DNA from: a virus
Lineage: Duplodnaviria > Heunggongvirae > Uroviricota > Caudoviricetes
Virus record (IMG/VR): IMGVR_UViG_3300021475_000005
Length of the DNA: 64,000 nucleotides
Direction: 5' to 3' (one strand)
The notes beneath the pieces were generated by a model. The model was given only the letters and a program-made list of their open reading frames with translations. It made no database searches and had not been told where the DNA came from. Below are positions 1-64,000 of the stretch, in pieces. Made by a program: the position numbers and the translations under genes. Position 1 is the stretch's first letter. Each line of letters starts with the position of its first letter.

Positions 1-380
1 TCGTCCTCGCTGGTGTTGGCCTGTTCGTCGGGAAGGCCATGCGTCAATCGACCGAGGCGGACGCCAAAGCCGCGCTGCCTGCTGCAAAGCTCGTCGATGC
101 ACCGGTTGCTGCACGCGTCGAGTTGATCGGCACGGTACTGCGCACGACGCCCTACACCAACGATTTCGGGGGCGGTCTGGTGATTGCCATTCGTGGTGAT
201 CACGGCGAGAACATGGTCCACTTCTATTCGGGTAATGCCGAGTCTCCCGAAGCTGGACGCCGGTACAAAATCCGCGCCACGGTGAAGAAGCATACCGAAG
301 ACAAGCGCTCGCACGAGCCGCAAACCATCGTTAGCCGCGCATCTTATAAGGACGTGCCTGCACAAGGAGCGTTGCTATGA
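1..380 (+). CDS. hypothetical protein, 5'-truncated by the window edge; N-terminal hydrophobic segment
   Basis: The reading frame is open from position 3 with no upstream stop. The translation begins with a VLAGVGLFVGKA transmembrane-like stretch before the first Met at 39. Confidence 0.4.
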   Translation, partial: VLAGVGLFVGKAMRQSTEADAKAALPAAKLVDAPVAARVELIGTVLRTTPYTNDFGGGLVIAIRGDHGENMVHFYSGNAESPEAGRRYKIRATVKKHTEDKRSHEPQTIVSRASYKDVPAQGALL

Positions 381-874
381 TGAAACCGTGGCTTGTTCAG
401 CAATTCGAAATCTCCGGTCATTATACCGGTAGTCATGTTTATCGTTATCGTTTCAATCAGCGTGAAGTAATTCATGTGATCGCGGCGAAAGACGGCTTTT
501 ATGCTACACCAGAAGAACGTGAGCGCGTTCAGGAAGAATGCCAAATCATTGCCAATTTCCTTAATGGAAAAATGCGTGATCTGAATACTGACTACTATGC
601 GGACAATGATATCGCCCGCGCTGTCGAAAAAGCATTTCCACATTTTCAGGAAGAGATGGCAGTGACGCCGGAAGCCGTCGCTGAGATCGGCAAAGAATAT
701 TTGCAACTCATCACCGATCCCGGCCCGTCGAAAATCAGCTTCTCGGATCAGACAGGCAAAGTTCGTCAGATTGTTTACGATCAGGGAGATTCCGGAGCCG
801 GTATTCAATCCGGCTGGACGATCCCCGAAGACGCCGACTGGTACGCGGAAGATTGCGAGGAGCCATTCCAATGA
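377..874 (+). CDS. hypothetical protein
   Basis: 165-aa ORF. Its stop overlaps the next start (ATGA), consistent with translational coupling. Confidence 0.5.
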   Translation: MMKPWLVQQFEISGHYTGSHVYRYRFNQREVIHVIAAKDGFYATPEERERVQEECQIIANFLNGKMRDLNTDYYADNDIARAVEKAFPHFQEEMAVTPEAVAEIGKEYLQLITDPGPSKISFSDQTGKVRQIVYDQGDSGAGIQSGWTIPEDADWYAEDCEEPFQ

Positions 875-1155
875 CATGGCGTACTCCTCAATACCCCGGC
901 GATACCGTTAGAATTTTGGATGTTCGCAAAGACGCCGAAGTGGGGTCGATTCGTATCCAAGCTTATGGCAATCCTTCCAACCCAACATTCAAGGTTGGCA
1001 CATTTTTGCCCGGAGAGATCGAATGTGCGCCCGGCGACACGCCGAAAGTCTGGCCTGAAGAATTCGAATGGACGAAAAGCGTCGAAATTGCAGATCAGAT
1101 TTTCGACGCTTATACGGAAAAAGCATTTGCGGATGGATGGAAGGAAGTGCAATGA
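871..1155 (+). CDS. hypothetical protein
   Basis: ORF with an ATGA overlap to the previous gene, continuing a compact same-strand block. Confidence 0.45.
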   Translation: MTWRTPQYPGDTVRILDVRKDAEVGSIRIQAYGNPSNPTFKVGTFLPGEIECAPGDTPKVWPEEFEWTKSVEIADQIFDAYTEKAFADGWKEVQ

Positions 1156-1508
1156 AAGCGACACTCGAAGACTATCGCGACAAACCCGGCACGAAACTTC
1201 GCATGGGCTGTGGCACCCCGATCATGATACTGGCCCTCGCGGTCGGTATGATTCAGAGCGGCGGTCGCCGGTCTGGCGGTAAGGACACCGTTGCCGTCGT
1301 GAATCTGATGAGCGGCGAATGCCAGTTCTGGCATGGGAGCGCCGAGGTGCATCCGATGCCGCCGAAGCGCGCGCTTCGGATCATCCGCGATCTCATCGAT
1401 TCGCTTTCCTACATCAACAAGAATTTCCCCGGCACGAGTGGCTACAGCGTTCGTCATGAACGCATCGAAGCTGCCGAGGCTTTCCTCAACGAGATAGGTG
1501 CAGCATGA
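1152..1508 (+). CDS. hypothetical protein
   Basis: The ATG at 1152 overlaps the preceding stop codon. 118 aa. Confidence 0.45.
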   Translation: MKATLEDYRDKPGTKLRMGCGTPIMILALAVGMIQSGGRRSGGKDTVAVVNLMSGECQFWHGSAEVHPMPPKRALRIIRDLIDSLSYINKNFPGTSGYSVRHERIEAAEAFLNEIGAA

Positions 1509-1921
1509 AAGCCAAATTGAATATCATCGCCGACGAGAAGTGGACCCCCGTAGCGCGAGGCGGCGTTTATTGTTCGCCGCGTTGCGGCTATGGCTGTACG
1601 CGGGCTGCCTATGAGCGCGCTGTTAAGGAAGCCGATATCCTAACAAAACGAATGGGCGCGGGATGGGAACCGGAAATTTGGGAAAATGGTGGCTGGCACC
1701 ACGCGATCAACAAAGGCGTCGCCAGAATCGTTCCAAGCGTTCGGGGTAGCACGATCAGTGGCGTCTACAAGATAGACGGCTACAGTTGCTACCTCAACAG
1801 CGCCAAGCAGGTCGTAACCGATGCCAAAACGCCTGAAGATGCGTTGGGCTTTGCGGTGCAGACTGCGCGAGGTATCGAGCGCCAGATCGCAGCCGATCTC
1901 GAATTTATCGGCAGCGCCTGA
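1505..1921 (+). CDS. hypothetical protein
   Basis: 138-aa ORF with an ATGA overlap to the upstream gene. Confidence 0.45.
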   Translation: MKAKLNIIADEKWTPVARGGVYCSPRCGYGCTRAAYERAVKEADILTKRMGAGWEPEIWENGGWHHAINKGVARIVPSVRGSTISGVYKIDGYSCYLNSAKQVVTDAKTPEDALGFAVQTARGIERQIAADLEFIGSA

Positions 1922-1928
1922 TAATCGG

Positions 1929-2159
1929 ATGGGGGCACGATTTAAGAACGAACTGATGAATAATGCCTACAAGACGTTTCGGCGTCTAGGTGCATCTGGT
2001 ACGTTTCACAAAGCGGAAGCCATGTATGGCACTGCACACGAAGCGTACATAAACGGACATAAAGGAATTGCCGAAAATCGTTACCCTAGAAATTCTCTTT
2101 CCTACGCAGCATGGGCTGCCGGGCGAGACGACGCACGTTTAAAGAAGGAAACCATATGA
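1929..2159 (+). CDS. hypothetical protein
   Basis: In-frame ATG at 1929 just after the stop of the previous gene. Small basic protein. Confidence 0.35.
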   Translation: MGARFKNELMNNAYKTFRRLGASGTFHKAEAMYGTAHEAYINGHKGIAENRYPRNSLSYAAWAAGRDDARLKKETI

Positions 2160-2344
2160 TTTTTCAAAGCTGCACATCGAGCGCCAATTTTGCCATCAAC
2201 GCGGCTGAAGGCAATCCTATCCATCTGGCGCGCATGTTTACGGGCATGAGCGAAACGACTGCCGTCAATGTCCTCGCCAATCTTAAACGCGTGCGCCGCA
2301 TTGCCCGCGACAAGATTGATGTTCCTAACGACCTCGTTGTCTGA
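2156..2344 (+). CDS. hypothetical protein
   Basis: ATG at 2156 overlapping the upstream stop (ATGA). 62 aa. Confidence 0.35.
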   Translation: MIFQSCTSSANFAINAAEGNPIHLARMFTGMSETTAVNVLANLKRVRRIARDKIDVPNDLVV

Positions 2345-3000
2345 TGGGAAAGAAAGCAGCCGAGAAGAAAGAAAAGATCGAGACCTATCAGGTCGGCGAC
2401 GATGTTATCACGATCAAGCGAACTCAGGTTGCGCAGTACCGACCTTACGGCGACGGCGAAGTTGCATCGCCCGAACGTTCAAAATATGAAGTACTGATCA
2501 ATGGAGAATTACGCGGCTGGCTCGTGTTTCCACAAGGGTGGGGACAGTCGTGGCATCTGTACACCTTGCGTGAAAAGTCTTACCCAAGCGACAGTGTCGA
2601 TGGCGTTTTTGGGACATCGGGAGTCTATCATGTCGTAACTGCACCTTGCGTAATTCCGGGGTTACAGTTTGGAACGCAGTGGGAATCTCGCGCGCATCTG
2701 ATCGAAAATATTATTCCAGCCTTCAAGAAAGGCTTTCTTCCCTCTCAGTTGGAAGTAGATGCGCAAATCGCTGCCGATGAAGCGCGCAGGCTTCAAGAAA
2801 AGCAGCAGGAAGAAATCGACTGGATTGCGCACGTCAAGAAACGTGACGAAGAAGACCGTCAGGCAGAAGAATACCGTTGCGAGACCCTTGATGGGCTCAC
2901 GTCGATCAAGGACAAATATTTTTCGCAACTCACCAACCTCGAACAGGTCGCGATCCAGCGAGCCATCGAGATATATACCACGAAGAAGAGAAGGGGATAA
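2344..3000 (+). CDS. hypothetical protein
   Basis: 218-aa ORF with an acidic, coiled-coil-like C-terminus. Confidence 0.5.
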   Translation: MGKKAAEKKEKIETYQVGDDVITIKRTQVAQYRPYGDGEVASPERSKYEVLINGELRGWLVFPQGWGQSWHLYTLREKSYPSDSVDGVFGTSGVYHVVTAPCVIPGLQFGTQWESRAHLIENIIPAFKKGFLPSQLEVDAQIAADEARRLQEKQQEEIDWIAHVKKRDEEDRQAEEYRCETLDGLTSIKDKYFSQLTNLEQVAIQRAIEIYTTKKRRG

Positions 3001-3002
3001 CC

Positions 3003-3281
3003 ATGCAAATAGAGTCAGCCATGCCTGCACCAACGCTCGTCACTTCCCGAAAATCCGTCGCCGATGTGAATGCTCTCCTCAATGAGGCCCGTGAAGAAGC
3101 TCTCGTTCTTGCGCGGGCTGCGCTTGAGCGGACGCAATCGCTGACCGAGGAGGTTGGCGCTCTTGCATCTCTCGATGTCCTCAACCCAGCGCTCCGGGCG
3201 GAGTTCCAGACTCTCTTCAAGGCAATGGAAGGGCAAGCTTCCCGCATCAAAAGTCGGCTGGAAAGCGCCGGGCGTCCCTGA
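3003..3281 (+). CDS. hypothetical protein
   Basis: 92-aa ORF immediately downstream. Confidence 0.4.
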   Translation: MQIESAMPAPTLVTSRKSVADVNALLNEAREEALVLARAALERTQSLTEEVGALASLDVLNPALRAEFQTLFKAMEGQASRIKSRLESAGRP

Positions 3282-3343
3282 AGGTTGACAGTCCAGAATG
3301 AAAATGGTTTACCTGTCGGGGAATTCGACAGATAGATTCGGCG

Positions 3344-4555
3344 ATGCAGACGATCCAAGGCCACCACGGGGGCCTTATCAAGGCATGGGTAGACGGAGTT
3401 GAGTTTGAGGAATCGGCTCAACGACAGGTCCATAATCTCGCCGCGATGCCGTTCATTCATAAGCATGTCGCGATCATGCCGGATTGCCATGCGGGAATCG
3501 GTGCAACGGTTGGATCGGTTTTTGCGACCCGTGGCGCTGTCATACCCGCAGCCGTGGGCGTCGATATTGGCTGCGGTATGGCCGCGATTAGAACGTCCCT
3601 GACGGCGTCCGATCTGCCGGATAGCCTCCACGACCTTCGTTGCAATATCGAGCGTACGGTGCCGCATGGCGGTCTTGGACCATCCTCGGGATGGGGCGGC
3701 AAACCGGGTGGTATTCCGAACTCCGTCAAAAGTCGATGGAATACGCTGGAGCCGAGATTCAAGAATCTCTGTGAACGCTATCCGGCATTGGAAAATGAGA
3801 ATCACCTCATTCATCTCGGCTCGCTGGGCGGCGGAAATCATTTCGTCGAGGTCTGCCTCGATACCGAACAACGTGTTTGGGTCATGTTGCATTCTGGCTC
3901 TCGCGGCATCGGGAACAAGATCGGACGCATGTTTACCGAGAGCGCCCGTGAAATGCTTGGTAAACGAATTGGACATCATTATGTCCCCGACAAAGACCTC
4001 GCATGGTTCGAGGAAGGTGAGCAGCAGTTCGACGATTATATCGAGGCCATGCTTTGGGCGCAGGATTTTGCGGCTGAAAATCGTAAAGCCATGATGGAGC
4101 GCACGCTCAATGTGATGCGTACGCATTTCCCCGGCTTCACGACTGATAAGCACGCCGTCAACTGCCATCACAATTTTGCGCAGAAAGAACGTCATTTCGA
4201 TGCCGATGTATGGGTCGCGCGTAAGGGTGCGGTCGAAGCAACGCAGGGAAAGCTTGGCATCATCCCCGGCTCGATGGGCGCGAAATCATTCATTGTTCGC
4301 GGGCTTGGGAATCCCGAATCCTTTAACTCGTGCAGCCACGGAGCCGGTCGCCGTATGTCGCGGGGCGCTGCAAAGAAAACCTTTTCCCTCCAAGATCACG
4401 AGATTGCGACCGCTGGCGTCGAATGCCGCAAGGATGCAGGCGTGATCGACGAGACTCCGGGATGTTACAAAGACATTGATGCCGTGATGGCAGCACAATC
4501 CGATCTCGTTGAGATCGTCGCCACCCTTAAACAAGTTCTCTGCGTCAAAGGCTAA
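3344..4555 (+). CDS. rtcB: RNA ligase RtcB (3'-phosphate/5'-OH RNA-splicing ligase)
   Basis: 403-aa ORF containing the RtcB metal- and GTP-binding motifs: MPDCHAGIGATVGS, GGGNHFVE, HNFAQKE and NSCSHGAGR. Confidence 0.85.
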   Translation: MQTIQGHHGGLIKAWVDGVEFEESAQRQVHNLAAMPFIHKHVAIMPDCHAGIGATVGSVFATRGAVIPAAVGVDIGCGMAAIRTSLTASDLPDSLHDLRCNIERTVPHGGLGPSSGWGGKPGGIPNSVKSRWNTLEPRFKNLCERYPALENENHLIHLGSLGGGNHFVEVCLDTEQRVWVMLHSGSRGIGNKIGRMFTESAREMLGKRIGHHYVPDKDLAWFEEGEQQFDDYIEAMLWAQDFAAENRKAMMERTLNVMRTHFPGFTTDKHAVNCHHNFAQKERHFDADVWVARKGAVEATQGKLGIIPGSMGAKSFIVRGLGNPESFNSCSHGAGRRMSRGAAKKTFSLQDHEIATAGVECRKDAGVIDETPGCYKDIDAVMAAQSDLVEIVATLKQVLCVKG

Positions 4556-4556
4556 T

Positions 4557-4985
4557 ATGGAAGACGAACGCGACGTTGCACTTATTAACTGGCTTGCTGA
4601 TTTTATAGCAAGTTCAACATATAGTTTCGATATGTCGCAACCGACAGCGAAACCTCACTGCGGTACCGCAGGATGTATTGGCGGACACGCAGCAGTCTTA
4701 TGGGAAGATATCCGCGACAACAATTGGGGCGTCGATTCTGGTTATAGCTGGAAAGACGAGGCGCTTGCAGAGAAGCTCGGCATAAGCTGGCATGCGCATC
4801 GTGCAATGTGTTATCCCGGCGATGACGAAGAAGAATCATGTTTCAGTGATACTGGAACATATATCAATTATTCAAAAGTATCCAGAGAAAGTGCCGTCGA
4901 TATGCTGCGCAATTTCGCTCGAACTGGAGAAGTTGTGTGGCGTCAGTTTCCAGATGGAATTCCGGAGGGCTTCCAAGATGAATGA
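4557..4985 (+). CDS. hypothetical protein, paralog 1 (conserved CGTAGCIGGHAAVLW motif)
   Basis: 142-aa ORF directly after rtcB. It shares a long conserved block with the next gene: ADFI, CGTAGCIGGHAAVLW, LAEKLGI, CYP, EVVWR. Confidence 0.5.
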   Translation: MEDERDVALINWLADFIASSTYSFDMSQPTAKPHCGTAGCIGGHAAVLWEDIRDNNWGVDSGYSWKDEALAEKLGISWHAHRAMCYPGDDEEESCFSDTGTYINYSKVSRESAVDMLRNFARTGEVVWRQFPDGIPEGFQDE

Positions 4986-5406
4986 CGATTCTCGCGTGAT
5001 CAACGTTGCGGCCATTACCGAACTTGCCGATTTTATCGAAAAAGCAACACTCGATTTCAATATGGATGAGGCCTATCCAAATCCGGAATGTGGAACAGCG
5101 GGATGCATTGGTGGGCACGCAGCCGTCTTATGGCCTGATATCCGTATCGACAATATGGACACTGAAGGGGGATATCCAACCTATACATGGGACGATGAAT
5201 TACTTGCCGAGAAGCTCGGCATTGAATTTATAGAGGCCGAGCACCTGTGTTATCCGGATGGCATATTTCGCGACAGTGGTAATTCAATCTATTATCGCTG
5301 CTCCTACAATATTTCGCGTGCGCAGGCCGTAGAAACATTACGTAATCTCGCCAAGACGGAAGAAGTCGTTTGGCGAGAAAACGTTCCGATCAAAGAAAGC
5401 GTTTAA
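4978..5406 (+). CDS. hypothetical protein, paralog 2 (conserved CGTAGCIGGHAAVLW motif)
   Basis: 142-aa ORF. It is a tandem duplicate of the previous gene and its start overlaps the previous stop. Confidence 0.5.
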   Translation: MNDDSRVINVAAITELADFIEKATLDFNMDEAYPNPECGTAGCIGGHAAVLWPDIRIDNMDTEGGYPTYTWDDELLAEKLGIEFIEAEHLCYPDGIFRDSGNSIYYRCSYNISRAQAVETLRNLAKTEEVVWRENVPIKESV

Positions 5407-5420
5407 CAAAAGGAAATCCC

Positions 5421-5624
5421 GTGGAAAACTGGTCTCTTTCTGCCATCATCGTGTGGTTTGGCTTATGCGCTGCATTCGCTATTGCGAATTTCGCTGCATT
5501 CGTCCATCACATCGTTTTCTGTATTCAACATCATGAGTATCTCCTCCTAATTGCAGGCGTTATTCTTCCCTTCGTCGGCATGATTCATGGATGGGGACTT
5601 TGGCTGGGGTGGTTCGCGTCTTAA
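5421..5624 (+). CDS. small membrane protein
   Basis: A GTG start is preceded by AAGGAAA. The translation contains two hydrophobic helices (AIIVWFGLCAAFAIANFAAFV; LLLIAGVILPFVGMI). Confidence 0.35.
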   Translation: MENWSLSAIIVWFGLCAAFAIANFAAFVHHIVFCIQHHEYLLLIAGVILPFVGMIHGWGLWLGWFAS

Positions 5625-5959
5625 TGGCATCACCAAAAGATTTTGCCGGGTCGAACAAGCTTCTAAAAGGACCGCCCGGATACGAAGATAGAATAGGCGA
5701 TCTACCGGTTTACAACAGTGGCGTCGAGTCTATTTCACGTTGGGCGCTCAGCCGTGAAGAACTACAAGCCGTTGTTGAGTCTGGCGATGTTTGGGTTTCA
5801 GTGGCAGCCGGATCGAGTCAACCACCGATGAAGGTTTCGGGTTTTCCTTTGATGGAACTGCGGGACGAAAACGGAAAGACCTCAAAATATGATCCGGACG
5901 CCGGACTTATTCCGCGTCCAGTCCGCATCATCGAATTCAGAGAAGAATATTCCCTCTAA
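5624..5959 (+). CDS. hypothetical protein
   Basis: 111-aa ORF from the in-frame ATG at 5624. Confidence 0.4.
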   Translation: MASPKDFAGSNKLLKGPPGYEDRIGDLPVYNSGVESISRWALSREELQAVVESGDVWVSVAAGSSQPPMKVSGFPLMELRDENGKTSKYDPDAGLIPRPVRIIEFREEYSL

Positions 5960-6456
5960 TGCGCACAGTCCCTATCTCGGTTCTTCAAGAACGCTATATC
6001 TACAATCCAGAGACCGGGAAGATTTCTGCACGCATCAAACTCGGCAAGAAAGATATCGGCGAAGAGGTCGGTACGATCAACCACGACGGCTACATCGTTT
6101 TGAAAGTCAGTTATGATGGACGCCGCACTCAGATCGCAGGGCATGTTCTAGCATGGACATTGTTCTATGGAGAGTATCCTGAATTCGATGTCGATCATCG
6201 TGATACAGTTCGAACCAATAATCGAATCGACAATCTGAGAAATGCAACGCGATCCCAAAATCTCGCCAATCGAAATCATGTTGGTGAACTGCCGCGCGGC
6301 GTCACGAGGACGAAGAATAAAAACCGTCCCTATCAAGCTCAAATACAGTGGGAAGGTAAGAAGCGCTATCTCGGCAGTTTTGCCGATCCCATGGATGCAC
6401 ACGCAGCATATGTGAAAGAAGCAACTCTCGTTTTTGCGGATTTCGTCAGGATATAA
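5959..6456 (+). CDS. HNH homing endonuclease with AP2 DNA-binding domain
   Basis: An HNH motif (DHRDTVRTNNRIDNLRNATRSQN) is followed by an AP2-like segment (YQAQIQWEGKKRYLGSFADPMDAHAAY). Confidence 0.7.
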   Translation: MRTVPISVLQERYIYNPETGKISARIKLGKKDIGEEVGTINHDGYIVLKVSYDGRRTQIAGHVLAWTLFYGEYPEFDVDHRDTVRTNNRIDNLRNATRSQNLANRNHVGELPRGVTRTKNKNRPYQAQIQWEGKKRYLGSFADPMDAHAAYVKEATLVFADFVRI

Positions 6457-6462
6457 CAATCC

Positions 6463-6744
6463 ATGAAGAAAGCATACCGCGAGGCTTTGCTTCAAGTTGC
6501 GAAATTTAACATATTCGGCAATGCATTCCATTTAACCCAAAGACCAAAAACCATGGCAAAACTTGAAGTTATGGGATTGGTGGAAAAACGAAAGGTAAAA
6601 GTTCTTGGATATCCCTGTGAAACTTGGTTCGTCACAAAAGACGGAAAAGAAGCGCTCGCGCAAATCAAAGAAGAATACGGAGTCTCAGTCTACGGCAAGA
6701 ACCGCCCAAGGCTTAAACATCGACGCGGTCGAGGAAAAGTATAA
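6463..6744 (+). CDS. hypothetical protein
   Basis: 93-aa ORF. It overlaps the start region of the next ORF by 140 nt in a different frame. Confidence 0.35.
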   Translation: MKKAYREALLQVAKFNIFGNAFHLTQRPKTMAKLEVMGLVEKRKVKVLGYPCETWFVTKDGKEALAQIKEEYGVSVYGKNRPRLKHRRGRGKV

Positions 6745-7639
6745 CGCAAAATATGTCGGGCAGTACGATCTCCCGTCAAGTCGTGGACCGTATCTGATCT
6801 TCTATGTGGAAAACCCCGATACGTCGAAGGGACACGACAATTATTTTGCTCTACGCCGTGGGATGGGCCTGACATCGAAAGGCGCATTCGGCTGGACCGA
6901 TTCTGTCACCATATTCAATGGTAAAGGAATCAGAGATTCAGAATGGGCAGCCATTTTGCTTGAAGACGACACCTTTCTGGTTTCACGCTGGCACCACGAT
7001 TATGTAACAGGGCCGCGCGGAGAAATGTTGGATGGCGGCTCCGACTACACAAGATACAATCTTGAATTTCCACCAACGCATAAAATGAAGATCATCGACG
7101 GAAAGGAAGTCTTTACACCCGTGCCACCAAGAGAACCGAAAGTCAAAAACGACGAAGACTTTGAGAACCTCGATCTTACACCAGAACAAACCAAGCTTGA
7201 AGACTGGTACGGATATGGCCTGAATGGCGTCTCTGGTATTATGTACGATGTCGGCGAATTCCATCTTGCGTGCGATCAACCGGTTCGCTACAAACCGGCG
7301 CTTCCTACCGCCGATGAAGCGGCACTTCGTTTGCGGCTGATCACCGAAGAGTTCGAAGAAACCAAGCGTGCAATCGAAACCGGTGACATCGTCGAAGTCG
7401 CGGATGGGCTTGCAGACCTCATCTATGTGATTGCAGGTACCGCATTGGTTTACGGTCTGCCATTGGATGAAGTATGGAGCGAAGTCCACGATTCTAATAT
7501 GGCAAAAGTCGATCCTGAGACCGGAAAAGTTTTGAAACGAGCAGACGGCAAGATTTTAAAAAGACCCGGTTGGACACCTCCAGATATCAAAACCGTTCTT
7601 GGATTATTTAGCGATGACACAGCATCCGACGCAGCTTAA
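6605..7639 (+). CDS. MazG-like nucleotide pyrophosphohydrolase domain protein (start uncertain)
   Basis: The C-terminal about 140 aa carry an EExxE / EVADGLADLIYV pattern typical of the MazG/HisE all-alpha NTP pyrophosphatase family. The first 50 codons overlap the previous ORF, so the true start may be internal (for example the GTG at 6806). Confidence 0.5.
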   Translation: MDIPVKLGSSQKTEKKRSRKSKKNTESQSTARTAQGLNIDAVEEKYNAKYVGQYDLPSSRGPYLIFYVENPDTSKGHDNYFALRRGMGLTSKGAFGWTDSVTIFNGKGIRDSEWAAILLEDDTFLVSRWHHDYVTGPRGEMLDGGSDYTRYNLEFPPTHKMKIIDGKEVFTPVPPREPKVKNDEDFENLDLTPEQTKLEDWYGYGLNGVSGIMYDVGEFHLACDQPVRYKPALPTADEAALRLRLITEEFEETKRAIETGDIVEVADGLADLIYVIAGTALVYGLPLDEVWSEVHDSNMAKVDPETGKVLKRADGKILKRPGWTPPDIKTVLGLFSDDTASDAA

Positions 7640-8153
7640 CGATATAGGGCGTGCGATTCAATTTGCACTCGACCGCCACAAGGGACAGCTTTATGCCGGG
7701 CTACCCTATGTCTATCATCTTTCTCGTGTTGCATTTGCCTGCGGCGATTTCGGTTATATTGATCCAGTGCATCAGTCAGCTTGTTGGCTGCACGATGTTG
7801 TCGAAGATACCGAAACATCTATCGAGACTGTGATCAAAGAGTTCGGTATCGAGGTCGGGCGTCATGTTTGGGCGTGTACCGGCATTGGAGAGAATCGAAA
7901 AGAACGCAATCTCGACATCTCAAGAAAACTTCTCGCTTTTCCGAAGGGATGTATCGTAAAGGCTTCGGATCGTATCGCAAATCTCGAAGCATGCATTCTC
8001 GATCCCGGGACAGGGCAACCCAATCGCGAACTCGCTGGAATGTATCTCAAGGAGCGCACAGATTTCATCGATTTGATGCGTGGCTGCATTCCTGATCCAA
8101 TGTTAACGCGCCTTAACCACGCTTTCGACGAATTGACTCATATCGTGCCTTAG
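7614..8153 (+). CDS. HD-domain hydrolase, RelA/SpoT-type (small alarmone hydrolase-like)
   Basis: Contains HKGQ, YVYHLSRVA and WLHDVVEDTETSIETVIKEFG. This matches the SpoT/Mesh1 HD signature (H...HD..ED). Confidence 0.65.
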   Translation: MTQHPTQLNDIGRAIQFALDRHKGQLYAGLPYVYHLSRVAFACGDFGYIDPVHQSACWLHDVVEDTETSIETVIKEFGIEVGRHVWACTGIGENRKERNLDISRKLLAFPKGCIVKASDRIANLEACILDPGTGQPNRELAGMYLKERTDFIDLMRGCIPDPMLTRLNHAFDELTHIVP

Positions 8154-8185
8154 AACCATTCTAAATTGCGGCTGGCTCCCAGAGG

Positions 8186-8214
8186 TTGACAATGCATAAA
8201 ATCCTCGTTAGGTT
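8186..8214 (+). promoter_or_regulatory. putative sigma70-like promoter
   Basis: TTGACA, then a 17-nt spacer, then TAGGTT, located in the intergenic region upstream of the small ORF at 8243. Confidence 0.25.
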
Positions 8215-8242
8215 GTAAGCTGCAATCGATGGGGAGGGTTTG

Positions 8243-8410
8243 ATGCCCAAAAAATTCAAGATTTTTGTGTATGCAGCTATCGCGGCCCTCTTGTTTCCTC
8301 TTCTGATCAAGGCCATGATCGTTGGTGTGAAACCTTCCATCTTTCTCATTCTCGCCGGGTGCGCCGTGCTCTACGGTTTGACGACGCTCTCGACCCTCAA
8401 ATCCAGCTAG
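8243..8410 (+). CDS. small membrane protein (55 aa). Below the length cutoff of the supplied ORF track.
   Basis: A GGGGAGGG ribosome-binding site sits 4 nt upstream of the ATG at 8243. The translation MPKKFKIFVYAAIAALLFPLLIKAMIVGVKPSIFLILAGCAVLYGLTTLSTLKSS contains two hydrophobic segments. Confidence 0.45.
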   Translation: MPKKFKIFVYAAIAALLFPLLIKAMIVGVKPSIFLILAGCAVLYGLTTLSTLKSS

Positions 8411-8418
8411 GAGCCTCA

Positions 8419-8703
8419 ATGGCAAATTATCGTACAAAGCAATTCGAAGTCAGCGTTCATAAGTACACGGGTGAGCGTAAGGACGACCTTCCTGACTGGG
8501 TGCAAGCTTTCCAGTCCTATGCGCCCGAGGGCGGCTCTATGGGCGTCGGTAGGGATGCTGTCGGGACGCTCTTGATCCCAACAGGTACAGGGCTCGAAAA
8601 ATGCTTGCCCGGCGATTATATCGTCCTCGACGGCGCTGCAATGAAGGCGTATAAGGCAGCCGAGTTCGACCGTCTGTTTGAAGAGTATACCGAACAGGCC
8701 TAA
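8419..8703 (+). CDS. hypothetical protein
   Basis: An AGGAG ribosome-binding site lies at 8411 with the ATG at 8419. 94 aa. Confidence 0.5.
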   Translation: MANYRTKQFEVSVHKYTGERKDDLPDWVQAFQSYAPEGGSMGVGRDAVGTLLIPTGTGLEKCLPGDYIVLDGAAMKAYKAAEFDRLFEEYTEQA

Positions 8704-8756
8704 ATCGTCACGGGGCAACTTTATGCACGGCAATCCATCAGACATCGTGATGGCGC

Positions 8757-9200
8757 ATGCTTTCCAGCAGACGCCACGTACATGGTGGCAAAAACTGCGC
8801 GCCTACTTCGGTTATGCGTCGTAGCCCCTATCGCGGCGGGATGCCGTACCGCCCAATGCTGCACTGGCCCTATGAGCGTCGTCCCGGCGACTTTTTGAGG
8901 CATTGGGAAGACCTACACTTTTACGGATTCACGCGGGTCCGTCCTTTCTACTGCATCTTCACTGATCCTGTCAGCGGGATGCTCAATCTCCAGCATAAGA
9001 ATCTCCTCAACAAGATACACCGTGCACGGCGGCTTGGTCGGAAGATGTTCAAGAACTCGCGGCCCTTTTATAAAAGCCGTGCGCGCATCCCGGATGAAAT
9101 TGAAGCCATTCGCTACAGAGCAGCACTCAATCGCTCGAAAGATGCACGTCGCGACAGGATCGAACTCGTCGAATTGGAATTGATTCCCTTCTGGGATTGA
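8757..9200 (+). CDS. hypothetical basic protein (weak call)
   Basis: Arg-rich 147-aa ORF. Competing minus-strand ORFs exist at 8721-9203, so the coding status of this 550-bp stretch is unclear. Confidence 0.2.
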   Translation: MLSSRRHVHGGKNCAPTSVMRRSPYRGGMPYRPMLHWPYERRPGDFLRHWEDLHFYGFTRVRPFYCIFTDPVSGMLNLQHKNLLNKIHRARRLGRKMFKNSRPFYKSRARIPDEIEAIRYRAALNRSKDARRDRIELVELELIPFWD

Positions 9201-9253
9201 CACCTTAGCCGCGACAGCCTATGTCCAATTCCTCGACAGGTTGAGGGATTCGG

Positions 9254-10303
9254 ATGCCAAAGCCATACAAGCTAGCCGTCCTTATTGGACGCTTTCAGCC
9301 TTTCCATCGCGGGCACGAGCAGGTCATGCTTGATGCATTATCCAATGCTGACCGGCTTCTTGTGATGGTTGGATCGTCTAACCTTTCGCGCACTACGCGT
9401 AATCCGTTCTCCTATGAAGAACGTGAGAGTATGATCATGCAAGCCATGTGTGATAAAGGCGTCGAAGGGCAAGTCGAAATCATTCCTCTTTCAGACAATC
9501 CGTATGAACTTCAAAGCTGGATAACATCCGTTCAAAACCACATAAAATCGTTGTTCCCTTTTGGCAACGATAAAGATGTCGCAATCACCGGCCATGAACG
9601 CGACCAGTCGAGTTTCTATTTGAAGCAGTTTCCGCAATGGGGATTTATTCAGCCTAAAATTCATTCGTTGCATATCAATGCAACGGAAATCCGCGAAGTC
9701 TATTTTGGCAGCGAAGGATGGTTCGATATGCTCGCCAAGAACTGGCTGCCAAAATCTTCGCTCGAATTTCTAATCGAATTCACTCGCGGACATCATTTCA
9801 AAGATATTTGTGCCGAGAAGACATTCGAAGTCGAATATCGTAAGAGATGGGGTAAAGGTCCATTCCAGACTGTCGATCCTGTTGTGATTCAGTCCGGGCA
9901 CCTCCTAACTGTGATCAGAAAGGATGCCCCGGGCAAAGGAATGCTTGCCTTGCCGGGTGGTCACGTAGAATACGGTGAGACCTGTGACGCTGCTGTGATC
10001 CGCGAACTCTTCGAAGAAACCCGCATTCATTTTCATGTCAAAAATAAAGACCTTCGTGTCCAACGAATTTGGCAAGGCTTTCGTGGGCGTCGCCGGTTCG
10101 ACGATCCGGCGCGGTCGTGCAGGGCGCATGTCATCACAGAAGCATTCCTCTTCAAGCTTCCGGATTATGACGAATTTCCATCCGTCCTTGGGGCTGATGA
10201 TGCCGAGATCGCGATGTGGACGCCACTCAGCGAGCTACGGTCACACAACATGTTCGAGGATCATTTCTGGATAGTTCAGAAGATGATTTCGACGTATCTA
10301 TGA
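9254..10303 (+). CDS. natV: bifunctional nicotinamide mononucleotide adenylyltransferase / Nudix ADP-ribose pyrophosphatase (NatV-like)
   Basis: The N-terminus has the GRFQPFHRGH nucleotidyltransferase motif of NadM-type NMNAT. The C-terminus has a Nudix box (GGHVEYGETCDAAVIRELFEETRI). Confidence 0.8.
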   Translation: MPKPYKLAVLIGRFQPFHRGHEQVMLDALSNADRLLVMVGSSNLSRTTRNPFSYEERESMIMQAMCDKGVEGQVEIIPLSDNPYELQSWITSVQNHIKSLFPFGNDKDVAITGHERDQSSFYLKQFPQWGFIQPKIHSLHINATEIREVYFGSEGWFDMLAKNWLPKSSLEFLIEFTRGHHFKDICAEKTFEVEYRKRWGKGPFQTVDPVVIQSGHLLTVIRKDAPGKGMLALPGGHVEYGETCDAAVIRELFEETRIHFHVKNKDLRVQRIWQGFRGRRRFDDPARSCRAHVITEAFLFKLPDYDEFPSVLGADDAEIAMWTPLSELRSHNMFEDHFWIVQKMISTYL

Positions 10304-10313
10304 AGGAAGTTTT

Positions 10314-11738
10314 ATGAGCCTGCCCACCTATCTTAAGCCACAACCGTACAATTCGATCATCGACGCGGATAGTTATAAAGTGCCTCATTGGATGTTCTAT
10401 CGTGAGGGCATCAAAAGCGTCTACAGCTTTATCGAGTCGCGTGGCGGCGAGCATGACACGATCATGATGGCAGGTCTTCAACCTCTTCTTTACGAAAAAA
10501 TTGCTCAACCCGTGCAAGATTGGGAGATCGAGGAGGCAGGAGAATTCTTCGCGAAGCATTTTGGCTTTCCCTCTTATTTCAACAAGAATATGTGGGATGA
10601 GATCGTCAATAAATGGGATAGAAAGCTTCCTCTCGAAATCCGTGCACTGCCTGAAGGTCTCCTCGTTCCCAAGCATACACCGATGGTTACCGTACAGAAC
10701 CATGGCGGGAAGGTTCTTGCGCCATTAACGAGCTACAAAGAGACCATGCTGATGCGGAATGTTTGGCCCGCATGCTCTATCGCGACTCGCGTCTTTCGTA
10801 TGAAGCAGCGTCTCAAGCCGTTTTACGACGAAACAAGCGATAACCCGATTTCGCCTTTTGCAGTTCTTGACTTCTCATCGCGCGGAGTTTTCGGCGACGA
10901 TCATTCCAAGATTGCAGGCGCAGTATTTTGCTTCATGTTTCAAGGTTCCGATAACATGCTCGGAATCCGTCATGCAAATTATTACTATTTCCACGAAATG
11001 TCGGCATTTTCTGTGGCGGCGACCGAACACAGTATTGCAAGCGGATGGGTGCACGACGACGACGGCTACATCGACAACTGTCTCGAAAAAGCGCTGCCTA
11101 ATTCCATCCTTTCGATGGTCGGTGACACTTGGAATATCTTCGAGTTCGCCAAGAAGCTCTGCCGGGGGGATCGGCAAGCGATCATAGCAAACAAAAATCT
11201 CAGTATCGTCGGGCGTCCAGATTCCGGAGAACGCTATGACGTGTTGCCACAATTTCTTGCGACTTTGTATCAAGGTGTCGGCGCACGCAAAAATTCTAAG
11301 GGCTACGACGTATTGAACTTGAACATGAAAGCTCTCTGGGCCGATGGGATGAATGAGGACACCATTACAGAGCCAAATCAGATCGCGAAGGATATGAAAA
11401 TCGCAGCGGACTGTGTGTTGACAGGTGCTGGTGGTGGAATTGCTGCCGCAAAACTGGACCGCGATACCGACCGATGGGCTATGAAAGCTTCCACATATTT
11501 GATGGAAGACGGCTCACAGATGGAGATTTTCAAAGACCCAATCACCGATCCGGGTAAAAAATCCAAGCGTGGGAGATTTACTGTTCGTCCAGATGGGTAT
11601 GGACACACGCTAGTCGGACGCAGATTTGGTGATACCGAATTCGCCGATGATCTCCTCGGTATCCGTTACCTAAACGGCGACGTTCTCAACGCAGCGATTT
11701 TGGAGGACATTCGCAGGCTTGTGGACTCTCAACTATGA
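10314..11738 (+). CDS. nadV: nicotinamide phosphoribosyltransferase (Nampt/NadV)
   Basis: 474-aa ORF. It contains DSYKVPHW, LEIRALPEGLLVPKHTPMVTVQN, NSKGYDVL and FKDPITDPGKKSKRGRFTV, which parallel conserved Nampt blocks. Confidence 0.85.
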   Translation: MSLPTYLKPQPYNSIIDADSYKVPHWMFYREGIKSVYSFIESRGGEHDTIMMAGLQPLLYEKIAQPVQDWEIEEAGEFFAKHFGFPSYFNKNMWDEIVNKWDRKLPLEIRALPEGLLVPKHTPMVTVQNHGGKVLAPLTSYKETMLMRNVWPACSIATRVFRMKQRLKPFYDETSDNPISPFAVLDFSSRGVFGDDHSKIAGAVFCFMFQGSDNMLGIRHANYYYFHEMSAFSVAATEHSIASGWVHDDDGYIDNCLEKALPNSILSMVGDTWNIFEFAKKLCRGDRQAIIANKNLSIVGRPDSGERYDVLPQFLATLYQGVGARKNSKGYDVLNLNMKALWADGMNEDTITEPNQIAKDMKIAADCVLTGAGGGIAAAKLDRDTDRWAMKASTYLMEDGSQMEIFKDPITDPGKKSKRGRFTVRPDGYGHTLVGRRFGDTEFADDLLGIRYLNGDVLNAAILEDIRRLVDSQL

Positions 11739-12214
11739 GCGCCATTTCCCATGACGAACTCAGTCAGATCGAACGACGCATAACCGAGACTGGTCTTCTC
11801 TTGACTCCGGAAGAGGCTCAGAAATTGATCGGAACGACTCGGCGGCTGATGTCGGCTGAGTTCTGGAACAAATTTGTCTATCCTGAAGGCGCACTTGCGC
11901 AAGACGTTCAGAACGAACTCAATGATTATAAGTTTTTGCTGGAGCAGGTCTCTCTTGTCTACTGCCATGTAACAGGTGGTCTGCTTTCGAAGACAAACTA
12001 TTTTGCTTCGGAAGTGATTTCCGCGATGGATCGCTTTGTTGAGCACATGATCGACGAGGCCGTACTTGAGGCCCGAGAGGAGTGGGAAGAAGAACACATA
12101 GCCACCATGGATCGCTTTGTTGAGCACATGATCGACGAGGCCGTACTTGAGGCCCGAGAGGAGTGGGAAGAAGAACACATAGCCACCATGGAAAAGCTGA
12201 CTCTAGATGACTAA
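11735..12214 (+). CDS. hypothetical protein carrying an in-frame duplicated 27-aa segment
   Basis: ORF of 159 aa. The segment MDRFVEHMIDEAVLEAREEWEEEHIAT occurs twice in tandem. Confidence 0.5.
   Translation: MSAISHDELSQIERRITETGLLLTPEEAQKLIGTTRRLMSAEFWNKFVYPEGALAQDVQNELNDYKFLLEQVSLVYCHVTGGLLSKTNYFASEVISAMDRFVEHMIDEAVLEAREEWEEEHIATMDRFVEHMIDEAVLEAREEWEEEHIATMEKLTLDD
12026..12187 (+). repeat. perfect 81-bp direct tandem duplication (2 copies) inside a CDS
   Basis: 12026-12106 is identical to 12107-12187. The next 5 nt (atgga) also match the repeat start. Confidence 0.9.
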
Positions 12215-12449
12215 CAAGCTTGGCCTGTTCATTCTGGACGAGGCACCTCTGGCGATCAAAGAACTCGTTTGGGATTATGGCGAGGGGGAAGTGATCCGTG
12301 CGCGCTTCGCATTACAATCTGAGGACGCAGACGTTCTCGGTAGTTTTCTCAAGAAAAATCGTCAAGTGTCTCAGCAAAAAATCGAAGAACGTCTGGCAGC
12401 GGACGAAGTCGGAAAAACCATCAATAAATCCCTTCGTGGAAAGTTATAG
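12207..12449 (+). CDS. hypothetical protein
   Basis: 80-aa ORF. Confidence 0.4.
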   Translation: MTNKLGLFILDEAPLAIKELVWDYGEGEVIRARFALQSEDADVLGSFLKKNRQVSQQKIEERLAADEVGKTINKSLRGKL

Positions 12450-13553
12450 ATGTCGATAATCAAACCGCCAGACTTGTTAGGTCAGCTTTCAATAGCGGAT
12501 ATGGATAAACTAATGAAAGAGTCCTATATCGGCGGTAAGTCAATTTCGGAACAGATTTTCGAAAGAAACTATCTCAATCAAGTCAATTTTGTTATGGCTC
12601 CCAATCAGAAAAAAATGTGCGAAGCCGTTCTGGCTAGTCGTGAATTTTTTCAAGGATCGAGTCTACCACACATTATGCCGTGGATGGCTCATCGACCTAT
12701 TTTTAGAGAATTCCTTTGGGGTCCGAATGGAGAATGGACAGGGCTGCTTCGTACAGACGATTTCAAAGTTTTCGATCAAATGGACTATGGGGAATCTTAT
12801 GAGATGGTTATTTCTAACACAAGAAACAGTTATGGAAGTAATTTAGCACTACCGTTTAAAGGGCGTGCTGCATACGAAAATCGCTGGATGAGGTGGGATG
12901 AAAGGATTTCTCACGGATTTTTAAATGCGACAGGATTGTCTATAGCAATGTACGACCCAAAAGTCGCAGTCTTTTTCGACAACTATCAATCGATGATGGA
13001 ATATACGCGATATGTAGGTGCGCGATCTCCTGCGGTTCCGATTATTCTAGAGATGGCGTCTTTTATTCAATATCTCGATCTGAACGCTTCCATTATCGCA
13101 CAATGGAGCGATGCCATGATGAGGCCGAAATATAAATACTGCTATGGTGCGTTGCGCGATGGCAAAGATAGGTTCAGTCCTCTTGGTGTTATGCTGGACT
13201 TCATGGATTGCGAGTGGGTCTGGGATCACGACGATGCCGAATGGAATGCTGTCGATTGTGATGAGAATAATGTTATCTCTAGTTCTCGGGCTCGTTCTCT
13301 CTTTAAAATTCCTAGCGGAATTTCAAATAACTCGGTTGAATTCGGGATTCAGTTATTGACGGATGTTTCCGATAAGTTTTCCGATTTTGGACGTTTCTGC
13401 GAGTACCTAAAATTGGCTGACGAGATCGTAGGCGACCGTCAGCAGATAGTTCGGCGCGCATTTGATTCCAATCCGGATCAACATCGATACCGGATGGCGG
13501 ATCAGATAAGTCTCGTGCGTCCTGAAACGCTTTTCTGGAATTCAAAGGTATGA
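12450..13553 (+). CDS. hypothetical protein encoded by an AT-rich gene
   Basis: 367-aa ORF. GC content is visibly lower (about 40%) than the flanking genes (about 52%). I recognise no motifs. Confidence 0.5.
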   Translation: MSIIKPPDLLGQLSIADMDKLMKESYIGGKSISEQIFERNYLNQVNFVMAPNQKKMCEAVLASREFFQGSSLPHIMPWMAHRPIFREFLWGPNGEWTGLLRTDDFKVFDQMDYGESYEMVISNTRNSYGSNLALPFKGRAAYENRWMRWDERISHGFLNATGLSIAMYDPKVAVFFDNYQSMMEYTRYVGARSPAVPIILEMASFIQYLDLNASIIAQWSDAMMRPKYKYCYGALRDGKDRFSPLGVMLDFMDCEWVWDHDDAEWNAVDCDENNVISSSRARSLFKIPSGISNNSVEFGIQLLTDVSDKFSDFGRFCEYLKLADEIVGDRQQIVRRAFDSNPDQHRYRMADQISLVRPETLFWNSKV

Positions 13554-13996
13554 GCACCGTCCTCGTCTGCGGAGCTAGATTTGACGTTCGGATCGAGCAC
13601 ATCTATGCGGTCCTCGACGGCATTCAGCAGGTACTAAAATTCCCGCAGGAAACAATTTTTGTGCATGGTGGGGCGCGAGGCACAGATCGCTTTTCCGGCG
13701 CATGGGCACGCTGGCGAGGATTTCAGGAATCTGTATGCGCTATCGACACGGCGCTCGACGATAACGACAAAGGGGGCGCACCGAAACGCCGTAATATTCG
13801 GATGAAGGAAACCTTCCAGCCGGAATGGGCGATCTGCTTTCCGGGCGGTCCCGGAACAAGGCATATGATGGATATTTGCCTAAAGGACAGAAAAATGCAA
13901 GTTTTGGACGTGGAAATCGAAGGTACCAATTTTACGGTTTGGTGGCTGCGATTCGGTCTCCCAGTCATGGTTCTAACGCAAGGAATTCTCAAATGA
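13550..13996 (+). CDS. SLOG / DUF2493-family Rossmann-like protein
   Basis: Contains VLVCGARFDV, IFVHGGARGTDRFSGAWARWRG, APKRRNIRM and AICFPGGPGTRHM. This is the DUF2493 (YspA/SLOG) pattern. Confidence 0.55.
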   Translation: MSTVLVCGARFDVRIEHIYAVLDGIQQVLKFPQETIFVHGGARGTDRFSGAWARWRGFQESVCAIDTALDDNDKGGAPKRRNIRMKETFQPEWAICFPGGPGTRHMMDICLKDRKMQVLDVEIEGTNFTVWWLRFGLPVMVLTQGILK

Positions 13997-14370
13997 CACA
14001 ACGCTCGACGTTTTCTCATGGCAACGAAATTCTTACCGATGGTAGGACTGTCTGGGTAAATGGTCTCGACGGCGCATGTCTTGGGCGGTTCTCCAAAAAT
14101 GGCTATGAGATTATGAATGCCGGTACGCCACCACCGAAATCGAGTCATTATCTTTTGGCTGAAGCGGGACCTACCGATCTCGACGATTGGGAAGTTTTCT
14201 GTGTCTGCATGATGGGGCACCATAACATCGATGTACCTTTCGATTACGCACCGGATTTTCTCGATGTGAGTCCAGTCGGATTTTGGGGCGAAGTTCGACG
14301 CACAATAAAGAGCCGAACTTTTTGGGAGGGATTCTTTGATACTTTCACTTTTGCTGGAATCTGGAAATGA
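13993..14370 (+). CDS. hypothetical protein
   Basis: The ATG at 13993 overlaps the upstream stop. 125 aa. Confidence 0.4.
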   Translation: MTQRSTFSHGNEILTDGRTVWVNGLDGACLGRFSKNGYEIMNAGTPPPKSSHYLLAEAGPTDLDDWEVFCVCMMGHHNIDVPFDYAPDFLDVSPVGFWGEVRRTIKSRTFWEGFFDTFTFAGIWK

Positions 14371-15458
14371 GACAGCTTTACGATCCCATTTACAAATTCG
14401 ATACGAAAGGAAAAGTTCGTGTTTGGCGCATGGAACAAGAGAATGGACGCCATCGCACGATTGCTGGAATCAAAGACGGTAATCTTGTTACAAGCGGCTG
14501 GACCCAGTGCGAGCACACAAATGTCGGGCAGTCCAATCATCGCGACCCGGTCGAGCAGGCAAGTTTTGAGATTGCTGCTGCGTATAAGAAAAAGTTGACG
14601 CGAGAGTATCACGAGACAATTGAAGGGGCCAAAGGCGGAGCACACTTCTTTAAGCCAATGCTGGCTGAGAAGTATGACGCAAAGAAATTCACGTCGGGAT
14701 TTGCGCAACCTAAGCTTGATGGTATCCGTTGTATCATCAAAGCTGATGGTATGTGGTCTCGTGAAGGCAGGCCAATTAAAGGTGCGCCACATATTTTTGA
14801 AGCTCTCGTATCTCTATTCCAACAAATTCCCGATCTCGTTCTTGACGGCGAGATTTACAATCACGATCTCAAGGATGATTTCAATACGATTGTCTCAATC
14901 GTGAAAAATCAGACTCCGAACACCGACGAGTTGGAGAAATCACGGCTGCTCGCTCAATATCATAGCTACGATTTACCTTCTCATACTGGTCCGTTTCGGG
15001 AACGCACTTTGATGTTGGGCAAGCTCCTTCAAGGCTATGCTCCGATGATCCAGCGTGTACAGACCCAGAGTGTTGATACGGTTGAAGTCTACGATAAGTG
15101 GCATCTCGAATGGCTTGAGGCTCGCTACGAAGGGTCTATGTGGCGCGACGATAAACCTTACGAGCAGAAACGCTCGAAAACTCTGCGTAAGCGTAAGGAG
15201 TTCATCGACGAAGAATTCGAAGTCGTGCGGATCGAAGAGGGTCTCGGAAATTGGGCCGGTGCTGCAAAGAATGTGATCTGCCGCTTCCCTGATGGTCGCG
15301 AGTTCGGTGCCGGTATCGCTGGGACGTACGAGCGCGGCGTCGAGCTTCTTCACGAGAAGCACAAGGTCGTGACGATCAAATATTTTGCGCTGACGCCGGA
15401 CGGCATTCCGCGTTTCGGCGTCGCAACCAAATTCCATGGCGATAAGAGAGAGCTATGA
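14367..15458 (+). CDS. lig: ATP-dependent DNA ligase (T7-like)
   Basis: Motif I KLDGIRC, motif III LVLDGEIY, motif IV EGSMWRDD and motif V LRKRKEF. At 363 aa it is similar in length to T7 ligase. Confidence 0.8.
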   Translation: MRQLYDPIYKFDTKGKVRVWRMEQENGRHRTIAGIKDGNLVTSGWTQCEHTNVGQSNHRDPVEQASFEIAAAYKKKLTREYHETIEGAKGGAHFFKPMLAEKYDAKKFTSGFAQPKLDGIRCIIKADGMWSREGRPIKGAPHIFEALVSLFQQIPDLVLDGEIYNHDLKDDFNTIVSIVKNQTPNTDELEKSRLLAQYHSYDLPSHTGPFRERTLMLGKLLQGYAPMIQRVQTQSVDTVEVYDKWHLEWLEARYEGSMWRDDKPYEQKRSKTLRKRKEFIDEEFEVVRIEEGLGNWAGAAKNVICRFPDGREFGAGIAGTYERGVELLHEKHKVVTIKYFALTPDGIPRFGVATKFHGDKREL

Positions 15459-15670
15459 CAAAGAAAAAAGTCTTGGAACTCAAGAATGGCGTCTATCGAA
15501 TTTTCTGGAGAGAGGGAGGTAGCTCGTTAGCTGCTGTCGGTATAACTGATTCTGGCGACCGCTGGATGGCACCCACAAATTGGACTGCACTCGACGAGAA
15601 ATATCCGAAAGTTGCTGTCACTCATGTTTGGCGTGAGGTCAAATCTGCTGTGCTGTTGATAGCCGCCTAG
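15455..15670 (+). CDS. hypothetical protein
   Basis: 71-aa ORF coupled to the ligase. Confidence 0.35.
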   Translation: MTKKKVLELKNGVYRIFWREGGSSLAAVGITDSGDRWMAPTNWTALDEKYPKVAVTHVWREVKSAVLLIAA

Positions 15671-15715
15671 AAGAGGAAACCATGCTTATCCGATTGACGT
15701 ATACAGGAGCTAGAT

Positions 15716-16102
15716 GTGTATCCGCGAACTGAATATGAAATGACCAAGGTTGACCTTGGTGAACTTCTTAAAGCGTGTAAGCCCGTCCCATATATGGTGA
15801 TTGGTGGCATGGAGCCGCCGTCGCCTCAAGAGAACGCCAACGCCGCTTGGGCACGTCTCGGAGCTAAAATGGGGTTCGATAGCAATTCCGTCCGCCCAGT
15901 CGATGGTAAGGGCCAGAGGTTCTTTACGGCGGTTCCTAACGAGACAGAGGATCAGCGGACGGAGCGCTTAGCTCACGAGGCAGCAGACAAGCGGCGATAT
16001 GACATTAAGCGGCTCGCTGCCGAAATCGCCGACCGCCAAAAGCAACTCGACACGCTTGAAGCCGCAGACTACCAAGCACAACTCGATGCACACAAGGTTT
16101 AG
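15716..16102 (+). CDS. hypothetical protein
   Basis: 128-aa ORF. Confidence 0.4.
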   Translation: MYPRTEYEMTKVDLGELLKACKPVPYMVIGGMEPPSPQENANAAWARLGAKMGFDSNSVRPVDGKGQRFFTAVPNETEDQRTERLAHEAADKRRYDIKRLAAEIADRQKQLDTLEAADYQAQLDAHKV

Positions 16103-16120
16103 CGGTCAAGCTGGATAGGC

Positions 16121-16345
16121 ATGGAGGAAACTATGACTCAGAGCCTTATTAAAGACGAGCAGACCCCGACAGAGCGCGAGCTTCTCAGAGATGCGTGGGG
16201 GGCGCTGAACTTCATTCTGGCCTTCTACGAGCCGGGCCAGCGTCATCTCGATACCGAAGCTTGGAAACGTGCTGAGGCCGATGGTAGGCGTGTACACGCC
16301 GCGCTAAGAGAGTATCTTGATGCGGTTGCGCCCAATGACGGATGA
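16121..16345 (+). CDS. hypothetical protein
   Basis: 74-aa ORF. Confidence 0.35.
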   Translation: MEETMTQSLIKDEQTPTERELLRDAWGALNFILAFYEPGQRHLDTEAWKRAEADGRRVHAALREYLDAVAPNDG

Positions 16346-16553
16346 GAATCGTCTGTTCGAACGCGCATTCAATATCCGCCCAACCTTTCGCCTCATTCGA
16401 CGTGATATCGTGCCTCATCTTCACGACATCACACGCTACTATAACACTTATGAAGACGGGGTTGGCGGAAGCTATGTGACCGAAGTTAGGCCGGTGGTTA
16501 CTATAGAATTCGTAGCAGTTCCAGAAAGAAGGAGGTTGTATCGTGGCGCGTAG
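16317..16553 (+). CDS. hypothetical protein
   Basis: 78-aa ORF overlapping its neighbours. Confidence 0.25.
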   Translation: MMRLRPMTDENRLFERAFNIRPTFRLIRRDIVPHLHDITRYYNTYEDGVGGSYVTEVRPVVTIEFVAVPERRRLYRGA

Positions 16554-16758
16554 CATTCAACGCATTCCAATTATCCTAGCAGAGCTACAGACCTTTTGGG
16601 AGCGTCATCCAGACCTGCGGCTCGGTCAAGTATTCTACATGATAGTAGACGGAGATTTCTTCTACATGGAAGACGAGAGGATTCTGGAGAACCTCGTCAA
16701 GAATCGCGATGTCGAGTGTCACCTATGCGCTCCTGAAAACAAAAAGGCCGGGAAATAA
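16543..16758 (+). CDS. hypothetical protein
   Basis: 71-aa ORF ending just before the terminator hairpin. Confidence 0.35.
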   Translation: MARSIQRIPIILAELQTFWERHPDLRLGQVFYMIVDGDFFYMEDERILENLVKNRDVECHLCAPENKKAGK

Positions 16759-16775
16759 TCCCGGCCTTTCCGAAT
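16741..16775. terminator. bidirectional rho-independent terminator between convergent gene blocks
   Basis: The sequence AAAGGCCGGGA-aataa-TCCCGGCCTTT forms a perfect 11-bp stem with A/T runs on both sides. Confidence 0.75.
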
Positions 16776-16792
16776 TTTGTGCCTTGTAAAAA

Positions 16793-17545
16793 TCAGTTCA
16801 GGCCCATGCGCCCGACGACCTGTCCGAGAAGAATTACCTTCGTGATCGGAATCTCGTCGAAATTTGTCCGGTCTTTCGCATAGAGTCGCAGCATCGAACT
16901 GCGCGCCGGGCGTTCCAAGAAACCCACACGCATTTCTTTATGCCGCGCATTGCCGGTGGCATAGACATATTCTGCGCCGAGCGCGCCGGGGATCGAATTG
17001 CGCTTGACGACGACCATGTCGCCGCGCTTGGCGGTCGCAGCATCGTCTTCGAGTTCGACAAGAACCGTTTCGGAGACATCCATCTCGTAGCGGGACTGGA
17101 ACCATTCGCTGTTGAACGAGCACTGATTGACCGGCTCGAAAGAGTCTTTCGACACCATGAAACGATATTGGGGAACCACAGCAGCTTTCGGCGTCCCAAA
17201 GGCGAGCCATTCGGGCGTCACCTGAAGGTATTTCGCGATCTGCTCGATCACGTAGAGCTTGAGTTCCGCCTTTCCGGTTTCATAGTTCGAATAGGTATTG
17301 CGGGCGCAGCGGAATTCGGTGCCGTCTTTGAGCCTCAGCGTGATGCGTGCAGCGATGTCGCCGTGGCTGAGGCCCAGTTCCGTACGTCTGGCGCAAAGCC
17401 GCTCTGGGATCGTCTGAGGGGTGCTGAGAGCCTCTTCCGTATGGGTCTGGGATTGTATGCGATTCTCGTTGTGACTGGGCACCACTTTCAGGTGCGGCTT
17501 GCGTGGGGTCGCGGCTGGCTTGCGCATCGTTGCAGATTTCGCCAT
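16793..17545 (-). CDS. CI/LexA-like repressor (HTH-XRE N-terminal domain plus S24 peptidase-like C-terminal domain)
   Basis: An HTH segment (LCARRTELGLSHGDIAARI) is followed by a C-terminus resembling the lambda CI/LexA autocleavage domain (GDMVVVKRN ... ITKVILLGQVVGRM). Confidence 0.55.
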   Translation of the reverse strand: MAKSATMRKPAATPRKPHLKVVPSHNENRIQSQTHTEEALSTPQTIPERLCARRTELGLSHGDIAARITLRLKDGTEFRCARNTYSNYETGKAELKLYVIEQIAKYLQVTPEWLAFGTPKAAVVPQYRFMVSKDSFEPVNQCSFNSEWFQSRYEMDVSETVLVELEDDAATAKRGDMVVVKRNSIPGALGAEYVYATGNARHKEMRVGFLERPARSSMLRLYAKDRTNFDEIPITKVILLGQVVGRMGLN

Positions 17546-17764
17546 CGGGTTACTCCTTCGGTTGGGCTGCTGTCGGATTTCATAACGACAAGTGTCGTGT
17601 TTCGTTGCAGCCGTGAATTACATCGTAGACGGAGTATTAGTTCCCCTCTGGCAACAAGTCAAGTCTAAATTCAAAAATTTGGGAGAAAAAATGGTATTCG
17701 CGACAGGTATTGTCAACCCGCGCGTCCGGCAATATGATGAAATTTCAAGGGCTTAGAGAATTAA

Positions 17765-19003
17765 CTAACAGTCATGAATCTCGACAATATCAGTCCATTG
17801 GAGTTCCCGAATCAGGTCATCTGCACCGCCGATAAACTGCGGCATTTTGTCAAGAGCAAGACGGAATACGAGTGGAAAGGTTTCCCAGTCCTCCAACTCC
17901 GCTTTCATCTGCGCGCGCTTGTCCGGGTCCGCGACAAGTTCCGTCGTGAAGGTCATCTTCTTTTCGGTGAGAGCTTGGACGGCGCGGTCACAATGCGGGC
18001 AGCCGGGCATCGTATAAACCTTGTATTGCAGTTTCATGTCGATGAAGTCGAATGCATTGTTCCAACCTTCGATCTCGCCTTTTCCATATTCGGTTGAACG
18101 GCTCTCAAAGAAATTGGTATGAGTTGGCGCATTCATGATCCAATCCAACCATGGAAGCGGATTGTCTTTGACGCGGTAATTTGGCTTTAAGCCGAGTTGC
18201 AGCAACCGCCGATCCGCGATGTATCGAATATATTTTTTCGCTTCATCAGGCGTAATCCCATCGACCGGGCCGATAGAGAATGCCTGATCAATGAAGGCAT
18301 CTTCCAACTTGACCATCTGGCGGCAGGTTTCATAAATGCGCTGCTTGGTCTCATCGTTCCAGACGCGTGGATGTTCCTGTACCAATGTGTGGAAGAGCTT
18401 GATCATCGCTTCGACGTGAAGCGATTCATCTCTTAGAGACCACTCAACCAAACTCGACATTCCTTTCATCAGTCCGCGTTTCTGAAAACTCAAAAGGATA
18501 GCGAAGGATGAGAATAGCTGCATGCCTTCACCAAAGGCGCTGAAGATAGCAATATCGACAGCGAGATCGGCGATGCCTTTGCCCATGCTGTTCTCAAACA
18601 TGAATTCATGTTTGTTGCGCATGGCAGCATATTCCTGAAATGCTTTGTACTCAGACTCTGGAAGTCCAAGCGTATCGATCAGGGTTGAATAGGCATCGAT
18701 GTGATTGGCCTCCATGTCGATGAAGGCACCGAACATCATCCGAATCTCAGGATGCGGGAAGCGTGGGGCATACTTCTCGAAATAACCTTTGGCGATATCG
18801 ATGTCAGCCTGCGTGAAGAAACGGAATAACTGCGTGAGAAGAGATTTTTCGTTCTCTGTCAGTTTCTTGTTCCAGTCGTTGATATCCTCAGCCATCGGAG
18901 CCTCATGTGGTTCCCATGCCATCGAACGCGCTTTTTTATACGCCTCATAAGCCCATGGATAAGAAAACGGCTTAAAATAGTCGCGTGAATCTAAAATACC
19001 CAT
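17765..19003 (-). CDS. nrdB: ribonucleotide reductase class I small subunit NrdB fused to a C-terminal glutaredoxin domain
   Basis: The di-iron ligand motifs of R2 are present (EANHIDAY and RDESLHVEAM). The C-terminal about 80 aa carry the CPHC active site and an IGGADDL glutaredoxin motif. Confidence 0.8.
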   Translation of the reverse strand: MGILDSRDYFKPFSYPWAYEAYKKARSMAWEPHEAPMAEDINDWNKKLTENEKSLLTQLFRFFTQADIDIAKGYFEKYAPRFPHPEIRMMFGAFIDMEANHIDAYSTLIDTLGLPESEYKAFQEYAAMRNKHEFMFENSMGKGIADLAVDIAIFSAFGEGMQLFSSFAILLSFQKRGLMKGMSSLVEWSLRDESLHVEAMIKLFHTLVQEHPRVWNDETKQRIYETCRQMVKLEDAFIDQAFSIGPVDGITPDEAKKYIRYIADRRLLQLGLKPNYRVKDNPLPWLDWIMNAPTHTNFFESRSTEYGKGEIEGWNNAFDFIDMKLQYKVYTMPGCPHCDRAVQALTEKKMTFTTELVADPDKRAQMKAELEDWETFPLVFRLALDKMPQFIGGADDLIRELQWTDIVEIHDC

Positions 19004-19006
19004 GGC

Positions 19007-21706
19007 TTAACCTTGACACGCTAGACAGTCATCTGCCTGCTTACCGCTACCATCCTCGACAACAAAATTTTCCGCCATTGTCATGCGTTCAACTTTCTTA
19101 TTCGTATTCTCCGCACGTGACGGCGTCGTCGATCTCAGATAATAAAGAGACTTCACACCCATTTCCCACGCTTTGTAGTGTGCCTTAGTGATCTCTTTTG
19201 CGTCGGCATTATGCTCGAAGAACAAATTCAGCGATTGTGCCTGACAGATATATGGCGCGCGGTCTGCTGCCAACTGAACAAGAGCCATCTGATCCAATTC
19301 GGTCGCCGTCTTGAAGATTACCTTTATATCGTCAGGAATGTCGAGATGCTGAACCGAACCTTCATTGGCGACGATACTCTGCCACGTTGCGTCATTGTCC
19401 AGATCGAGCTTCTGAAGGGCTTTTGACAGATATGGGTTCTTTACCGGGAACGATCCTGACAATGTTTTGTGTAGGAAAGCATTAGCACGGTGAGGCTCGA
19501 TTGAGGGTGATGTTCCTCCGCACAGGATCGAAGAAGAAGCATTTGGGGCCACAGCGAGTTTATGCGCAAATCGTTCCCCTGTACCCTCCATATCCGGTGC
19601 TTCGCCGCGTTCTTCGCCGAGTTTCAGTGAGATGCGGTTTGCTTCGGCACGAAGATAAGTAAAGAGATCGAGGTTTAATAATCTGGCCTGTGGAGATTCA
19701 AGGGAAAATCCTTTTGCCTGCAAATAAGATTGAAAGCCGAGCACACCAAGGCCAACAGAGCGCTCCCGCATGGCACTATAAACTGCATTATGCAATTCTG
19801 GAGGCGCATCCGAGATGAAAGCGTTCAACGCGTTATCGAGCATGCGGAACAGGTCCTCAAGAAACTGAGGATCGTAACGCCATTCATCGAACTTTTCCGC
19901 ATTCACGCTCGACAAGCAGCAGACCGCAGTACGCATCTTGTCGAATTTATCCACACCGGTCGGAAGCGTGATCTCGGTGCAATTCCCGGTGATATAGCCA
20001 TTGAAAGTAAGGCGACCGGTTTTTGGCTCCGTTGCGCAATAGGTTTCGAGACGAAATGGAAGAGGTTGCACATCGCATACAACCGCATGGTGAATTGGGC
20101 TTGGATGAATTCCGTCTACAAGTGCGTCGAAATCTTCCTGTGTCAATGTCAGGGCGTTCATCGTATCTGTCAAACGAATCACCGGTGACAAACCAAGTTC
20201 CAGTGCGATCAGGCGAATTCCTCGAATCAAATCCACATCATTCGACCCAATGCAGAGCAATTCGGCATCGCTATCATCGAGACGCATTTTTGTGCCGGAG
20301 GCCATGATAATTCCACGAAGCCATTCGCGGCGTTCACTGACAGACCATGTAAGCGGTAAACGTCCCGCTGGAATATCCCGTGGTTCATATCGAATCATCA
20401 TTCCAGCTTCGTCCTGTTCCGAATTTACGGAGGCCGTCAGAAGCTGCTTTAATTCGGAGTCGGGAAGAGCGGCTGGAGCATAAACTGCCAAACGGTTACT
20501 GTCTTCGAAACCTGCAAATGTCGCCCACCCAGCCGTGAACGCAATTGCCATGGCATGATGGGGGTCTTCGTCAAGTTGGAATTTCTTCCATTCATTCGCA
20601 ATACCGGTGCGTGCTCCCCAAAGAGTGCTGCCATTTTCCAGTTCTCCGGCCTGCACAATGGTCCCATCGAAGAGATGAAATTTATGTTGCGGAGTGCAGT
20701 CAACATAATCGCCATCTTCAAACCAGACACGGACAAGCTCAGCTTCATCCGCTGTTTTGCGGATCGTGACTGGAACAAAGTCATCACCATTCCAGATATC
20801 GACTGTCTGATCGACAAGACCCTCGATAGGTAAATGGCCTATGCGAGTCAGCATTTGTGTATAAGGTGCAACGCAGAGATTCGATTGATGGACTTTTAGA
20901 CCAAGCTTTTTCTGCGGCTCTGGAAGAGAACGATTGATAGTGTCGATGAAGACCATATAAGGCTCGCCAGTCTGCATGCGAGTCTCGATAAGAAGCCGCC
21001 ATAAATCACGTGCACGCACAGTTTTGGTGACGGTCCCATCCTTTGGAGAGCGTAGATTGAAAGTGGTATTGTTTGTAACGGCTTCCATGAATTCGTCTGT
21101 GATGTTGACCGCGTTATGGAGATTGGTAGCCTTTCGGTTTTGATCGCCGCCAGTCGGTTTGCGCATCGTAATGAATTCTTCGATCTCTGGATGTGAGATA
21201 TCGAGATATGCCGCGTAACTTCCTCGACGAGTACCACCTTGTGAGACAGAAAGGATAATTCGGTCAACAGCGGCAACGAAGGGAATCATGCCGGTAGATT
21301 TGGAGCCTTTCGCAGTCTCCTTACCAGCTTCACGCAGAAATCCCCAATAGCCTCCCACGCCGCCTCCAACTGATGAGAGCCAGCCAGTTTCCGTCCAGTG
21401 ATCGAAAATACCTGATCGGCTGTCGGACACGGCACTCAAAAAGCACGAGATGGGAAGACCGCGTTCAGAACCACCGTTCGAAAGGATAGGTGTTGCATAC
21501 ATGAACCACAACTTCGAAACAGCTTCATAAAGCCGTTGTGCATGATCCTCGTCATCTGCATAGGCAGCCGACGCACGCGCGAATGCATGCTGTGGAGAAG
21601 TCTCTCCCGGCAGCATGTAGCGCTCGATTAGTGTCTGTTTAGTGAAGTCGTTTAGAAGGCTGTCGCGGGAGAGATCAATTTTAATAGATGAGGGACTAAC
21701 AGCCAT
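19007..21706 (-). CDS. nrdA: ribonucleotide reductase class I large subunit NrdA, interrupted by an intein in the catalytic SNLC|TEI site
   Basis: Motifs present: GLPISCFL, GGGVGGYWG, QGGTRRGSYAAYL, a C-terminal YY pair and CLACQG. The catalytic QSNL and CTEITLPT segments are separated by 298 aa. Confidence 0.85.
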   Translation of the reverse strand: MAVSPSSIKIDLSRDSLLNDFTKQTLIERYMLPGETSPQHAFARASAAYADDEDHAQRLYEAVSKLWFMYATPILSNGGSERGLPISCFLSAVSDSRSGIFDHWTETGWLSSVGGGVGGYWGFLREAGKETAKGSKSTGMIPFVAAVDRIILSVSQGGTRRGSYAAYLDISHPEIEEFITMRKPTGGDQNRKATNLHNAVNITDEFMEAVTNNTTFNLRSPKDGTVTKTVRARDLWRLLIETRMQTGEPYMVFIDTINRSLPEPQKKLGLKVHQSNLCVAPYTQMLTRIGHLPIEGLVDQTVDIWNGDDFVPVTIRKTADEAELVRVWFEDGDYVDCTPQHKFHLFDGTIVQAGELENGSTLWGARTGIANEWKKFQLDEDPHHAMAIAFTAGWATFAGFEDSNRLAVYAPAALPDSELKQLLTASVNSEQDEAGMMIRYEPRDIPAGRLPLTWSVSERREWLRGIIMASGTKMRLDDSDAELLCIGSNDVDLIRGIRLIALELGLSPVIRLTDTMNALTLTQEDFDALVDGIHPSPIHHAVVCDVQPLPFRLETYCATEPKTGRLTFNGYITGNCTEITLPTGVDKFDKMRTAVCCLSSVNAEKFDEWRYDPQFLEDLFRMLDNALNAFISDAPPELHNAVYSAMRERSVGLGVLGFQSYLQAKGFSLESPQARLLNLDLFTYLRAEANRISLKLGEERGEAPDMEGTGERFAHKLAVAPNASSSILCGGTSPSIEPHRANAFLHKTLSGSFPVKNPYLSKALQKLDLDNDATWQSIVANEGSVQHLDIPDDIKVIFKTATELDQMALVQLAADRAPYICQAQSLNLFFEHNADAKEITKAHYKAWEMGVKSLYYLRSTTPSRAENTNKKVERMTMAENFVVEDGSGKQADDCLACQG
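19982..20875 (-). mobile_element. intein (298 aa) within nrdA
   Basis: The insert starts with Cys (CVAPY...), contains a block-B-like TPQHKF, ends ...FNGYITGN and is followed by Cys+1. Removing it restores the conserved SNLCTEITLPT. Codon boundaries were checked on the reverse strand. Confidence 0.7.
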
Positions 21707-21787
21707 TGTTTTTCTTGCTCGAATGCGGGAACGCGGATCGTTCCGTATGGGTGATTTTTGAGGAATGCGGAGAGTAGTCTGTGTGAC

Positions 21788-22156
21788 CTATCGAGTCAAG
21801 ATTCTGGACATGAGAATCTCAGGAAATTTATCGGTGTCTGAGATTTTTACGGTGTCAAGAATTTTCTCATAACAGAATCTGCAACGCTTAAACCGAATTG
21901 TCTGTTTGACGCGCTCTTTTACCGCATCATCGATAAATTCGCGAAATTCAACATGCTCCTGCTGGTCCTCCGTATGATGACCCTTTCCACATTTTCTTCT
22001 CTGGATCGCGGCGGCAATGCCAATGTGGGTTTCCGTATAAAGATCGCCTAGCCAGATAGAGAGACGCAACGCCAAGGCGAGCGTAAAGAAAGCAAGCGCG
22101 ATCCAGCCGATGATGTTCCAGCTTCCACCGGCTACACATAAAAAGCTACATGTCAT
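21788..22156 (-). CDS. hypothetical membrane protein
   Basis: An N-terminal transmembrane segment (IIGWIALAFFTLALALRLSIWL). Confidence 0.4.
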   Translation of the reverse strand: MTCSFLCVAGGSWNIIGWIALAFFTLALALRLSIWLGDLYTETHIGIAAAIQRRKCGKGHHTEDQQEHVEFREFIDDAVKERVKQTIRFKRCRFCYEKILDTVKISDTDKFPEILMSRILTR

Positions 22157-22512
22157 ACTGAGACTCCTGCCGCACGCATCAAGTCCGTCGCATTACAGGC
22201 GCGTCCGTCCAGCGTATAGTGAGTGCGTTTATTCTTGACTCGGTCTCCTAAGATAATAAGAGCACGCTCAAATGGCGTAAGACCATCACCAATCGGAGCG
22301 ACAATTGCACCGCGTTCTCGTGGTAGCCGATTCGACAGCTTGGGATTCGTATCCTTTGTCAATCCAATCGTATTGCCATATCGACGTTTTTCTTTGCGCT
22401 CGGTGAATTCTGCCGGTGTTTCATCGCCGCTTTCAGCCGGAACAGCATTTTGCTCGGCGATCTGCTCACCAAGAATTATGGCTTCTGAGACATCAAGATG
22501 GGATTTCATCAC
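22153..22512 (-). CDS. hypothetical protein
   Basis: 119-aa ORF. Confidence 0.4.
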   Translation of the reverse strand: MMKSHLDVSEAIILGEQIAEQNAVPAESGDETPAEFTERKEKRRYGNTIGLTKDTNPKLSNRLPRERGAIVAPIGDGLTPFERALIILGDRVKNKRTHYTLDGRACNATDLMRAAGVSV

Positions 22513-22795
22513 GCCCCATCGACAATAGGAGATTTATACTATTGACAGCATCCACTTCGTTCATTGGGCCGTTCTCCAAAAGAAAATCAACCCGTTTTTC
22601 AACAAGACCTTCTCGTTCTAGAAGAAGCCACGCCAAGCCGTACATCAAACCTAGGGATGCATGCTTTTTAATATCTGGTGTTCTCGGGATATTTACGGTG
22701 ATGTCTATATTGTCCTCGTTGTTGTCAAAAACCATCAATGTGAATTCAGGAACTACTACACCGTCACCAGATAACTCGTCTGGAGGAATACTCAT
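22493..22795 (-). CDS. hypothetical protein
   Basis: 100-aa ORF. Confidence 0.35.
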   Translation of the reverse strand: MSIPPDELSGDGVVVPEFTLMVFDNNEDNIDITVNIPRTPDIKKHASLGLMYGLAWLLLEREGLVEKRVDFLLENGPMNEVDAVNSINLLLSMGRDEIPS

Positions 22796-23706
22796 TCAGT
22801 CAATGCCTCGTTGTCGAACATCTTGCGGAACTGTTCCCACCCGGTGAAATTTCCGCATAGACCATCGGAATCACGCGGGATAGGTGACGCCTGATGTTCA
22901 AGCGGCGTCGCATGCATTGGCCCATTATCGGGCATGAGCTTTTTGAAACGTTCGATATCCTCAGCAAAATTAGACTTTGTGCCGTCGTGTTTGGAATAAG
23001 ATACACGGCAGCAGCGCGCCGCAGAGGCGATCAGCAACAATGCCTCCGGTCTGGAAACTTCAAACATGACCGTTTTAGAGAAGATTTTCCTGATGTCTGA
23101 TTTGAAATCGTCCGCATACTGAATAGCGAGAGTTCTATCTTCCGGCGTAATATAGGGAAGGTGCCACTCGCGTTCATCGAGAACCATCGGCTTGACACGC
23201 TTTCTTTCTTTCTTAATGGCGCGCGCCAATATTGCAATCTCATCCTGTGCCGCATCGTGGTCTCGTAGATGATCCCAGTTCGCCCAATTCGTCGTCGTCA
23301 CAAGAACATCGATGTAGCCGAACCATTCGAGGGGTCTGTTGGCATATTGCTTATGAACATTCAGCCCATCTTTGGCTGCGAGAGTCTTACAACCGTTTAT
23401 GACCGTATCAGCCATCTGTTTCCAGATGCGGGCCGCTTCAGCCTGATCGTCTGAACATAGATGTCCTCCGGGCTGCATCCCCGGTTTATTATATCTAAAA
23501 TCTGGGATGAAGATGTCCTCGTCACGTGCGAGAAGAGAAGTTGTAGGAATAGCGCGGCTTGAACTTGCATTACGCGAAAACATGCGATGTGTCATGAATT
23601 CGGCATGAATGATACGCGGGTAACGCAGTTGCATTGTGTCGATACGAACGCCGTCGAGACTCATAGACGATGCGATCATTTTTGCTGTGATATCTGGGCG
23701 TATCAT
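22792..23706 (-). CDS. thyX: FAD-dependent thymidylate synthase ThyX
   Basis: A ThyX signature (FMTHRMFSRNASSSRA) aligns with FRHRIASYNELSGRY of characterised ThyX. A later LRDHDAAQDEI aligns with LRADSHAQWEI. Confidence 0.7.
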   Translation of the reverse strand: MIRPDITAKMIASSMSLDGVRIDTMQLRYPRIIHAEFMTHRMFSRNASSSRAIPTTSLLARDEDIFIPDFRYNKPGMQPGGHLCSDDQAEAARIWKQMADTVINGCKTLAAKDGLNVHKQYANRPLEWFGYIDVLVTTTNWANWDHLRDHDAAQDEIAILARAIKKERKRVKPMVLDEREWHLPYITPEDRTLAIQYADDFKSDIRKIFSKTVMFEVSRPEALLLIASAARCCRVSYSKHDGTKSNFAEDIERFKKLMPDNGPMHATPLEHQASPIPRDSDGLCGNFTGWEQFRKMFDNEALTE

Positions 23707-24251
23707 TAGGCAACTTCTCCCAGAGAATTTGCTACGACTTCGTGCACAGCATGGTGAAGCTGTTCAATGGTTCCGGAATTGTCAATCGTATAATCAGGCG
23801 AGATTCCGTCCATTTCCGTTTCAGAACGATGGCTTGTGAACTCATCATTGTCTTGTTTTCGCGGATTAATGATACGGATGATAAGTCCATTATTTTCTCG
23901 AAGCATTTTCTCTTCATTGAGAAAACGAAGGTCTGAAATAACAACTTTATCATGTTCACGAGCACGCCGTTCGAGCGCTTTGACCCATGTCTGCTGGTCG
24001 ATGAGATCGCGGAACGCTTGTGTGCCGAGCTTTGTCAAAAGTTCACGAGGACTCATGAAAGGATAGCGATCAAGCTTTTTCTCTTTCAAGATTGGGTCAG
24101 TCATTTCTTCGTAAGTGACTCCATACGCGATATTGGTAATTTCTCGTAATGGGTCGGCGAAGCTGAGATGCTTATAGCCGATTTTTTTCAAAGCTTCGGC
24201 AGCAGTATCTTTTCCCGAGCCCTTTTTACCTGTGAACGCTACGATATGCAT
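23706..24251 (-). CDS. deoxynucleoside monophosphate kinase (T4 gp1-like)
   Basis: A P-loop (FTGKKGSGKDT) plus the downstream blocks LGTQAFRDLIDQQTWVK and SHRSETE resemble T4 dNMP kinase. Confidence 0.65.
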   Translation of the reverse strand: MHIVAFTGKKGSGKDTAAEALKKIGYKHLSFADPLREITNIAYGVTYEEMTDPILKEKKLDRYPFMSPRELLTKLGTQAFRDLIDQQTWVKALERRAREHDKVVISDLRFLNEEKMLRENNGLIIRIINPRKQDNDEFTSHRSETEMDGISPDYTIDNSGTIEQLHHAVHEVVANSLGEVA

Positions 24252-24252
24252 G

Positions 24253-24702
24253 CTAATCCTTTTCTGCACGTTGTTTTGTATAGTAGTCTTTCCACATAAC
24301 CCAACCATCTGGTGTATGGAATCCCCATTCGCGGGTTTTCGGACCCATGAAACAAAGTGTAACTGCTCCTTCCGGAGCTACCTGAACGATTGAATGACGA
24401 TCCCAGTCCGAACCTGTAATTCGATTGGTATGATTGATGCTACGAAATGTTGGAGTGAATCCAGTATAGAATTTATCGACGACGCGTTTTTCAGTGTACC
24501 AACCTTTGAGGACAAGCGAGAAAAACGAAACAGGATGGTCGTGAAGCCACGGTTCAGGGTCCGGCTTTATGATCCAATGTACACAGATTGCCCACCACGG
24601 GGTTTTGATAACATGTAGCCGAACGATGTACTCAGAGTCTACGTCGGTCCAACGCCAAAGTGCCCAGATACTTCCAGATTTGTACTTTCGATTGCGCAGC
24701 AT
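24253..24702 (-). CDS. hypothetical protein
   Basis: 149-aa Trp-rich ORF. Confidence 0.4.
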   Translation of the reverse strand: MLRNRKYKSGSIWALWRWTDVDSEYIVRLHVIKTPWWAICVHWIIKPDPEPWLHDHPVSFFSLVLKGWYTEKRVVDKFYTGFTPTFRSINHTNRITGSDWDRHSIVQVAPEGAVTLCFMGPKTREWGFHTPDGWVMWKDYYTKQRAEKD

Positions 24703-24769
24703 GTGCCTATCGTAATATTTTTAAGGTTTTAGAGGCCCTAGTGATTCCCGTATAAAGATGACGATCAGC

Positions 24770-26080
24770 TTAATCTCTAAACACACTAGACTCATCGATT
24801 AAAACAACATCCGGCCAGTCAGAACCTTGCGCGACATGAGTTGTAATGGCATAGCTCCAATCGGCGCAGATCGAATTCTTCTTCGCGCGAAACGCAAGTC
24901 GTTCAGGTGCAGAGAAACCATTTTGTTTACGACTGAAATGTTCCTCGAATAGGCCTTGGAATACAGATTTGTCCTTATATTCTGTCCCTTCATCATCCTC
25001 GAATGATAAGGTGAACTTTGCCTGCCCATCAATCAAATCGGCAGAAGAAGTCGCTGTGCATTCCGTACCATTGACGAGGTTGGGATGTTCTCGCGTATTC
25101 TTCTTGATGACGATGGGCTCGCCAATGAGCGGCCCAACGCGCTCACCGCGCTTAATAAACCCAAAGTCTGCGCGTAGAGTCTGATTGACTCCCCAACGAG
25201 TTCGATTCATACCAACGATGAATTGAGGACGTGTTTCAAATTTCAAATCGGGGTCAAAATCCGACCGTTTGATAACCTCTGCTTCTGACCCGTATTTGCC
25301 ATATGGCAAATCCTTCCCTTCCCGCGCAAGCGTTGCCAAATGAATGATCGGATTGTCGGCAGCCTGCCGATGAATTTCGGTCAAAAAGCAATCGGGAATT
25401 CCAGCAGTCAATCCTGCAACGTCTTCAATCGGTGGAAGCTGTCCGGGATCGCCAATTGCAAGAACAGGAACACCGAACTGCATAATATCTTCAGCCATTC
25501 GCCTGCCGACCATCGACGCCTCATCGACGACGATTAACTGTGCATTTTGAACCGGCGAATCCGGATTAAGTTGAAAGTTGATCGTATCTTCCCGATAAGC
25601 TGCCGATAGCTCTTCCTTGAGTCTTAGAATCAGCTTTCTCTGTGTCTCGATTTTTGGATGTTTCGAAAGATGAACCGGAGTCTGCTGATCAAAATCATCC
25701 TGCGCACCAGATTCCATGCGAATCGTATAAATCAGTTCCGCAAGTTGCTCTTCATGCTCCTGAAGATTCGTTTCCAACGTCGCAATTGGAGCAGGCTTTG
25801 CACGATAAATCGCTGAGTGGATTGTACTCGTATCATAGTTCGGGTAGCCCTGCGCCTTCAGCTTCGAGCGCATAACTTTCGCTGCTTTGCCGGTGGGAGC
25901 CATGAACACGACATCTAACGGATTGAATCTGAGCGCTTCCAGAATCAGCGGCAATATTGTACTTTTTCCCGTACCAGCGAAGCCGCCAAGATAAGTCAGT
26001 GGCTCGGGCGTAATAATTCCCTTCAATCGCGATACGACGATCTGAACGGCTTTTTCTTGATGTGGCGTAAGGATCGTCAA
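24770..26080 (-). CDS. dda: Dda-like / RecD-like SF1B DNA helicase
   Basis: Motifs present: GFAGTGKST, VVDEASMV, GDPGQLPPI and TTHVAQGSDW. Confidence 0.8.
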   Translation of the reverse strand: MTILTPHQEKAVQIVVSRLKGIITPEPLTYLGGFAGTGKSTILPLILEALRFNPLDVVFMAPTGKAAKVMRSKLKAQGYPNYDTSTIHSAIYRAKPAPIATLETNLQEHEEQLAELIYTIRMESGAQDDFDQQTPVHLSKHPKIETQRKLILRLKEELSAAYREDTINFQLNPDSPVQNAQLIVVDEASMVGRRMAEDIMQFGVPVLAIGDPGQLPPIEDVAGLTAGIPDCFLTEIHRQAADNPIIHLATLAREGKDLPYGKYGSEAEVIKRSDFDPDLKFETRPQFIVGMNRTRWGVNQTLRADFGFIKRGERVGPLIGEPIVIKKNTREHPNLVNGTECTATSSADLIDGQAKFTLSFEDDEGTEYKDKSVFQGLFEEHFSRKQNGFSAPERLAFRAKKNSICADWSYAITTHVAQGSDWPDVVLIDESSVFRD

Positions 26081-26150
26081 TTAAATCTCCACCGTTTTCG
26101 CGCGGTCTCTCAACGAGACCGCGCGATTTGGGTATTCGTGTTGATGGAGA

Positions 26151-26960
26151 TTAGAAACGAGCGCGGGGTTTACGCTGCTCGGTTCCTGCGCCGTTTGCCT
26201 TGGTCTGAACCTTAGCAGTCGAGCGATCTTCTGCGACTGCCTTGCGCTCTTCCGCAACGGCCTGCTTGACTTCCTTGCGATCCACCAGTTCCTCGGCAGT
26301 ATCGTCGTCTGCGGACGCCTGCTCGTAATCGGAAGGAGCACCATCCGAAAGTTCAGCCATCTGCTCTTCTGTGATCCAGTTGACGATCTTGAAGTCCGGC
26401 GCATGCATCGTTGCTTTGCGTCCGGTTTCGGTCTTCGTCGGGAATTCATGCTCGTCGATCTCGACGACCGGGAACATGTCACGATGCATTTTGTAATTGG
26501 CGATGAAATCTTTCATCAATGCGCCAAGTGCACGGACTTTGGACTTGTTGTTGGCCTGAAAGACCATCGTAACAAACGGCTCTTCAACCGTTGCAAACTC
26601 GATGGTGAACTGTTCGACTGGACCATCGTCTTTTGTATAAGGCCCAAGATCAGGAAGGCTCTGCTTTGAAGGCTGCGGACCTTCATGGAAGAAGGTCATA
26701 GCTTCGTGTTCGACCTTCCCGCCAACCCAGATCACCCAGCCACGGCGATAGGATTTCCAGTTCATGATCAGTTGCGTGCCCGGTTCAAGCGGCTCATTTT
26801 CAGCACCATAACTGAATTTGCCGTCGATACCGGAGAACTTCATGAACGCTTTGCCGCCTTCGCCGCCCTTGATATTGGGAGCATCGGCCTCCAGCATGGA
26901 GAAAAAATCTTCATTCGTGGCTGGCAGATTTCCACGAGTGGTCGTCAAGTCATTCGACAT
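26151..26960 (-). CDS. hypothetical protein (possible single-strand annealing / ssDNA-binding partner of the adjacent exonuclease)
   Basis: 269-aa ORF with an acidic, low-complexity C-terminus. The assignment rests on gene context only. Confidence 0.25.
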   Translation of the reverse strand: MSNDLTTTRGNLPATNEDFFSMLEADAPNIKGGEGGKAFMKFSGIDGKFSYGAENEPLEPGTQLIMNWKSYRRGWVIWVGGKVEHEAMTFFHEGPQPSKQSLPDLGPYTKDDGPVEQFTIEFATVEEPFVTMVFQANNKSKVRALGALMKDFIANYKMHRDMFPVVEIDEHEFPTKTETGRKATMHAPDFKIVNWITEEQMAELSDGAPSDYEQASADDDTAEELVDRKEVKQAVAEERKAVAEDRSTAKVQTKANGAGTEQRKPRARF

Positions 26961-27095
26961 TTCTACTTCTTACCTTTTTGGTTGAACCCGGTGCGGGTAT
27001 CGCACCGGGCCGTCTAAACTACCCTTGGGCTAATCGAGACTATTTCGTCTTTCTTCTTCGTTTCTGTTCTAAGCTATTCCATTTTCTATTCTAGT

Positions 27096-28274
27096 TTACT
27101 CATCTTCATCTGATCGCCTCGCACCTTTCTCTGAAACGTTGAGACGATCATAACCTTCACCTTCGCGTTGATATGCATCAACATCGATACCGTCAGCGCG
27201 CATGGCCTCGATGTCATAGGTCTTGCGACCTTTGATCCACGAGATGGAGGCCTTAATGCCGTCGTCCGCCGTAATTGCACGTCGAACACCGGTTTCGCGG
27301 AACCATTGCTTAAGCCTCTCGGAGGCTTCCTTTGCTTCCGCTTCGGCAACCTTCTTGGCGTTCGAAGCGGCCCGCTCCGTACGCGCTAGCTGCTCGAATT
27401 CATCTAAAAGCGGGAGTGCAGTGTTCTTCTTGTTAGATTCGCCTGCTTTATCATCGGGAGTAGCATTCTTCGTTGCTCTTGAGCAGGCAACCGTGAACGG
27501 GCAGTACTCGCATCCGCCTTCGATCTTTCCTTCAGGGAAAATTTCGGCGACATTCTTTATACTGAAGACATCGGCAGCGCGTTTCTTTGCGACTTCGAAA
27601 GCCTTCTGGTCGTAGCTGACGATAAAAACATCTATATCATCGAAGAAGCTGGCATCGACATACAGGATCACGGCATAATTCGGTTTGTACATCGTCTTTT
27701 GGCGGATCAAGCCCATTTGAACTTGAACCTGCCCACGATGGACGGCTTTTTCTTCTTTTAAATTGACGCGGGGATCGATGGATTTCACTTCGAATGTGAA
27801 GCAACCGCTGCCGCCGAGAGACGCAATTCCATATTCAGCAAGCGCATCATCCGCAACACCGATTACAAGTCCGTCAGGTGTAGCCGACAGTCTGCCGTCG
27901 ATCAGTGTACGCTGTTTCTTACCACCCCAGACTAGACGCGCTGAGCCGTGTAAGTTCTCCATGAACCAGCGGACAGCAGGCTCGACGAAATGGTTTTCAA
28001 TCAAGTCACCGCGTTGAAGCGCACCCCATTTGTCTTTGTGGTCCGTATCCTTTTCGGTACCATGTTTGCCAAACCATGCCTTGCGCATGCAGCCAAAGAC
28101 TTCAGACGCACCTACGCTCTGGCTGCGATCATGTTTCCAAGTCTTCTGATGTGCCTTAACATATGCATCAAAACCTTTTTCAAAGTTGATGACTGTCGGA
28201 ACGGCAGTATCGGCTTTTACGGATTCTAGGACCTCACTCAAGGAAGAAAATCCTTCGTCAATGATTTCATCCAC
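27096..28274 (-). CDS. PD-(D/E)xK recombination exonuclease, YqaJ / lambda-exo-like
   Basis: Contains SVGASEVFGCM, LSATPDGLV and FEVKS (D...E.K). A downstream Cys cluster (GGCEYCPFTVAC) is also present. Confidence 0.5.
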   Translation of the reverse strand: MDEIIDEGFSSLSEVLESVKADTAVPTVINFEKGFDAYVKAHQKTWKHDRSQSVGASEVFGCMRKAWFGKHGTEKDTDHKDKWGALQRGDLIENHFVEPAVRWFMENLHGSARLVWGGKKQRTLIDGRLSATPDGLVIGVADDALAEYGIASLGGSGCFTFEVKSIDPRVNLKEEKAVHRGQVQVQMGLIRQKTMYKPNYAVILYVDASFFDDIDVFIVSYDQKAFEVAKKRAADVFSIKNVAEIFPEGKIEGGCEYCPFTVACSRATKNATPDDKAGESNKKNTALPLLDEFEQLARTERAASNAKKVAEAEAKEASERLKQWFRETGVRRAITADDGIKASISWIKGRKTYDIEAMRADGIDVDAYQREGEGYDRLNVSEKGARRSDEDE

Positions 28275-28594
28275 ATGACATCACTCAGCATGTAGATGCT
28301 CTTCCCTCGCATTCTTGCCCACGCGATTTCGCGCTTAGTGCTGTCTCCGATGTAACCACCCACATCCAGAACGAAAATCGCATCGCTTTCTTCAATCTTT
28401 GCCAGATGGATCATATCCAGATGAATTTTCTGCTTATCTGTAACCATAAGATTGTCTGTCGGCTTTCCTATGTCAGACGCTTGTCTTCCGAAACACCCAA
28501 GGGAATAAACAAGATGACCTTCGAGTGTTAGAATTTTATTATATTCTTCGAATGCCCCACGAAAGCGCGTGCTGCCACAGAGCGTAATCTTCAT
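28238..28594 (-). CDS. nucleoside 2-deoxyribosyltransferase-like (flavodoxin-fold) protein
   Basis: MKITLCGSTRF together with DVGGYIGDSTKREIAWARMRGKSIY resembles the NDT/Rcl/DUF4406 family pattern. Confidence 0.35.
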   Translation of the reverse strand: MKITLCGSTRFRGAFEEYNKILTLEGHLVYSLGCFGRQASDIGKPTDNLMVTDKQKIHLDMIHLAKIEESDAIFVLDVGGYIGDSTKREIAWARMRGKSIYMLSDVMWMKSLTKDFLP

Positions 28595-29208
28595 TTCAAA
28601 CGTTCCTTGGCCTGTTGTGCCAATTTCTGAAGTTCGTAATAGCATCGCCGGGCTGCAAGTACGTCACTAATGGCTTGGTGCGCTCCATCGAAGGCCTGAC
28701 CATTGAAAAAGAACTTGTGAATTTCCGTGAGATTTGGTTTTTTGTAACCTCCGCGTGATCCCGGAATCTTGCACACGGGCTGCGCAGCAAGCATTGTATC
28801 GAAGATTTGTTTATCCACGAATGGATCGATATTCTCGGCTTGGTGCAGCCGTCGCACTGTTCCGGTGACAATATCGTTGTCGAACCCTTTAATATTTTGG
28901 CCGACGATGGTATCGGCTGCATCGATCAAATCGAGAAAGAGATCGATAGCGGTCGTCTCATCGACGCCTACAAGCATCGCCTTCTCGGGACTGATTCCAT
29001 GAACCTTCTCGGCACCACGCCATGAGTCAATGACGCACTGAGGGGCTTCTGGATGCCGGATAATCACATCGAGACGCATTAGCTCTTTTTGATTATCATC
29101 GTCGAGGACAACGCCAAGCTGAACAATACGCGGCTGATTTGGATGACTAAGCGGCGTGCGTTTATCGCCAAAACCGCTCGTTTCTAAGTCATAAAACAGA
29201 GTAGGCAT
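28591..29208 (-). CDS. DnaQ-like 3'-5' exonuclease (DEDDh)
   Basis: Exo I (FYDLETSGF), Exo II (GQNIKGFDNDIV) and Exo III (HQAISDVLAA) are all present. Confidence 0.75.
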   Translation of the reverse strand: MPTLFYDLETSGFGDKRTPLSHPNQPRIVQLGVVLDDDNQKELMRLDVIIRHPEAPQCVIDSWRGAEKVHGISPEKAMLVGVDETTAIDLFLDLIDAADTIVGQNIKGFDNDIVTGTVRRLHQAENIDPFVDKQIFDTMLAAQPVCKIPGSRGGYKKPNLTEIHKFFFNGQAFDGAHQAISDVLAARRCYYELQKLAQQAKERLK

Positions 29209-29577
29209 TTAATTGAGTTTTCCCTTCTGCCCGGTTGAGATGGTTTCGACGGACAGAGAACCATTCTGTTCTTGTAGATCGGAGATAAATTTTCCAATGG
29301 CCTGTTGATTTGCACTATTGGCCTGAAGGCTGATCAAAGATTGTGTAACCATCTCATGATCCTTCAAAGTCGTCATAAATGTGTGAAACAACATAACACC
29401 GACAAATAGAAGCGCCATATAACCGGCAATCCAGAGTGGATGAGCAATTGCAAGCGAGACGATCCACACCACTCCCGAGATAAAGGCAAAAAGTCCAAGA
29501 CGGGCTCGAAAAGCTTTTACATTGAGATGGGCTTCGTGAAGCGCCGGGATCGTTGTTTTAGAATCATCAATCATCAT
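29209..29577 (-). CDS. hypothetical membrane protein
   Basis: Two transmembrane segments (LGLFAFISGVVWIVSLAI; IAGYMALLFVGVMLF). Confidence 0.4.
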   Translation of the reverse strand: MMIDDSKTTIPALHEAHLNVKAFRARLGLFAFISGVVWIVSLAIAHPLWIAGYMALLFVGVMLFHTFMTTLKDHEMVTQSLISLQANSANQQAIGKFISDLQEQNGSLSVETISTGQKGKLN

Positions 29578-29618
29578 GGGAGTGTTGTGTTACCTTTCTC
29601 GACTCGATCTGTCAAGGT

Positions 29619-30125
29619 TCAAGACACTTGTTTGCGGAGATTTTTTATAGGAACAATGCCATTATGGATGAGAATTTCGGAACGAATATCCATCCAGAGA
29701 TTACCTAATGTGTTTTTCCCATTATGATCTTCTCCCCATCCCCAGAAATCATCACGCCAGCTATCTTCAATCAGCGCGCGCTCACCGGTTTCGAGAAGCT
29801 TTTTCAGAACGTAGGGATGCTGAGCAACCTTTTCATATAGGATATCTCTCATCACTCCCACTTTGATTTCGTCCCAGTCAGGACGATAGAGTGCTTTGTA
29901 CGCGTTGGCGACTTTGAAAGCATTGTGCGCCGATGTCGCGTAACGAATTTCGTCTTGGATCGTCGGAGACTCTGGAAACTTCTCCCAGTGGTATGCTGCT
30001 TCGGATGTGTCAAAGCGATATCCTTTCCATAGAAGTGCAAATGACGAGAAGTTCGATAGAGGGTAAAATTCCTGCTCGTAGAAAAGAACTTGCGTATCGG
30101 TGTCAAGCTTGTAGTTCACAGCCAT
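29619..30125 (-). CDS. NADAR (YbiA-like) domain protein, copy 1
   Basis: Contains FYEQEFYPLSNFS, FDTSEAAYHWEKF and GWGED..NGKNTLGNLWMDIR. This is the YbiA/NADAR pattern. Confidence 0.7.
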   Translation of the reverse strand: MAVNYKLDTDTQVLFYEQEFYPLSNFSSFALLWKGYRFDTSEAAYHWEKFPESPTIQDEIRYATSAHNAFKVANAYKALYRPDWDEIKVGVMRDILYEKVAQHPYVLKKLLETGERALIEDSWRDDFWGWGEDHNGKNTLGNLWMDIRSEILIHNGIVPIKNLRKQVS

Positions 30126-30132
30126 TGTTTTC

Positions 30133-30672
30133 TTACTCTTCCTGATGTGTTGAAGTGTTCGGGATTTTCAAACGATTCATGATTCTGTCCTTAAGCACCG
30201 CGATATTATCGAGTTTCTCTTCCGCAATCGTAGAACGTTGCCCATAACCATAAGTTTTCAGTACGCTCTCATTTATGAATCTTTCTTTTGTTATCCAGCC
30301 TAGAAAACGCAGCCGTGTTGGGTTGATGATCTGAATTCCAACAGCAATGGATGCCTTAAGATCGACGATACTATTGAAGAACAGGTCAACCTTCTTGCCG
30401 GTGAACGTACGAGTTTTTACCTGAATGGAACCCAGAGGCGATTGCATATCTTCCCCTTCGTCTGGACCGGGTAAAATGCGGTTGTCAATCTCTAGTCCCA
30501 GATATTTAGCGACCGCGAATTCTCCCATCGCTCCAACGTAATGCAGCCCAAATTCCGTAAAATCATCACTATGTTTAAGCGAATGATTTCTGGTTGCCTC
30601 TCTCGCAGCGCTTCGATGGGAAGCGACCAGATTTATGTGAGCAACGGAGAAAGAATCGAGATCGAAAATCAT
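30133..30672 (-). CDS. hypothetical protein, possible PD-(D/E)xK nuclease fold
   Basis: GAMGEFAVAKYLG ... PGPDEGED ... IQVKT loosely resembles a restriction-endonuclease-like core. Confidence 0.25.
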   Translation of the reverse strand: MIFDLDSFSVAHINLVASHRSAAREATRNHSLKHSDDFTEFGLHYVGAMGEFAVAKYLGLEIDNRILPGPDEGEDMQSPLGSIQVKTRTFTGKKVDLFFNSIVDLKASIAVGIQIINPTRLRFLGWITKERFINESVLKTYGYGQRSTIAEEKLDNIAVLKDRIMNRLKIPNTSTHQEE

Positions 30673-30700
30673 CTTGTAAGCTTTCAGTTAGTACGACTTG

Positions 30701-31087
30701 TTAAGCGACAATCTTTCGTCCATTCGTCAGCGTGATAAATCGTTTATCAGACGGAATGTACTCACGCCATTTCTTCAGCCATGGTCCGCGCAACGTGAAC
30801 GCCCATGTATCGCCTTCACTCACGACCTTATGAAAAGTGTCTCGTGTCGTGATAATTGGGATTAAGCTGGGGCGATAAGTTTTGACTGTGCCATCGAGTT
30901 CATGCTCGACGAGCTTGCCTTTGAAAATCCACGAGATCGCATTAAAGGCGTGCGTGTGATAGGCGTCTCTCGAACCATCTTCAAAATGCAAGAAGACGAT
31001 GGAGAACAAGCGTTTCAATTCGAGGACGAATAGGCCTGTCGTATGAGATTCAGGTCCACCATCCTTGGCGACTTTGAAGAGTTTCAT
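30701..31087 (-). CDS. hypothetical protein
   Basis: The ORF is taken from the internal Met (MKLFKV), which has a GGAA-type ribosome-binding site. Confidence 0.35.
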   Translation of the reverse strand: MKLFKVAKDGGPESHTTGLFVLELKRLFSIVFLHFEDGSRDAYHTHAFNAISWIFKGKLVEHELDGTVKTYRPSLIPIITTRDTFHKVVSEGDTWAFTLRGPWLKKWREYIPSDKRFITLTNGRKIVA

Positions 31088-31098
31088 TTGGTTCCTTT

Positions 31099-33420
31099 TT
31101 AATGTGTTTCCGACCAACGCATACCGAACTTCACGTCGATATCGACCGGCGCTCTAAAGTTCAGACGAATGCCTGCTTCGACCGCAGCCTCTTTCACATT
31201 GCGTTCGCAGATTGCTAAGATTCTTGGATCGTCACGAACGGCGATCTGCAATTCGTCGTGAATCCATGCCAGCACAGCAAAATCACCATCCCATCCATGC
31301 ACGAGACCTTCGTCTTCACAAAACTGCTCGAAATAGACGCACCAAAGTTTCGCTACCGTTGCCGCTGCGCCTTGAAGCTTCGTATTCAAAACGGCGTGCT
31401 GAGAGCGCACGAAGAGATGACGGCCATCCAAAGCTTCGACATAGCCGCGCTTAGCGTCACGCTGCGAAGCTTTAACGACTGCACCGAAAGCTGGAATTCG
31501 CGTCATGAGACGACGACGCATTTCTGCGCCAAGCGCCTTGGCTTTCGACGGATACATTGCGAGTGTGGGGTCGCAGGTAATACCAAGTTTATAATCTTGT
31601 GCGCCATAGATCATGGCATAGATCGCCGTCTTTGCCGTATCGCGTGAATCCAATTCCATAACTGCTTGGTGCAGATCGTGAGGATCGGATTCGACCACGA
31701 GTTTCAGATATTCGCCGTTATCAAATTCCGACATATAATGACCAAGTGCGCGAAGCTCGATGCCTTTCTGGTCGGCACCCATCAGCTTCCAGCCCTCCGG
31801 CACATAGAAGAGATTACGAAAATCCCATCCGTGATCTCCAGCGCGTCCTTTTAGCAGCGTCTTCTTTAGTTTGATTTTACCAGCGTCATCACGCTTATAA
31901 TCGCGTGCTTCATTATCGTATTCTGGGCGACCTACAAATTGTTTTCCATCCGGATCGAGAAGCGGTTTCAAACATTCACGATCCAGATATTTCACACCAT
32001 CTTCGTTTGCTTTCCAAATTCCGTAAATAATTTTGCCGTGATCGAATGAGTACGCGACATCTGGCTGTTCCCATTGAAGTAGGTTCTTGAAAACAACGCG
32101 GGGAACCTGAGCAATATTGGGATTAGAATGAGATGCGCGGTTAGTAACTGTTCCACCGCAATTCGTACGTGCATGGATTTTGTTGTCGCCGCGTTCTAAT
32201 GCTTTTCCAATGAGCCCGTTCTTGCCATCGACGAGTTGTCCGAGACGTTTTTTGAAATAGAAAATCTCGGCGAGAACGTCGCAAATCTCAACAGTCTTTG
32301 CGAGATCGCGCAGAACGTCGTCGTCAACCTTGGCTTGACCTTTCTCGGTAAATTCTTGAGGCTCCCAGCCATAGATTTTCTCAAGGCGATTAACGATTTG
32401 TTGTCTGGAGTTAGGATTGAACTCGATAAGTTTGACAGGTGTGAAAGGACATCCGGCTTCAGTATCGCCTTTCATGATCTCTTTGAATTTGGTGGTCTTC
32501 TTGGGGATTTGAACTTCGCCCCAATGCTGACGCGTATCATCCTCACCAAAATCTGCGCGTGGACGATAGTTTGGGAGATTCTTCTCAGACTCTTTCGTCG
32601 CCGGATTATAGTAAGTGGTGGAGACTCCGGTCTTCAACCATTTCTTCGGAACCCACCATGATCCGAAATGTTCTATAGCAGTCTTCGACATACGCTCGTG
32701 ACTTTCGCGCATGTCTTCTTCTAATTTCTGTGCAAGTGGGATATCGAGCGGAAATCCATTATCCTGCGTTCGCTCCATTAGATCATGGATGGAATGCTCA
32801 AGTTTCGTCGCGAATTCAGACCAAGGACGCTCTTCAACCTTTTGCCAAAGTGCATATGTAACTTCGACATCTCGGATGGCGTATTCCTCCATCTCGCGAT
32901 TCCATTCGCCCCAGACGAATTTGGCGATTTCTGCTTTATCGGTGATGCCTAAAGCTTTAGCTTCGGTTTCTTTCACATCCTTGTAGTCGCCTTTTGGGAA
33001 ACCCAGACGCTGTCCCCATGCAGCCAATTCATGTGAACCAATGTATTCACCATCGAGTTGCTGACGTTTCCATAGACGGAAATCTCTTTCCTTGGCGTCT
33101 GCAAAGAGCATGCGCGTCATAACCATCGAATCGCGTACGATGCCTTTGGGCTGATAACGGTCGCCGTAGACCTTCCAAAGCGCCTTCTGATCGAAGCCAA
33201 CCCAGTTGTGTCCGACAATGAGAGCCGCATTATTGAGACGCTCTATGCCTTCTAGGATTGTGTTTTCACGATTATTGTGACGATACACATAATTCTCGCC
33301 GGTATCGATGTCCTTAGCGACGAGGATGTGAATCTTCGTAAGTTGCTGGAGAAGCCCGTTTGTTTCTAGGTCTGCAATGAGACGTTGATTGGATGGGGCC
33401 GAATCGGCTGTGTTGAGCAT
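31099..33420 (-). CDS. DNA polymerase, family A (T7-like), with 3'-5' exonuclease domain
   Basis: N-terminal exonuclease motif IADLETNGL. Polymerase motif B RDTAKTAIYAMIYG and motif C AWIHDELQ. Confidence 0.85.
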   Translation of the reverse strand: MLNTADSAPSNQRLIADLETNGLLQQLTKIHILVAKDIDTGENYVYRHNNRENTILEGIERLNNAALIVGHNWVGFDQKALWKVYGDRYQPKGIVRDSMVMTRMLFADAKERDFRLWKRQQLDGEYIGSHELAAWGQRLGFPKGDYKDVKETEAKALGITDKAEIAKFVWGEWNREMEEYAIRDVEVTYALWQKVEERPWSEFATKLEHSIHDLMERTQDNGFPLDIPLAQKLEEDMRESHERMSKTAIEHFGSWWVPKKWLKTGVSTTYYNPATKESEKNLPNYRPRADFGEDDTRQHWGEVQIPKKTTKFKEIMKGDTEAGCPFTPVKLIEFNPNSRQQIVNRLEKIYGWEPQEFTEKGQAKVDDDVLRDLAKTVEICDVLAEIFYFKKRLGQLVDGKNGLIGKALERGDNKIHARTNCGGTVTNRASHSNPNIAQVPRVVFKNLLQWEQPDVAYSFDHGKIIYGIWKANEDGVKYLDRECLKPLLDPDGKQFVGRPEYDNEARDYKRDDAGKIKLKKTLLKGRAGDHGWDFRNLFYVPEGWKLMGADQKGIELRALGHYMSEFDNGEYLKLVVESDPHDLHQAVMELDSRDTAKTAIYAMIYGAQDYKLGITCDPTLAMYPSKAKALGAEMRRRLMTRIPAFGAVVKASQRDAKRGYVEALDGRHLFVRSQHAVLNTKLQGAAATVAKLWCVYFEQFCEDEGLVHGWDGDFAVLAWIHDELQIAVRDDPRILAICERNVKEAAVEAGIRLNFRAPVDIDVKFGMRWSETH

Positions 33421-33462
33421 TGAGGCCGATCTAATATATGTCGGTGTTCAGGTCAAGTGGTG

Positions 33463-34185
33463 TCAGTAAATGCGATCTCTCGCATACGCTGATTCATCCG
33501 CTTTAGGGCCAGTCTTCCATCCGTTCCCACTGATCACTTCACGAAAACCACTCTGACGTAAGTCGGGATTTGGCTGGAAAGGAAGAGCGTTGCCCATATT
33601 CGCTCGTGCCCATCCTGCAAGTTCTTCTGAAATAGCTTCAAAGGAGGTATGAAAATCCTCAAGAAGTTTTTCAGTTTCATGAATAAGATTGCCAGCGCGC
33701 GTAAGAAGTTCAGGCGGAAGCTGGGGCATGACCTTAAGGTCTTCTTTAAGTAACTGCTCCCCTGCAACACCTACTAACTGATGCTTCGATTCAGGTGGCG
33801 GATTAACAGGTTTAAGTACAAAGCATTGATCGATAACTTCGTCGATCAATCTACAAAGTGGATGACTAGCACGAACTTCCTCATCTTTTTCGTTGAGATA
33901 GACGTATTGTTTCTCGATTGTGAGAAATTCATCTCCATTGAAAAATAATTTTCCAAGCTTACCAGTTTTAAGCTTGATGCCGATACTGTCTATTTCATTT
34001 TTGAAATAGGAACTATTTTCCCAATGTATATTAGTTGTGAGGACGTGGATTTTCTGTAAAGTATCGGCTGTCTCGTATCCGATACCAATTTGAATGCTGT
34101 TTCCACCGGTATGCGCGGTATAGAAAAATAGATCGTAAAGATTAGTACTGACAAAGTTCTCGCGAGCATATGTAATTTTTCGCAT
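33463..34185 (-). CDS. hypothetical protein encoded by an AT-rich gene
   Basis: About 240-aa ORF with a GGAAGTG ribosome-binding site. GC is about 40%, versus about 50% for its neighbours. Confidence 0.45.
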   Translation of the reverse strand: MRKITYARENFVSTNLYDLFFYTAHTGGNSIQIGIGYETADTLQKIHVLTTNIHWENSSYFKNEIDSIGIKLKTGKLGKLFFNGDEFLTIEKQYVYLNEKDEEVRASHPLCRLIDEVIDQCFVLKPVNPPPESKHQLVGVAGEQLLKEDLKVMPQLPPELLTRAGNLIHETEKLLEDFHTSFEAISEELAGWARANMGNALPFQPNPDLRQSGFREVISGNGWKTGPKADESAYARDRIY

Positions 34186-34195
34186 TTTCACTTCC

Positions 34196-35941
34196 TTACA
34201 GAGGAACACAAAACTTGGAACCAACGCACGTGATCAACGTGCGCTTACCGCTAGCATACTGTGCAACAAGCGTCGGTGACCATCCGGTAGGGCCATGATT
34301 ATAACCTTGTTCCATCAAGCACGACATTCCGCCTGCATAGAGACCGTTTAAGATCGCTGGAGAATGAACATGTCCAATCGTCATTTTCGAGGCGACCTTC
34401 GAGAGAGAAGCAACACCTCCTCGTGCGCCGTTGATCCCTCGGTGACCATGGTTGGAATGCTCTACGCCCCCGATATTCACATCGTCTTTGTCTTCACGCA
34501 GAAATTTGATTTTCGAACAGTCCCATTCCGTCAATTCGTTGACCGCGTGATGGAAGATTCGATAATTGCCATCGCCATTCTTAAGAGCGCGATAGGTCGC
34601 AGTTTGTAGTTCAAGAAAGAAGAGGGCATTGACGGGATCATACTTATAATCACCGGTCTTTAGCCATTTCCCGAGCGCCTGATCGTGATTGGAATCGACG
34701 ACATAGAATTGGGTGTCAGGATAACGATCCGCCAGCGTCGCCATAAACATCGCTGCTTCACTGACCTCACCCTCTACCGATTCTCGCCCCATAATATGGA
34801 GGCGATATCTATCATGGGGATCGAAAATGTTATGATGATTGCGTGCGCGGAAGTCGAGAATATCGTGAAGAAATAGATTTTCTGGTTTCAAGATATCCAG
34901 CATGGACGAATGAGTTGTATCCGTTCTCCACACTCGCGGTTCGATGCCTCCGGTCATCTTCTCATCAGTAGGGAAGACCCCAAAGATGGCATGGGCAAGT
35001 TGCGGATCGACACCCGCACAATGCACGTCGCCCGGTGTTAGTACAGAAAGGCGATTTCCCTGTGAGACTTGTCCATTCTCAACTTTACGGTCGAGATCGT
35101 AAAACGTGCCTTTGTCGTCTGCGATTAAGTGACGACAGAAGAAGTCCCCATCTTTATCGACCTCGACGAGTACTGCACCATAGATATGATGGAAGGATGC
35201 CTTAATACCGGCTTTCTTCATGATGTAATTAGATTTGGTTACCGCACCTGTCGTCATGATCTGCTTGGGCGGTAAATGCGGAAGCCGCGCAACTGAGACG
35301 AGTTGGACCTTGGCGTGGGGAAAGACGCCCCAGCGATCATTTGTATAGGTATCGAAATCCGACAGAGGCTTTGTCGCAGTTGGCAGCGTATTCATCTCAC
35401 CGCAGAAATCGATCTTGTCGGCGATGCGCATCCGGTCGGAGACGATATAGGGCTTGATACGATCAGGCCATACAACGGATGTCTTCGCATGATCCTCAAA
35501 AAGAGATTTACCATATGTGAAACCTCCAATCATAATTTCACAGGAACCGTAGTTCTTGAGGAATGTGCAGTAAGCTTCGAGATTGGTCAGGAATTGTTCG
35601 TGGAGGGCGGTGGAGTCCTGTGCAGATGAGAGAATAAAGCGGCGCACGCCTTTCTTCATTCCAATATTTTTAGCAACTGGTGCAGGACGATGACTGAAAC
35701 GAAGCTTATAAAGACGATCCTGTAAGGTCGTGCGGGGAATGCCATGCTCACGAGCAAAGGCTCGCTGTCCTCCGGCTTTCTTGACGAGTTTGAGAAGTTC
35801 GGCAGGCGCTATAGTCTGGATATCAATTGGATCATTTTGCATAAACAAGTTCCGGTCTGGCGTGAGGGGCAAGATATGCCTTTGTGAAATTCCATATAAA
35901 CCAAGAATACGGGAAACGCGGGGCTCCGTCTGAGCCTGCAA
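34196..35941 (-). CDS. calcineurin-like metallophosphoesterase with N-terminal HTH region
   Basis: Phosphoesterase motifs: GDVHCAG, DSNHD and GHVHSP. The N-terminus contains an HTH-like segment (GIPRTTLQDRLYKL). Confidence 0.55.
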   Translation of the reverse strand: MQAQTEPRVSRILGLYGISQRHILPLTPDRNLFMQNDPIDIQTIAPAELLKLVKKAGGQRAFAREHGIPRTTLQDRLYKLRFSHRPAPVAKNIGMKKGVRRFILSSAQDSTALHEQFLTNLEAYCTFLKNYGSCEIMIGGFTYGKSLFEDHAKTSVVWPDRIKPYIVSDRMRIADKIDFCGEMNTLPTATKPLSDFDTYTNDRWGVFPHAKVQLVSVARLPHLPPKQIMTTGAVTKSNYIMKKAGIKASFHHIYGAVLVEVDKDGDFFCRHLIADDKGTFYDLDRKVENGQVSQGNRLSVLTPGDVHCAGVDPQLAHAIFGVFPTDEKMTGGIEPRVWRTDTTHSSMLDILKPENLFLHDILDFRARNHHNIFDPHDRYRLHIMGRESVEGEVSEAAMFMATLADRYPDTQFYVVDSNHDQALGKWLKTGDYKYDPVNALFFLELQTATYRALKNGDGNYRIFHHAVNELTEWDCSKIKFLREDKDDVNIGGVEHSNHGHRGINGARGGVASLSKVASKMTIGHVHSPAILNGLYAGGMSCLMEQGYNHGPTGWSPTLVAQYASGKRTLITCVGSKFCVPL

Positions 35942-36557
35942 TCCAGCGTGGTCTATGGCGCAGAGTGATTTTCATAGTAAAGGCGGGATGGTCGAAGAGA
36001 TCGGAGCGGCTCTTTGCGCAGTCCCACTCATGGCGACACAGAAATGCAACAAGGCCTTTTTGTTCTTCCATCAATTTCAATGCATGGCGAGCAGCCTTCT
36101 CCGCATCTTTTCCATATGGTGGATTTGTAATAATCGCGTCTGGAGTAAAACCTTTTAAAGCCGTAACCCAATCCAGCGTAGTCGCATCATTCCATGTCGC
36201 GTTATCAGGATCGGGATGAGCAGCACGCCACGCATTATAACGTTCGGTCGCTTCAGCTTGCGTGACGAACTGGAAGAAATCGAACAGACCGTCCGGATCG
36301 AATCCCGGATAGGCTTTAATATCTGTCGAGACAAGGTTGCGTGCATCTCCCATACGTTTGGAAATGGCACCGTCGCCGCAGAACGGCTCCCATACTTGAT
36401 ATGACGGCAGATCGTCGGCGATGACTTCGAAAAGAGAGTCGATGGCAGAATCTGGGGTCGGGTAAAAATCTAAGGGAACACGCTCATATGCAGATGTTCC
36501 CATCATTGAGGGGTCTTTTCGACCCGAGTCGCTTAGGGGCATGGCCGGAATGTACAT
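35832..36557 (-). CDS. DNA N6-adenine (or N4-cytosine) methyltransferase, NPPY class. Orphan; I see no adjacent endonuclease candidate.
   Basis: Motif I (VWEPFCGDGA) and motif IV (ITNPPYGK). Confidence 0.65.
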   Translation of the reverse strand: MYIPAMPLSDSGRKDPSMMGTSAYERVPLDFYPTPDSAIDSLFEVIADDLPSYQVWEPFCGDGAISKRMGDARNLVSTDIKAYPGFDPDGLFDFFQFVTQAEATERYNAWRAAHPDPDNATWNDATTLDWVTALKGFTPDAIITNPPYGKDAEKAARHALKLMEEQKGLVAFLCRHEWDCAKSRSDLFDHPAFTMKITLRHRPRWIAGSDGAPRFPYSWFIWNFTKAYLAPHARPELVYAK

Positions 36558-36853
36558 TTGTAGGTGGCCGCGTCAAGGATTCCAGCATTATCGGTCGGAA
36601 TCCCTGACTCATATATTTCCTTGACATTTCCATATCAGTTTGATCTAGTTCATTGATGCCCCATGTTTCCCCAGCTTGGCTTTTCGCTTACGCAATGTTC
36701 GCGCTGATTGAAACCTGCGAGACGCAAAATCGAAAATTCTTTGATAACTGGCGGGCGCTCGCGAGGTTGCTGCCTTATTGAAGGCCTCGCAAGTTTCATC
36801 TTGCGGGGACTGACTTCTTTCGATACCTTTCCATCTTCTGTCCTGATGCCAGA

Positions 36854-37105
36854 GTGACTATGGGGACGCCTGCAAAGCGTTTCAGGCCGGTTAAAATCCG
36901 GCTCAGGACTCCATTCAAGGCCAATCCCATGAGCAAAGTAGGCAAACGCCTTATTGCCTCTTTACAGGAGGCGAAAGCCTTTGCTCAGGGCAAGCTTGCC
37001 CTTTCCGTTACAACTTTTACACCCAACAAGGATGGTTCCGTAACACGCCAGACACGGGTTGCAACCAGACAGGAGATCGAAGATGACGCAACAGACATGG
37101 GTTGA
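36854..37105 (+). CDS. hypothetical protein
   Basis: 83-aa ORF at the start of a plus-strand block. Confidence 0.3.
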   Translation: MTMGTPAKRFRPVKIRLRTPFKANPMSKVGKRLIASLQEAKAFAQGKLALSVTTFTPNKDGSVTRQTRVATRQEIEDDATDMG

Positions 37106-38168
37106 GCTTTACGCAGCGCACGATCCCGGCACCACGAATACTGAGATGACTTCTACCGATGCCTCGGTTCAGGCGTGGAACGAAAGCTATAGGCTGACCT
37201 CCTATACCAATATGTGGCATGCCACGAAGGACAACAGCTATCTCGATAAGGCTGTCTATAATATCGATGCGATCTTTGCAGCGGCTGCAAAGAATACCGA
37301 CACTCTTCTCCCCGGATGGGGATGGACAAGCGCCAATTACAGCACCAATAAGGTGCCATATTCATACATCGTCAGCGATGGTATGATCCTGACGGCGATT
37401 GCCGAGTATGTCCGCTGTGTCCTGACGAACCAGCCGTTACTGCAATCCTATAAAGCGAAAGCCGACTACTATCTTGGTATCCTGATCAGCAAATTCGCCA
37501 GTCGCTGGGATTTTTGCTATCAGACCGAACGTGCGGCACTGCTCGATTTCACCGATGATATCGGCTTTTTCGTGATGGCGAAGTGGTGTACTGGATATGC
37601 AGGTCTGCCGCCCGGCATCTCGCTGCCATTCAATCAATCGAATGCTTTTGCGCGATTCCTGCTGAAGCTTTACGCCGTCACGGGAAACAACGATTATCTG
37701 ACGAAAGCAGTTCAGATCGCCAATACGATGAAATTTAAAGCCCTCAAGCCGACAGCCGGTGGCGTCTTGTGGAACTTCGCAGCCGATCTGCTTTCGACGG
37801 ATGGTACACGTTATATGCCGGTCAGCGACGTTTCGCATTCCAATGTCGATGCATCCTTCATTCTCGAAATGTACGAACATGGAAACGTGTTCACGCAAAC
37901 GACAATCGACGAGATCAAATATCAGCTTTTAAACGTGATTTGGGACAAGACGAAGAATGTCTCGCACGTCTTCATGGATGGAACTGATCAGGATTCGACG
38001 ATTGAAATCGATAACTTGACTGGGTACGCTTTGTTCGGCGCTGATCCGGCAGTCGCAGCGGCTATCTGGTCGATGATGAGTAATCCCGCATCGAAATGCA
38101 ATGGACCTATGATGGCGCTCACAATTGCCAATCTGGCGATGTCGAGCAAAACGGCTGGTCCGACATGA
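37059..38168 (+). CDS. hypothetical protein (the likely start is the internal Met at about 37083)
   Basis: 369-aa ORF rich in aromatic residues and Asn. I recognise no confident motif. Confidence 0.45.
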   Translation: MQPDRRSKMTQQTWVELYAAHDPGTTNTEMTSTDASVQAWNESYRLTSYTNMWHATKDNSYLDKAVYNIDAIFAAAAKNTDTLLPGWGWTSANYSTNKVPYSYIVSDGMILTAIAEYVRCVLTNQPLLQSYKAKADYYLGILISKFASRWDFCYQTERAALLDFTDDIGFFVMAKWCTGYAGLPPGISLPFNQSNAFARFLLKLYAVTGNNDYLTKAVQIANTMKFKALKPTAGGVLWNFAADLLSTDGTRYMPVSDVSHSNVDASFILEMYEHGNVFTQTTIDEIKYQLLNVIWDKTKNVSHVFMDGTDQDSTIEIDNLTGYALFGADPAVAAAIWSMMSNPASKCNGPMMALTIANLAMSSKTAGPT

Positions 38169-38347
38169 CGGCTAAGCAACGTATTTGGCATATCATCGGA
38201 TTTATCTTCGGTGTGTTAATCAAAGTAGATGGAAAAACGGTTGGACGCTATAAGCGTGAGCCGGATTATGTCTACGGTTCAGATGGCACCACTGTCCAAG
38301 GTATTCGGTCGGCAACCCTTGAACCATTCTGGGAACGTCGATCTTGA
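38165..38347 (+). CDS. hypothetical small protein
   Basis: ATGA overlap with the upstream stop. 60 aa with an N-terminal hydrophobic segment. Confidence 0.3.
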   Translation: MTAKQRIWHIIGFIFGVLIKVDGKTVGRYKREPDYVYGSDGTTVQGIRSATLEPFWERRS

Positions 38348-38576
38348 CATCGGCATAACGAGTCCATATATACGACATAATATCGATTCGCTCCGCTGGC
38401 TGACTGGTAAAGCAGCGATCTCTAAAATCGCCTATGTCGGTTCAAACCCGACGCGGGGCACCAATGAAAGTTGTACAATGTTTCCGGAACACGACGATTA
38501 GCTAGTCCACGTACGAGGACCGCCTGTCCTGTTGTCAAAACATTCGTAATGACAACAATCTAATAGGACAGAAAAT

Positions 38577-38990
38577 ATGACACCTTTCAAATCACACCAA
38601 CTCAAGATCAAAACCGTTTCGCTCGGCCTCGAAGGCGCACTCATTCATCGCGAAGAGTGCAAGATCAAGGATCAGATCGAACGTGCAAAGCTTTCTGAGA
38701 ACCCTCAGAAAGATGCATGGCTTGTGCGCCTGCGGGCAACCCGCGACAGCCTCCGCGAACACCGGAAGGCCGTCGTGCGTCCCTATACGCGTAATGCCAT
38801 CCTCGCCTACGGATTTCTCCGGGGACGTACTTATACCCAGATGGAACCTAAGCGCTATACCAATCCGGACTGGGCTCAGATCGAGCGCATGATCCTAAAA
38901 CATGGTCGATATGCTGGGCTTCCAACCGATCTTCTCCAGACTTTCGAACGTTGGAAGCAGGAAGCTGGCGAGGTTTCCAAGCGTTCCTAA
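38577..38990 (+). CDS. hypothetical protein
   Basis: 137-aa ORF. Confidence 0.4.
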   Translation: MTPFKSHQLKIKTVSLGLEGALIHREECKIKDQIERAKLSENPQKDAWLVRLRATRDSLREHRKAVVRPYTRNAILAYGFLRGRTYTQMEPKRYTNPDWAQIERMILKHGRYAGLPTDLLQTFERWKQEAGEVSKRS

Positions 38991-39478
38991 TGCGAACTAA
39001 GAAAACCACGCTCGAACTGTTTCACGAAAAATATATTGTCGATCCCGTAACAGGATGCTGGCAATGGCAGGCCGGAACATGCGGGCGTGGTTATTCAAAA
39101 ATAGGGTATACGCGTCCAGATGGCACGCGTAGGACAGTTGGTGCTTATAAATGGATCATGGAGCAAATTCATGGACCAATTGCTCCCGGCTATGAACCCG
39201 ATCATTTATGTCGAAACAAATTATGTGTAAATCCAGATCATATGGAGATTGTAACACGCGCCGAAAATAATAGAAGACGTGTTGCGGCTTATCGGGAGAA
39301 TGGCAAGGAAATGCATTGGAAACTGCGTGCGAGTGGGAAATGCCGAGAAGGGCATGAAATGACGCCAGAAAATACTATTGATAAGAAAGACGGTACAAGA
39401 ACATGCCGGACATGCCGCCAAAAATTCCAGAGAAAATGGCTGGCTGCCAAAAAATCAAAGCTTGACAGGGCTGCCTAG
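38990..39478 (+). CDS. HNH homing endonuclease
   Basis: Contains DHLCRNKLCVNPDHMEIVTRAENN, followed by a Cys/His cluster. Confidence 0.7.
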   Translation: MRTKKTTLELFHEKYIVDPVTGCWQWQAGTCGRGYSKIGYTRPDGTRRTVGAYKWIMEQIHGPIAPGYEPDHLCRNKLCVNPDHMEIVTRAENNRRRVAAYRENGKEMHWKLRASGKCREGHEMTPENTIDKKDGTRTCRTCRQKFQRKWLAAKKSKLDRAA

Positions 39479-39490
39479 TGTCGGTATAAG
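39462..39490 (+). promoter_or_regulatory. strong sigma70-like promoter feeding the RNA locus
   Basis: TTGACA (39462-39467), a 17-nt spacer, then TATAAG (39485-39490). It overlaps the stop codon of the HNH gene. Confidence 0.45.
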
Positions 39491-39496
39491 CGACAG

Positions 39497-39562
39497 ATGA
39501 TTGCTGTAAAAAGCGGTCGGTAAGTCGTGGCAAGACCCCGGTTCGAATCCGGGCATCTCCAC
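39497..39562 (+). ncRNA. tRNA 3'-half-like element (T-arm plus acceptor 3' strand plus ACCA) without a matching 5' acceptor strand. A tRNA remnant or tRNA-like RNA.
   Basis: cccgg-TTCGAAT-ccggg forms a perfect T-arm. It is followed by catctcc-a-cca. The complementary ggagatg is not present upstream. Confidence 0.35.
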
Positions 39563-40557
39563 CAAAAGCGCCTCGCCGCCTTTAATGGGCCGAAAGCCAC
39601 GGGTAGCAGTGTCAGGGGTGCTTCTGAGGGGGATGATTTGGGACTCGATTGTCAGGCGAAGCGATTGACGCAGCACGGACTTATCTCCGGGTAGCTTCCA
39701 CTACCGCTCGATTAAACGACAGAAATGTCAACGACAACGAGCCGATGGCTCTTCGTCTCGCGGCCTAATTAGCTGCGGAGGCCTTTCGGGTGGTGCAGGC
39801 GGCAACAGGAAGCACCACCCAACTTGATATTTTCGCCTGACCTCGACTGAGGTGTTGCAACACTGCTAAGTCGGAGCTAATGGCGGAATGTGGGGAAGCT
39901 GAGAGGTCGTGCAAATCGATCCATCCTCGATATCCGGGGACGCGTAGTGCAAGGTGGACCGAAGCGGTTATCGAAAGCCGCCCTGACAGTTGAGATCAGG
40001 CGAAAGTATCAAATTCAGCGCTTGCGCTGATCCTGTGACGGTGACCTTTTAAAACCCCGTTGGGGTATTATCTCGCAAGCGAGATCGAGAGGATCGAAAG
40101 TTACGAGCGAAGTCCATCGCTCTAGCACGGGAAAACGGACAACGAATTGTGTCGAAAGACACATAGCCACGATAAGATATGGGCAGGAAGGCCGTAACTC
40201 CTGTGTGGCGCAAACGGTAGCGAATTTGGGCACTCTGCGAGCCCTAAGCTAGATGGAAACGTCCGCCGTTTAATTGACGGCTGAGCTTAGAAGGTACGGA
40301 GTGACCCAAAAGTCATCGCCGGATAGTGCTTGTCTCTATCTTGGGTTGGTGCAGGAAGGCCGTTCCTGTATGACGCAAACGGTCGCGTTTTTGAAGCGAG
40401 GTGACTGGAGGTAGTACCAGTCTGGTTTCATAAGCCAGCAAATTAGGTCGGTGCAAGTCCGATCCTCGCAACCAAATTTGTAACACAGTTTGGAGGTCTC
40501 ATTAAGGTGAGATCGAGCTATTCGGAAGGATAGCTTCCGTGTTACAAACCTTATATC
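39563..40557 (+). ncRNA. candidate large structured noncoding RNA(s): an ORF-poor, hairpin- and GNRA-tetraloop-rich region
   Basis: Roughly 1 kb with no convincing ORF. Hairpin features: many short perfect hairpins (for example gtc-GAAA-gac, cctc-gact-gagg, ggtggtgc/gcaccacc) and a 12-nt perfect palindrome gtgttgcaacac. Repeat: a related internal copy gcaggaaggccgt..cgcaaacggt at about 40172 and 40352. The region is flanked by tRNA elements. Confidence 0.4.
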
Positions 40558-40594
40558 GTCCCGTAGCTTAGTTGGTCCTCTGCTCATAACCAGT
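40558..40594 (+). pseudogene. partial duplicate of the downstream tRNA-Met (5' acceptor/D region plus anticodon loop, with a 7-nt deletion)
   Basis: gtcccgtagcttagttggtcc + tctgctcataac is identical to the corresponding parts of the tRNA at 40675 but lacks aaagcca. It does not fold into a cloverleaf. Confidence 0.5.
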
Positions 40595-40595
40595 T

Positions 40596-40664
40596 TGTAA
40601 GGCCATATTTAGGGTCTCATCATGGTGAGATTGAATCATTCGTGAGGATGATTTTCGGCCTTAC
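40596..40664 (+). ncRNA. three-way-junction RNA-like structured element
   Basis: An 8-bp closing stem (gtaaggcc/ggccttac) encloses two hairpins (tctca..tgaga and atcat..atgat). Confidence 0.3.
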
Positions 40665-40674
40665 AATTTAATAT

Positions 40675-40752
40675 AGTCCCGTAGCTTAGTTGGTCCAAAG
40701 CCATCTGCTCATAACGGATTGATCGTGCGTTCGAATCGCACCGGGACAACCA
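40675..40752 (+). tRNA. tRNA-Met (anticodon CAU; could alternatively be lysidine-modified tRNA-Ile2)
   Basis: Manual cloverleaf: acceptor agtcccg/cgggaca, D-stem gctt/aagc, anticodon stem atctg/cggat with loop CTCATAA, variable loop tgatc, T-arm gtgcg-TTCGAAT-cgcac, discriminator A and an encoded CCA. Confidence 0.7.
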
Positions 40753-40776
40753 TTTACAACCTGTCCAGAATGAAGT

Positions 40777-40811
40777 AGACCCGTGTCCGTAACTCCGACA
40801 CGGGTCTTTTC
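40777..40811 (+). terminator. rho-independent terminator-like hairpin after the RNA locus
   Basis: agacccgtgtc..gacacgggtct forms a stem followed by TTTT. The downstream gene starts 3 nt later without a Shine-Dalgarno sequence. Confidence 0.55.
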
Positions 40812-40813
40812 AC

Positions 40814-41272
40814 ATGGGCATGTCAGCAAGCGGCATCATCGCATTCGGAATTCCTCTCGACGAGGATGATGCTCTCTTTCCGGAAATCGAAGAAGGCGAC
40901 GATCCTGAATACGCTTCAGGATTCAGCGAAGAGAATTTTGAAAAATGGATCGCCGAACAAGCCGGGATCATTGCGCCGCAAGAAGAATGGGTGCAAGGGA
41001 GCAAGAACACGGCATGGTCTTATTATTGGGACAGGCAACGTAAAGCTGTCGCCGAATTTCCTATCGAGGTCGTCGCACACTGTTCGTGCGATTATCCGCT
41101 TTATATCATAGCGCTACGTGGGACCGTCATGAAGGCATGGGATGGGGAGCCCAGAGATATCATGCTGCCCTCGATCCCGGCTGAGAAAGTACAGATGCTC
41201 ATTGATTTCTGCGCAGAGCATGGAATCAAGGGCGCAGCGCCACGCTGGCTACTGACGAGTAACTGGGGCTGA
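40814..41272 (+). CDS. hypothetical protein
   Basis: 152-aa ORF with an acidic N-terminus. Confidence 0.45.
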   Translation: MGMSASGIIAFGIPLDEDDALFPEIEEGDDPEYASGFSEENFEKWIAEQAGIIAPQEEWVQGSKNTAWSYYWDRQRKAVAEFPIEVVAHCSCDYPLYIIALRGTVMKAWDGEPRDIMLPSIPAEKVQMLIDFCAEHGIKGAAPRWLLTSNWG

Positions 41273-41365
41273 TTAGGTCGCGAAGGCGCTACGGGTCACC
41301 GCTGCGGCTGCACGGGTGCCTGTGATCGCGGTTGCGGCGATCATAAGGACAACGACTGCAAACAT
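41273..41365 (-). CDS. small hydrophobic peptide (30 aa). Below the ORF-track cutoff.
   Basis: MFAVVVLMIAATAITGTRAAAAVTRSAFAT, with an AAGGA ribosome-binding site upstream. It sits downstream of the SNF2 gene on the same strand. Confidence 0.3.
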   Translation of the reverse strand: MFAVVVLMIAATAITGTRAAAAVTRSAFAT

Positions 41366-41464
41366 GGGAGAATCCTTTTTGGTTATGTTGCAATGCAACA
41401 TACCATAATGAGTCCTGAATGCAAGGATTACTATTCACAAATCTGGACAGGTCTGCTATGCAAA

Positions 41465-43336
41465 TTAGCTGTCCAGAATGCGGTCGATGTTCTCTTCCTT
41501 CATCTGAGATGACTGTGCGATACGGCAATCCAATGATCCGTCTGCGACTAGGAAGTAGCCCATAAGCGCGGCAGCAAGCTGACCAATCCTACAAATACGG
41601 TCAAATGCTTGAATCAATTTGCTTGGAACCCAATCGCCTTCCACGAATGCCACGTCTTTTGCACGTGTGAGCGTATATCCCACACCACCTGCATCAATAT
41701 TCAGAATAATAACGCGGCAGGATTCATCATCCTGAAATTTATCGACTTCGGCTTGACGTTTGTGTGGTGGCGTACCACCCCAAATTACGGCTGGATTGTA
41801 TTTCCTAAGTTCTTCGGCGAGTCCTTTAACAACATCTGTGTGATATGCGAAGACGACAAGCTTATCGCCGCCATCAAGAAAATCCTTAATCCATGGAACG
41901 GTCGCTGACATTTTGGCGAGCCCGAGATCGCGGCGCACCGTTGCGATCTGCTCGAAGATAATCTGGATTTCTGGAACTTGGAGACCTGTAATCGCAGCAA
42001 TATAATCCACATCGAGCTTACTGAAATTGGGTTTATCAGGATCACCGAGCGCAGCATCCAGTCCCATGAGGCGTGCGCGTTCTACAACCATCGTTCCGAT
42101 AGCCGCATCCCGTTCGTGTTCTTCTTCAATCCCCTTAAGGATCGTATTTTCGTAAAGACCGAGAGCTTGAGTTAGCTCGTCTTCCTTCATGACGAGAGCA
42201 CGAATATCCGGAGAATCGATGATGATGACGCGGCGCTGCTTTTCGGGAAGATCGGATTGCACCTCGGAGCGCAATCGGCGAATCATGAAAGCTTCACGTA
42301 GTTTTTGTCCGAGTTCTTCCTGATAGGATGCACCCAAGACATTCAGCGCGCCTTTCGGACCTCGACTAGAATCGAAGAATGCATCACAATAGCGATAAAC
42401 AAATCTGAGATAGTCTTTACCAAGTCCTTCGGGATCAAACGCTTGGACCATGGGCCAAAGTTCGATAGGCCGGTTCATGATCGGGGTGCCGGTGAGGAAG
42501 AGACGACGCAGTGCGGCAATAGGTTCGTAGCGAACGCGTTTCTTGAACGTGCGCCCATTGATCTCCGACTCTTCAAGGCGAGTACCGCCGAGTACGTGGA
42601 GCGTACGACTGGAGTCTATGGTTTTTAGAGCATGCGCTTCGTCACAAATAAGCAAGTCCCACGTATGACCTTTGATTTTATCTGCGAAGCGTTCAAGAAT
42701 ATGATAATTAATAACAACGACATCGGTATTAGGCCAGAAATCAGGCTCTTCAATCCACTTATACTTATTCTTTCCGTTTTTGTACGTCCCGACTCTAATA
42801 AGTTCTTTTCGTTTTGCCTCAGCAATTCCGACACTGACGTTACGTGTCTTCCAAAGATCAAATTCACGTTTCCAGTGAATCTTCAATCCTGCCGGAGAGA
42901 CGATCAAAACTTGCCTGATCTTCTCATCGGCATTGAACAACAAAATGCCTTGTAGTGTCTTGCCTAAACCGGGCTGATCGGCGATCAGCGCATCTGTCCG
43001 TGGCAGGCAATATTCGACGCCCGCATCCTGATAACGAAACGGTTCTAGCTGTTTACCGGTGACGGGGTGGATTTTATTCGGAACCGGACTTCTAAAGTCC
43101 GTAGTATCCGCATACGACATTTTCGCGGAGAGTTCGGCTTGTGCAGCTTTCTCTTCAACGTGTCGTAATGCACGATCAGTCCATGGGACTTTGACTTGCT
43201 CGGCTAGTACCTGATCGGTGGTGATCCAGCATTTACGGACGGCAGATCGCGTGAATCCAGCTTTCTTCCAGATTTCACGTTCTTCGTAAGTGCCGATGCC
43301 GCAGAAATAGCCGTCTTTATAATCGAGATGAGCCAT
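41465..43336 (-). CDS. SNF2-family DNA helicase/translocase
   Basis: DEAH box (LLICDEAHALK), DQPGLGKT, and a helicase-C region (FLTGTPIMNRPIELW ... DAGGVGYTLTRA). Confidence 0.75.
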   Translation of the reverse strand: MAHLDYKDGYFCGIGTYEEREIWKKAGFTRSAVRKCWITTDQVLAEQVKVPWTDRALRHVEEKAAQAELSAKMSYADTTDFRSPVPNKIHPVTGKQLEPFRYQDAGVEYCLPRTDALIADQPGLGKTLQGILLFNADEKIRQVLIVSPAGLKIHWKREFDLWKTRNVSVGIAEAKRKELIRVGTYKNGKNKYKWIEEPDFWPNTDVVVINYHILERFADKIKGHTWDLLICDEAHALKTIDSSRTLHVLGGTRLEESEINGRTFKKRVRYEPIAALRRLFLTGTPIMNRPIELWPMVQAFDPEGLGKDYLRFVYRYCDAFFDSSRGPKGALNVLGASYQEELGQKLREAFMIRRLRSEVQSDLPEKQRRVIIIDSPDIRALVMKEDELTQALGLYENTILKGIEEEHERDAAIGTMVVERARLMGLDAALGDPDKPNFSKLDVDYIAAITGLQVPEIQIIFEQIATVRRDLGLAKMSATVPWIKDFLDGGDKLVVFAYHTDVVKGLAEELRKYNPAVIWGGTPPHKRQAEVDKFQDDESCRVIILNIDAGGVGYTLTRAKDVAFVEGDWVPSKLIQAFDRICRIGQLAAALMGYFLVADGSLDCRIAQSSQMKEENIDRILDS

Positions 43337-43403
43337 GCGAATCCGAATCCAAATGGACTCGGAGTGTCGGAGATCAGGACTCGTCTGTCAAAGATTCAAT
43401 GGA

Positions 43404-43922
43404 CTAAAGGCTCATAGCCAAGGGATTGTCCATGTGACTTTTCCCCTTTTCTAATTTCTGCGCAAACAGTCGCAAGGCTGTGAGCCGGGATGTAAATTCC
43501 TCCTCTGTCAAAACAGTATGTTCTGGATCGTTCGAACCGATAGAGTGGCGCAAGATGCTGTCTCTACTATCCACCAACGCTTTCCTAAAACGCGTAACCT
43601 GATGGAAAAGTGCAGTGTAAGCTCGGTTGAGAAGAAGCTGATACTCTTGCGATTCGCGGGGCATTTCTACCCCATTCCACCAGACGACTTGCAGCCCCTT
43701 CCAGACAAGGTTCATTTGCCTACCGCGCTTTTTGGCAATTATCCCTTCGAGCCCGCAGACTTTTTTCTGGACCTCTGGATCGGAAAATTTGAAAGCTTGG
43801 ATCAATCCTTCCATGCTCGCGCAGAAGACATTATCGAACACAAAATAATGTGGAGCGAAGTTTGATAGCTCGCAACTTGGATAGGGATGATCGGAATGGA
43901 TATCGAGAATTCTAGGCATCAA
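43404..43922 (-). CDS. NADAR (YbiA-like) domain protein, copy 2
   Basis: YPSCELSNFAPHYFVFDNVFCASMEGLIQAFKF matches the NADAR N-terminal signature and is distinct from copy 1. Confidence 0.6.
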   Translation of the reverse strand: MMPRILDIHSDHPYPSCELSNFAPHYFVFDNVFCASMEGLIQAFKFSDPEVQKKVCGLEGIIAKKRGRQMNLVWKGLQVVWWNGVEMPRESQEYQLLLNRAYTALFHQVTRFRKALVDSRDSILRHSIGSNDPEHTVLTEEEFTSRLTALRLFAQKLEKGKSHMDNPLAMSL

Positions 43923-44128
43923 AATTTTTCAACACTGTAAAGTTCGCCGGGAAGTTTCCTCGCCATCTGTTTGACAAATGCGTGGCCCCACCATTCAGGG
44001 CAAAGCGGGACGACGATCTGACCAGAAGAATGAACGACCATGTAGCCGCCCTGATCGAAATCATATTCAATCTGCTTCTCGATTTCGTCATGCAAAAGTC
44101 TTGCGGTTTGAAGGCTCATCCGCGCCAT
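43919..44128 (-). CDS. hypothetical protein (start uncertain)
   Basis: Only the C-terminal about 70-85 aa of the 154-aa ORF look protein-like. The upstream part overlaps a better membrane-protein ORF. Confidence 0.3.
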   Translation of the reverse strand: MARMSLQTARLLHDEIEKQIEYDFDQGGYMVVHSSGQIVVPLCPEWWGHAFVKQMARKLPGELYSVEKF

Positions 44129-44358
44129 CTCCAGATGCCGATCAAGTTCAGAGCCGTGAAAAAGACCCATTGGGCTAGGACGGCTTTGTCCTTGGTCTTT
44201 ACCCCAACTCCGGCCCATAACAGCGATCCGGCAAGCATGACTCCGAATCCCCACGGCGTCAAATCGCCTATACCGGGAACGGTAAGGTGGAAAGCAACCA
44301 TCGCGGCTCCCGCCATGCTGAACGTAGCACCGGGACGCTTCAGGTAGCGCAGGCGCAT
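44116..44358 (-). CDS. small membrane protein
   Basis: 80 aa with two transmembrane segments (AGAAMVAFHLTVPGI; VLAQWVFFTALNLIGIW). Confidence 0.4.
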   Translation of the reverse strand: MRLRYLKRPGATFSMAGAAMVAFHLTVPGIGDLTPWGFGVMLAGSLLWAGVGVKTKDKAVLAQWVFFTALNLIGIWRWRG

Positions 44359-45326
44359 TAAAGCTCCGTTGAATCCTCGTCACGCTGAGAGAAGTAGACC
44401 CTCAATTCATCTCGCAACTGGGGCTTGTTCCCAGTAAGCTTTAGAAGCCCTTGGGCGTCATAGCAGACATCCCGGTCGGGATCGTACTCGTTCTCGGAAA
44501 GAATATGCCAGCGGCTGCTATAGCGTCTCTTGGCGTAATTTCCGTGCCAGAAATGAACCGCGACTCCGGGAACCAAGCCGACATCCCCACAGATATGTCG
44601 AGAAGCGCGTTCGCGCCATGCGGATACCATGGCGGCGTAGCGACATCCACCCCGCTCAGCGGTCGGGTCCGGCAGTCCAAGCAGTCCATAAGCCATATGG
44701 TGATCACCGGAGCCAAGAATACAGAGATCGAGCAAGCCTCCCAGATCGTCATAGGCCTCGCGCCGGTAAGCCCATGCCAAGCCGGGATAGCCATGCTTCT
44801 TTAGCCAATCCAGATTCGAGTCGTCATAGATGCTGCCATTCGGGCCGGGCTGCGTATCCCAGAGATGATCTTGATAACGTTTCATGAGCGACGGCGCGAC
44901 GCCGAGATGCTCGTGCTTCGGCCCTAGAGAAATCATCTCAGATGAGATTTGGACGACCTTGTAAAGCTGTAGAGCATGCAGGGTCTCCATAACCCAGTCG
45001 GGATGGGTCATATGCGAATCGCCGTCGATCCACGCCGCATAATTCCAGTCACCGGCATGCAGGAGGCCAAGACGAATTAGATTCTCTTTCTGCCAGAGGA
45101 CCGTTTTGGAGCGAACTTGTACCAGCTTGATGCCGGGTTGGTCCGCGATCTCGAATGGACGCTCGCCATAGGCACATTCGACAATCACGACGCGGGCACG
45201 ACTTGCGATCAGATGATTGATGAGATTTCGAAAGTGGGCGACGCGTGTATTCCAACGAAGGGGATTATTCAATACAGCTACTACAGTCAACATTTCCGGA
45301 CGCATCACATTCCCTTTGGTCAGCAC
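44358..45326 (-). CDS. putative glycosyltransferase (GT-A-like, DxD motif)
   Basis: A beta-strand start (MLTVVAVLNNP) and a DGD motif (AWIDGDSHM). Confidence 0.35.
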   Translation of the reverse strand: MLTKGNVMRPEMLTVVAVLNNPLRWNTRVAHFRNLINHLIASRARVVIVECAYGERPFEIADQPGIKLVQVRSKTVLWQKENLIRLGLLHAGDWNYAAWIDGDSHMTHPDWVMETLHALQLYKVVQISSEMISLGPKHEHLGVAPSLMKRYQDHLWDTQPGPNGSIYDDSNLDWLKKHGYPGLAWAYRREAYDDLGGLLDLCILGSGDHHMAYGLLGLPDPTAERGGCRYAAMVSAWRERASRHICGDVGLVPGVAVHFWHGNYAKRRYSSRWHILSENEYDPDRDVCYDAQGLLKLTGNKPQLRDELRVYFSQRDEDSTEL

Positions 45327-45423
45327 GAATCAACTCGCATATCCTTTCTAATACAATGCGTTGGGAAGTAAAGTTACATGTTTGTGAATTCGACAGTATC
45401 TGTCGGAAAACTTGACAGGCTGA

Positions 45424-45672
45424 TCAGAAGGAAGCTTCCGGTTCTGGATATTCGCCATCGGGATCGACGACCGGCTCTTCTTCGGACTCCATGTGAGCCA
45501 TGACGGCTGCTTCCGGCGAGCGCATGATGTAATCGGGGTTCGCCTGTGCAGTCTTTTCTCTCTTGAGGAGGGATTCGGCGACAGCAATGGCTAGTCCGCT
45601 ATGAACGCCATAGTTATTGCGAAGAGCAGTATGCGCGGCAACAATCCATGCGGCATCGTGCTGAGTCGTCAT
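45424..45672 (-). CDS. hypothetical protein
   Basis: 82-aa ORF with an acidic C-terminus. Confidence 0.35.
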   Translation of the reverse strand: MTTQHDAAWIVAAHTALRNNYGVHSGLAIAVAESLLKREKTAQANPDYIMRSPEAAVMAHMESEEEPVVDPDGEYPEPEASF

Positions 45673-45681
45673 CTGATTTTC

Positions 45682-45957
45682 CTAAACAAGTTTGATGAAT
45701 TTCAGAGGCCAATACGTACGCGTATCGCCATGGCTATTGAGGAATTCCGTACTGCGGTGCTTATAAATCATCAGACAAGCAACAAGGCCGTCTTTGGGAT
45801 TGCATATGACGCCCGTTATACGACCTCTACGCCCTTTAAATTTGCCTTTCAGCGCAATAGCTTCCCGGTGCACAAGCATAGTCGCGGCATTGCGCGTACA
45901 ATCGATAATTTCACGAGACAGCAATTCCAGCTTCTTTTCGAAGGTGAAGTGCGCCAT
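45682..45957 (-). CDS. hypothetical protein
   Basis: 91-aa ORF. Confidence 0.35.
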   Translation of the reverse strand: MAHFTFEKKLELLSREIIDCTRNAATMLVHREAIALKGKFKGRRGRITGVICNPKDGLVACLMIYKHRSTEFLNSHGDTRTYWPLKFIKLV

Positions 45958-46119
45958 GCTATTGATCCAGCTTGGCGAGTGCTGTCCCTACAAGAAAAGC
46001 ACAAATAGGAGACAACGCAATCCAGAAGAGAACCCAGATCATTTTGCCTCCTACCCGCCTGCTATGGAACTCCTATTTATGCAGCCTCTCGGGAAAAGGC
46101 AAGAGGCATCCCCAGAAAA

Positions 46120-46790
46120 AAATGCGCCGGACAGGCCATCCATGGGTTTCACGATCACTCGGGTCCGGCGCTCCCGTGAGCACGGGAATTCTGTCTCCTT
46201 GATTAGATGCGACGAGAGCGACAGTCCTCATTAGGGTCTCGTGGGTGGTAAGGTCGCTCTCATCACAAATTATGCGTCGAACATATCACATAAGGGTTTC
46301 AAATTTACGTAGGTCCGACGCTCTCGCTTTCACGAGAATTTCTTTCTCCATTAGTGATGCGACGAGAGCGACATTTCTCAACAGGGTCTCAATGAACTAC
46401 TGGTCGCTCTCATCACAAATTCTGCGCCAGACAAATTAGCAAAGGGTTTCATGGTGTGATCGGTCCGACGCTTCCACCTTCGTGGAATTTCTTTCTCCTC
46501 TATTAGACGTGACGAGAGCGACAGTCCGACGTAGGGTTTCAGATTACAACAGGTCTCTCTCGTCACAAATTGCGCGTCCAACAACTCGTCGTAGGGTTTC
46601 ACAGTTCAATAGGTTGGACGCTCCGCTCGCGCGGAAACTATGCAGCCTCCAATTCAGGTACGACGGTAGCGACACTCTTGTGCAGGGGTTCATGATTGTC
46701 AGGATCGCTCCCGTCGCAAGCTCTGGCGTCAGGCAATTGATCTGTGGGTTTCACCGAGCGGTTGGCCTGACGCCACGCCGACCAAAGATC
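46120..46790. repeat. tandem array of about 9 hairpin units (roughly 75 bp each). Each has a conserved central RGGGTYTCA core flanked by a 9-13-bp inverted repeat.
   Basis: Cores lie at about 46143, 46234, 46303, 46388, 46453, 46535, 46606, 46693 and 46758. Two alternating arm types occur: gacgagagcgac/gtcgctctcRtc and gcgYc..gac/gtc..Rcgc. Flanking spacers such as caaatt and gaatttctttctcc also recur. Confidence 0.8.
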
Positions 46791-47612
46791 GGCGAGAAAG
46801 ATTTTCTCCATATAGCGCATAGCGCGTTTATGCGCCACAACGAGAAGATTCGTTCGTGTAAGTTCGTAGACTTTCCGCGCATCATAGATTGCACGATAGT
46901 GTCCGGCTTCCGACAACACTTCACCTGTTTCTTCATCGACACGTGCGCTCTGGGCTTTAAACAAAGCTTGTCCGATATTCCAACTAACCGAGCGACGGGT
47001 GGGATTGTAACCGTGTGCGATCCATGTCGCGCTTGTCGCGCCTTCACCGGGCGCACCTTGACGCTTGCCGTCGATCACAGCGAGCCCGAGGCGTTTCCAG
47101 AGTTTTGAGACAGTCGTGTACTTCGTGAGATCACCACACTCGCCGACAATCTGTGCAAGACCGAAGGAACCAAACCCACGAATATCTTTTCCCCACTCAC
47201 GCCAGACTGGCAAAGTCTCCGCAAGCTTTGTCATGGCAAATTCTTTGTCGTCTCGCAGATCGATCATCGGCTGCACCGCATTCGCATTCGTGATGGCTAC
47301 TCGATGCGTCGGGTGACTAGGATCGACGAGTGCATCTTTGATAACTTTTTTCGCTTGGGCATAAGCCTTCTTGAGCGCCGGTTTATCATTGGGATCGGAT
47401 TTGAGAACGTGAAAGACAATGAGAGATTCACAAGCACGTTCTAACCTAGCCTGCTGCTTTAACGCAAAACGTGCTTCACGATGATAGCCGATAATTTCGC
47501 GAATAAGGTCTTCCTGATTCGTCGGAACTTTGATGTCGGAAGACTTTCGGCGTTTTGATTTAACTTTTGTTTCAGGCGTTTCCATTTGATGTCTTTCCGA
47601 GAACGAGTTCAT
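46638..47612 (-). CDS. protein with an IS110 C-terminal (Transposase_20, HhH-like) motif. No DEDD N-terminal domain is recognisable.
   Basis: IRGFGSFGLAQIVGECGDLTKYTTVSKLWKRLGLAV parallels the IPGIGxxxAxxLxAExGDxxRFxxxxxLxAYAGLxP block of IS110-family transposases. The last about 50 codons run into the repeat array. Confidence 0.35.
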   Translation of the reverse strand: MNSFSERHQMETPETKVKSKRRKSSDIKVPTNQEDLIREIIGYHREARFALKQQARLERACESLIVFHVLKSDPNDKPALKKAYAQAKKVIKDALVDPSHPTHRVAITNANAVQPMIDLRDDKEFAMTKLAETLPVWREWGKDIRGFGSFGLAQIVGECGDLTKYTTVSKLWKRLGLAVIDGKRQGAPGEGATSATWIAHGYNPTRRSVSWNIGQALFKAQSARVDEETGEVLSEAGHYRAIYDARKVYELTRTNLLVVAHKRAMRYMEKIFLADLWSAWRQANRSVKPTDQLPDARACDGSDPDNHEPLHKSVATVVPELEAA

Positions 47613-48294
47613 CCTTTACTTCATTCATCGCACATTCGATCTCGTCATTGCTGAAGAGGGTGCCAAGTTCTGCAAAGGGATCGGCGACGCGCGAATAACG
47701 CCGAGAAAGGTTTTCACACAAAGCACCTTCAAATTTTCCGCGTGTCGCGAGCGTTTTAAGTTCGTGCCAGCGCACCTTCCCGATAGGACGGCCATCGAGC
47801 ATCTTATAGGATTCGAGAATTCTCCCGGCACTTGCATCTGCTGCTTCGAAACGGGCAGCGCGGCGGTAGTGTTCGGAGACGCGGATAGGTTTCGGCTGAG
47901 AAGGCGCACATTGGATACGGGGTTCAATCTTGCGCAGGCTCTCCCTCTCAGCCAAGGAGTCGGAGACAGCCGCCGTTTGGAGTTCATATGGTTTTTGGTC
48001 TCCGTCGCCATCACTGGCGAAAATTTGGGAGGCAGCGCCATTCTGGGTTTCAGACGATGTCTGGCCTCCCTCGATCTTGCGACCGAATCTCATGTCTTCA
48101 GCAACTTCGCGTAGGTAATCCAATTCAAGTTCGATTAACAAACTCTCGTCCTCCATAATCATTCTATGGAATTCGCGACGGGCAGCAAACGCGTTTTTGG
48201 ATACCTTACTCAATGCATTCGAAGCAGCCATGTAAAGAGAAGCCGGGGCATCCATTCCGATCTGCTGAAGTTCGGGCTTTATCGAGCGAGACAT
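47572..48294 (-). CDS. hypothetical protein
   Basis: Taken from the internal Met (MSRSIKPELQQIG), which avoids overlapping the upstream gene. Confidence 0.35.
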   Translation of the reverse strand: MSRSIKPELQQIGMDAPASLYMAASNALSKVSKNAFAARREFHRMIMEDESLLIELELDYLREVAEDMRFGRKIEGGQTSSETQNGAASQIFASDGDGDQKPYELQTAAVSDSLAERESLRKIEPRIQCAPSQPKPIRVSEHYRRAARFEAADASAGRILESYKMLDGRPIGKVRWHELKTLATRGKFEGALCENLSRRYSRVADPFAELGTLFSNDEIECAMNEVKDELVLGKTSNGNA

Positions 48295-48304
48295 TTTAGA
48301 TTCC

Positions 48305-49294
48305 TTATTTGTTTTGGATGCCAAGAAAGGGAACAGCCTCTCGGGAAAAGGCAAGAGCCTCTTCGGCGATCTCGGCAGTTTTGGCCTCAACGGTCTCACG
48401 CAGTACGTCGTCGAATAGCGGCGTATTGGTAACCTTCTTTTTCGGGAGAGCTTTTTTGCCGATCAACCGCGTCATCTGCTTGTCTTGCAGGAAATGTTCC
48501 AAAGCGGCAGCGGTCTTGGCATAGCGAATGTTTTGCACTTCAGCGCCGCCCGACGATCCGTATGCCTTGTCGAGGTAACGCCGGAGAGCCAATTCTGGCG
48601 AACCATCGGCACAATCTGCACCTGTAGCGATACGTCGTCCGAATTCGGTGACCTTCTTCGAATCTTCGCCTGCAATTATCGCTTCGGCCAATGCACAGGT
48701 GACCGGAGCGGGGAGGCGTGACATGTAAGAGACCTCGGCAAGCGTCGTCAGGGCCGGTGAGAGATACTCATACCATTCCAGCAATTGCTGCGGGGTTGCC
48801 TTATGGGCCTTTGGATTGCTGATGGGCTTATCAGTAGCACCATAGAGACCATGGAAGCGACAGACCGCCATCGTTGTCCCGGTCGCTTCCGGACGGTCAA
48901 AAACAAACTTCATCAAATCTGATGCTGTCCGCTTCAATCCCGTATCGATGGCAGCGCCTGCACGTGGATCGGCACCAGTCACGACAAGAAGCGGGAAATT
49001 CGGGCAGAAGCCGACCTTGCGAAACGCGTGCAGACGATGCTGCCCATCCCCGAGAATGCCACCGCGCAGAACAGTAATTCCTTGCGCGGTCGCATGATAT
49101 TCGCCCTGTGCGATCATGCTGCTGAGCCATTCCACGTGGGAGGGACGCATGGGACGGTTGTTGACGTTCAGGCTGAGAAGATACTCAACGTTCGCTGCGT
49201 CCGCCGCCACAAAAAATGTTTGGAGCGCGTCTAGCTTAATTGCACCAAGCAATTCGACAAAACTCTTTACGGGATGATGTGCTGACTGTGTCAT
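48305..49294 (-). CDS. ParB/Srx-fold (ParB N-terminal nuclease-like) domain protein
   Basis: GGILGDGQHRLHAFRKVG matches the ParB/sulfiredoxin DGxHR core. Confidence 0.5.
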   Translation of the reverse strand: MTQSAHHPVKSFVELLGAIKLDALQTFFVAADAANVEYLLSLNVNNRPMRPSHVEWLSSMIAQGEYHATAQGITVLRGGILGDGQHRLHAFRKVGFCPNFPLLVVTGADPRAGAAIDTGLKRTASDLMKFVFDRPEATGTTMAVCRFHGLYGATDKPISNPKAHKATPQQLLEWYEYLSPALTTLAEVSYMSRLPAPVTCALAEAIIAGEDSKKVTEFGRRIATGADCADGSPELALRRYLDKAYGSSGGAEVQNIRYAKTAAALEHFLQDKQMTRLIGKKALPKKKVTNTPLFDDVLRETVEAKTAEIAEEALAFSREAVPFLGIQNK

Positions 49295-49304
49295 TTGGAT
49301 TCTC

Positions 49305-50171
49305 CTATTTGTGTTGGATGTCAAGGAAGGGAAGCGTACCGCCCGGGATCATCGTCTGAGGCAATTTGCCGTCCCATTTCTCAGCCGCAACAAGGGTGGG
49401 AAGCTCAGGATTCTCTCGCAGCGCATCGCCGCGTGCCTTGATCGCTCCAGCTTCGGCGTTGCCCATCACTTCAGTCTGATGAGCTTTGGCATCGGCTGCG
49501 GCACGAACTTCATAGGCAGCAGCATCGGCATCGATGATGCGCTTGGCTTTTTGAGCCTCGGCTTGCTGCTGACGAACCGTAGCTTCCATACGCGCTTCGA
49601 CCGCTTTTTCATAAGTATCGGAAAACTCGATGTCCTCGATCTGTACGGAATCAACGATGATCGGCGTCCCTTTAACAGTAGCCTGCAAGGTTCTCGTAAC
49701 ATCGGCATTGAACTTCGCGCGCTTTTGAATAGCAGAGGCGGCTTCATATTGCCCGAAAACGTTTTTCAAGACCTCGTACACACGCGGTTCGAGCAGCTTT
49801 GCCACTCCAGTATCGATATCGCCGTAGCTTGAATAAAGCCCCTCAACGTCGATCACGTGATAGTTTACAGAAAGACGAATTTTGGCTGGTTGCTGATCGT
49901 AGCTGTAGGCGGCAATCGGATTATCACTGCTGCCGTATACAATCTTCTGAGGCTGAACCGAAATGTCGTTCGCGCCTTGAAAGATTGGCATCTTGAAGTG
50001 AAGTCCGGGACCATAGTTGCCGACGACGGAACCGTTCGTGGTCAGAACCGCACGATAGCCTTGGGAGACTGTAAAGAAAGAAGAAAAGGCGACGATGAGC
50101 GCAAACAAGCCTGCGACGGCGGTTACGGCGTACGCAATGATGCGCTGCGGTGTAAAATAAGACGGCTGCAT
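49305..50171 (-). CDS. SPFH / band-7 (prohibitin/HflC-like) membrane protein
   Basis: An N-terminal transmembrane segment, an SPFH core (YRAVLTTNG ... NYHVIDVEGLY ... LEPRVYEVLKNVFGQYEA) and an Ala/Gln-rich coiled coil. Confidence 0.7.
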   Translation of the reverse strand: MQPSYFTPQRIIAYAVTAVAGLFALIVAFSSFFTVSQGYRAVLTTNGSVVGNYGPGLHFKMPIFQGANDISVQPQKIVYGSSDNPIAAYSYDQQPAKIRLSVNYHVIDVEGLYSSYGDIDTGVAKLLEPRVYEVLKNVFGQYEAASAIQKRAKFNADVTRTLQATVKGTPIIVDSVQIEDIEFSDTYEKAVEARMEATVRQQQAEAQKAKRIIDADAAAYEVRAAADAKAHQTEVMGNAEAGAIKARGDALRENPELPTLVAAEKWDGKLPQTMIPGGTLPFLDIQHK

Positions 50172-50187
50172 TGGGAGTTCCTTTGAA

Positions 50188-50304
50188 TTATTTGATTGGG
50201 GGATCGGGAAGATTCTTTGTCATGGCCCACATCACGGCGTAATACACACCGAGAAGCGTGAACCCGATGATCACGGCACATCCTACGATATCGACGAGCT
50301 TCAT
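50188..50304 (-). CDS. small membrane protein upstream of the SPFH gene (38 aa)
   Basis: MKLVDIVGCAVIIGFTLLGVYYAVMWAMTKNLPDPPIK. It is taken from the internal Met of a 93-aa ORF. Confidence 0.3.
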   Translation of the reverse strand: MKLVDIVGCAVIIGFTLLGVYYAVMWAMTKNLPDPPIK

Positions 50305-50314
50305 GTTGTTCCTT

Positions 50315-50809
50315 TCAGAGATGAGGCTTTGCTTCAACATCCACTTCAGCGAAACGCCGAAGCGTAAAGAGTCGAGACACCCGAACGAGCGCTCGATATT
50401 TGTTTTCGAGATGGGTATAAGTCTCGGGTGCATGTTCCGGCAGTGCAGAAAGACCTGTCCCAATTCCATCGCGCGGCCAGATCACGATGCCTCCATTTAC
50501 GAGATGCTGAAATAGCGGCTTCATGTCGTTATCGATGATTCGGTTCTGAGCCAGAATTTCCGCTGGCGTATCTCCATAAAAGCGGCTCGGCGAATATTTC
50601 GTCGCTACTCCAACTGCATTGGGTTCATAACGCATCTCGTATGCCTGACCACCCATTCCGACACGCTGGACATTGTCTCCGAAGACATAGAGCCAGTCGA
50701 AATTTTGGAGAGCGTCCGCGAGGCATTGCGTGTCAGGGTGACGATTGACGCGCGCATCCTCGCGGTAGTATTTTTTGACCTCGCCCAGCGGCATTAGAAC
50801 AAATTCCAT
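50315..50809 (-). CDS. hypothetical protein
   Basis: 164-aa ORF. I recognise no family. Confidence 0.4.
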   Translation of the reverse strand: MEFVLMPLGEVKKYYREDARVNRHPDTQCLADALQNFDWLYVFGDNVQRVGMGGQAYEMRYEPNAVGVATKYSPSRFYGDTPAEILAQNRIIDNDMKPLFQHLVNGGIVIWPRDGIGTGLSALPEHAPETYTHLENKYRALVRVSRLFTLRRFAEVDVEAKPHL

Positions 50810-52173
50810 GCGTTGAGGTAGCCAACAGCATACCCAAGATCATAAGCTGTCATGTGCTCCTCCGGTATCTCGGACTGAGAAGCACCGTCTAGAGTGCAAA
50901 GAAGGAATCCGTTATTGGTGTCGCTTCCTGAGAAATCTTCATGACCGATAGCTTCACCATCGACGACGCCTTCATCGTAAGCACGCTCGCTGGCATATTC
51001 ATCCAGTTCGAAATTATCGACGTATGAGACCACATAGTGAAGCATATAAGTGCGTTCGAGATGCTCTGGAACTTCGCCCCAGTGTTCGCCTTCTTCGTGT
51101 TCGCACGCGAAGATTTTACTGATGGAATCGTTTACCGCACATTCTTCGGCATCTTCCCGTGCCCAACGCACGACGGTCACAAAGCCAATAGCTTCCTCTT
51201 CGTCTTCCTCATCTTCCTCATTGGGAATATCGGAAATCGGATAGCAATCAGGGCAATCCGGATCGCCGCAGCCGTTATCGTCCTCGCTCCAGCCCAGAGT
51301 AAGATCATTTTCGTCGGCTTCTTCAGTTGCTGCCGATTCCGGCTGGGAAGTATAACGGTCTTCGACGACCTTTTTGAAATGCTCCGCAGCACTTTCTGCC
51401 GAAATTTCATCAACGATCTCCATGGCGCAGCAGCGCAACTTCGTATCGTTGTAGTCGGACGGAATTGCGGTAACTTCGCTCGGCTTGATTTTGACGACGA
51501 CGACTCTGCCAGCGTTGCCCATATAATGTTGGAGATAGTCGAATGAGCAGGCATGCAATCCGACCGAGCATGTCCGATTACGGTCGGGATCACAGAGGGT
51601 GCGATCCATGACAAGCATAGAACCGACCATATGCGGAATTTTTCCGACGTAGCTCTTTGAATCTTTGACGACATCATTTTCGTCAAACGTGATGACCATG
51701 ACCGATTCGCTGCCACTATGATAGGAGAAATAATCATCTTGAACACGTTTGAATGCATGGAAGCAACCATCCGGCGTGATCGGCAGACCACCAACTTCGA
51801 GGAAGCGGTATAGGTGATTGGCGATTTCCTTATCCGGATTCCGGGCTACATCTTCGAGAAACAGTGTCAGGTGGCTGACATCCGCGCCATCGTTGATCAT
51901 GCGCGTGATGACGCCAGCGACACCAAAATCGACTATCTCGCCATCGAGATAGAGTTGGTCTTTCTCGTCAACCGTAACACGTCCAGACGTGTACTTGGCG
52001 ATATAGGCAGGCATATCTGCGATCAGACAGATTTCATCGAAATCGTGCTCCTTCTTGCGAAGTGCAGCGAGGAGCTTTTGACCTTGCGCAGTATCGAGAC
52101 GTAGGCTCTTTGGACGACCGTTGATATGAACCGTGACGGCTTCGGTTGTTGCGATATAGGGGACGTTAGACAT
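50794..52173 (-). CDS. rIIB-like protein (assigned by position after the rIIA-like gene; acidic C-terminal half)
   Basis: About 460 aa. It starts 10 nt after the rIIA-like stop and has an AAGGAAAG ribosome-binding site. There is a long Asp/Glu-rich region. Confidence 0.3.
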   Translation of the reverse strand: MSNVPYIATTEAVTVHINGRPKSLRLDTAQGQKLLAALRKKEHDFDEICLIADMPAYIAKYTSGRVTVDEKDQLYLDGEIVDFGVAGVITRMINDGADVSHLTLFLEDVARNPDKEIANHLYRFLEVGGLPITPDGCFHAFKRVQDDYFSYHSGSESVMVITFDENDVVKDSKSYVGKIPHMVGSMLVMDRTLCDPDRNRTCSVGLHACSFDYLQHYMGNAGRVVVVKIKPSEVTAIPSDYNDTKLRCCAMEIVDEISAESAAEHFKKVVEDRYTSQPESAATEEADENDLTLGWSEDDNGCGDPDCPDCYPISDIPNEEDEEDEEEAIGFVTVVRWAREDAEECAVNDSISKIFACEHEEGEHWGEVPEHLERTYMLHYVVSYVDNFELDEYASERAYDEGVVDGEAIGHEDFSGSDTNNGFLLCTLDGASQSEIPEEHMTAYDLGYAVGYLNAWNLF

Positions 52174-52183
52174 GACTTTCCTT

Positions 52184-54346
52184 TCAGAACTTGAGCGTGA
52201 TTGGGACGTTATGGGCAACGGCGATGAGAGCTTCCGTCAAAGCTTTGAGTTGTTCTTTCGTATTTCCTCGCGAAACGTTTCCGAGAAACAGCGAAAGCGG
52301 CGAACGATAGTTGTCGTCTAGTTGCTTTCTAAGCTCCAAAACTCGGGTAATTGGCGCAGAGGTAACCAATTTGCGTTCTACTTTTGTGTCTGGATCGCGG
52401 TTCACGACCCTCATGATTTGAATTAAATCATATGTGACTGGGAGTACTTTGGGCTCCAACATCGGCTTGAGAAGCCGAACGATTTCGCCGATAATTGTCC
52501 TGCTACGCTTAAGCTTCAAATAAGAATCCGGTGCTTTTTTAAGAAGTTCCGAAACAAAATTGAGAAGATAGTCCCCGTTGCCACCGTAAGAATTGACGGC
52601 GACAGCACAGACATCATCCCAAGTCGTATTGTGATTGGCTTTTAGCAACTCATTGATTGTCTCGTCGATCCGCTTGATGCCTGCATCGATGACCTTCTGA
52701 CGCGCATGCGTCGAAGTCACATAAAAGGCTTCTAGTCCAAATCTTTTCCCGAGCGCCTTCAAGGATATGTCATTTGCTCGATACATTTCCGAGGACACCC
52801 ATGCGCGCTTCGGAGATGCTTCAAGCGACTTGATCGGTTCTTGCTGCTCGGCATTAATTCGTGCAATCGAAACACCGCGAATGATTTTTTCGGAATGAGT
52901 AACATTCCGTTTCGGGATCGCAGCGTTTAGGTCGTCTGTCGTTATGAGAACTCGGTTCGAAGCCGGGCAGAGACAGTTCCACATGTCGTCTGACCATTTT
53001 ACACCAAGAGCAAAGAGGGCTTTCGCAATCCCCTTCGATTCAAGATACCCACGCATACGGCGGATAAGACGACGATATTCACGGTCGGTGTAGATTCCTT
53101 CCTTCCGGATGGACCAAGTATTTCCTGCGCTCGCCGGATTTGGAATATCTCGATTGGCATCGAGAAGTTTTGACAAATCCTCGATAATGAAGATTTGTTT
53201 GATCGGCAGCGTCGGCGATGGAAGTTCGGCATCGAAGGTGAGCGCAGGAGTGTAGTTCCAGTGTTTCGATCTATCGTCGAAGCCGACATGGAAAAAACAC
53301 ATAGGCGGCACAACATCTGCGCTGGGGCCTGTAAGTCCCGTCTTCGGATGGACAAAATTCCGTTTGCAAAATTCAGGCTTGATTCGATTCAGTTGGTGAT
53401 AGAATTCGGCAACATTATCGAATTTTTCTACCATCTTTTCGACGGTATCGGCTGCCTCTTTTACGACTCGGGCAAGACGTTCCTCAATGTACTTTATGAC
53501 ATGAGGCTTATAGGATACGTCTTCCCGCGATGTCGTGACTTCGATTGTTCCAATCGGGCAGTCGATGAGATAGCGACGCGGTGAATTATATCCGTCGTTC
53601 GGCAATTGCAGGCCACCGATATTTTTCAGAGGATAGATGACGCAACCCTGTTTGACACACCAACGATCCGGAAGATTGGAGTCGGTGTAGGAGGCCCAAC
53701 CGGTTCCTGAGAGGGCGAGTTTGCCTTTTGAATTCAAAGCCTGATTCGAATTGGTTTCAAAAATCGGATCGAAGCCTAATGAAACTGCTTTTACGGCTGC
53801 AATGAAGGATGCGTGATCTTTCCCCTGAACGGCAAAGCCAACTCGAACTCCGGCTGCTTCGTCGCAGAGTTCGCCGTGCATAAGAATGATTTGCGGAACA
53901 CCTCCCGGACCAATAGCGGCACTATAATGGCGTGCTTCGCTGCCATCGTAACAGGTGACATAAAATTGATCGGTATATGCAAATGGCGACTTCGATCCAA
54001 GGCCGAACATTCCGACGAGATCATTATCCTCGTCCTTATCAGAATCGAAAAGCGTCGAATAAAGGTTCATCACCTTTTGATGCGACATCCCAATTCCATA
54101 GTCGCGCACATAAAATTCAGGACGCATCGTGGTCGGGACATGGATGAAAAACGGCTTGCTCGTTTTTGCCGCAATATGCGAATCGAACGCATTCGATGCC
54201 AGTTCACGAACAATCGATTGTGCCTTATTGGCGTAGAGGCCATCTATCAAAACCCGGAAAGCTTTTCCCGTTGCCTTGATTCGGAAAGTCCCCTGTTCCT
54301 CGGAACGATTCGTTTCGAGGCTGTCTTTTTCCTTGGCGAGAAGCAT
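52184..54346 (-). CDS. rIIA-like protein with N-terminal GHKL (HATPase_c) ATPase domain
   Basis: N box (RELASNAFDSH), G1 (RDYGIGMS) and G2 (GMFGLGSKS). At 720 aa it is similar in length to T4 rIIA. Confidence 0.5.
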   Translation of the reverse strand: MLLAKEKDSLETNRSEEQGTFRIKATGKAFRVLIDGLYANKAQSIVRELASNAFDSHIAAKTSKPFFIHVPTTMRPEFYVRDYGIGMSHQKVMNLYSTLFDSDKDEDNDLVGMFGLGSKSPFAYTDQFYVTCYDGSEARHYSAAIGPGGVPQIILMHGELCDEAAGVRVGFAVQGKDHASFIAAVKAVSLGFDPIFETNSNQALNSKGKLALSGTGWASYTDSNLPDRWCVKQGCVIYPLKNIGGLQLPNDGYNSPRRYLIDCPIGTIEVTTSREDVSYKPHVIKYIEERLARVVKEAADTVEKMVEKFDNVAEFYHQLNRIKPEFCKRNFVHPKTGLTGPSADVVPPMCFFHVGFDDRSKHWNYTPALTFDAELPSPTLPIKQIFIIEDLSKLLDANRDIPNPASAGNTWSIRKEGIYTDREYRRLIRRMRGYLESKGIAKALFALGVKWSDDMWNCLCPASNRVLITTDDLNAAIPKRNVTHSEKIIRGVSIARINAEQQEPIKSLEASPKRAWVSSEMYRANDISLKALGKRFGLEAFYVTSTHARQKVIDAGIKRIDETINELLKANHNTTWDDVCAVAVNSYGGNGDYLLNFVSELLKKAPDSYLKLKRSRTIIGEIVRLLKPMLEPKVLPVTYDLIQIMRVVNRDPDTKVERKLVTSAPITRVLELRKQLDDNYRSPLSLFLGNVSRGNTKEQLKALTEALIAVAHNVPITLKF

Positions 54347-54459
54347 GTAGAGCGAATCACTTGTTGGTATCTAGGAAGCCTTCTATGTCGGTGATCCCGA
54401 CATGTCAATGACCTGTCGGAAAACTTGACCGATACAGTCGAATATGGCAGTTTACGAGG

Positions 54460-54708
54460 ATGGAATCTCCACAATTACCGCCCCCGGATCAGGAAAAAAC
54501 GGACAAAGATAGTAGTCCGGTCTGCATCTGCCGCGATCCCGGCCCATTGACAAAAATCATGGAAGTCTTCGTCAAGCGCCCACATTCGCAATTACGGACG
54601 GACACATGGGTACGGGAATGGTATGCGCGGACGAACTGTCCCATTCACGGCATCAAGGAAGTCGCTCCTGAAGATGTCAAACCTGATGCACTGGAACCCA
54701 TCAAATGA
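54460..54708 (+). CDS. hypothetical protein
   Basis: 82-aa ORF. Confidence 0.35.
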   Translation: MESPQLPPPDQEKTDKDSSPVCICRDPGPLTKIMEVFVKRPHSQLRTDTWVREWYARTNCPIHGIKEVAPEDVKPDALEPIK

Positions 54709-55085
54709 GTAAAACAATACTGATCTACAATGGCGCGATCAAAGCCAATCATGTCGGCGCGTTCACACGAGGAGGTGTTATATTCGACATCGTCAGTCCG
54801 GGATATGATTCGCAGGGACGACGACGCACGTCATGGATTCAATACGTGCATGAAGGAGTCCCTGTATTTGAGACCAAGATGGACTGCTCGCTAAAAGAAT
54901 CGCTAGAGCTATTTGACTCATTGTGGAAAGAAAGCATTGGCGATAACGCAAGCCTCCTCGTAAAAGCCATTGCGGCTGCAAAGGTAGAACGTCTTTCTCG
55001 CTTTAAAGATGGCAAGACTGGGATTGAAGGTGCTCCGGCCCTGAAGGTCGATGGGCGTCCAGAAGGTAAAAAATACCCGGCATAG
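54705..55085 (+). CDS. hypothetical protein
   Basis: 126-aa ORF with an ATGA overlap. Confidence 0.4.
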   Translation: MSKTILIYNGAIKANHVGAFTRGGVIFDIVSPGYDSQGRRRTSWIQYVHEGVPVFETKMDCSLKESLELFDSLWKESIGDNASLLVKAIAAAKVERLSRFKDGKTGIEGAPALKVDGRPEGKKYPA

Positions 55086-55113
55086 CAAGAGTCATTTTCC
55101 CAGACGCGAGTAG

Positions 55114-55142
55114 TTGACAATGCTTTCTCTTTGGCCTATACC
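55114..55142 (+). promoter_or_regulatory. putative sigma70-like promoter upstream of the recombinase gene
   Basis: TTGACA, a 17-nt spacer, then TATACC. Confidence 0.35.
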
Positions 55143-55162
55143 CCCATCGAACTGATGCGGAG

Positions 55163-55870
55163 GTGCCCATGCCAAAGACCTATTATCGCGGCGTAAATGC
55201 TGGAAGAGGACGCGCAAAGCGTCGTTCTCGCCGTCCCAAACACGGTTACGGCAAAGTTAACGCCTTGACGCCTGCGCAATTCCTGAAGGTGTGGGAACTG
55301 GCTGGGCATACAAAGGCTCCTCTACGGGATCGTGCGCTTGTCGGCTTGTCATTCGGATGCGGGCTGCGTGGTTGCGAAATTGCCGGATTGCGCTGGCACA
55401 CAAATGTTTTGGATGCCGATGGCAAAGTCGCTGAACGCATTCACATTACCTCCGATATCGCAAAGATGTCTATCGAACGCTTTATCTACCTGACACCTGA
55501 AGTGCGCGAAGCACTCGTTGCGCTCCACAAGGCGCGACCCAACGATCCATATGTCATCTATCCCTTGCAGCCTCATCGGGCTGGATCGAAGCGTGCGAAA
55601 CAGCTTGGTCCTCACCGCTGTCATCCGAACACACTTGTCCAATACTGGAAGCGCCTCTACAGACAGGTCAAAATTCATCACTGCGCAAGCCATACGGGGC
55701 GCGTAACGTTTGCGACAAATGCCGGTCGCCAATGCAACCTCGTTGGCGGCTCGACTCGTGACGTTCAGGACTTGCTTGGGCATGCGTCGCTAGAATCCAC
55801 TCAGCGCTATATGATGGAACAGGATGGTGCCCATCGAGCAGCGCTCGTTCGCCGCATCCTTCCTTTCTAA
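55163..55870 (+). CDS. tyrosine site-specific recombinase (small integrase/Xer-like)
   Basis: GLRGCEIAGLRW (Arg box), CASHTGRVTFAT and LLGHASLESTQRY (the H..R...Y catalytic tail). Confidence 0.7.
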   Translation: MPMPKTYYRGVNAGRGRAKRRSRRPKHGYGKVNALTPAQFLKVWELAGHTKAPLRDRALVGLSFGCGLRGCEIAGLRWHTNVLDADGKVAERIHITSDIAKMSIERFIYLTPEVREALVALHKARPNDPYVIYPLQPHRAGSKRAKQLGPHRCHPNTLVQYWKRLYRQVKIHHCASHTGRVTFATNAGRQCNLVGGSTRDVQDLLGHASLESTQRYMMEQDGAHRAALVRRILPF

Positions 55871-56130
55871 TGGCGATCCATCCAAAAGACCATACGTCGT
55901 CAAATCCGCGCCTCCAATGTTCCTGCTGTGGGAAATGGAAGCGGCTGATACGGGCAACTGAACACCCCGACCATTCGGGTTGGATGGAGAATTTCTACGG
56001 CGGATGTTCATATACTGACGATGATCATCTCGCTGGGGATCATGCTGAAGTCTGCGTGGAATGTTGTGACACGAAATGCAGGGCGCTTGCCGAGGAGAAA
56101 AAGAATGAAAAAAGATCATCGCGGAAATAA
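55870..56130 (+). CDS. hypothetical Cys-rich small protein
   Basis: Contains CSCCGKW..C..C and CVECCDTKC clusters. Confidence 0.35.
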   Translation: MAIHPKDHTSSNPRLQCSCCGKWKRLIRATEHPDHSGWMENFYGGCSYTDDDHLAGDHAEVCVECCDTKCRALAEEKKNEKRSSRK

Positions 56131-56359
56131 AATCTTCGAGTTCGTGCATCGAACGCATCATTTCGAAGTTTTCGAAGACCCGAAAGCAGAGGACGAATAC
56201 ATATTCGTCGGCTACCATAACGGGCAGCAGAGTATCACTGCTACCCGCGCCGACATCTGTGCCCGCGCAATGCAGAAGAAGCATCTCTATGGACTTCCCG
56301 AAGGGGAACTCATAGACTTTCAAACTGCGGTCGCAAAACTAAAGAAGGCAAAAACATGA
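56106..56359 (+). CDS. hypothetical protein
   Basis: In-frame ATG at 56106 (MKKDHRGNK). Confidence 0.3.
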
Positions 56360-56583
56360 TTATCGGGCGACAAATATTGATCCGAACCATTGCGATTCTT
56401 GCAATGATTTGGGGCGGTCCATTCCTGCTGGTTATCGTCATCTTAAACGTGCATTCTATTGGAACACTTTTGTTCGGATGCGCAGCATCCTTAACCAATA
56501 TGCTGGCATCGGCGACGTTGCTGACGGTTCCACTTGACAGTCCCTTTATGCCGCTTCCTTTGCCCGATGATCAACCTTCATAA
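56356..56583 (+). CDS. small membrane protein
   Basis: Two transmembrane segments (IAILAMIWGGPFLLVIVIL; LLFGCAASLTNMLASATLL). Confidence 0.4.
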   Translation: MIIGRQILIRTIAILAMIWGGPFLLVIVILNVHSIGTLLFGCAASLTNMLASATLLTVPLDSPFMPLPLPDDQPS

Positions 56584-59500
56584 GATAAAAAGCCATATTG
56601 TCATCTGCGTTCAGTCCTGACCGCACCATATAGTCTATCTCGTCGATCTTGAATGTGCGTCCGTCCAAGATCGGCATCATCTTCATGAAGCGCGACTTCT
56701 TCTGGTCGTCGTTGTTGCCGGTGATGACATCCCAATCAGCGTTGATTGCCCATGCAAACAGTTCAGCCGGAGTGAGCATCCGATTGACTTGATACTTCTT
56801 GAGCCATTCCTTGACGAATTGCTTGACGGCAGCTTCATCTGCATCCTGTGCGACAACTTTCTTATTATCGAGAAAGCCTTCGATGCCGCACGCCTGAAGA
56901 ACACCACCAACTTTTTCTGCCCAATCTTCGAAGCTGGCACGTTTGCGGGCTGTGAAAGGGACTGCTCCCGTCGAGAGCCAGTATTCGATCATCGTTAAGA
57001 TATGACAAACTGCGACACCACGCTCGCGCTTGACGAATTGTTCGAAATCACTGTGCAAATAAGTGCGTTGCTGAATGTCATTTGTTTTGGCATTCATGCG
57101 AATCCAGCAGATACGGCGTTCCATCTCGCCTTTGATATCTGGATTGTTACCGGTACCGATCCAATTAAACCGGTTGGGACGTTCGATATTCTTTGAAGAG
57201 CCGAGAAGGCGACCACCAATTTGCTGTGCGGTCAATGACTGAAGGATTTGACGATTATTGAATTCGCGCACATCGTCAAAAAACAAATGCGAGCGCGTCT
57301 CCATGATGGCAGCGGTCAATGCCTTCTGCATTTCTTCTTCGTTTTGGGTATAGCGCATCGGGGCCGATTCGATCCCATCGAATAGGAGCATAGGAAGTTT
57401 GCCGAGAAGCGTTCCACCAGTACCGGCAGTTGGTTTGGTGATAAAGAAGACCGGTGTGCAACTATTGATCATGCGCCGCATAAAGGGTGTCAAAAGCATC
57501 GCGAAAGCATTTGCCTCGGAAGGCTCGCGTCGTTCATTGCCTTGAAGATCGTAATCAAGGAATGGAAAGTCACTAAACAAGTGATAACGCAGCCAATCGC
57601 GTGCGATTTCCATCTCTTCGTGCGTCGGATTTACCGGGACTGGTGGAATTGAGAATCCCGTGTTCGGCATCAGAATATCATGGTCTTGAAGCCAACCGGG
57701 ATTCAACATCAAGGTATTATCCGGCAGATATAATGGTGTATAGATAACTTCCGGAGTTGGCGGCAATTGCGTATAGCATTGCTCATAGACGTGATCACCG
57801 ACTTCACGGGGAACAGCAGAACGTGCGCCTTCGCCTTTTTCGTTTTTGCACACAAATGCGACACGCATATTCAGTTCGGACCACATAGAACGCGGGTTGA
57901 GAGGGTCGAATGCAATGCGACCATCTTTGTTTGCGCGCATGCGGACGGGGTCGCCGTTGATGTGGCTAAACATAGGCCAATTTTCTTTTGCGTTCGCCTG
58001 TTTCAGAATCGCATAGCACCGTGAAGTTGCGTCATCAAAATTGAATTCGCCATGAAACGTAAAGATATCCAAACCTTTGACAACGGCATCCGTATGCCGC
58101 TTTTCAGCAGCACTCATCTTATGCTCGACATCTTTAAACAACTTACGAACGACCGCAGTTGTTGAACTAACTTTCTTTGCAAGTTCGGTGTGAATAAAAG
58201 AAACTGAAAGCGCATCCAATTTAGCGTCAATTGTCATTCTGATGGCTTCTTCAATTTCCGAAGGGGAACTATCGGCTTTTAGATCGTCCAATGCCTGACG
58301 ATAATCACGTTTAGCATTATCTTCTTTCTGAATTCTCTTCGCCACTTCGGGCTTCGGCGCATCTTCCGGCGCAATGGCATTGAATTGGTCATCATCTAAT
58401 ACGGAACGATCAAACCAACCATCCGTAACCATCTTGCCCAACATGTCGAGCAGAGTGTACTGCCGACAAGATTCATGCCGACAAGAAATCGTGAACCACT
58501 CTGTCGTGCCGTCCCCCGCATTCACTGCGAAACAAGCACGATCATCAAGATCGCCGGGATTATTATGATTTTCGTCGAACGGACATTCGATATCCACGCC
58601 AGACGTACCTTTGCCGCGAATCCGGTCTGGACAATATGTTTCCAAAACATCGACGATTTGAAAGCCGTGCGCAGCCTTCATTGACCAGCGGCCTAACGCA
58701 CGACCGCCTTCCGTTTTCGACTTGCTCGTGCCTTTGCTGACCTCTGCTGCCAGACGGTCTAGCGGATCGTCGAGTTCGAGCGAGCGCCAATCGAAAAGAT
58801 CACCGCCAAAAATTGAAATTTCGTAGGGACGATTTTTTGCATGCCGAGGGAAGTAAAACAACCGGGAGGGATCGGTGCCGGTTTTGTCGAGAGGAATGTT
58901 GAGCTTCTCGGCGAGGGCAAGCGGGACTTTTGTCCAGCGTTCCATAGCGGCCTGCTGCGTGACGCCTTCATCCGCGATCACAAATGGTTTTGCAAATGGG
59001 ATGATGATGCGCGTCTTTGGCATCGGCGCGTGTTCGACGATAGCCATAATGCCTTTTTCGTTATGCTCATCGCCAACGTAAAAGGCGCTCTCGATGACGC
59101 TTGCATCCCACTCTTTCGAAATTAAGTAACGCTTGATTTGATCGTCGCCGATTTCTTCGCCGGACGCGAACTTCAAGAGCGCATCTTTTTTGAATTCGGT
59201 GCGCGTTTTGTTGTGAGAATGCGTTGTGTAGCAGATCGCAGAGCAGCCTAAATCTTTCAATGCTGCATATACCGTTGCGAGGGGTGTTCCGGTGTCAATG
59301 TCGAGCCCCACGCCTGACAAAGATATGACTGCATTTTTGAGTCGGCGACCCTCGACCATCTTGCCGACAACGAATGCCGGGCCATCTTTTTTGCCTTCCT
59401 TATGTTCTGACAGGCGCATGAAAAAGGTGGCAATGTCCATCACCACCGGTTTCCAGTTCTTGGATTCCGCGCTGCCCCCGACTGTGATAATCATTTCTTG

Positions 59501-60070
59501 TACATATCGATCATCACTCGGATCGAACGGCGTCAGCACGGACGCGTCGTGAAATTTGCCGAGCACTTCCATGTCTGTGCTCGCAGACTGAGTAACGTAG
59601 GCGCTTTCGAGATCGCGTAATGTGCAGTAGATGTCAGCATCCACATATGCAAGCGACCATCCGTCCGTTCCCGGCAATGGAATGCATTCATCGAGGGCAT
59701 CCATTCCAAGCGCATCAGCAATCGGCTGCGCCTGCGCAACGCTCGCCGGACGATCAAGCGTCCACACGAGAATCATCGTGCCGTCTTTGAATAAGGCAGC
59801 CGTAGGTTTAACACGACATTCAGTGTAGGAATCTTCGGATGCGTCCTCGATGACACCGAAGAAAAAGGCGACGCCGTCATCGGTCAGCGGGCTAACGCGA
59901 AGCTTGCCTTCGTTCTCTTTGAAGAACGCTGGATCGCTTATGGCTAGTTCGCATCCGTCGAGGAAGACCGGAATTGGGGATTCGGTGGCGGCGTAGGTTG
60001 CGTTGAGGAATTCAGAATATTGAGACATGCACCTTGGGAGAATCGGGATGGGCGAACATCGCTGAAACAA
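56546..60070 (-). CDS. DNA primase / D5-P4alpha-like helicase (primase zinc-binding motif plus P-loop NTPase)
   Basis: 1174-aa ORF. Zinc-ribbon-like CPFDENHNNPGD..CFAVNAGDG..CRHESC. The C-terminal half has Walker-B-like FFDDV and motif-C-like WIGTGNNP. Confidence 0.5.
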   Translation of the reverse strand: MFQRCSPIPILPRCMSQYSEFLNATYAATESPIPVFLDGCELAISDPAFFKENEGKLRVSPLTDDGVAFFFGVIEDASEDSYTECRVKPTAALFKDGTMILVWTLDRPASVAQAQPIADALGMDALDECIPLPGTDGWSLAYVDADIYCTLRDLESAYVTQSASTDMEVLGKFHDASVLTPFDPSDDRYVQEMIITVGGSAESKNWKPVVMDIATFFMRLSEHKEGKKDGPAFVVGKMVEGRRLKNAVISLSGVGLDIDTGTPLATVYAALKDLGCSAICYTTHSHNKTRTEFKKDALLKFASGEEIGDDQIKRYLISKEWDASVIESAFYVGDEHNEKGIMAIVEHAPMPKTRIIIPFAKPFVIADEGVTQQAAMERWTKVPLALAEKLNIPLDKTGTDPSRLFYFPRHAKNRPYEISIFGGDLFDWRSLELDDPLDRLAAEVSKGTSKSKTEGGRALGRWSMKAAHGFQIVDVLETYCPDRIRGKGTSGVDIECPFDENHNNPGDLDDRACFAVNAGDGTTEWFTISCRHESCRQYTLLDMLGKMVTDGWFDRSVLDDDQFNAIAPEDAPKPEVAKRIQKEDNAKRDYRQALDDLKADSSPSEIEEAIRMTIDAKLDALSVSFIHTELAKKVSSTTAVVRKLFKDVEHKMSAAEKRHTDAVVKGLDIFTFHGEFNFDDATSRCYAILKQANAKENWPMFSHINGDPVRMRANKDGRIAFDPLNPRSMWSELNMRVAFVCKNEKGEGARSAVPREVGDHVYEQCYTQLPPTPEVIYTPLYLPDNTLMLNPGWLQDHDILMPNTGFSIPPVPVNPTHEEMEIARDWLRYHLFSDFPFLDYDLQGNERREPSEANAFAMLLTPFMRRMINSCTPVFFITKPTAGTGGTLLGKLPMLLFDGIESAPMRYTQNEEEMQKALTAAIMETRSHLFFDDVREFNNRQILQSLTAQQIGGRLLGSSKNIERPNRFNWIGTGNNPDIKGEMERRICWIRMNAKTNDIQQRTYLHSDFEQFVKRERGVAVCHILTMIEYWLSTGAVPFTARKRASFEDWAEKVGGVLQACGIEGFLDNKKVVAQDADEAAVKQFVKEWLKKYQVNRMLTPAELFAWAINADWDVITGNNDDQKKSRFMKMMPILDGRTFKIDEIDYMVRSGLNADDNMAFYLMKVDHRAKEAA

Positions 60071-60094
60071 TCTAACATGTCAAGGAAACCGACT

Positions 60095-60373
60095 CTATTC
60101 GCCAGTCTTGAGCCATTCGATGAGAGGGGGCGCACCACGGCGGCGCGTGATTCTGACGAGCCCAGCCTTGATCGCGTGATGATATAGGTCCTCGGGCTTC
60201 TGCATGCGCCCTATACGAGCCAAGCCGAGTTGATGTTTTTTCCGCCTGCGACGACGGGGAGGCTGATTGAAGGCTTCAATCAGTGCTTCATCATTGCCGC
60301 TGGGAACAGGAGAAGTAGGGGAATCGGATGTTTGGGTAATCGGCTCTTCAGCCGTCGAGGTGATGCTCTGCAC
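60095..60373 (-). CDS. hypothetical basic protein
   Basis: 92-aa ORF containing an Arg/Lys run. Confidence 0.3.
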   Translation of the reverse strand: MQSITSTAEEPITQTSDSPTSPVPSGNDEALIEAFNQPPRRRRRKKHQLGLARIGRMQKPEDLYHHAIKAGLVRITRRRGAPPLIEWLKTGE

Positions 60374-60557
60374 GAATGTTCTCTGCTGTTCGAAAGATGA
60401 GAAGGATGAACCATGCTACTGCGGGTAGCATCACGAGATGCCACGGCAGGAGGACGGTCCAGAGGAAGGATAGGGATATTATTTTTATGATGATGCACAT
60501 CATAGCGAAAATCAGAATGATACCTGTCGCGGTGATGTCTTTTTCTTGCGTTTCCAT
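60348..60557 (-). CDS. small membrane protein
   Basis: 69 aa with two hydrophobic helices. Confidence 0.35.
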   Translation of the reverse strand: METQEKDITATGIILIFAMMCIIIKIISLSFLWTVLLPWHLVMLPAVAWFILLIFRTAENIRAEHHLDG

Positions 60558-60601
60558 AGCGAATCCCTTAACAGCTATTTACCTATCTCGGTCTTAAATG
60601 A

Positions 60602-60644
60602 TTGTCAACCCCCCGTTGACAAATCCTTTCCGATTGGCTATCAA
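60602..60644 (+). promoter_or_regulatory. promoter with an overlapping palindromic operator
   Basis: Perfect palindrome TTGTCAAC-ccccc-GTTGACAA (60602-60622). Its right arm supplies the -35 TTGACA. A 17-nt spacer follows, then TATCAA (60639-60644). Confidence 0.45.
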
Positions 60645-60671
60645 GAACCCTCGACAGTATACGGAGAACGC

Positions 60672-61253
60672 ATGAACGACGCGGACGAACTTGATTTTGA
60701 CGATGGTGCCACCTCAGTCATCACTGGGGATGCACCACGTTTACAGGCCGCGCGTTCGCCGGAAACTGCTGCGCAGATGAAGCCGGGTGGTAAGATGGTC
60801 AATGTGCAGCCTCTCGGGGTAGAAGCACAGCGCGAATTCATCTCGCTGCGCACGCCTCAAGGTGCAGTTCGCATCACCTTTTCCCATTTCCCATTTCTCA
60901 AGGCTCTCTGGCGCGTCTCACTGCGCAAACGAGTACGGGGAGAAGATGAAGGTGTGCGCGCAAAGGAGATCGCGGATGAGATGAATATCTCGACCACAAA
61001 GGTCACCGCAATCATCTCGTCGCTTCGCAGCAACGAAGTCGCCCGATCTGTCACCACTCACGAAGGATGGGCAAAGGTCGTAAGTAAGCACTATCCGACT
61101 GAACTCGGCTACCAGCTTTTGGCGCTGGCGTCGTTTCTCGGGAATGGTGTTATACAGGTCGGCAGAAACTCAAGTGCATGGGCAAACCGTGCTAATGACG
61201 AGCCGGAAAGCTTTTTCCGGCATGCCGATTTTATTCGCGCAAAAACCAGCTAG
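60672..61253 (+). CDS. putative winged-helix transcription regulator
   Basis: A GGAGAA ribosome-binding site. HTH-like segment KEIADEMNISTTKVTAIISSLRSNEVA. Confidence 0.4.
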   Translation: MNDADELDFDDGATSVITGDAPRLQAARSPETAAQMKPGGKMVNVQPLGVEAQREFISLRTPQGAVRITFSHFPFLKALWRVSLRKRVRGEDEGVRAKEIADEMNISTTKVTAIISSLRSNEVARSVTTHEGWAKVVSKHYPTELGYQLLALASFLGNGVIQVGRNSSAWANRANDEPESFFRHADFIRAKTS

Positions 61254-61266
61254 AGGGAGAGTACAG

Positions 61267-61713
61267 ATGGCAAAAAACGGTGAATTTATCGAAATCCTCG
61301 ATCCTGCCGATTTTCAAAAGATCGGTATGAGCATTGGAGGTACATATTGGCAAGTCGATGTTGCCAATGCAACGAACAATTCAAAGTCACAAATCACGCG
61401 CTTTTTGAACAAGCAGCGGACACCGACTTATGCATTCGCGCAGTGCCTCAAAGGCATGATGATTGAGCGCATCGAGAACATCTCACAGCATTTCAGCACG
61501 CGGGCGCTTCCACTCTGGAATCATCGAGACACAAAAAAGGCCCAAGCATTGATTGCCGAGGCCATTACCATCTTGGAACGTGGAGATGCAGTGATGCCGC
61601 GTTTTCAGCCGAAGCCGCCAAAACCGCGCGGTGGGAATAAGGCTCATACCGTCGTGAAGGCACGGAAGAAAGCCGCGCCGACGAAAAGCCGGGATATCAA
61701 GAAGACTGTTTAA
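61267..61713 (+). CDS. putative HTH DNA-binding protein
   Basis: A GAGGGAGAG ribosome-binding site. Contains NNSKSQITRFLNKQRTPT (XRE-like) and a basic C-terminus. Confidence 0.4.
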   Translation: MAKNGEFIEILDPADFQKIGMSIGGTYWQVDVANATNNSKSQITRFLNKQRTPTYAFAQCLKGMMIERIENISQHFSTRALPLWNHRDTKKAQALIAEAITILERGDAVMPRFQPKPPKPRGGNKAHTVVKARKKAAPTKSRDIKKTV

Positions 61714-62054
61714 TCGGAAGCTTTCGCATCAGTTACAGCGCGCCAGACGCGGGTAAAGAACCCGTAGTGCTGTAGCTCGTACTGATTGACGTACAAGGCA
61801 CGTTCTTTAGCCCATCCGGCGACCGTCATCTTGCAATCCGAATAGGCTCCATAGAGTCCAATCGTCAATTCAGCTTTCTCACGGGCGGTACGCGGCTTCG
61901 TGGGGTCTGCACGCACATCCACCTTCGGAGCATCTTGGCAAGTCGTCAGGATCGATGGATAAAGTGCGTCCGGAGGCAACAGGCCTGCGTTCTCGGCGCA
62001 GCCTGAGAGCACCAGACCAAGCATAACCACTCCTAAAATTGGAATGTATTTCAT
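61710..62054 (-). CDS. outer-membrane lipoprotein, o-spanin candidate
   Basis: Signal peptide with a lipobox (VLSGC). It is the last gene of the lysis cluster. Confidence 0.5.
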   Translation of the reverse strand: MKYIPILGVVMLGLVLSGCAENAGLLPPDALYPSILTTCQDAPKVDVRADPTKPRTAREKAELTIGLYGAYSDCKMTVAGWAKERALYVNQYELQHYGFFTRVWRAVTDAKASD

Positions 62055-62055
62055 C

Positions 62056-62307
62056 TTAATTTCCGAGCTTATCGAGATGCGTATCCGTATTTTGGATCAT
62101 CTTATCGACAAGGTCCTTCAAGGCCGGACGTGCTTGAACATCAGGATTTTCTGGCGGAATAGGAGCCTTGTCATGAATCACTACTGTACGCAGGATCACT
62201 TCAGCCGGAACAACGGGCACAAAAGGATCGCGCGCCGCTCCGCCTGCCGGAACCATAAAGCCCATCAAGCTACTTGCTAGTAGCAGAACTATTGTTGTTA
62301 GCTTCAT
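62056..62307 (-). CDS. i-spanin candidate (N-terminal signal-anchor plus periplasmic domain)
   Basis: MKLTTIVLLLASSLMGFMV followed by a charged periplasmic segment. It overlaps the upstream gene. Confidence 0.35.
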   Translation of the reverse strand: MKLTTIVLLLASSLMGFMVPAGGAARDPFVPVVPAEVILRTVVIHDKAPIPPENPDVQARPALKDLVDKMIQNTDTHLDKLGN

Positions 62308-62695
62308 CTTTTCCAATCGCGTCCCACGCTGCATCATCTTCATCTCCAACAGGTGCAGTATTGATTACGTCTTGCAAATGCTTTTGTACGATTACGGCTG
62401 CGTTTTTCTTTTTTGTCACATCGGTAATTACCGCTTGTGTATTGGCTTGAGCAGTGACGGTACTTTTCGCCACTGCATTCTGTTGCTGATCTTTCTTGAT
62501 CGTCTCACCCGCATTGATAAACGCAACAAGACCTAAAAAGGCTGCAACGCCAACCCAAATTCTCCAGTTCAACAAATCGGCGATCAATGCCGGTAAACCT
62601 TCGATGAAAAATACGGCTGCGGCTGCGGCGAGTACGCACAAGACCGCGATAAGCATCGGCAGATTAAAGAAAAGAGGAGCGAGAGTTCCGAGCAT
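62270..62695 (-). CDS. holin candidate (two transmembrane segments plus a hydrophilic tail)
   Basis: The start is 7 nt after the endolysin stop, with an AGGAAG ribosome-binding site. Transmembrane segments: LAPLFFNLPMLIAVLCVLAAAAAVFFI and IWVGVAAFLGLVAFI. Confidence 0.4.
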   Translation of the reverse strand: MLGTLAPLFFNLPMLIAVLCVLAAAAAVFFIEGLPALIADLLNWRIWVGVAAFLGLVAFINAGETIKKDQQQNAVAKSTVTAQANTQAVITDVTKKKNAAVIVQKHLQDVINTAPVGDEDDAAWDAIGKDEANNNSSATSK

Positions 62696-62702
62696 GGGCT
62701 TC

Positions 62703-63314
62703 CTAGGGAGTAAAGGCTTCTGCGGTCTGATATGCTTTTGCAGCGTCCCATCCGCTATAAACAAGCAACTCAGCGATGCGGCGACGAAAAAGGCCTAGAT
62801 AGAACTGTCCTCCACCTTCAGACCAGTGAACGAAGGCAGTAGGCATATTAGTAGAACTCACATGATTGACGGCATCTTGATAGAGATCGCCAAGAGAAAT
62901 CTGTCCGACCTCGCGATTACCGGCATTGTGTAGCCGTTTTACGGCAGAAATTGCGAAATTCCCAATACCGACATTATATGTAAAGGAGAACATAGCATCA
63001 AATTGTGACTGCGTCGTGTCAGCCGCGACTTGGGCTGACAATTGTGCTTCACGGCTTGTCAGATCGGTTGTAAGGAGACTATCGGCTTGCTGCTGAGTGG
63101 CATCAGGCGCACCAAAGATGCGCATCATGGCAGCTTGAGCAAGCTGCTGTGCCAAAGTAGTTCCAAATGTCTTGGTATTGATTTCCTGACCGGAAGAGGT
63201 CGTGAGTGCGTGGCCCCATCCAACGGTCCAGACACCGACTGCGTCGATATAAGGCGTCAGAGAACACTTCTCAAAAGATTGAATGAGCGCTAGGCCCTCA
63301 GCAGAGATGTTCAT
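62703..63314 (-). CDS. endolysin, GH24 lysozyme (T4 lysozyme-like)
   Basis: AEGLALIQSFEKCSLTPYIDAVGVWTVGWGH matches the E..L..Y.D..G..TIG.GH signature. Confidence 0.8.
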   Translation of the reverse strand: MNISAEGLALIQSFEKCSLTPYIDAVGVWTVGWGHALTTSSGQEINTKTFGTTLAQQLAQAAMMRIFGAPDATQQQADSLLTTDLTSREAQLSAQVAADTTQSQFDAMFSFTYNVGIGNFAISAVKRLHNAGNREVGQISLGDLYQDAVNHVSSTNMPTAFVHWSEGGGQFYLGLFRRRIAELLVYSGWDAAKAYQTAEAFTP

Positions 63315-63386
63315 GGCTTCCAGTCACATAGACCGACACTTATCGTCTGGAACGGCGACTCTGTCAAGGATTCTAAAAAAGTTCCC

Positions 63387-63974
63387 TTAGAAGTGGATGA
63401 TCACCACATTTGTCGATGTAGAGGAACCACCACCGCTTCCAGCCCCTGATAATAGAATTTGCATATAAGCGCTCGGCTCACCACTTGATCCTGCTGTGAT
63501 AACAGACGAGACAGAAGACCCAGAAGACGCTACGATATCCTGCGCTCCTTGCCACGCACCATAACGGGTATTATCGAGTACGTTCGTGACAAAATCGAAA
63601 TTTGTTAATGAGACAAGAGCCGTAGCACTATAATTGACAGCGTCCAGAAGTGCGAGTGTATTATTGGAAGCTGTGGTATCGCTCGTCGTCGTCATCGACG
63701 ATCCGGAACCCTGATATCCGTTCTTTGAATCTACGAAATCGCTGGCCCATGTTCCGGTGACGCCACTGATTTCGAAAACCACAATCGACCAGAATGTCGA
63801 ACCGCTTGTGCATAATGTTGGGATCGGATCACTATCGCCTCCTTGCACATATCGGTAAAGGCCGATGATCATCGGGTCACTGCCGTTTAAGGCCTGATCG
63901 AATTGCGTCCAATTGGTGGAAATAGTAGGAGCAGCATTATTTCCATGAGACCAATTTAGAAATGCGATAAACAA
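63387..63974 (-). CDS. Ser/Thr/Gly-rich structural (tail-fibre-like) protein, C-terminal part. The ORF probably continues beyond the window.
   Basis: Low-complexity S/T/G-rich sequence. The ORF is open to the window edge. Confidence 0.3.
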   Translation of the reverse strand: MFIAFLNWSHGNNAAPTISTNWTQFDQALNGSDPMIIGLYRYVQGGDSDPIPTLCTSGSTFWSIVVFEISGVTGTWASDFVDSKNGYQGSGSSMTTTSDTTASNNTLALLDAVNYSATALVSLTNFDFVTNVLDNTRYGAWQGAQDIVASSGSSVSSVITAGSSGEPSAYMQILLSGAGSGGGSSTSTNVVIIHF

Positions 63975-64000
63975 GTCACCAACAATAGGAGTTCCTCCCA

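Follow-up and report, generated by a model that had tools for sequence, protein, structure and literature searches.

In stem-loop TIGR arrays, spacers of 8-12 nt lie between box C and box D elements, palindromic stems replace the edge repeats, and the loop is mostly 9 nt long (PMC12045711; bioRxiv 10.64898/2026.09.09.750476). TIGR arrays end with a rho-independent terminator (PMC12045711), and units of stem-loop arrays have been found in coding segments that are disordered as well as at the tas 3' end (bioRxiv 10.64898/2026.09.09.750476). The TasA proteins are RNA-guided DNA binders that act as transcriptional repressors, and the ternary complex of a stem-loop TasA shows both heteroduplexes. 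Among the stem-loop TasA proteins described are BlTasA, MbTasA and PlTasA, the last taken from a gut contig of Peromyscus leucopus (PMC12045711; bioRxiv 10.64898/2026.09.09.750476; 10.64898/2026.08.11.744272). [quoted passage not shown]

Here we examine a hairpin array and its neighbouring genes in a 64,000-nt stretch of viral DNA, the whole of which we call the window. With a probability of roughly 0.88, we read the locus as a stem-loop TIGR-Tas system of a large phage, working by the mechanism proposed below. Systems of this kind were first described in 2025, and the locus is a further example rather than a new system. Its main value is one of annotation: where Rfam and Pfam had no match and PHROG gave a single weak 'transposase' match, there is now a predicted RNA-guided DNA-binding module with 11 guides.

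The array lies on the minus strand (Table 1). Nine hairpin units, each an inverted repeat, occupy 46124-46775, in agreement with a preliminary description of the sequence that had noticed about nine hairpins with a conserved core at 46120-46790. The two alternating stem types reported there are also real. Type A units (U1, U3, U5, U7 and U9) have arms of 9-11 bp, reading GCGYCRRAC / GTYYGRCGC, and type B units (U2, U4, U6 and U8) have arms of 14-15 bp, reading TGTGAYGAGAGCGAC / GTCGCTCTCRTCRCA. The arm length of 9-13 bp given earlier becomes 9-15 bp, and the interior, formerly put at about 35 nt, measures exactly 30 nt in all array units. Tandem Repeats Finder returns a period of 150 nt, covering two alternating stem types, and the unit spacing within the array is 60 and 90 nt. 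The strings caaatt and aatttctttctcc, previously picked out as recurrent, do recur in the linkers between units, and the long linkers carry an extra, covarying mini-hairpin. On the plus strand these mini-hairpins, with their T-rich tail, resemble terminators.

Read on the minus strand, each unit consists of a stem, CCN, a 9-nt variable segment, UGARACCCN, a second 9-nt variable segment, UG and the closing stem. The pattern stem-CCN-N9-UGNNNNCCN-N9-UG-stem, with its 30-nt interior, fits the nine array units and two more in the next upstream ORF; the nine units recognised before are correct but do not make up the whole set. The box C/D order CCN-N9-UG....CCN-N9-UG is found in 11/11 units. The 9-nt loop UGARACCCN describes all of them with one variant, U2, whose loop box D is CG instead of UG and which may be weakened by this change. 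Box C of the array units mostly has U or C as its third base (CCY), where the family consensus is CCA; taken together with the variant box D of U2, this means that some units may bind poorly.

The motif CC-N10-TG-RRR-CCC-N10-TG, allowing at most one mismatch, occurs 10 times in the window, always on the minus strand, against a mean of 1.44 in shuffled sequences, none of which (0/100) reached 10. A covariance model trained on 60 units, among them 10 of the 11 window units including 48022-48075, gives 11 minus-strand matches in the window at E 2e-7 to 4e-4, comprising the nine array units, 48022-48075 and 47956-48009. The last of these (U11), found by the covariance model alone, lies outside the training set and is the sole independent detection in the window; its ortholog is at 1442-1471 of L001, a closely related locus. 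On the plus strand the model matches only at E ~0.8. One further motif match, at 47908-47937, was considered as a degenerate unit and rejected, as its stem is poor and the covariance model misses it. A search of 44000-49000 against Rfam, at E up to 10, produced only chance snoRNA matches away from the array, and ARAGORN made no tRNA-like call within it. The GC-rich stem of U1 and the U-run that follows, AUUUUUUU, look like an intrinsic terminator, which a simple terminator scan missed because the loop is 30 nt long; the U-run is likely to be the 3' end of the array transcript. No recurrent copy of CUU was found at the stem base, where the junctions read ACC/GCC...UG and the linkers AAUUUG or CUAAU...GGAGAAAGAAAUU.

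Table 1. Features of the locus, with positions in the window.
Feature	Coordinates	Strand	Remarks
tasA, 324 aa	46638..47612	-	TAG stop; tail encoded by U9 and U8
tigRNA unit U9, type A', 11-bp perfect stem	46724..46775	-	covariance model 47.5 bits; reads CCA-ACCGCTCGG-UGAAACCCA-CAGATCAAT-UG
tigRNA unit U8, type B', 14-bp stem, 1 mismatch, loop UGAACCCCU	46660..46717	-	in tasA tail; covariance model 31.2 bits
Long linker 1	46622..46659	-	tasA stop UAG and mini-hairpin CCGC/GCGG abutting U7
tigRNA unit U7, type A, 9-bp stem	46574..46621	-	
tigRNA unit U6, type B, 14-bp stem	46509..46566	-	
Long linker 2	46472..46508	-	GGAGAAAGAAAUU, then mini-hairpin UCCAC GAAG GUGGA
tigRNA unit U5, type A, 9-bp stem, 2 G-U pairs	46424..46471	-	
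tigRNA unit U4, type B, 15-bp stem, 2 G-U pairs, loop UGAGACCCU	46358..46417	-	
Long linker 3	46322..46357	-	GGAGAAAGAAAUU, then mini-hairpin UCUCG UGAAAG CGAGA
tigRNA unit U3, type A, 9-bp stem, 1 G-U pair	46274..46321	-	
tigRNA unit U2, type B, 15-bp stem, 2 G-U pairs, loop CGAGACCCU	46208..46267	-	
Long linker 4	46172..46207	-	GGAGACAGAAUU, then mini-hairpin CCCGUG CUC ACGGG
tigRNA unit U1, type A, 9-bp GC-rich stem, last unit	46124..46171	-	
U-run AUUUUUUU directly 3' of U1	46116..46123	-	read from sequence; same arrangement in L001
tigRNA unit U10, 7-bp perfect stem GGGAGGC/GCCUCCC	48027..48070	-	disordered linker of partner gene, aa 75-90; reads CCA-GACATCGTC-UGAAACCCA-GAATGGCGC-UG
tigRNA unit U11, 7-bp stem CGGAGAC/GUCUCCG	47961..48004	-	linker of partner gene, aa 97-112; reads CCA-AAAACCATA-UGAACUCCA-AACGGCGGC-UG
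Partner gene 'up240', 240 aa, ATG at 48294	47572..48294	-	end overlaps tasA start

The locus resembles the stem-loop TIGR/TasA systems in having hairpins in tandem, encoded on the same strand as tas, loops of about 9 nt, a phage context, units placed in disordered coding segments and a nuclease-less protein with a Nop domain and a coiled coil. It differs from them in several respects. Two well-conserved stem classes alternate here in a 150-nt two-unit module, whereas the stems described in the literature diverge within an array (bioRxiv 10.64898/2026.09.09.750476). The mini-hairpin of the long linkers is additional, most array units have a CCY box C, the stem base has no conserved CUU, and two units are situated in the coding sequence of a second conserved gene, not of tas.

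Several lines of evidence favour reading the units as RNA features of one strand. Read on the minus strand, the stems contain 101 Watson-Crick pairs, 9 G-U pairs, 0 A-C and 2 other combinations (110/112 positions paired), while a plus-strand reading would turn the nine G-U pairs into A-C mismatches. Stem length across the window units is 7-15 bp, and the folding energy is -271 kcal/mol on the minus strand versus -249 kcal/mol on the plus strand. A blastn search of 45000-49400 against 50,697 phage records gave no match, a scan of IMG/VR with a single-protein query returned nothing, and the IMG/VR homologs were recovered only with an alignment as the query. In 83 related viral loci (640 kb) the hairpins are kept. 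The bare motif occurs there 175 times on the tas strand versus 15 times on the opposite one, and at least seven of the eight flanking pairs form at 117/175 tas-strand motifs versus 0/15 opposite-strand motifs. In relatives, units are scattered inside the coding regions of two genes. The consensus of 147 related units has spacers and a loop of 9 nt each, with both box C elements reading CCA and both box D elements UG.

An alignment of homologous loci had been proposed earlier as a way of telling RNA, whose arms should co-vary, from a protein-binding site of conserved sequence, and the arms do covary while their sequence changes. Over 60 units, 83% of cells are paired versus 55% after shuffling, and the covariation score is 0.70 versus 0.21 (0/500 shuffles reach 0.70); slid controls give 36-50% paired. 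Individual units illustrate the same behaviour. A type B unit of L001 has fully compensated arms, GAAGACGAAAAC / GTCTTCGTCTTC, and in the ortholog of U9 in a second related locus, L002, compensatory changes keep the pairing as GGCGTCAGGC/GCCTGACGCC becomes GGCGGGAGGC/GTCTCCCGCC. U9 itself sits in the 3' end of tasA, where its 5' arm overlaps the conserved ...AWR codons.

Sequence comparison and structure modelling identify the product of the adjoining gene as TasA, with a Nop domain and a coiled coil and without a nuclease domain. In the AlphaFold2 model (pLDDT 85, pTM 0.78), residues 1-30 are disordered, ~33-131 form a coiled coil (a long helical hairpin) and ~135-283 a Nop-type RNA-binding domain. 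A profile search of the PDB finds TaTasR (9MTY) at E 1e-19 and TasH at E 2e-4; these matches cover only the Nop and coiled-coil parts (9MTY residues 139-296), and the alignment with TaTasR begins past its RuvC domain. The top 11 Foldseek matches of the model are all TasR/TasH (from E 5e-7), followed by ISCro4 and IS621. Comparison with PlTasA by hhalign gives 98.2% probability and E 3e-14. The NCBIfam model NF052498 (TIGR-Tas endonuclease) matches at E 3e-22 with 79.6 bits, below its equivalog cut-off of 100, as is expected because the product is a nuclease-less relative. Pfam reports no domain at E up to 0.1, and neither Pfam nor the AlphaFold2 model shows an HNH, RuvC or DEDD nuclease domain in it. 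Data S1 of PMC12045711 contains Nop-domain sequences with the clade signature WKRLGLAVID...WRRA that, by eye, closely resemble P0112 and P0115, two homologs matching the window protein at E ~1e-36.

Comparison with the L001 counterpart indicates purifying selection on tasA, which is intact: the proteins are 96.7% identical and the 4-fold sites 73%. The overlap of the array with the end of this ORF, previously given as about 50 codons, was correctly seen and amounts to the last 45, encoded by U9 and U8. This tail is unconserved among homologs, in which it measures from 0 to >100 aa, and it is predicted to be disordered (pLDDT mostly <60 from residue 285, <50 at 307-324). Recoding of TAG, suggested by a tRNA-CUA and the TAG stop of tasA, was considered and is unsupported by stop-codon usage.

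The dual-repeat systems of TaTasR (9MTY) and SpTasH (9W04) provide the best PDB matches in both sequence and fold, and share with the locus 9-nt spacers, UG and CC(A) boxes and a terminator past the array. The loop UGAAACCC(N) is identical in sequence to the loop repeat of TaTasR, UGAAACCCA (PMC12045711, Table S3). In contrast to those systems, the locus has no short edge repeats, with 7-15-bp stems and linkers in their place, its protein lacks a RuvC or HNH domain, and the processed RNA is expected to measure ~45-60 nt, compared with 36 nt there.

A second gene is closely tied to tasA. Homologs of this partner gene lie directly upstream of tasA in 79/83 related loci, as found with an iterated HMM from which TasA ORFs were excluded. 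In a reciprocal check, the partner profile yielded P0123 and P0127, and a TasA homolog follows each of the two (hhalign E ~1e-62). The partner is an uncharacterised, all-helical protein whose N- and C-terminal domains are conserved, while its linker, the host of U10 and U11, is variable and disordered; an identical protein is encoded on a 206,491 bp contig. It has no Pfam, PHROG, NCBIfam, PDB sequence or fold match, and its AlphaFold2 model (pLDDT 66, with residues 77-107 <50) is too weak to interpret. In the two main TIGR papers searched, no such partner gene is mentioned; the locus exposes it as a conserved neighbour of tasA.

Two genes upstream of tasA and 1.5 kb from the array lies a gene for a 339-aa ParB-like protein with an invariant DGQHRL motif. 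The distance given in the preliminary description holds; the ParB fold that it named found no support from phmmer, from a profile searched against the PDB or from Pfam run over 41 homologs. An operon of a ParB-like gene with tasA (tasParB-tasA) has been described (Faure et al., fig. S14, PMC12045711). In our data, tblastn finds the ParB-like gene in none of the 83 related loci, all of which still keep the hairpins, and the association that would define such an operon is missing. In L001 a Band_7 gene abuts the partner gene directly.

Predicted targets (18 bp) were built by joining spacer B to the reverse complement of spacer A, in that order, a geometry derived from the published tigRNA1 and its target; this gives, for example, CAGATCAATCCGAGCGGT for U9 and GAATGGCGCGACGATGTC for U10. 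No site with two or fewer mismatches is present in the 64-kb window, whether searched as 10+10 nt in both orientations or with the 9+9 geometry. Matches with three mismatches number 6 in the window versus ~1.1 expected; they were rejected as targets, since all need a gap of 1-2 nt and one is array self-similarity. Four exact 18-mer scans of IMG/VR returned 3, 0, 0 and 1 matches, about the chance level and in unrelated genes, and for the 147 related units, searched against all loci, the match counts are the same as in controls with shuffled partners. In TIGR systems, target searches normally fail.

Other readings of the locus have to be weighed against an RNA-guided one. The preliminary description listed an origin with iterons or cruciforms, a ParB centromere and a pac site, all of which would have the inverted repeats act as duplex DNA or cruciforms. 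Inverted repeats packed densely into a largely non-coding region, the nearby gene with a DGQHR (ParB/Srx-type) motif and the position of the L002 locus beside terminase genes would suit such elements. Nonetheless, we consider them highly improbable, and these three options found no support. The arm mismatches take the form of G-U pairs on just one of the strands (9 vs 0), an asymmetry that is meaningless for duplex DNA, and arm sequence changes freely with pairing kept, where protein-binding DNA sites would conserve it. The strand bias across relatives and the scatter of units through two coding regions argue in the same direction, as do the absence of the ParB-like gene from the related loci, the unmatched ParB fold and the lack of a terminase gene near the array in the window. 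There is next to no probability that the repeats are themselves protein-coding, as a repeat protein or as mini-ORFs starting from the xTG-AAA-CCC core, even though NTG AAA CCC could be read as a start codon followed by Lys-Pro, the long linkers contain GGAGA-type strings, there are table-11 ORFs (49-74 aa) running across the array and U8 and U9 fall within the tasA ORF. Across the units, no reading frame is conserved. The ORFs are short and on both strands, a GTG follows a GGAG string in one linker only, the tails of TasA homologs are neither conserved nor predicted to be ordered, and the compensatory arm changes alter residues non-conservatively (Q to E, PD to SP).

The proposal that the units might be guide-like structured RNAs for the neighbouring protein was essentially right, given the tigRNA anatomy and the adjoining TasA. 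The protein had been called recombinase-like, with an IS110-type HhH motif, raising the question of whether these are bridge (seek) RNAs of an IS110/IS1111 element, with hairpins serving as target and donor loops that guide recombination, for example in phage mobility or integration. The shared Nop/Tnp RNA-binding domain, which is homologous in IS110 recombinases (IS621, 8WT6; ISCro4, 9T56), stands, as does coiled-coil dimerisation; PHROG 4285 'transposase' matches the tasA product at 1e-13, and in each loop a conserved core is set between two guide segments, an arrangement also seen in the loops of bridge RNAs, which read both DNA strands. The RNA adjoins the gene in both cases, and in IS1111 elements it is likewise located 3' of the gene. 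The label 'recombinase-like' is wrong in function, however, and a bridge RNA is very improbable. The RuvC/DEDD catalytic domain is missing, the N-terminus being a disordered segment and a coiled coil; matches to TasR/TasH in sequence and fold are better by orders of magnitude than those to IS110 recombinases, where fold similarity is weak (ISCro4 and IS621 at E 0.02-0.2); and 11 independent single-loop units stand in place of one two-loop RNA. No terminal repeats, transposon ends or element boundaries were seen, and tasA homologs occur in conserved phage operons. It is also possible, though quite unlikely, that a TIGR-derived array no longer guides DNA binding and serves as a decoy or sponge for a rival Tas, or in cis-regulation of tasA and the partner gene. 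The CCY form of box C, the unit with a variant box D, the lack of a target, the unusual uniformity of the stems and the likeness of the plus-strand mini-hairpins to terminators would all be compatible with this. Against it, tasA is intact and under purifying selection relative to L001, and the search for targets fails in TIGR systems generally. Furthermore, no unit departs from the box C/D positions or from the 9+9+9 spacing, even as the spacers vary freely, which is the pattern expected of functional guides.

The preferred reading is a stem-loop TIGR-Tas system, and published work on homologs allows a mechanism to be proposed for it. The minus strand would be transcribed, probably as one operon transcript running through the partner gene, tasA and the array and ending at the U-run past U1. 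This transcript would hold 11 hairpins, each with an interior made up of box C (CCN), spacer A (9 nt), the loop repeat, spacer B (9 nt) and box D (UG), in which the loop repeat UG-ARAC-CCN would supply a box D and the second box C. Cuts in the linkers would release single stem-loop tigRNAs of ~45-60 nt. By analogy with its homologs, we infer that a TasA dimer, formed via the coiled coil, binds one tigRNA, its two Nop domains occupying the box C/D of the stem junction and that of the loop. TasA would then most likely be directed by its guides to matching DNA, the complex opening an 18-bp site so that each of its strands pairs with one of the two spacers, A or B; read along its top strand, the target would consist of spacer B and then the reverse complement of spacer A. 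As TasA has no nuclease domain, the predicted outcome is sequence-specific DNA binding (repression or occlusion) rather than cleavage.

This arrangement recalls the box C/D snoRNPs (Nop5/Nop56/58), in which a Nop domain likewise engages box C/D, each RNA has two guides and a symmetric dimer sits on one RNA (PMC12045711). The guides here would pair with DNA, not rRNA, the boxes measure 2-3 nt, and k-turns and L7Ae or fibrillarin partners are lacking. With CRISPR arrays the locus shares constant elements interleaved with variable guides, a precursor expected to be cut into units and fast guide turnover between close relatives. It differs in its split 9+9-nt guides for both strands, the absence of a PAM, constant elements that are hairpin stems, and the absence of Cas1/Cas2 or known adaptation genes.

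The natural targets and the origin of spacers are questions that the field calls open, and the locus offers a useful specimen for both; it also illustrates how an array may grow through duplication of a two-hairpin module. It is possible that this TasA clade is not a single-protein system, and that its arrays undergo active, unit-preserving spacer replacement or hyper-diversification of an adaptation-like kind, in which the partner may be involved and arrays would grow by units of the alternating two-stem module. We regard this as doubtful, the contrasting explanation being slow drift by point mutation. The turnover itself is plain. Within the array, arms are 76-95% identical and spacers 25-29%. 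The L001 cassette is 73-82% identical to the window cassette at synonymous sites; between the two, stems are 91% identical, loops agree in 39/40 and long linker 1 is identical, while positionally orthologous spacers are nearly randomised, at 38% identity (25% background). Every spacer differs in L001 while stems, loops and linkers are conserved, which makes for a clean and quantifiable signal of spacer turnover: the spacers diverge about four times as fast as synonymous sites, with the stems fixed.

The array is a stem-loop TIGR (tandem interspaced guide RNA) array, and the product of the neighbouring 324-aa ORF is its TasA; among the roles entertained in the preliminary description, it is that of guide-like RNAs that is borne out. 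TIGR-Tas systems (Faure et al. 2025, PMC12045711) consist of a Tas protein with a Nop domain and arrays of guides with two spacers each, in which a box C (CCA) precedes and a box D (UG) follows each spacer, and edge and loop repeats carry the same boxes, matching the symmetric Tas dimer (PMC12045711). Stem-loop arrays form a second architecture, with variable palindromes instead of edge repeats, and accompany TasA proteins made up of a coiled coil and an RNA-binding domain (PMC12045711). A 2026 preprint catalogues 2,559 such arrays, whose loops are mostly 9 nt and whose units lie in disordered coding parts of tas, be it at its 5’ end, at its 3’ end or internally (10.64898/2026.09.09.750476). 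This kind of system was already published in 2025-2026, and the array is another example of it; its conserved partner gene, its two-stem module and the spacer turnover measured here are worth following up.

Nine inverted-repeat units make up the array, in agreement with the roughly nine hairpins and two alternating arm types described earlier. Type A units (U1, U3, U5, U7 and U9) alternate with type B units (U2, U4, U6 and U8), with a period of 150 nt in Tandem Repeats Finder. The arms, previously put at 9-13 bp, measure 9-11 bp in type A and 14-15 bp in type B, and the interior between them, put at roughly 35 nt, is exactly 30 nt in each unit. The recurring string caaatt was found again in the short linkers (plus strand) connecting each type B unit to the plus-strand-next type A unit. 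Long linkers of 36-38 nt contain aatttctttctcc and a small hairpin, which is preceded by the purine-rich GGAGAAAGAAAUU and directly abutted by the next type A stem. The stem of this mini-hairpin differs in sequence among copies and from the related viral locus L001, with pairing retained, and it could represent a processing signal or serve to block antisense transcription. By score, the mini-hairpins are terminator-like on the plus strand.

Positions of the features discussed, in the window and in related viral loci
Feature	Window	Strand	Related loci	4-fold-site identity, window vs L001	Remark
Array (U1-U9)	46124-46775	-			
Long linkers with mini-hairpin	46172-46207, 46322-46357, 46472-46508, 46622-46659				4-6-bp stem each
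Type B units with degenerate loop boxes	46208-46267 (U2)	-	L001 ~2722-2780, 3023-3080		
tasA	46638-47612	-		73%	324 aa
Partner gene	47572-48294	-	L001 1145-1867; L002 5289-6014; L089 3001-3516; L091 3001-3618	82%	240 aa
U11	47961-48004	-			model hit 47956-48009
U10	48027-48070	-			model hit 48022-48075
ParB-like gene	48305-49324	-			339 aa
Band_7				49%	
orf91				42%	
orf82				34%	
gp30.3				30%	
Span of 4-fold comparison	43404-50171		L001 268-4802		
Orthologous units compared	46124-46775, 47961-48070		L001 1376-3143		
Alternating stems elsewhere			L058 3151-3414; L081 1250-1399		
L061 unit			L061 about 4556		3’ end of its tasA
Matches of L061 unit			L058 4142; L031 4511; L029 4520; L049 4379		
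SNF2-family helicase	41465-43336	-	L001 4840-7755		
tRNA-Cys	36840-36913	+			ARAGORN
tRNA with CUA anticodon	38390-38463	+			ARAGORN; labelled Pyl, in effect amber suppressor
tmRNA-like gene	39472-39931	+			ARAGORN
tRNA-Met	40675-40752	+			ARAGORN

Read on the minus strand, each unit consists of a 5’ arm ending in C, C-N, nine variable nucleotides, UGARACCC-N, nine further variable nucleotides, U, and a 3’ arm beginning with G. The core is the same as the loop repeat of the synthetic TaTasR guide RNA tigRNA1 (AGCCA-UGCAAGCCC-UGAAACCCA-UUGCCUUAG-UGCG; Table S3, PMC12045711). The pattern CC-N10-TG-RRR-CCC-N10-TG (at most 1 mismatch) has 10 matches across the 64-kb window, 10/10 on the minus strand, against 1.44 in shuffles. 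A covariance model trained on 60 units from the window and related loci returned 11 minus-strand hits (31-47 bits, E 2e-7 to 4e-4), ten of which, U10 included, belong to the training set and match by construction, U11 lying outside it; the best plus-strand hits reached 15 bits (E about 0.8). Nine of these 11 hits are the array units; the other two, U10 and U11, fall within the coding sequence of the next gene upstream from the 324-aa ORF. Each of these two is canonical, with a 7-bp stem (CCA-N9-UGAAACCCA-N9-UG and CCA-N9-UGAACUCCA-N9-UG).

The array also departs from those published. Its stems fall into two conserved alternating classes, whereas stems diverge within an array in the preprint (10.64898/2026.09.09.750476); its long linkers hold a mini-hairpin additional to published stem-loop examples; and, compared with published TIGR units, most array units have CCY as box C, and U2 has CG as its loop box D. 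Unlike the stem-loop clades studied, which have a CUU processing motif (10.64898/2026.09.09.750476), it has no conserved CUU. Degenerate loop boxes are present in some type B units (CGAGACCC in U2, GAGGCCC and UAGACCC in two units of L001), which may mean that these guides are in decay or recognised differently.

The preliminary description had also considered DNA sites, namely a replication origin, a partition site for a ParB-like protein or a pac site. The array is best read as RNA from the minus strand rather than as duplex DNA, because A-C arm mismatches of the plus strand become G-U pairs on the minus strand (101 Watson-Crick, 9 G-U, 0 A-C and 2 other pairs), because the 700-nt region folds more stably as minus-strand (-271 kcal/mol, z -5.4) than as plus-strand RNA (-249 kcal/mol, z -3.5), because the GC-rich U1, the last hairpin on the minus strand, is followed by AUUUUUUU, and because the flanking genes are also on the minus strand. 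The bare box motif has 175 occurrences on the tas strand of 83 related viral loci (640 kb), against 15 on the opposite strand, with at least 7/8 flanking base pairs in 117/175 and 0/15 cases respectively, and this strand bias likewise speaks against the DNA-site options. The ParB-like gene previously tied to the array lies between Band_7 and the partner gene. Its product has 7,061 homologs at E up to 1e-3, a large family in which the motif DGQHRL is invariant; its ParB-type fold is putative, and, searched alone and as a profile, it has no match in Pfam or PDB. The gene is missing from 83/83 related loci and, in L001, from the corresponding position, and does not behave as part of the TIGR system.

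Comparison of homologous loci, proposed earlier as a way to tell RNA from a protein site, shows that the arms covary. Over 12 stem pairs in 60 units, pairing is 83% versus 55% when shuffled, the covariation score is 0.70 versus 0.21 (reached in 0/500 shuffles), and sliding the partner by 1-3 columns lowers pairing to 36-50%, figures that are partly circular, most of the 60 units having been selected for having a stem. The strand contrasts (175 vs 15 and 117 vs 0) and the compensations in orthologous units are free of this circularity. A 147-unit consensus has CCA at both box C sites (A in 116/147 and 112/147), UG at both box D sites, and spacers and loop of 9 nt. L001, whose TasA is 91% identical to that of the window over its full length and 96.7% over conserved residues 1-281, has the same layout minus one two-unit module, with two units also in the upstream gene. 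In the loci L002 and L003 (56% identical), all nine units are within coding sequence. The upstream gene carries four of them, the disordered tasA N-terminus another four and the 3’ end one; this last is the ortholog of U9, in which compensatory substitutions maintain the stem and change the encoded residues.

Among the units of the array, arm identity is 76-83% in type A and 90-95% in type B, and spacers are 25-29% identical, equal to background. Two alternating conserved stem types are also seen in L058 (117-nt period) and L081, other arrays of this TasA clade, so that duplication of a two-hairpin module is a recurrent mode of growth. We infer that alternating stems avoid mispairing of a 3’ arm with an identical 5’ arm in the next unit.

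The 324-aa protein itself has a weak PHROG “transposase” hit and no domain in a Pfam search. A PDB profile search (42 homologs) retrieved 9MTY, the cryo-EM structure of TIGR-TasR (PMC12045711), at E 1e-19 and TasH at E 2e-4. Its AlphaFold2 model (pLDDT 85, pTM 0.78) is disordered at both ends, the N-terminus and the tail, and in between consists of a long helical hairpin (33-131) and a compact helical domain reaching to residue 283; the top 11 Foldseek matches in the PDB are all TasR or TasH (E from 5e-7), and the IS110-family recombinases ISCro4 and IS621 rank next (E 0.02-0.2). Residues 110-281 match NCBIfam NF052498 (“TIGR-Tas system RNA-guided endonuclease”) at E 3e-22, under the equivalog cut-off, and hhalign against PlTasA, an experimentally studied stem-loop TasA from a Peromyscus leucopus gut contig, gives 98.2% probability (E 3e-14). 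Data S1 of the Science paper contains Nop-domain sequences with the clade signature WKRLGLAVID...WRRA, close by eye to the homologs P0112 and P0115, which match the window protein at E about 1e-36. No nuclease domain is present, and the protein is thus a TasA.

The partner gene overlaps the tasA start. The N- and C-terminal parts of its product are near-identical in L001, and the middle (~aa 72-128), which is variable and predicted to be disordered, is where U10 and U11 are located; this variable linker carries tigRNA units in several phages. In an iterated HMM search with TasA ORFs excluded, tasA is immediately preceded by one same-strand homolog of the partner in 79/83 loci, the other four having no upstream DNA, and in the reverse check each of two proteins matched by the partner profile was followed by a TasA homolog (hhalign E about 1e-62). 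Across loci the gene encodes an all-helical protein of about 170-240 aa and often overlaps the tasA start; the protein has no match in Pfam, PHROG, NCBIfam or PDB, by sequence or by fold. The two main TIGR papers searched do not mention it, naming only tasParB, as an occasional partner.

The tasA and partner cassette looks to have been shared, by recombination or transfer, more recently than the phage genome around it, given 4-fold-site identities with L001 of 73-82% as opposed to 30-49% in the flanking genes. In five positionally orthologous units, stems are identical at 136/150 positions (91%) and loops at 39/40, against 34/90 (38%; background 25%) for spacers (Fisher test, spacers versus stems, p = 4e-18; versus tasA 4-fold sites, p = 2e-7). 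Jukes-Cantor distances of 1.33 for spacers and 0.33 for tasA 4-fold sites put spacer turnover at about four times that of synonymous sites. Recombination cannot explain this divergence, since the switch between conserved and diverged segments comes every 9-15 nt; the spacers are either under strong diversifying selection or replaced by some mechanism.

Unit anatomy, strandedness, covarying stems, linkage to the protein and protein fold come from the present analysis, and expression, processing, assembly and DNA binding from published work on homologs. By analogy with that work, the partner gene-tasA-array operon would be transcribed from the minus strand, with the transcript ending after U1, and the precursor cut within linkers. 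A TasA dimer would then assemble on each hairpin RNA via its two box C/D pairs, and the two 9-nt spacers would each pair with a different strand of an 18-bp site. As TasA lacks a nuclease, the outcome would be binding or repression. TasA and dead TasR are reported to act as RNA-guided transcriptional repressors (10.64898/2026.09.09.750476), and another preprint describes a ternary complex of a stem-loop TasA with both spacer-DNA heteroduplexes.

Target geometry was taken from tigRNA1 and its synthetic target (top strand, spacer B and then the reverse complement of spacer A) and checked on the published pair. With it, the 11 spacer pairs had no site in the 64-kb window at up to 2 mismatches, units of all loci matched those loci no more often than shuffled spacer pairings did, and an IMG/VR search with exact 18-mers of four units gave 3, 0, 0 and 1 hits, about the chance level and in unrelated genes; the TIGR field reports a similar difficulty in finding targets. 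One unit of L061 has a spacer pair matching the tasA of other phages with 1-2 mismatches and canonical geometry, within the DNA encoding the most conserved TasA motif, WKRMGLA. This bears on rival-tasA targeting or autoregulation, and may be chance, overall hit counts being at control level.

Elsewhere in the window, the tRNA with a CUA anticodon and the TAG stop codon of tasA were considered as to TAG recoding, of which there is no sign, 55 long ORFs ending in TAA (25), TGA (18) and TAG (12). The SNF2-family helicase is 971 aa in L001 versus 623 aa in the window, and a faint LAGLIDADG match between the two helicase halves of the L001 protein suggests an intein or homing-endonuclease insertion.
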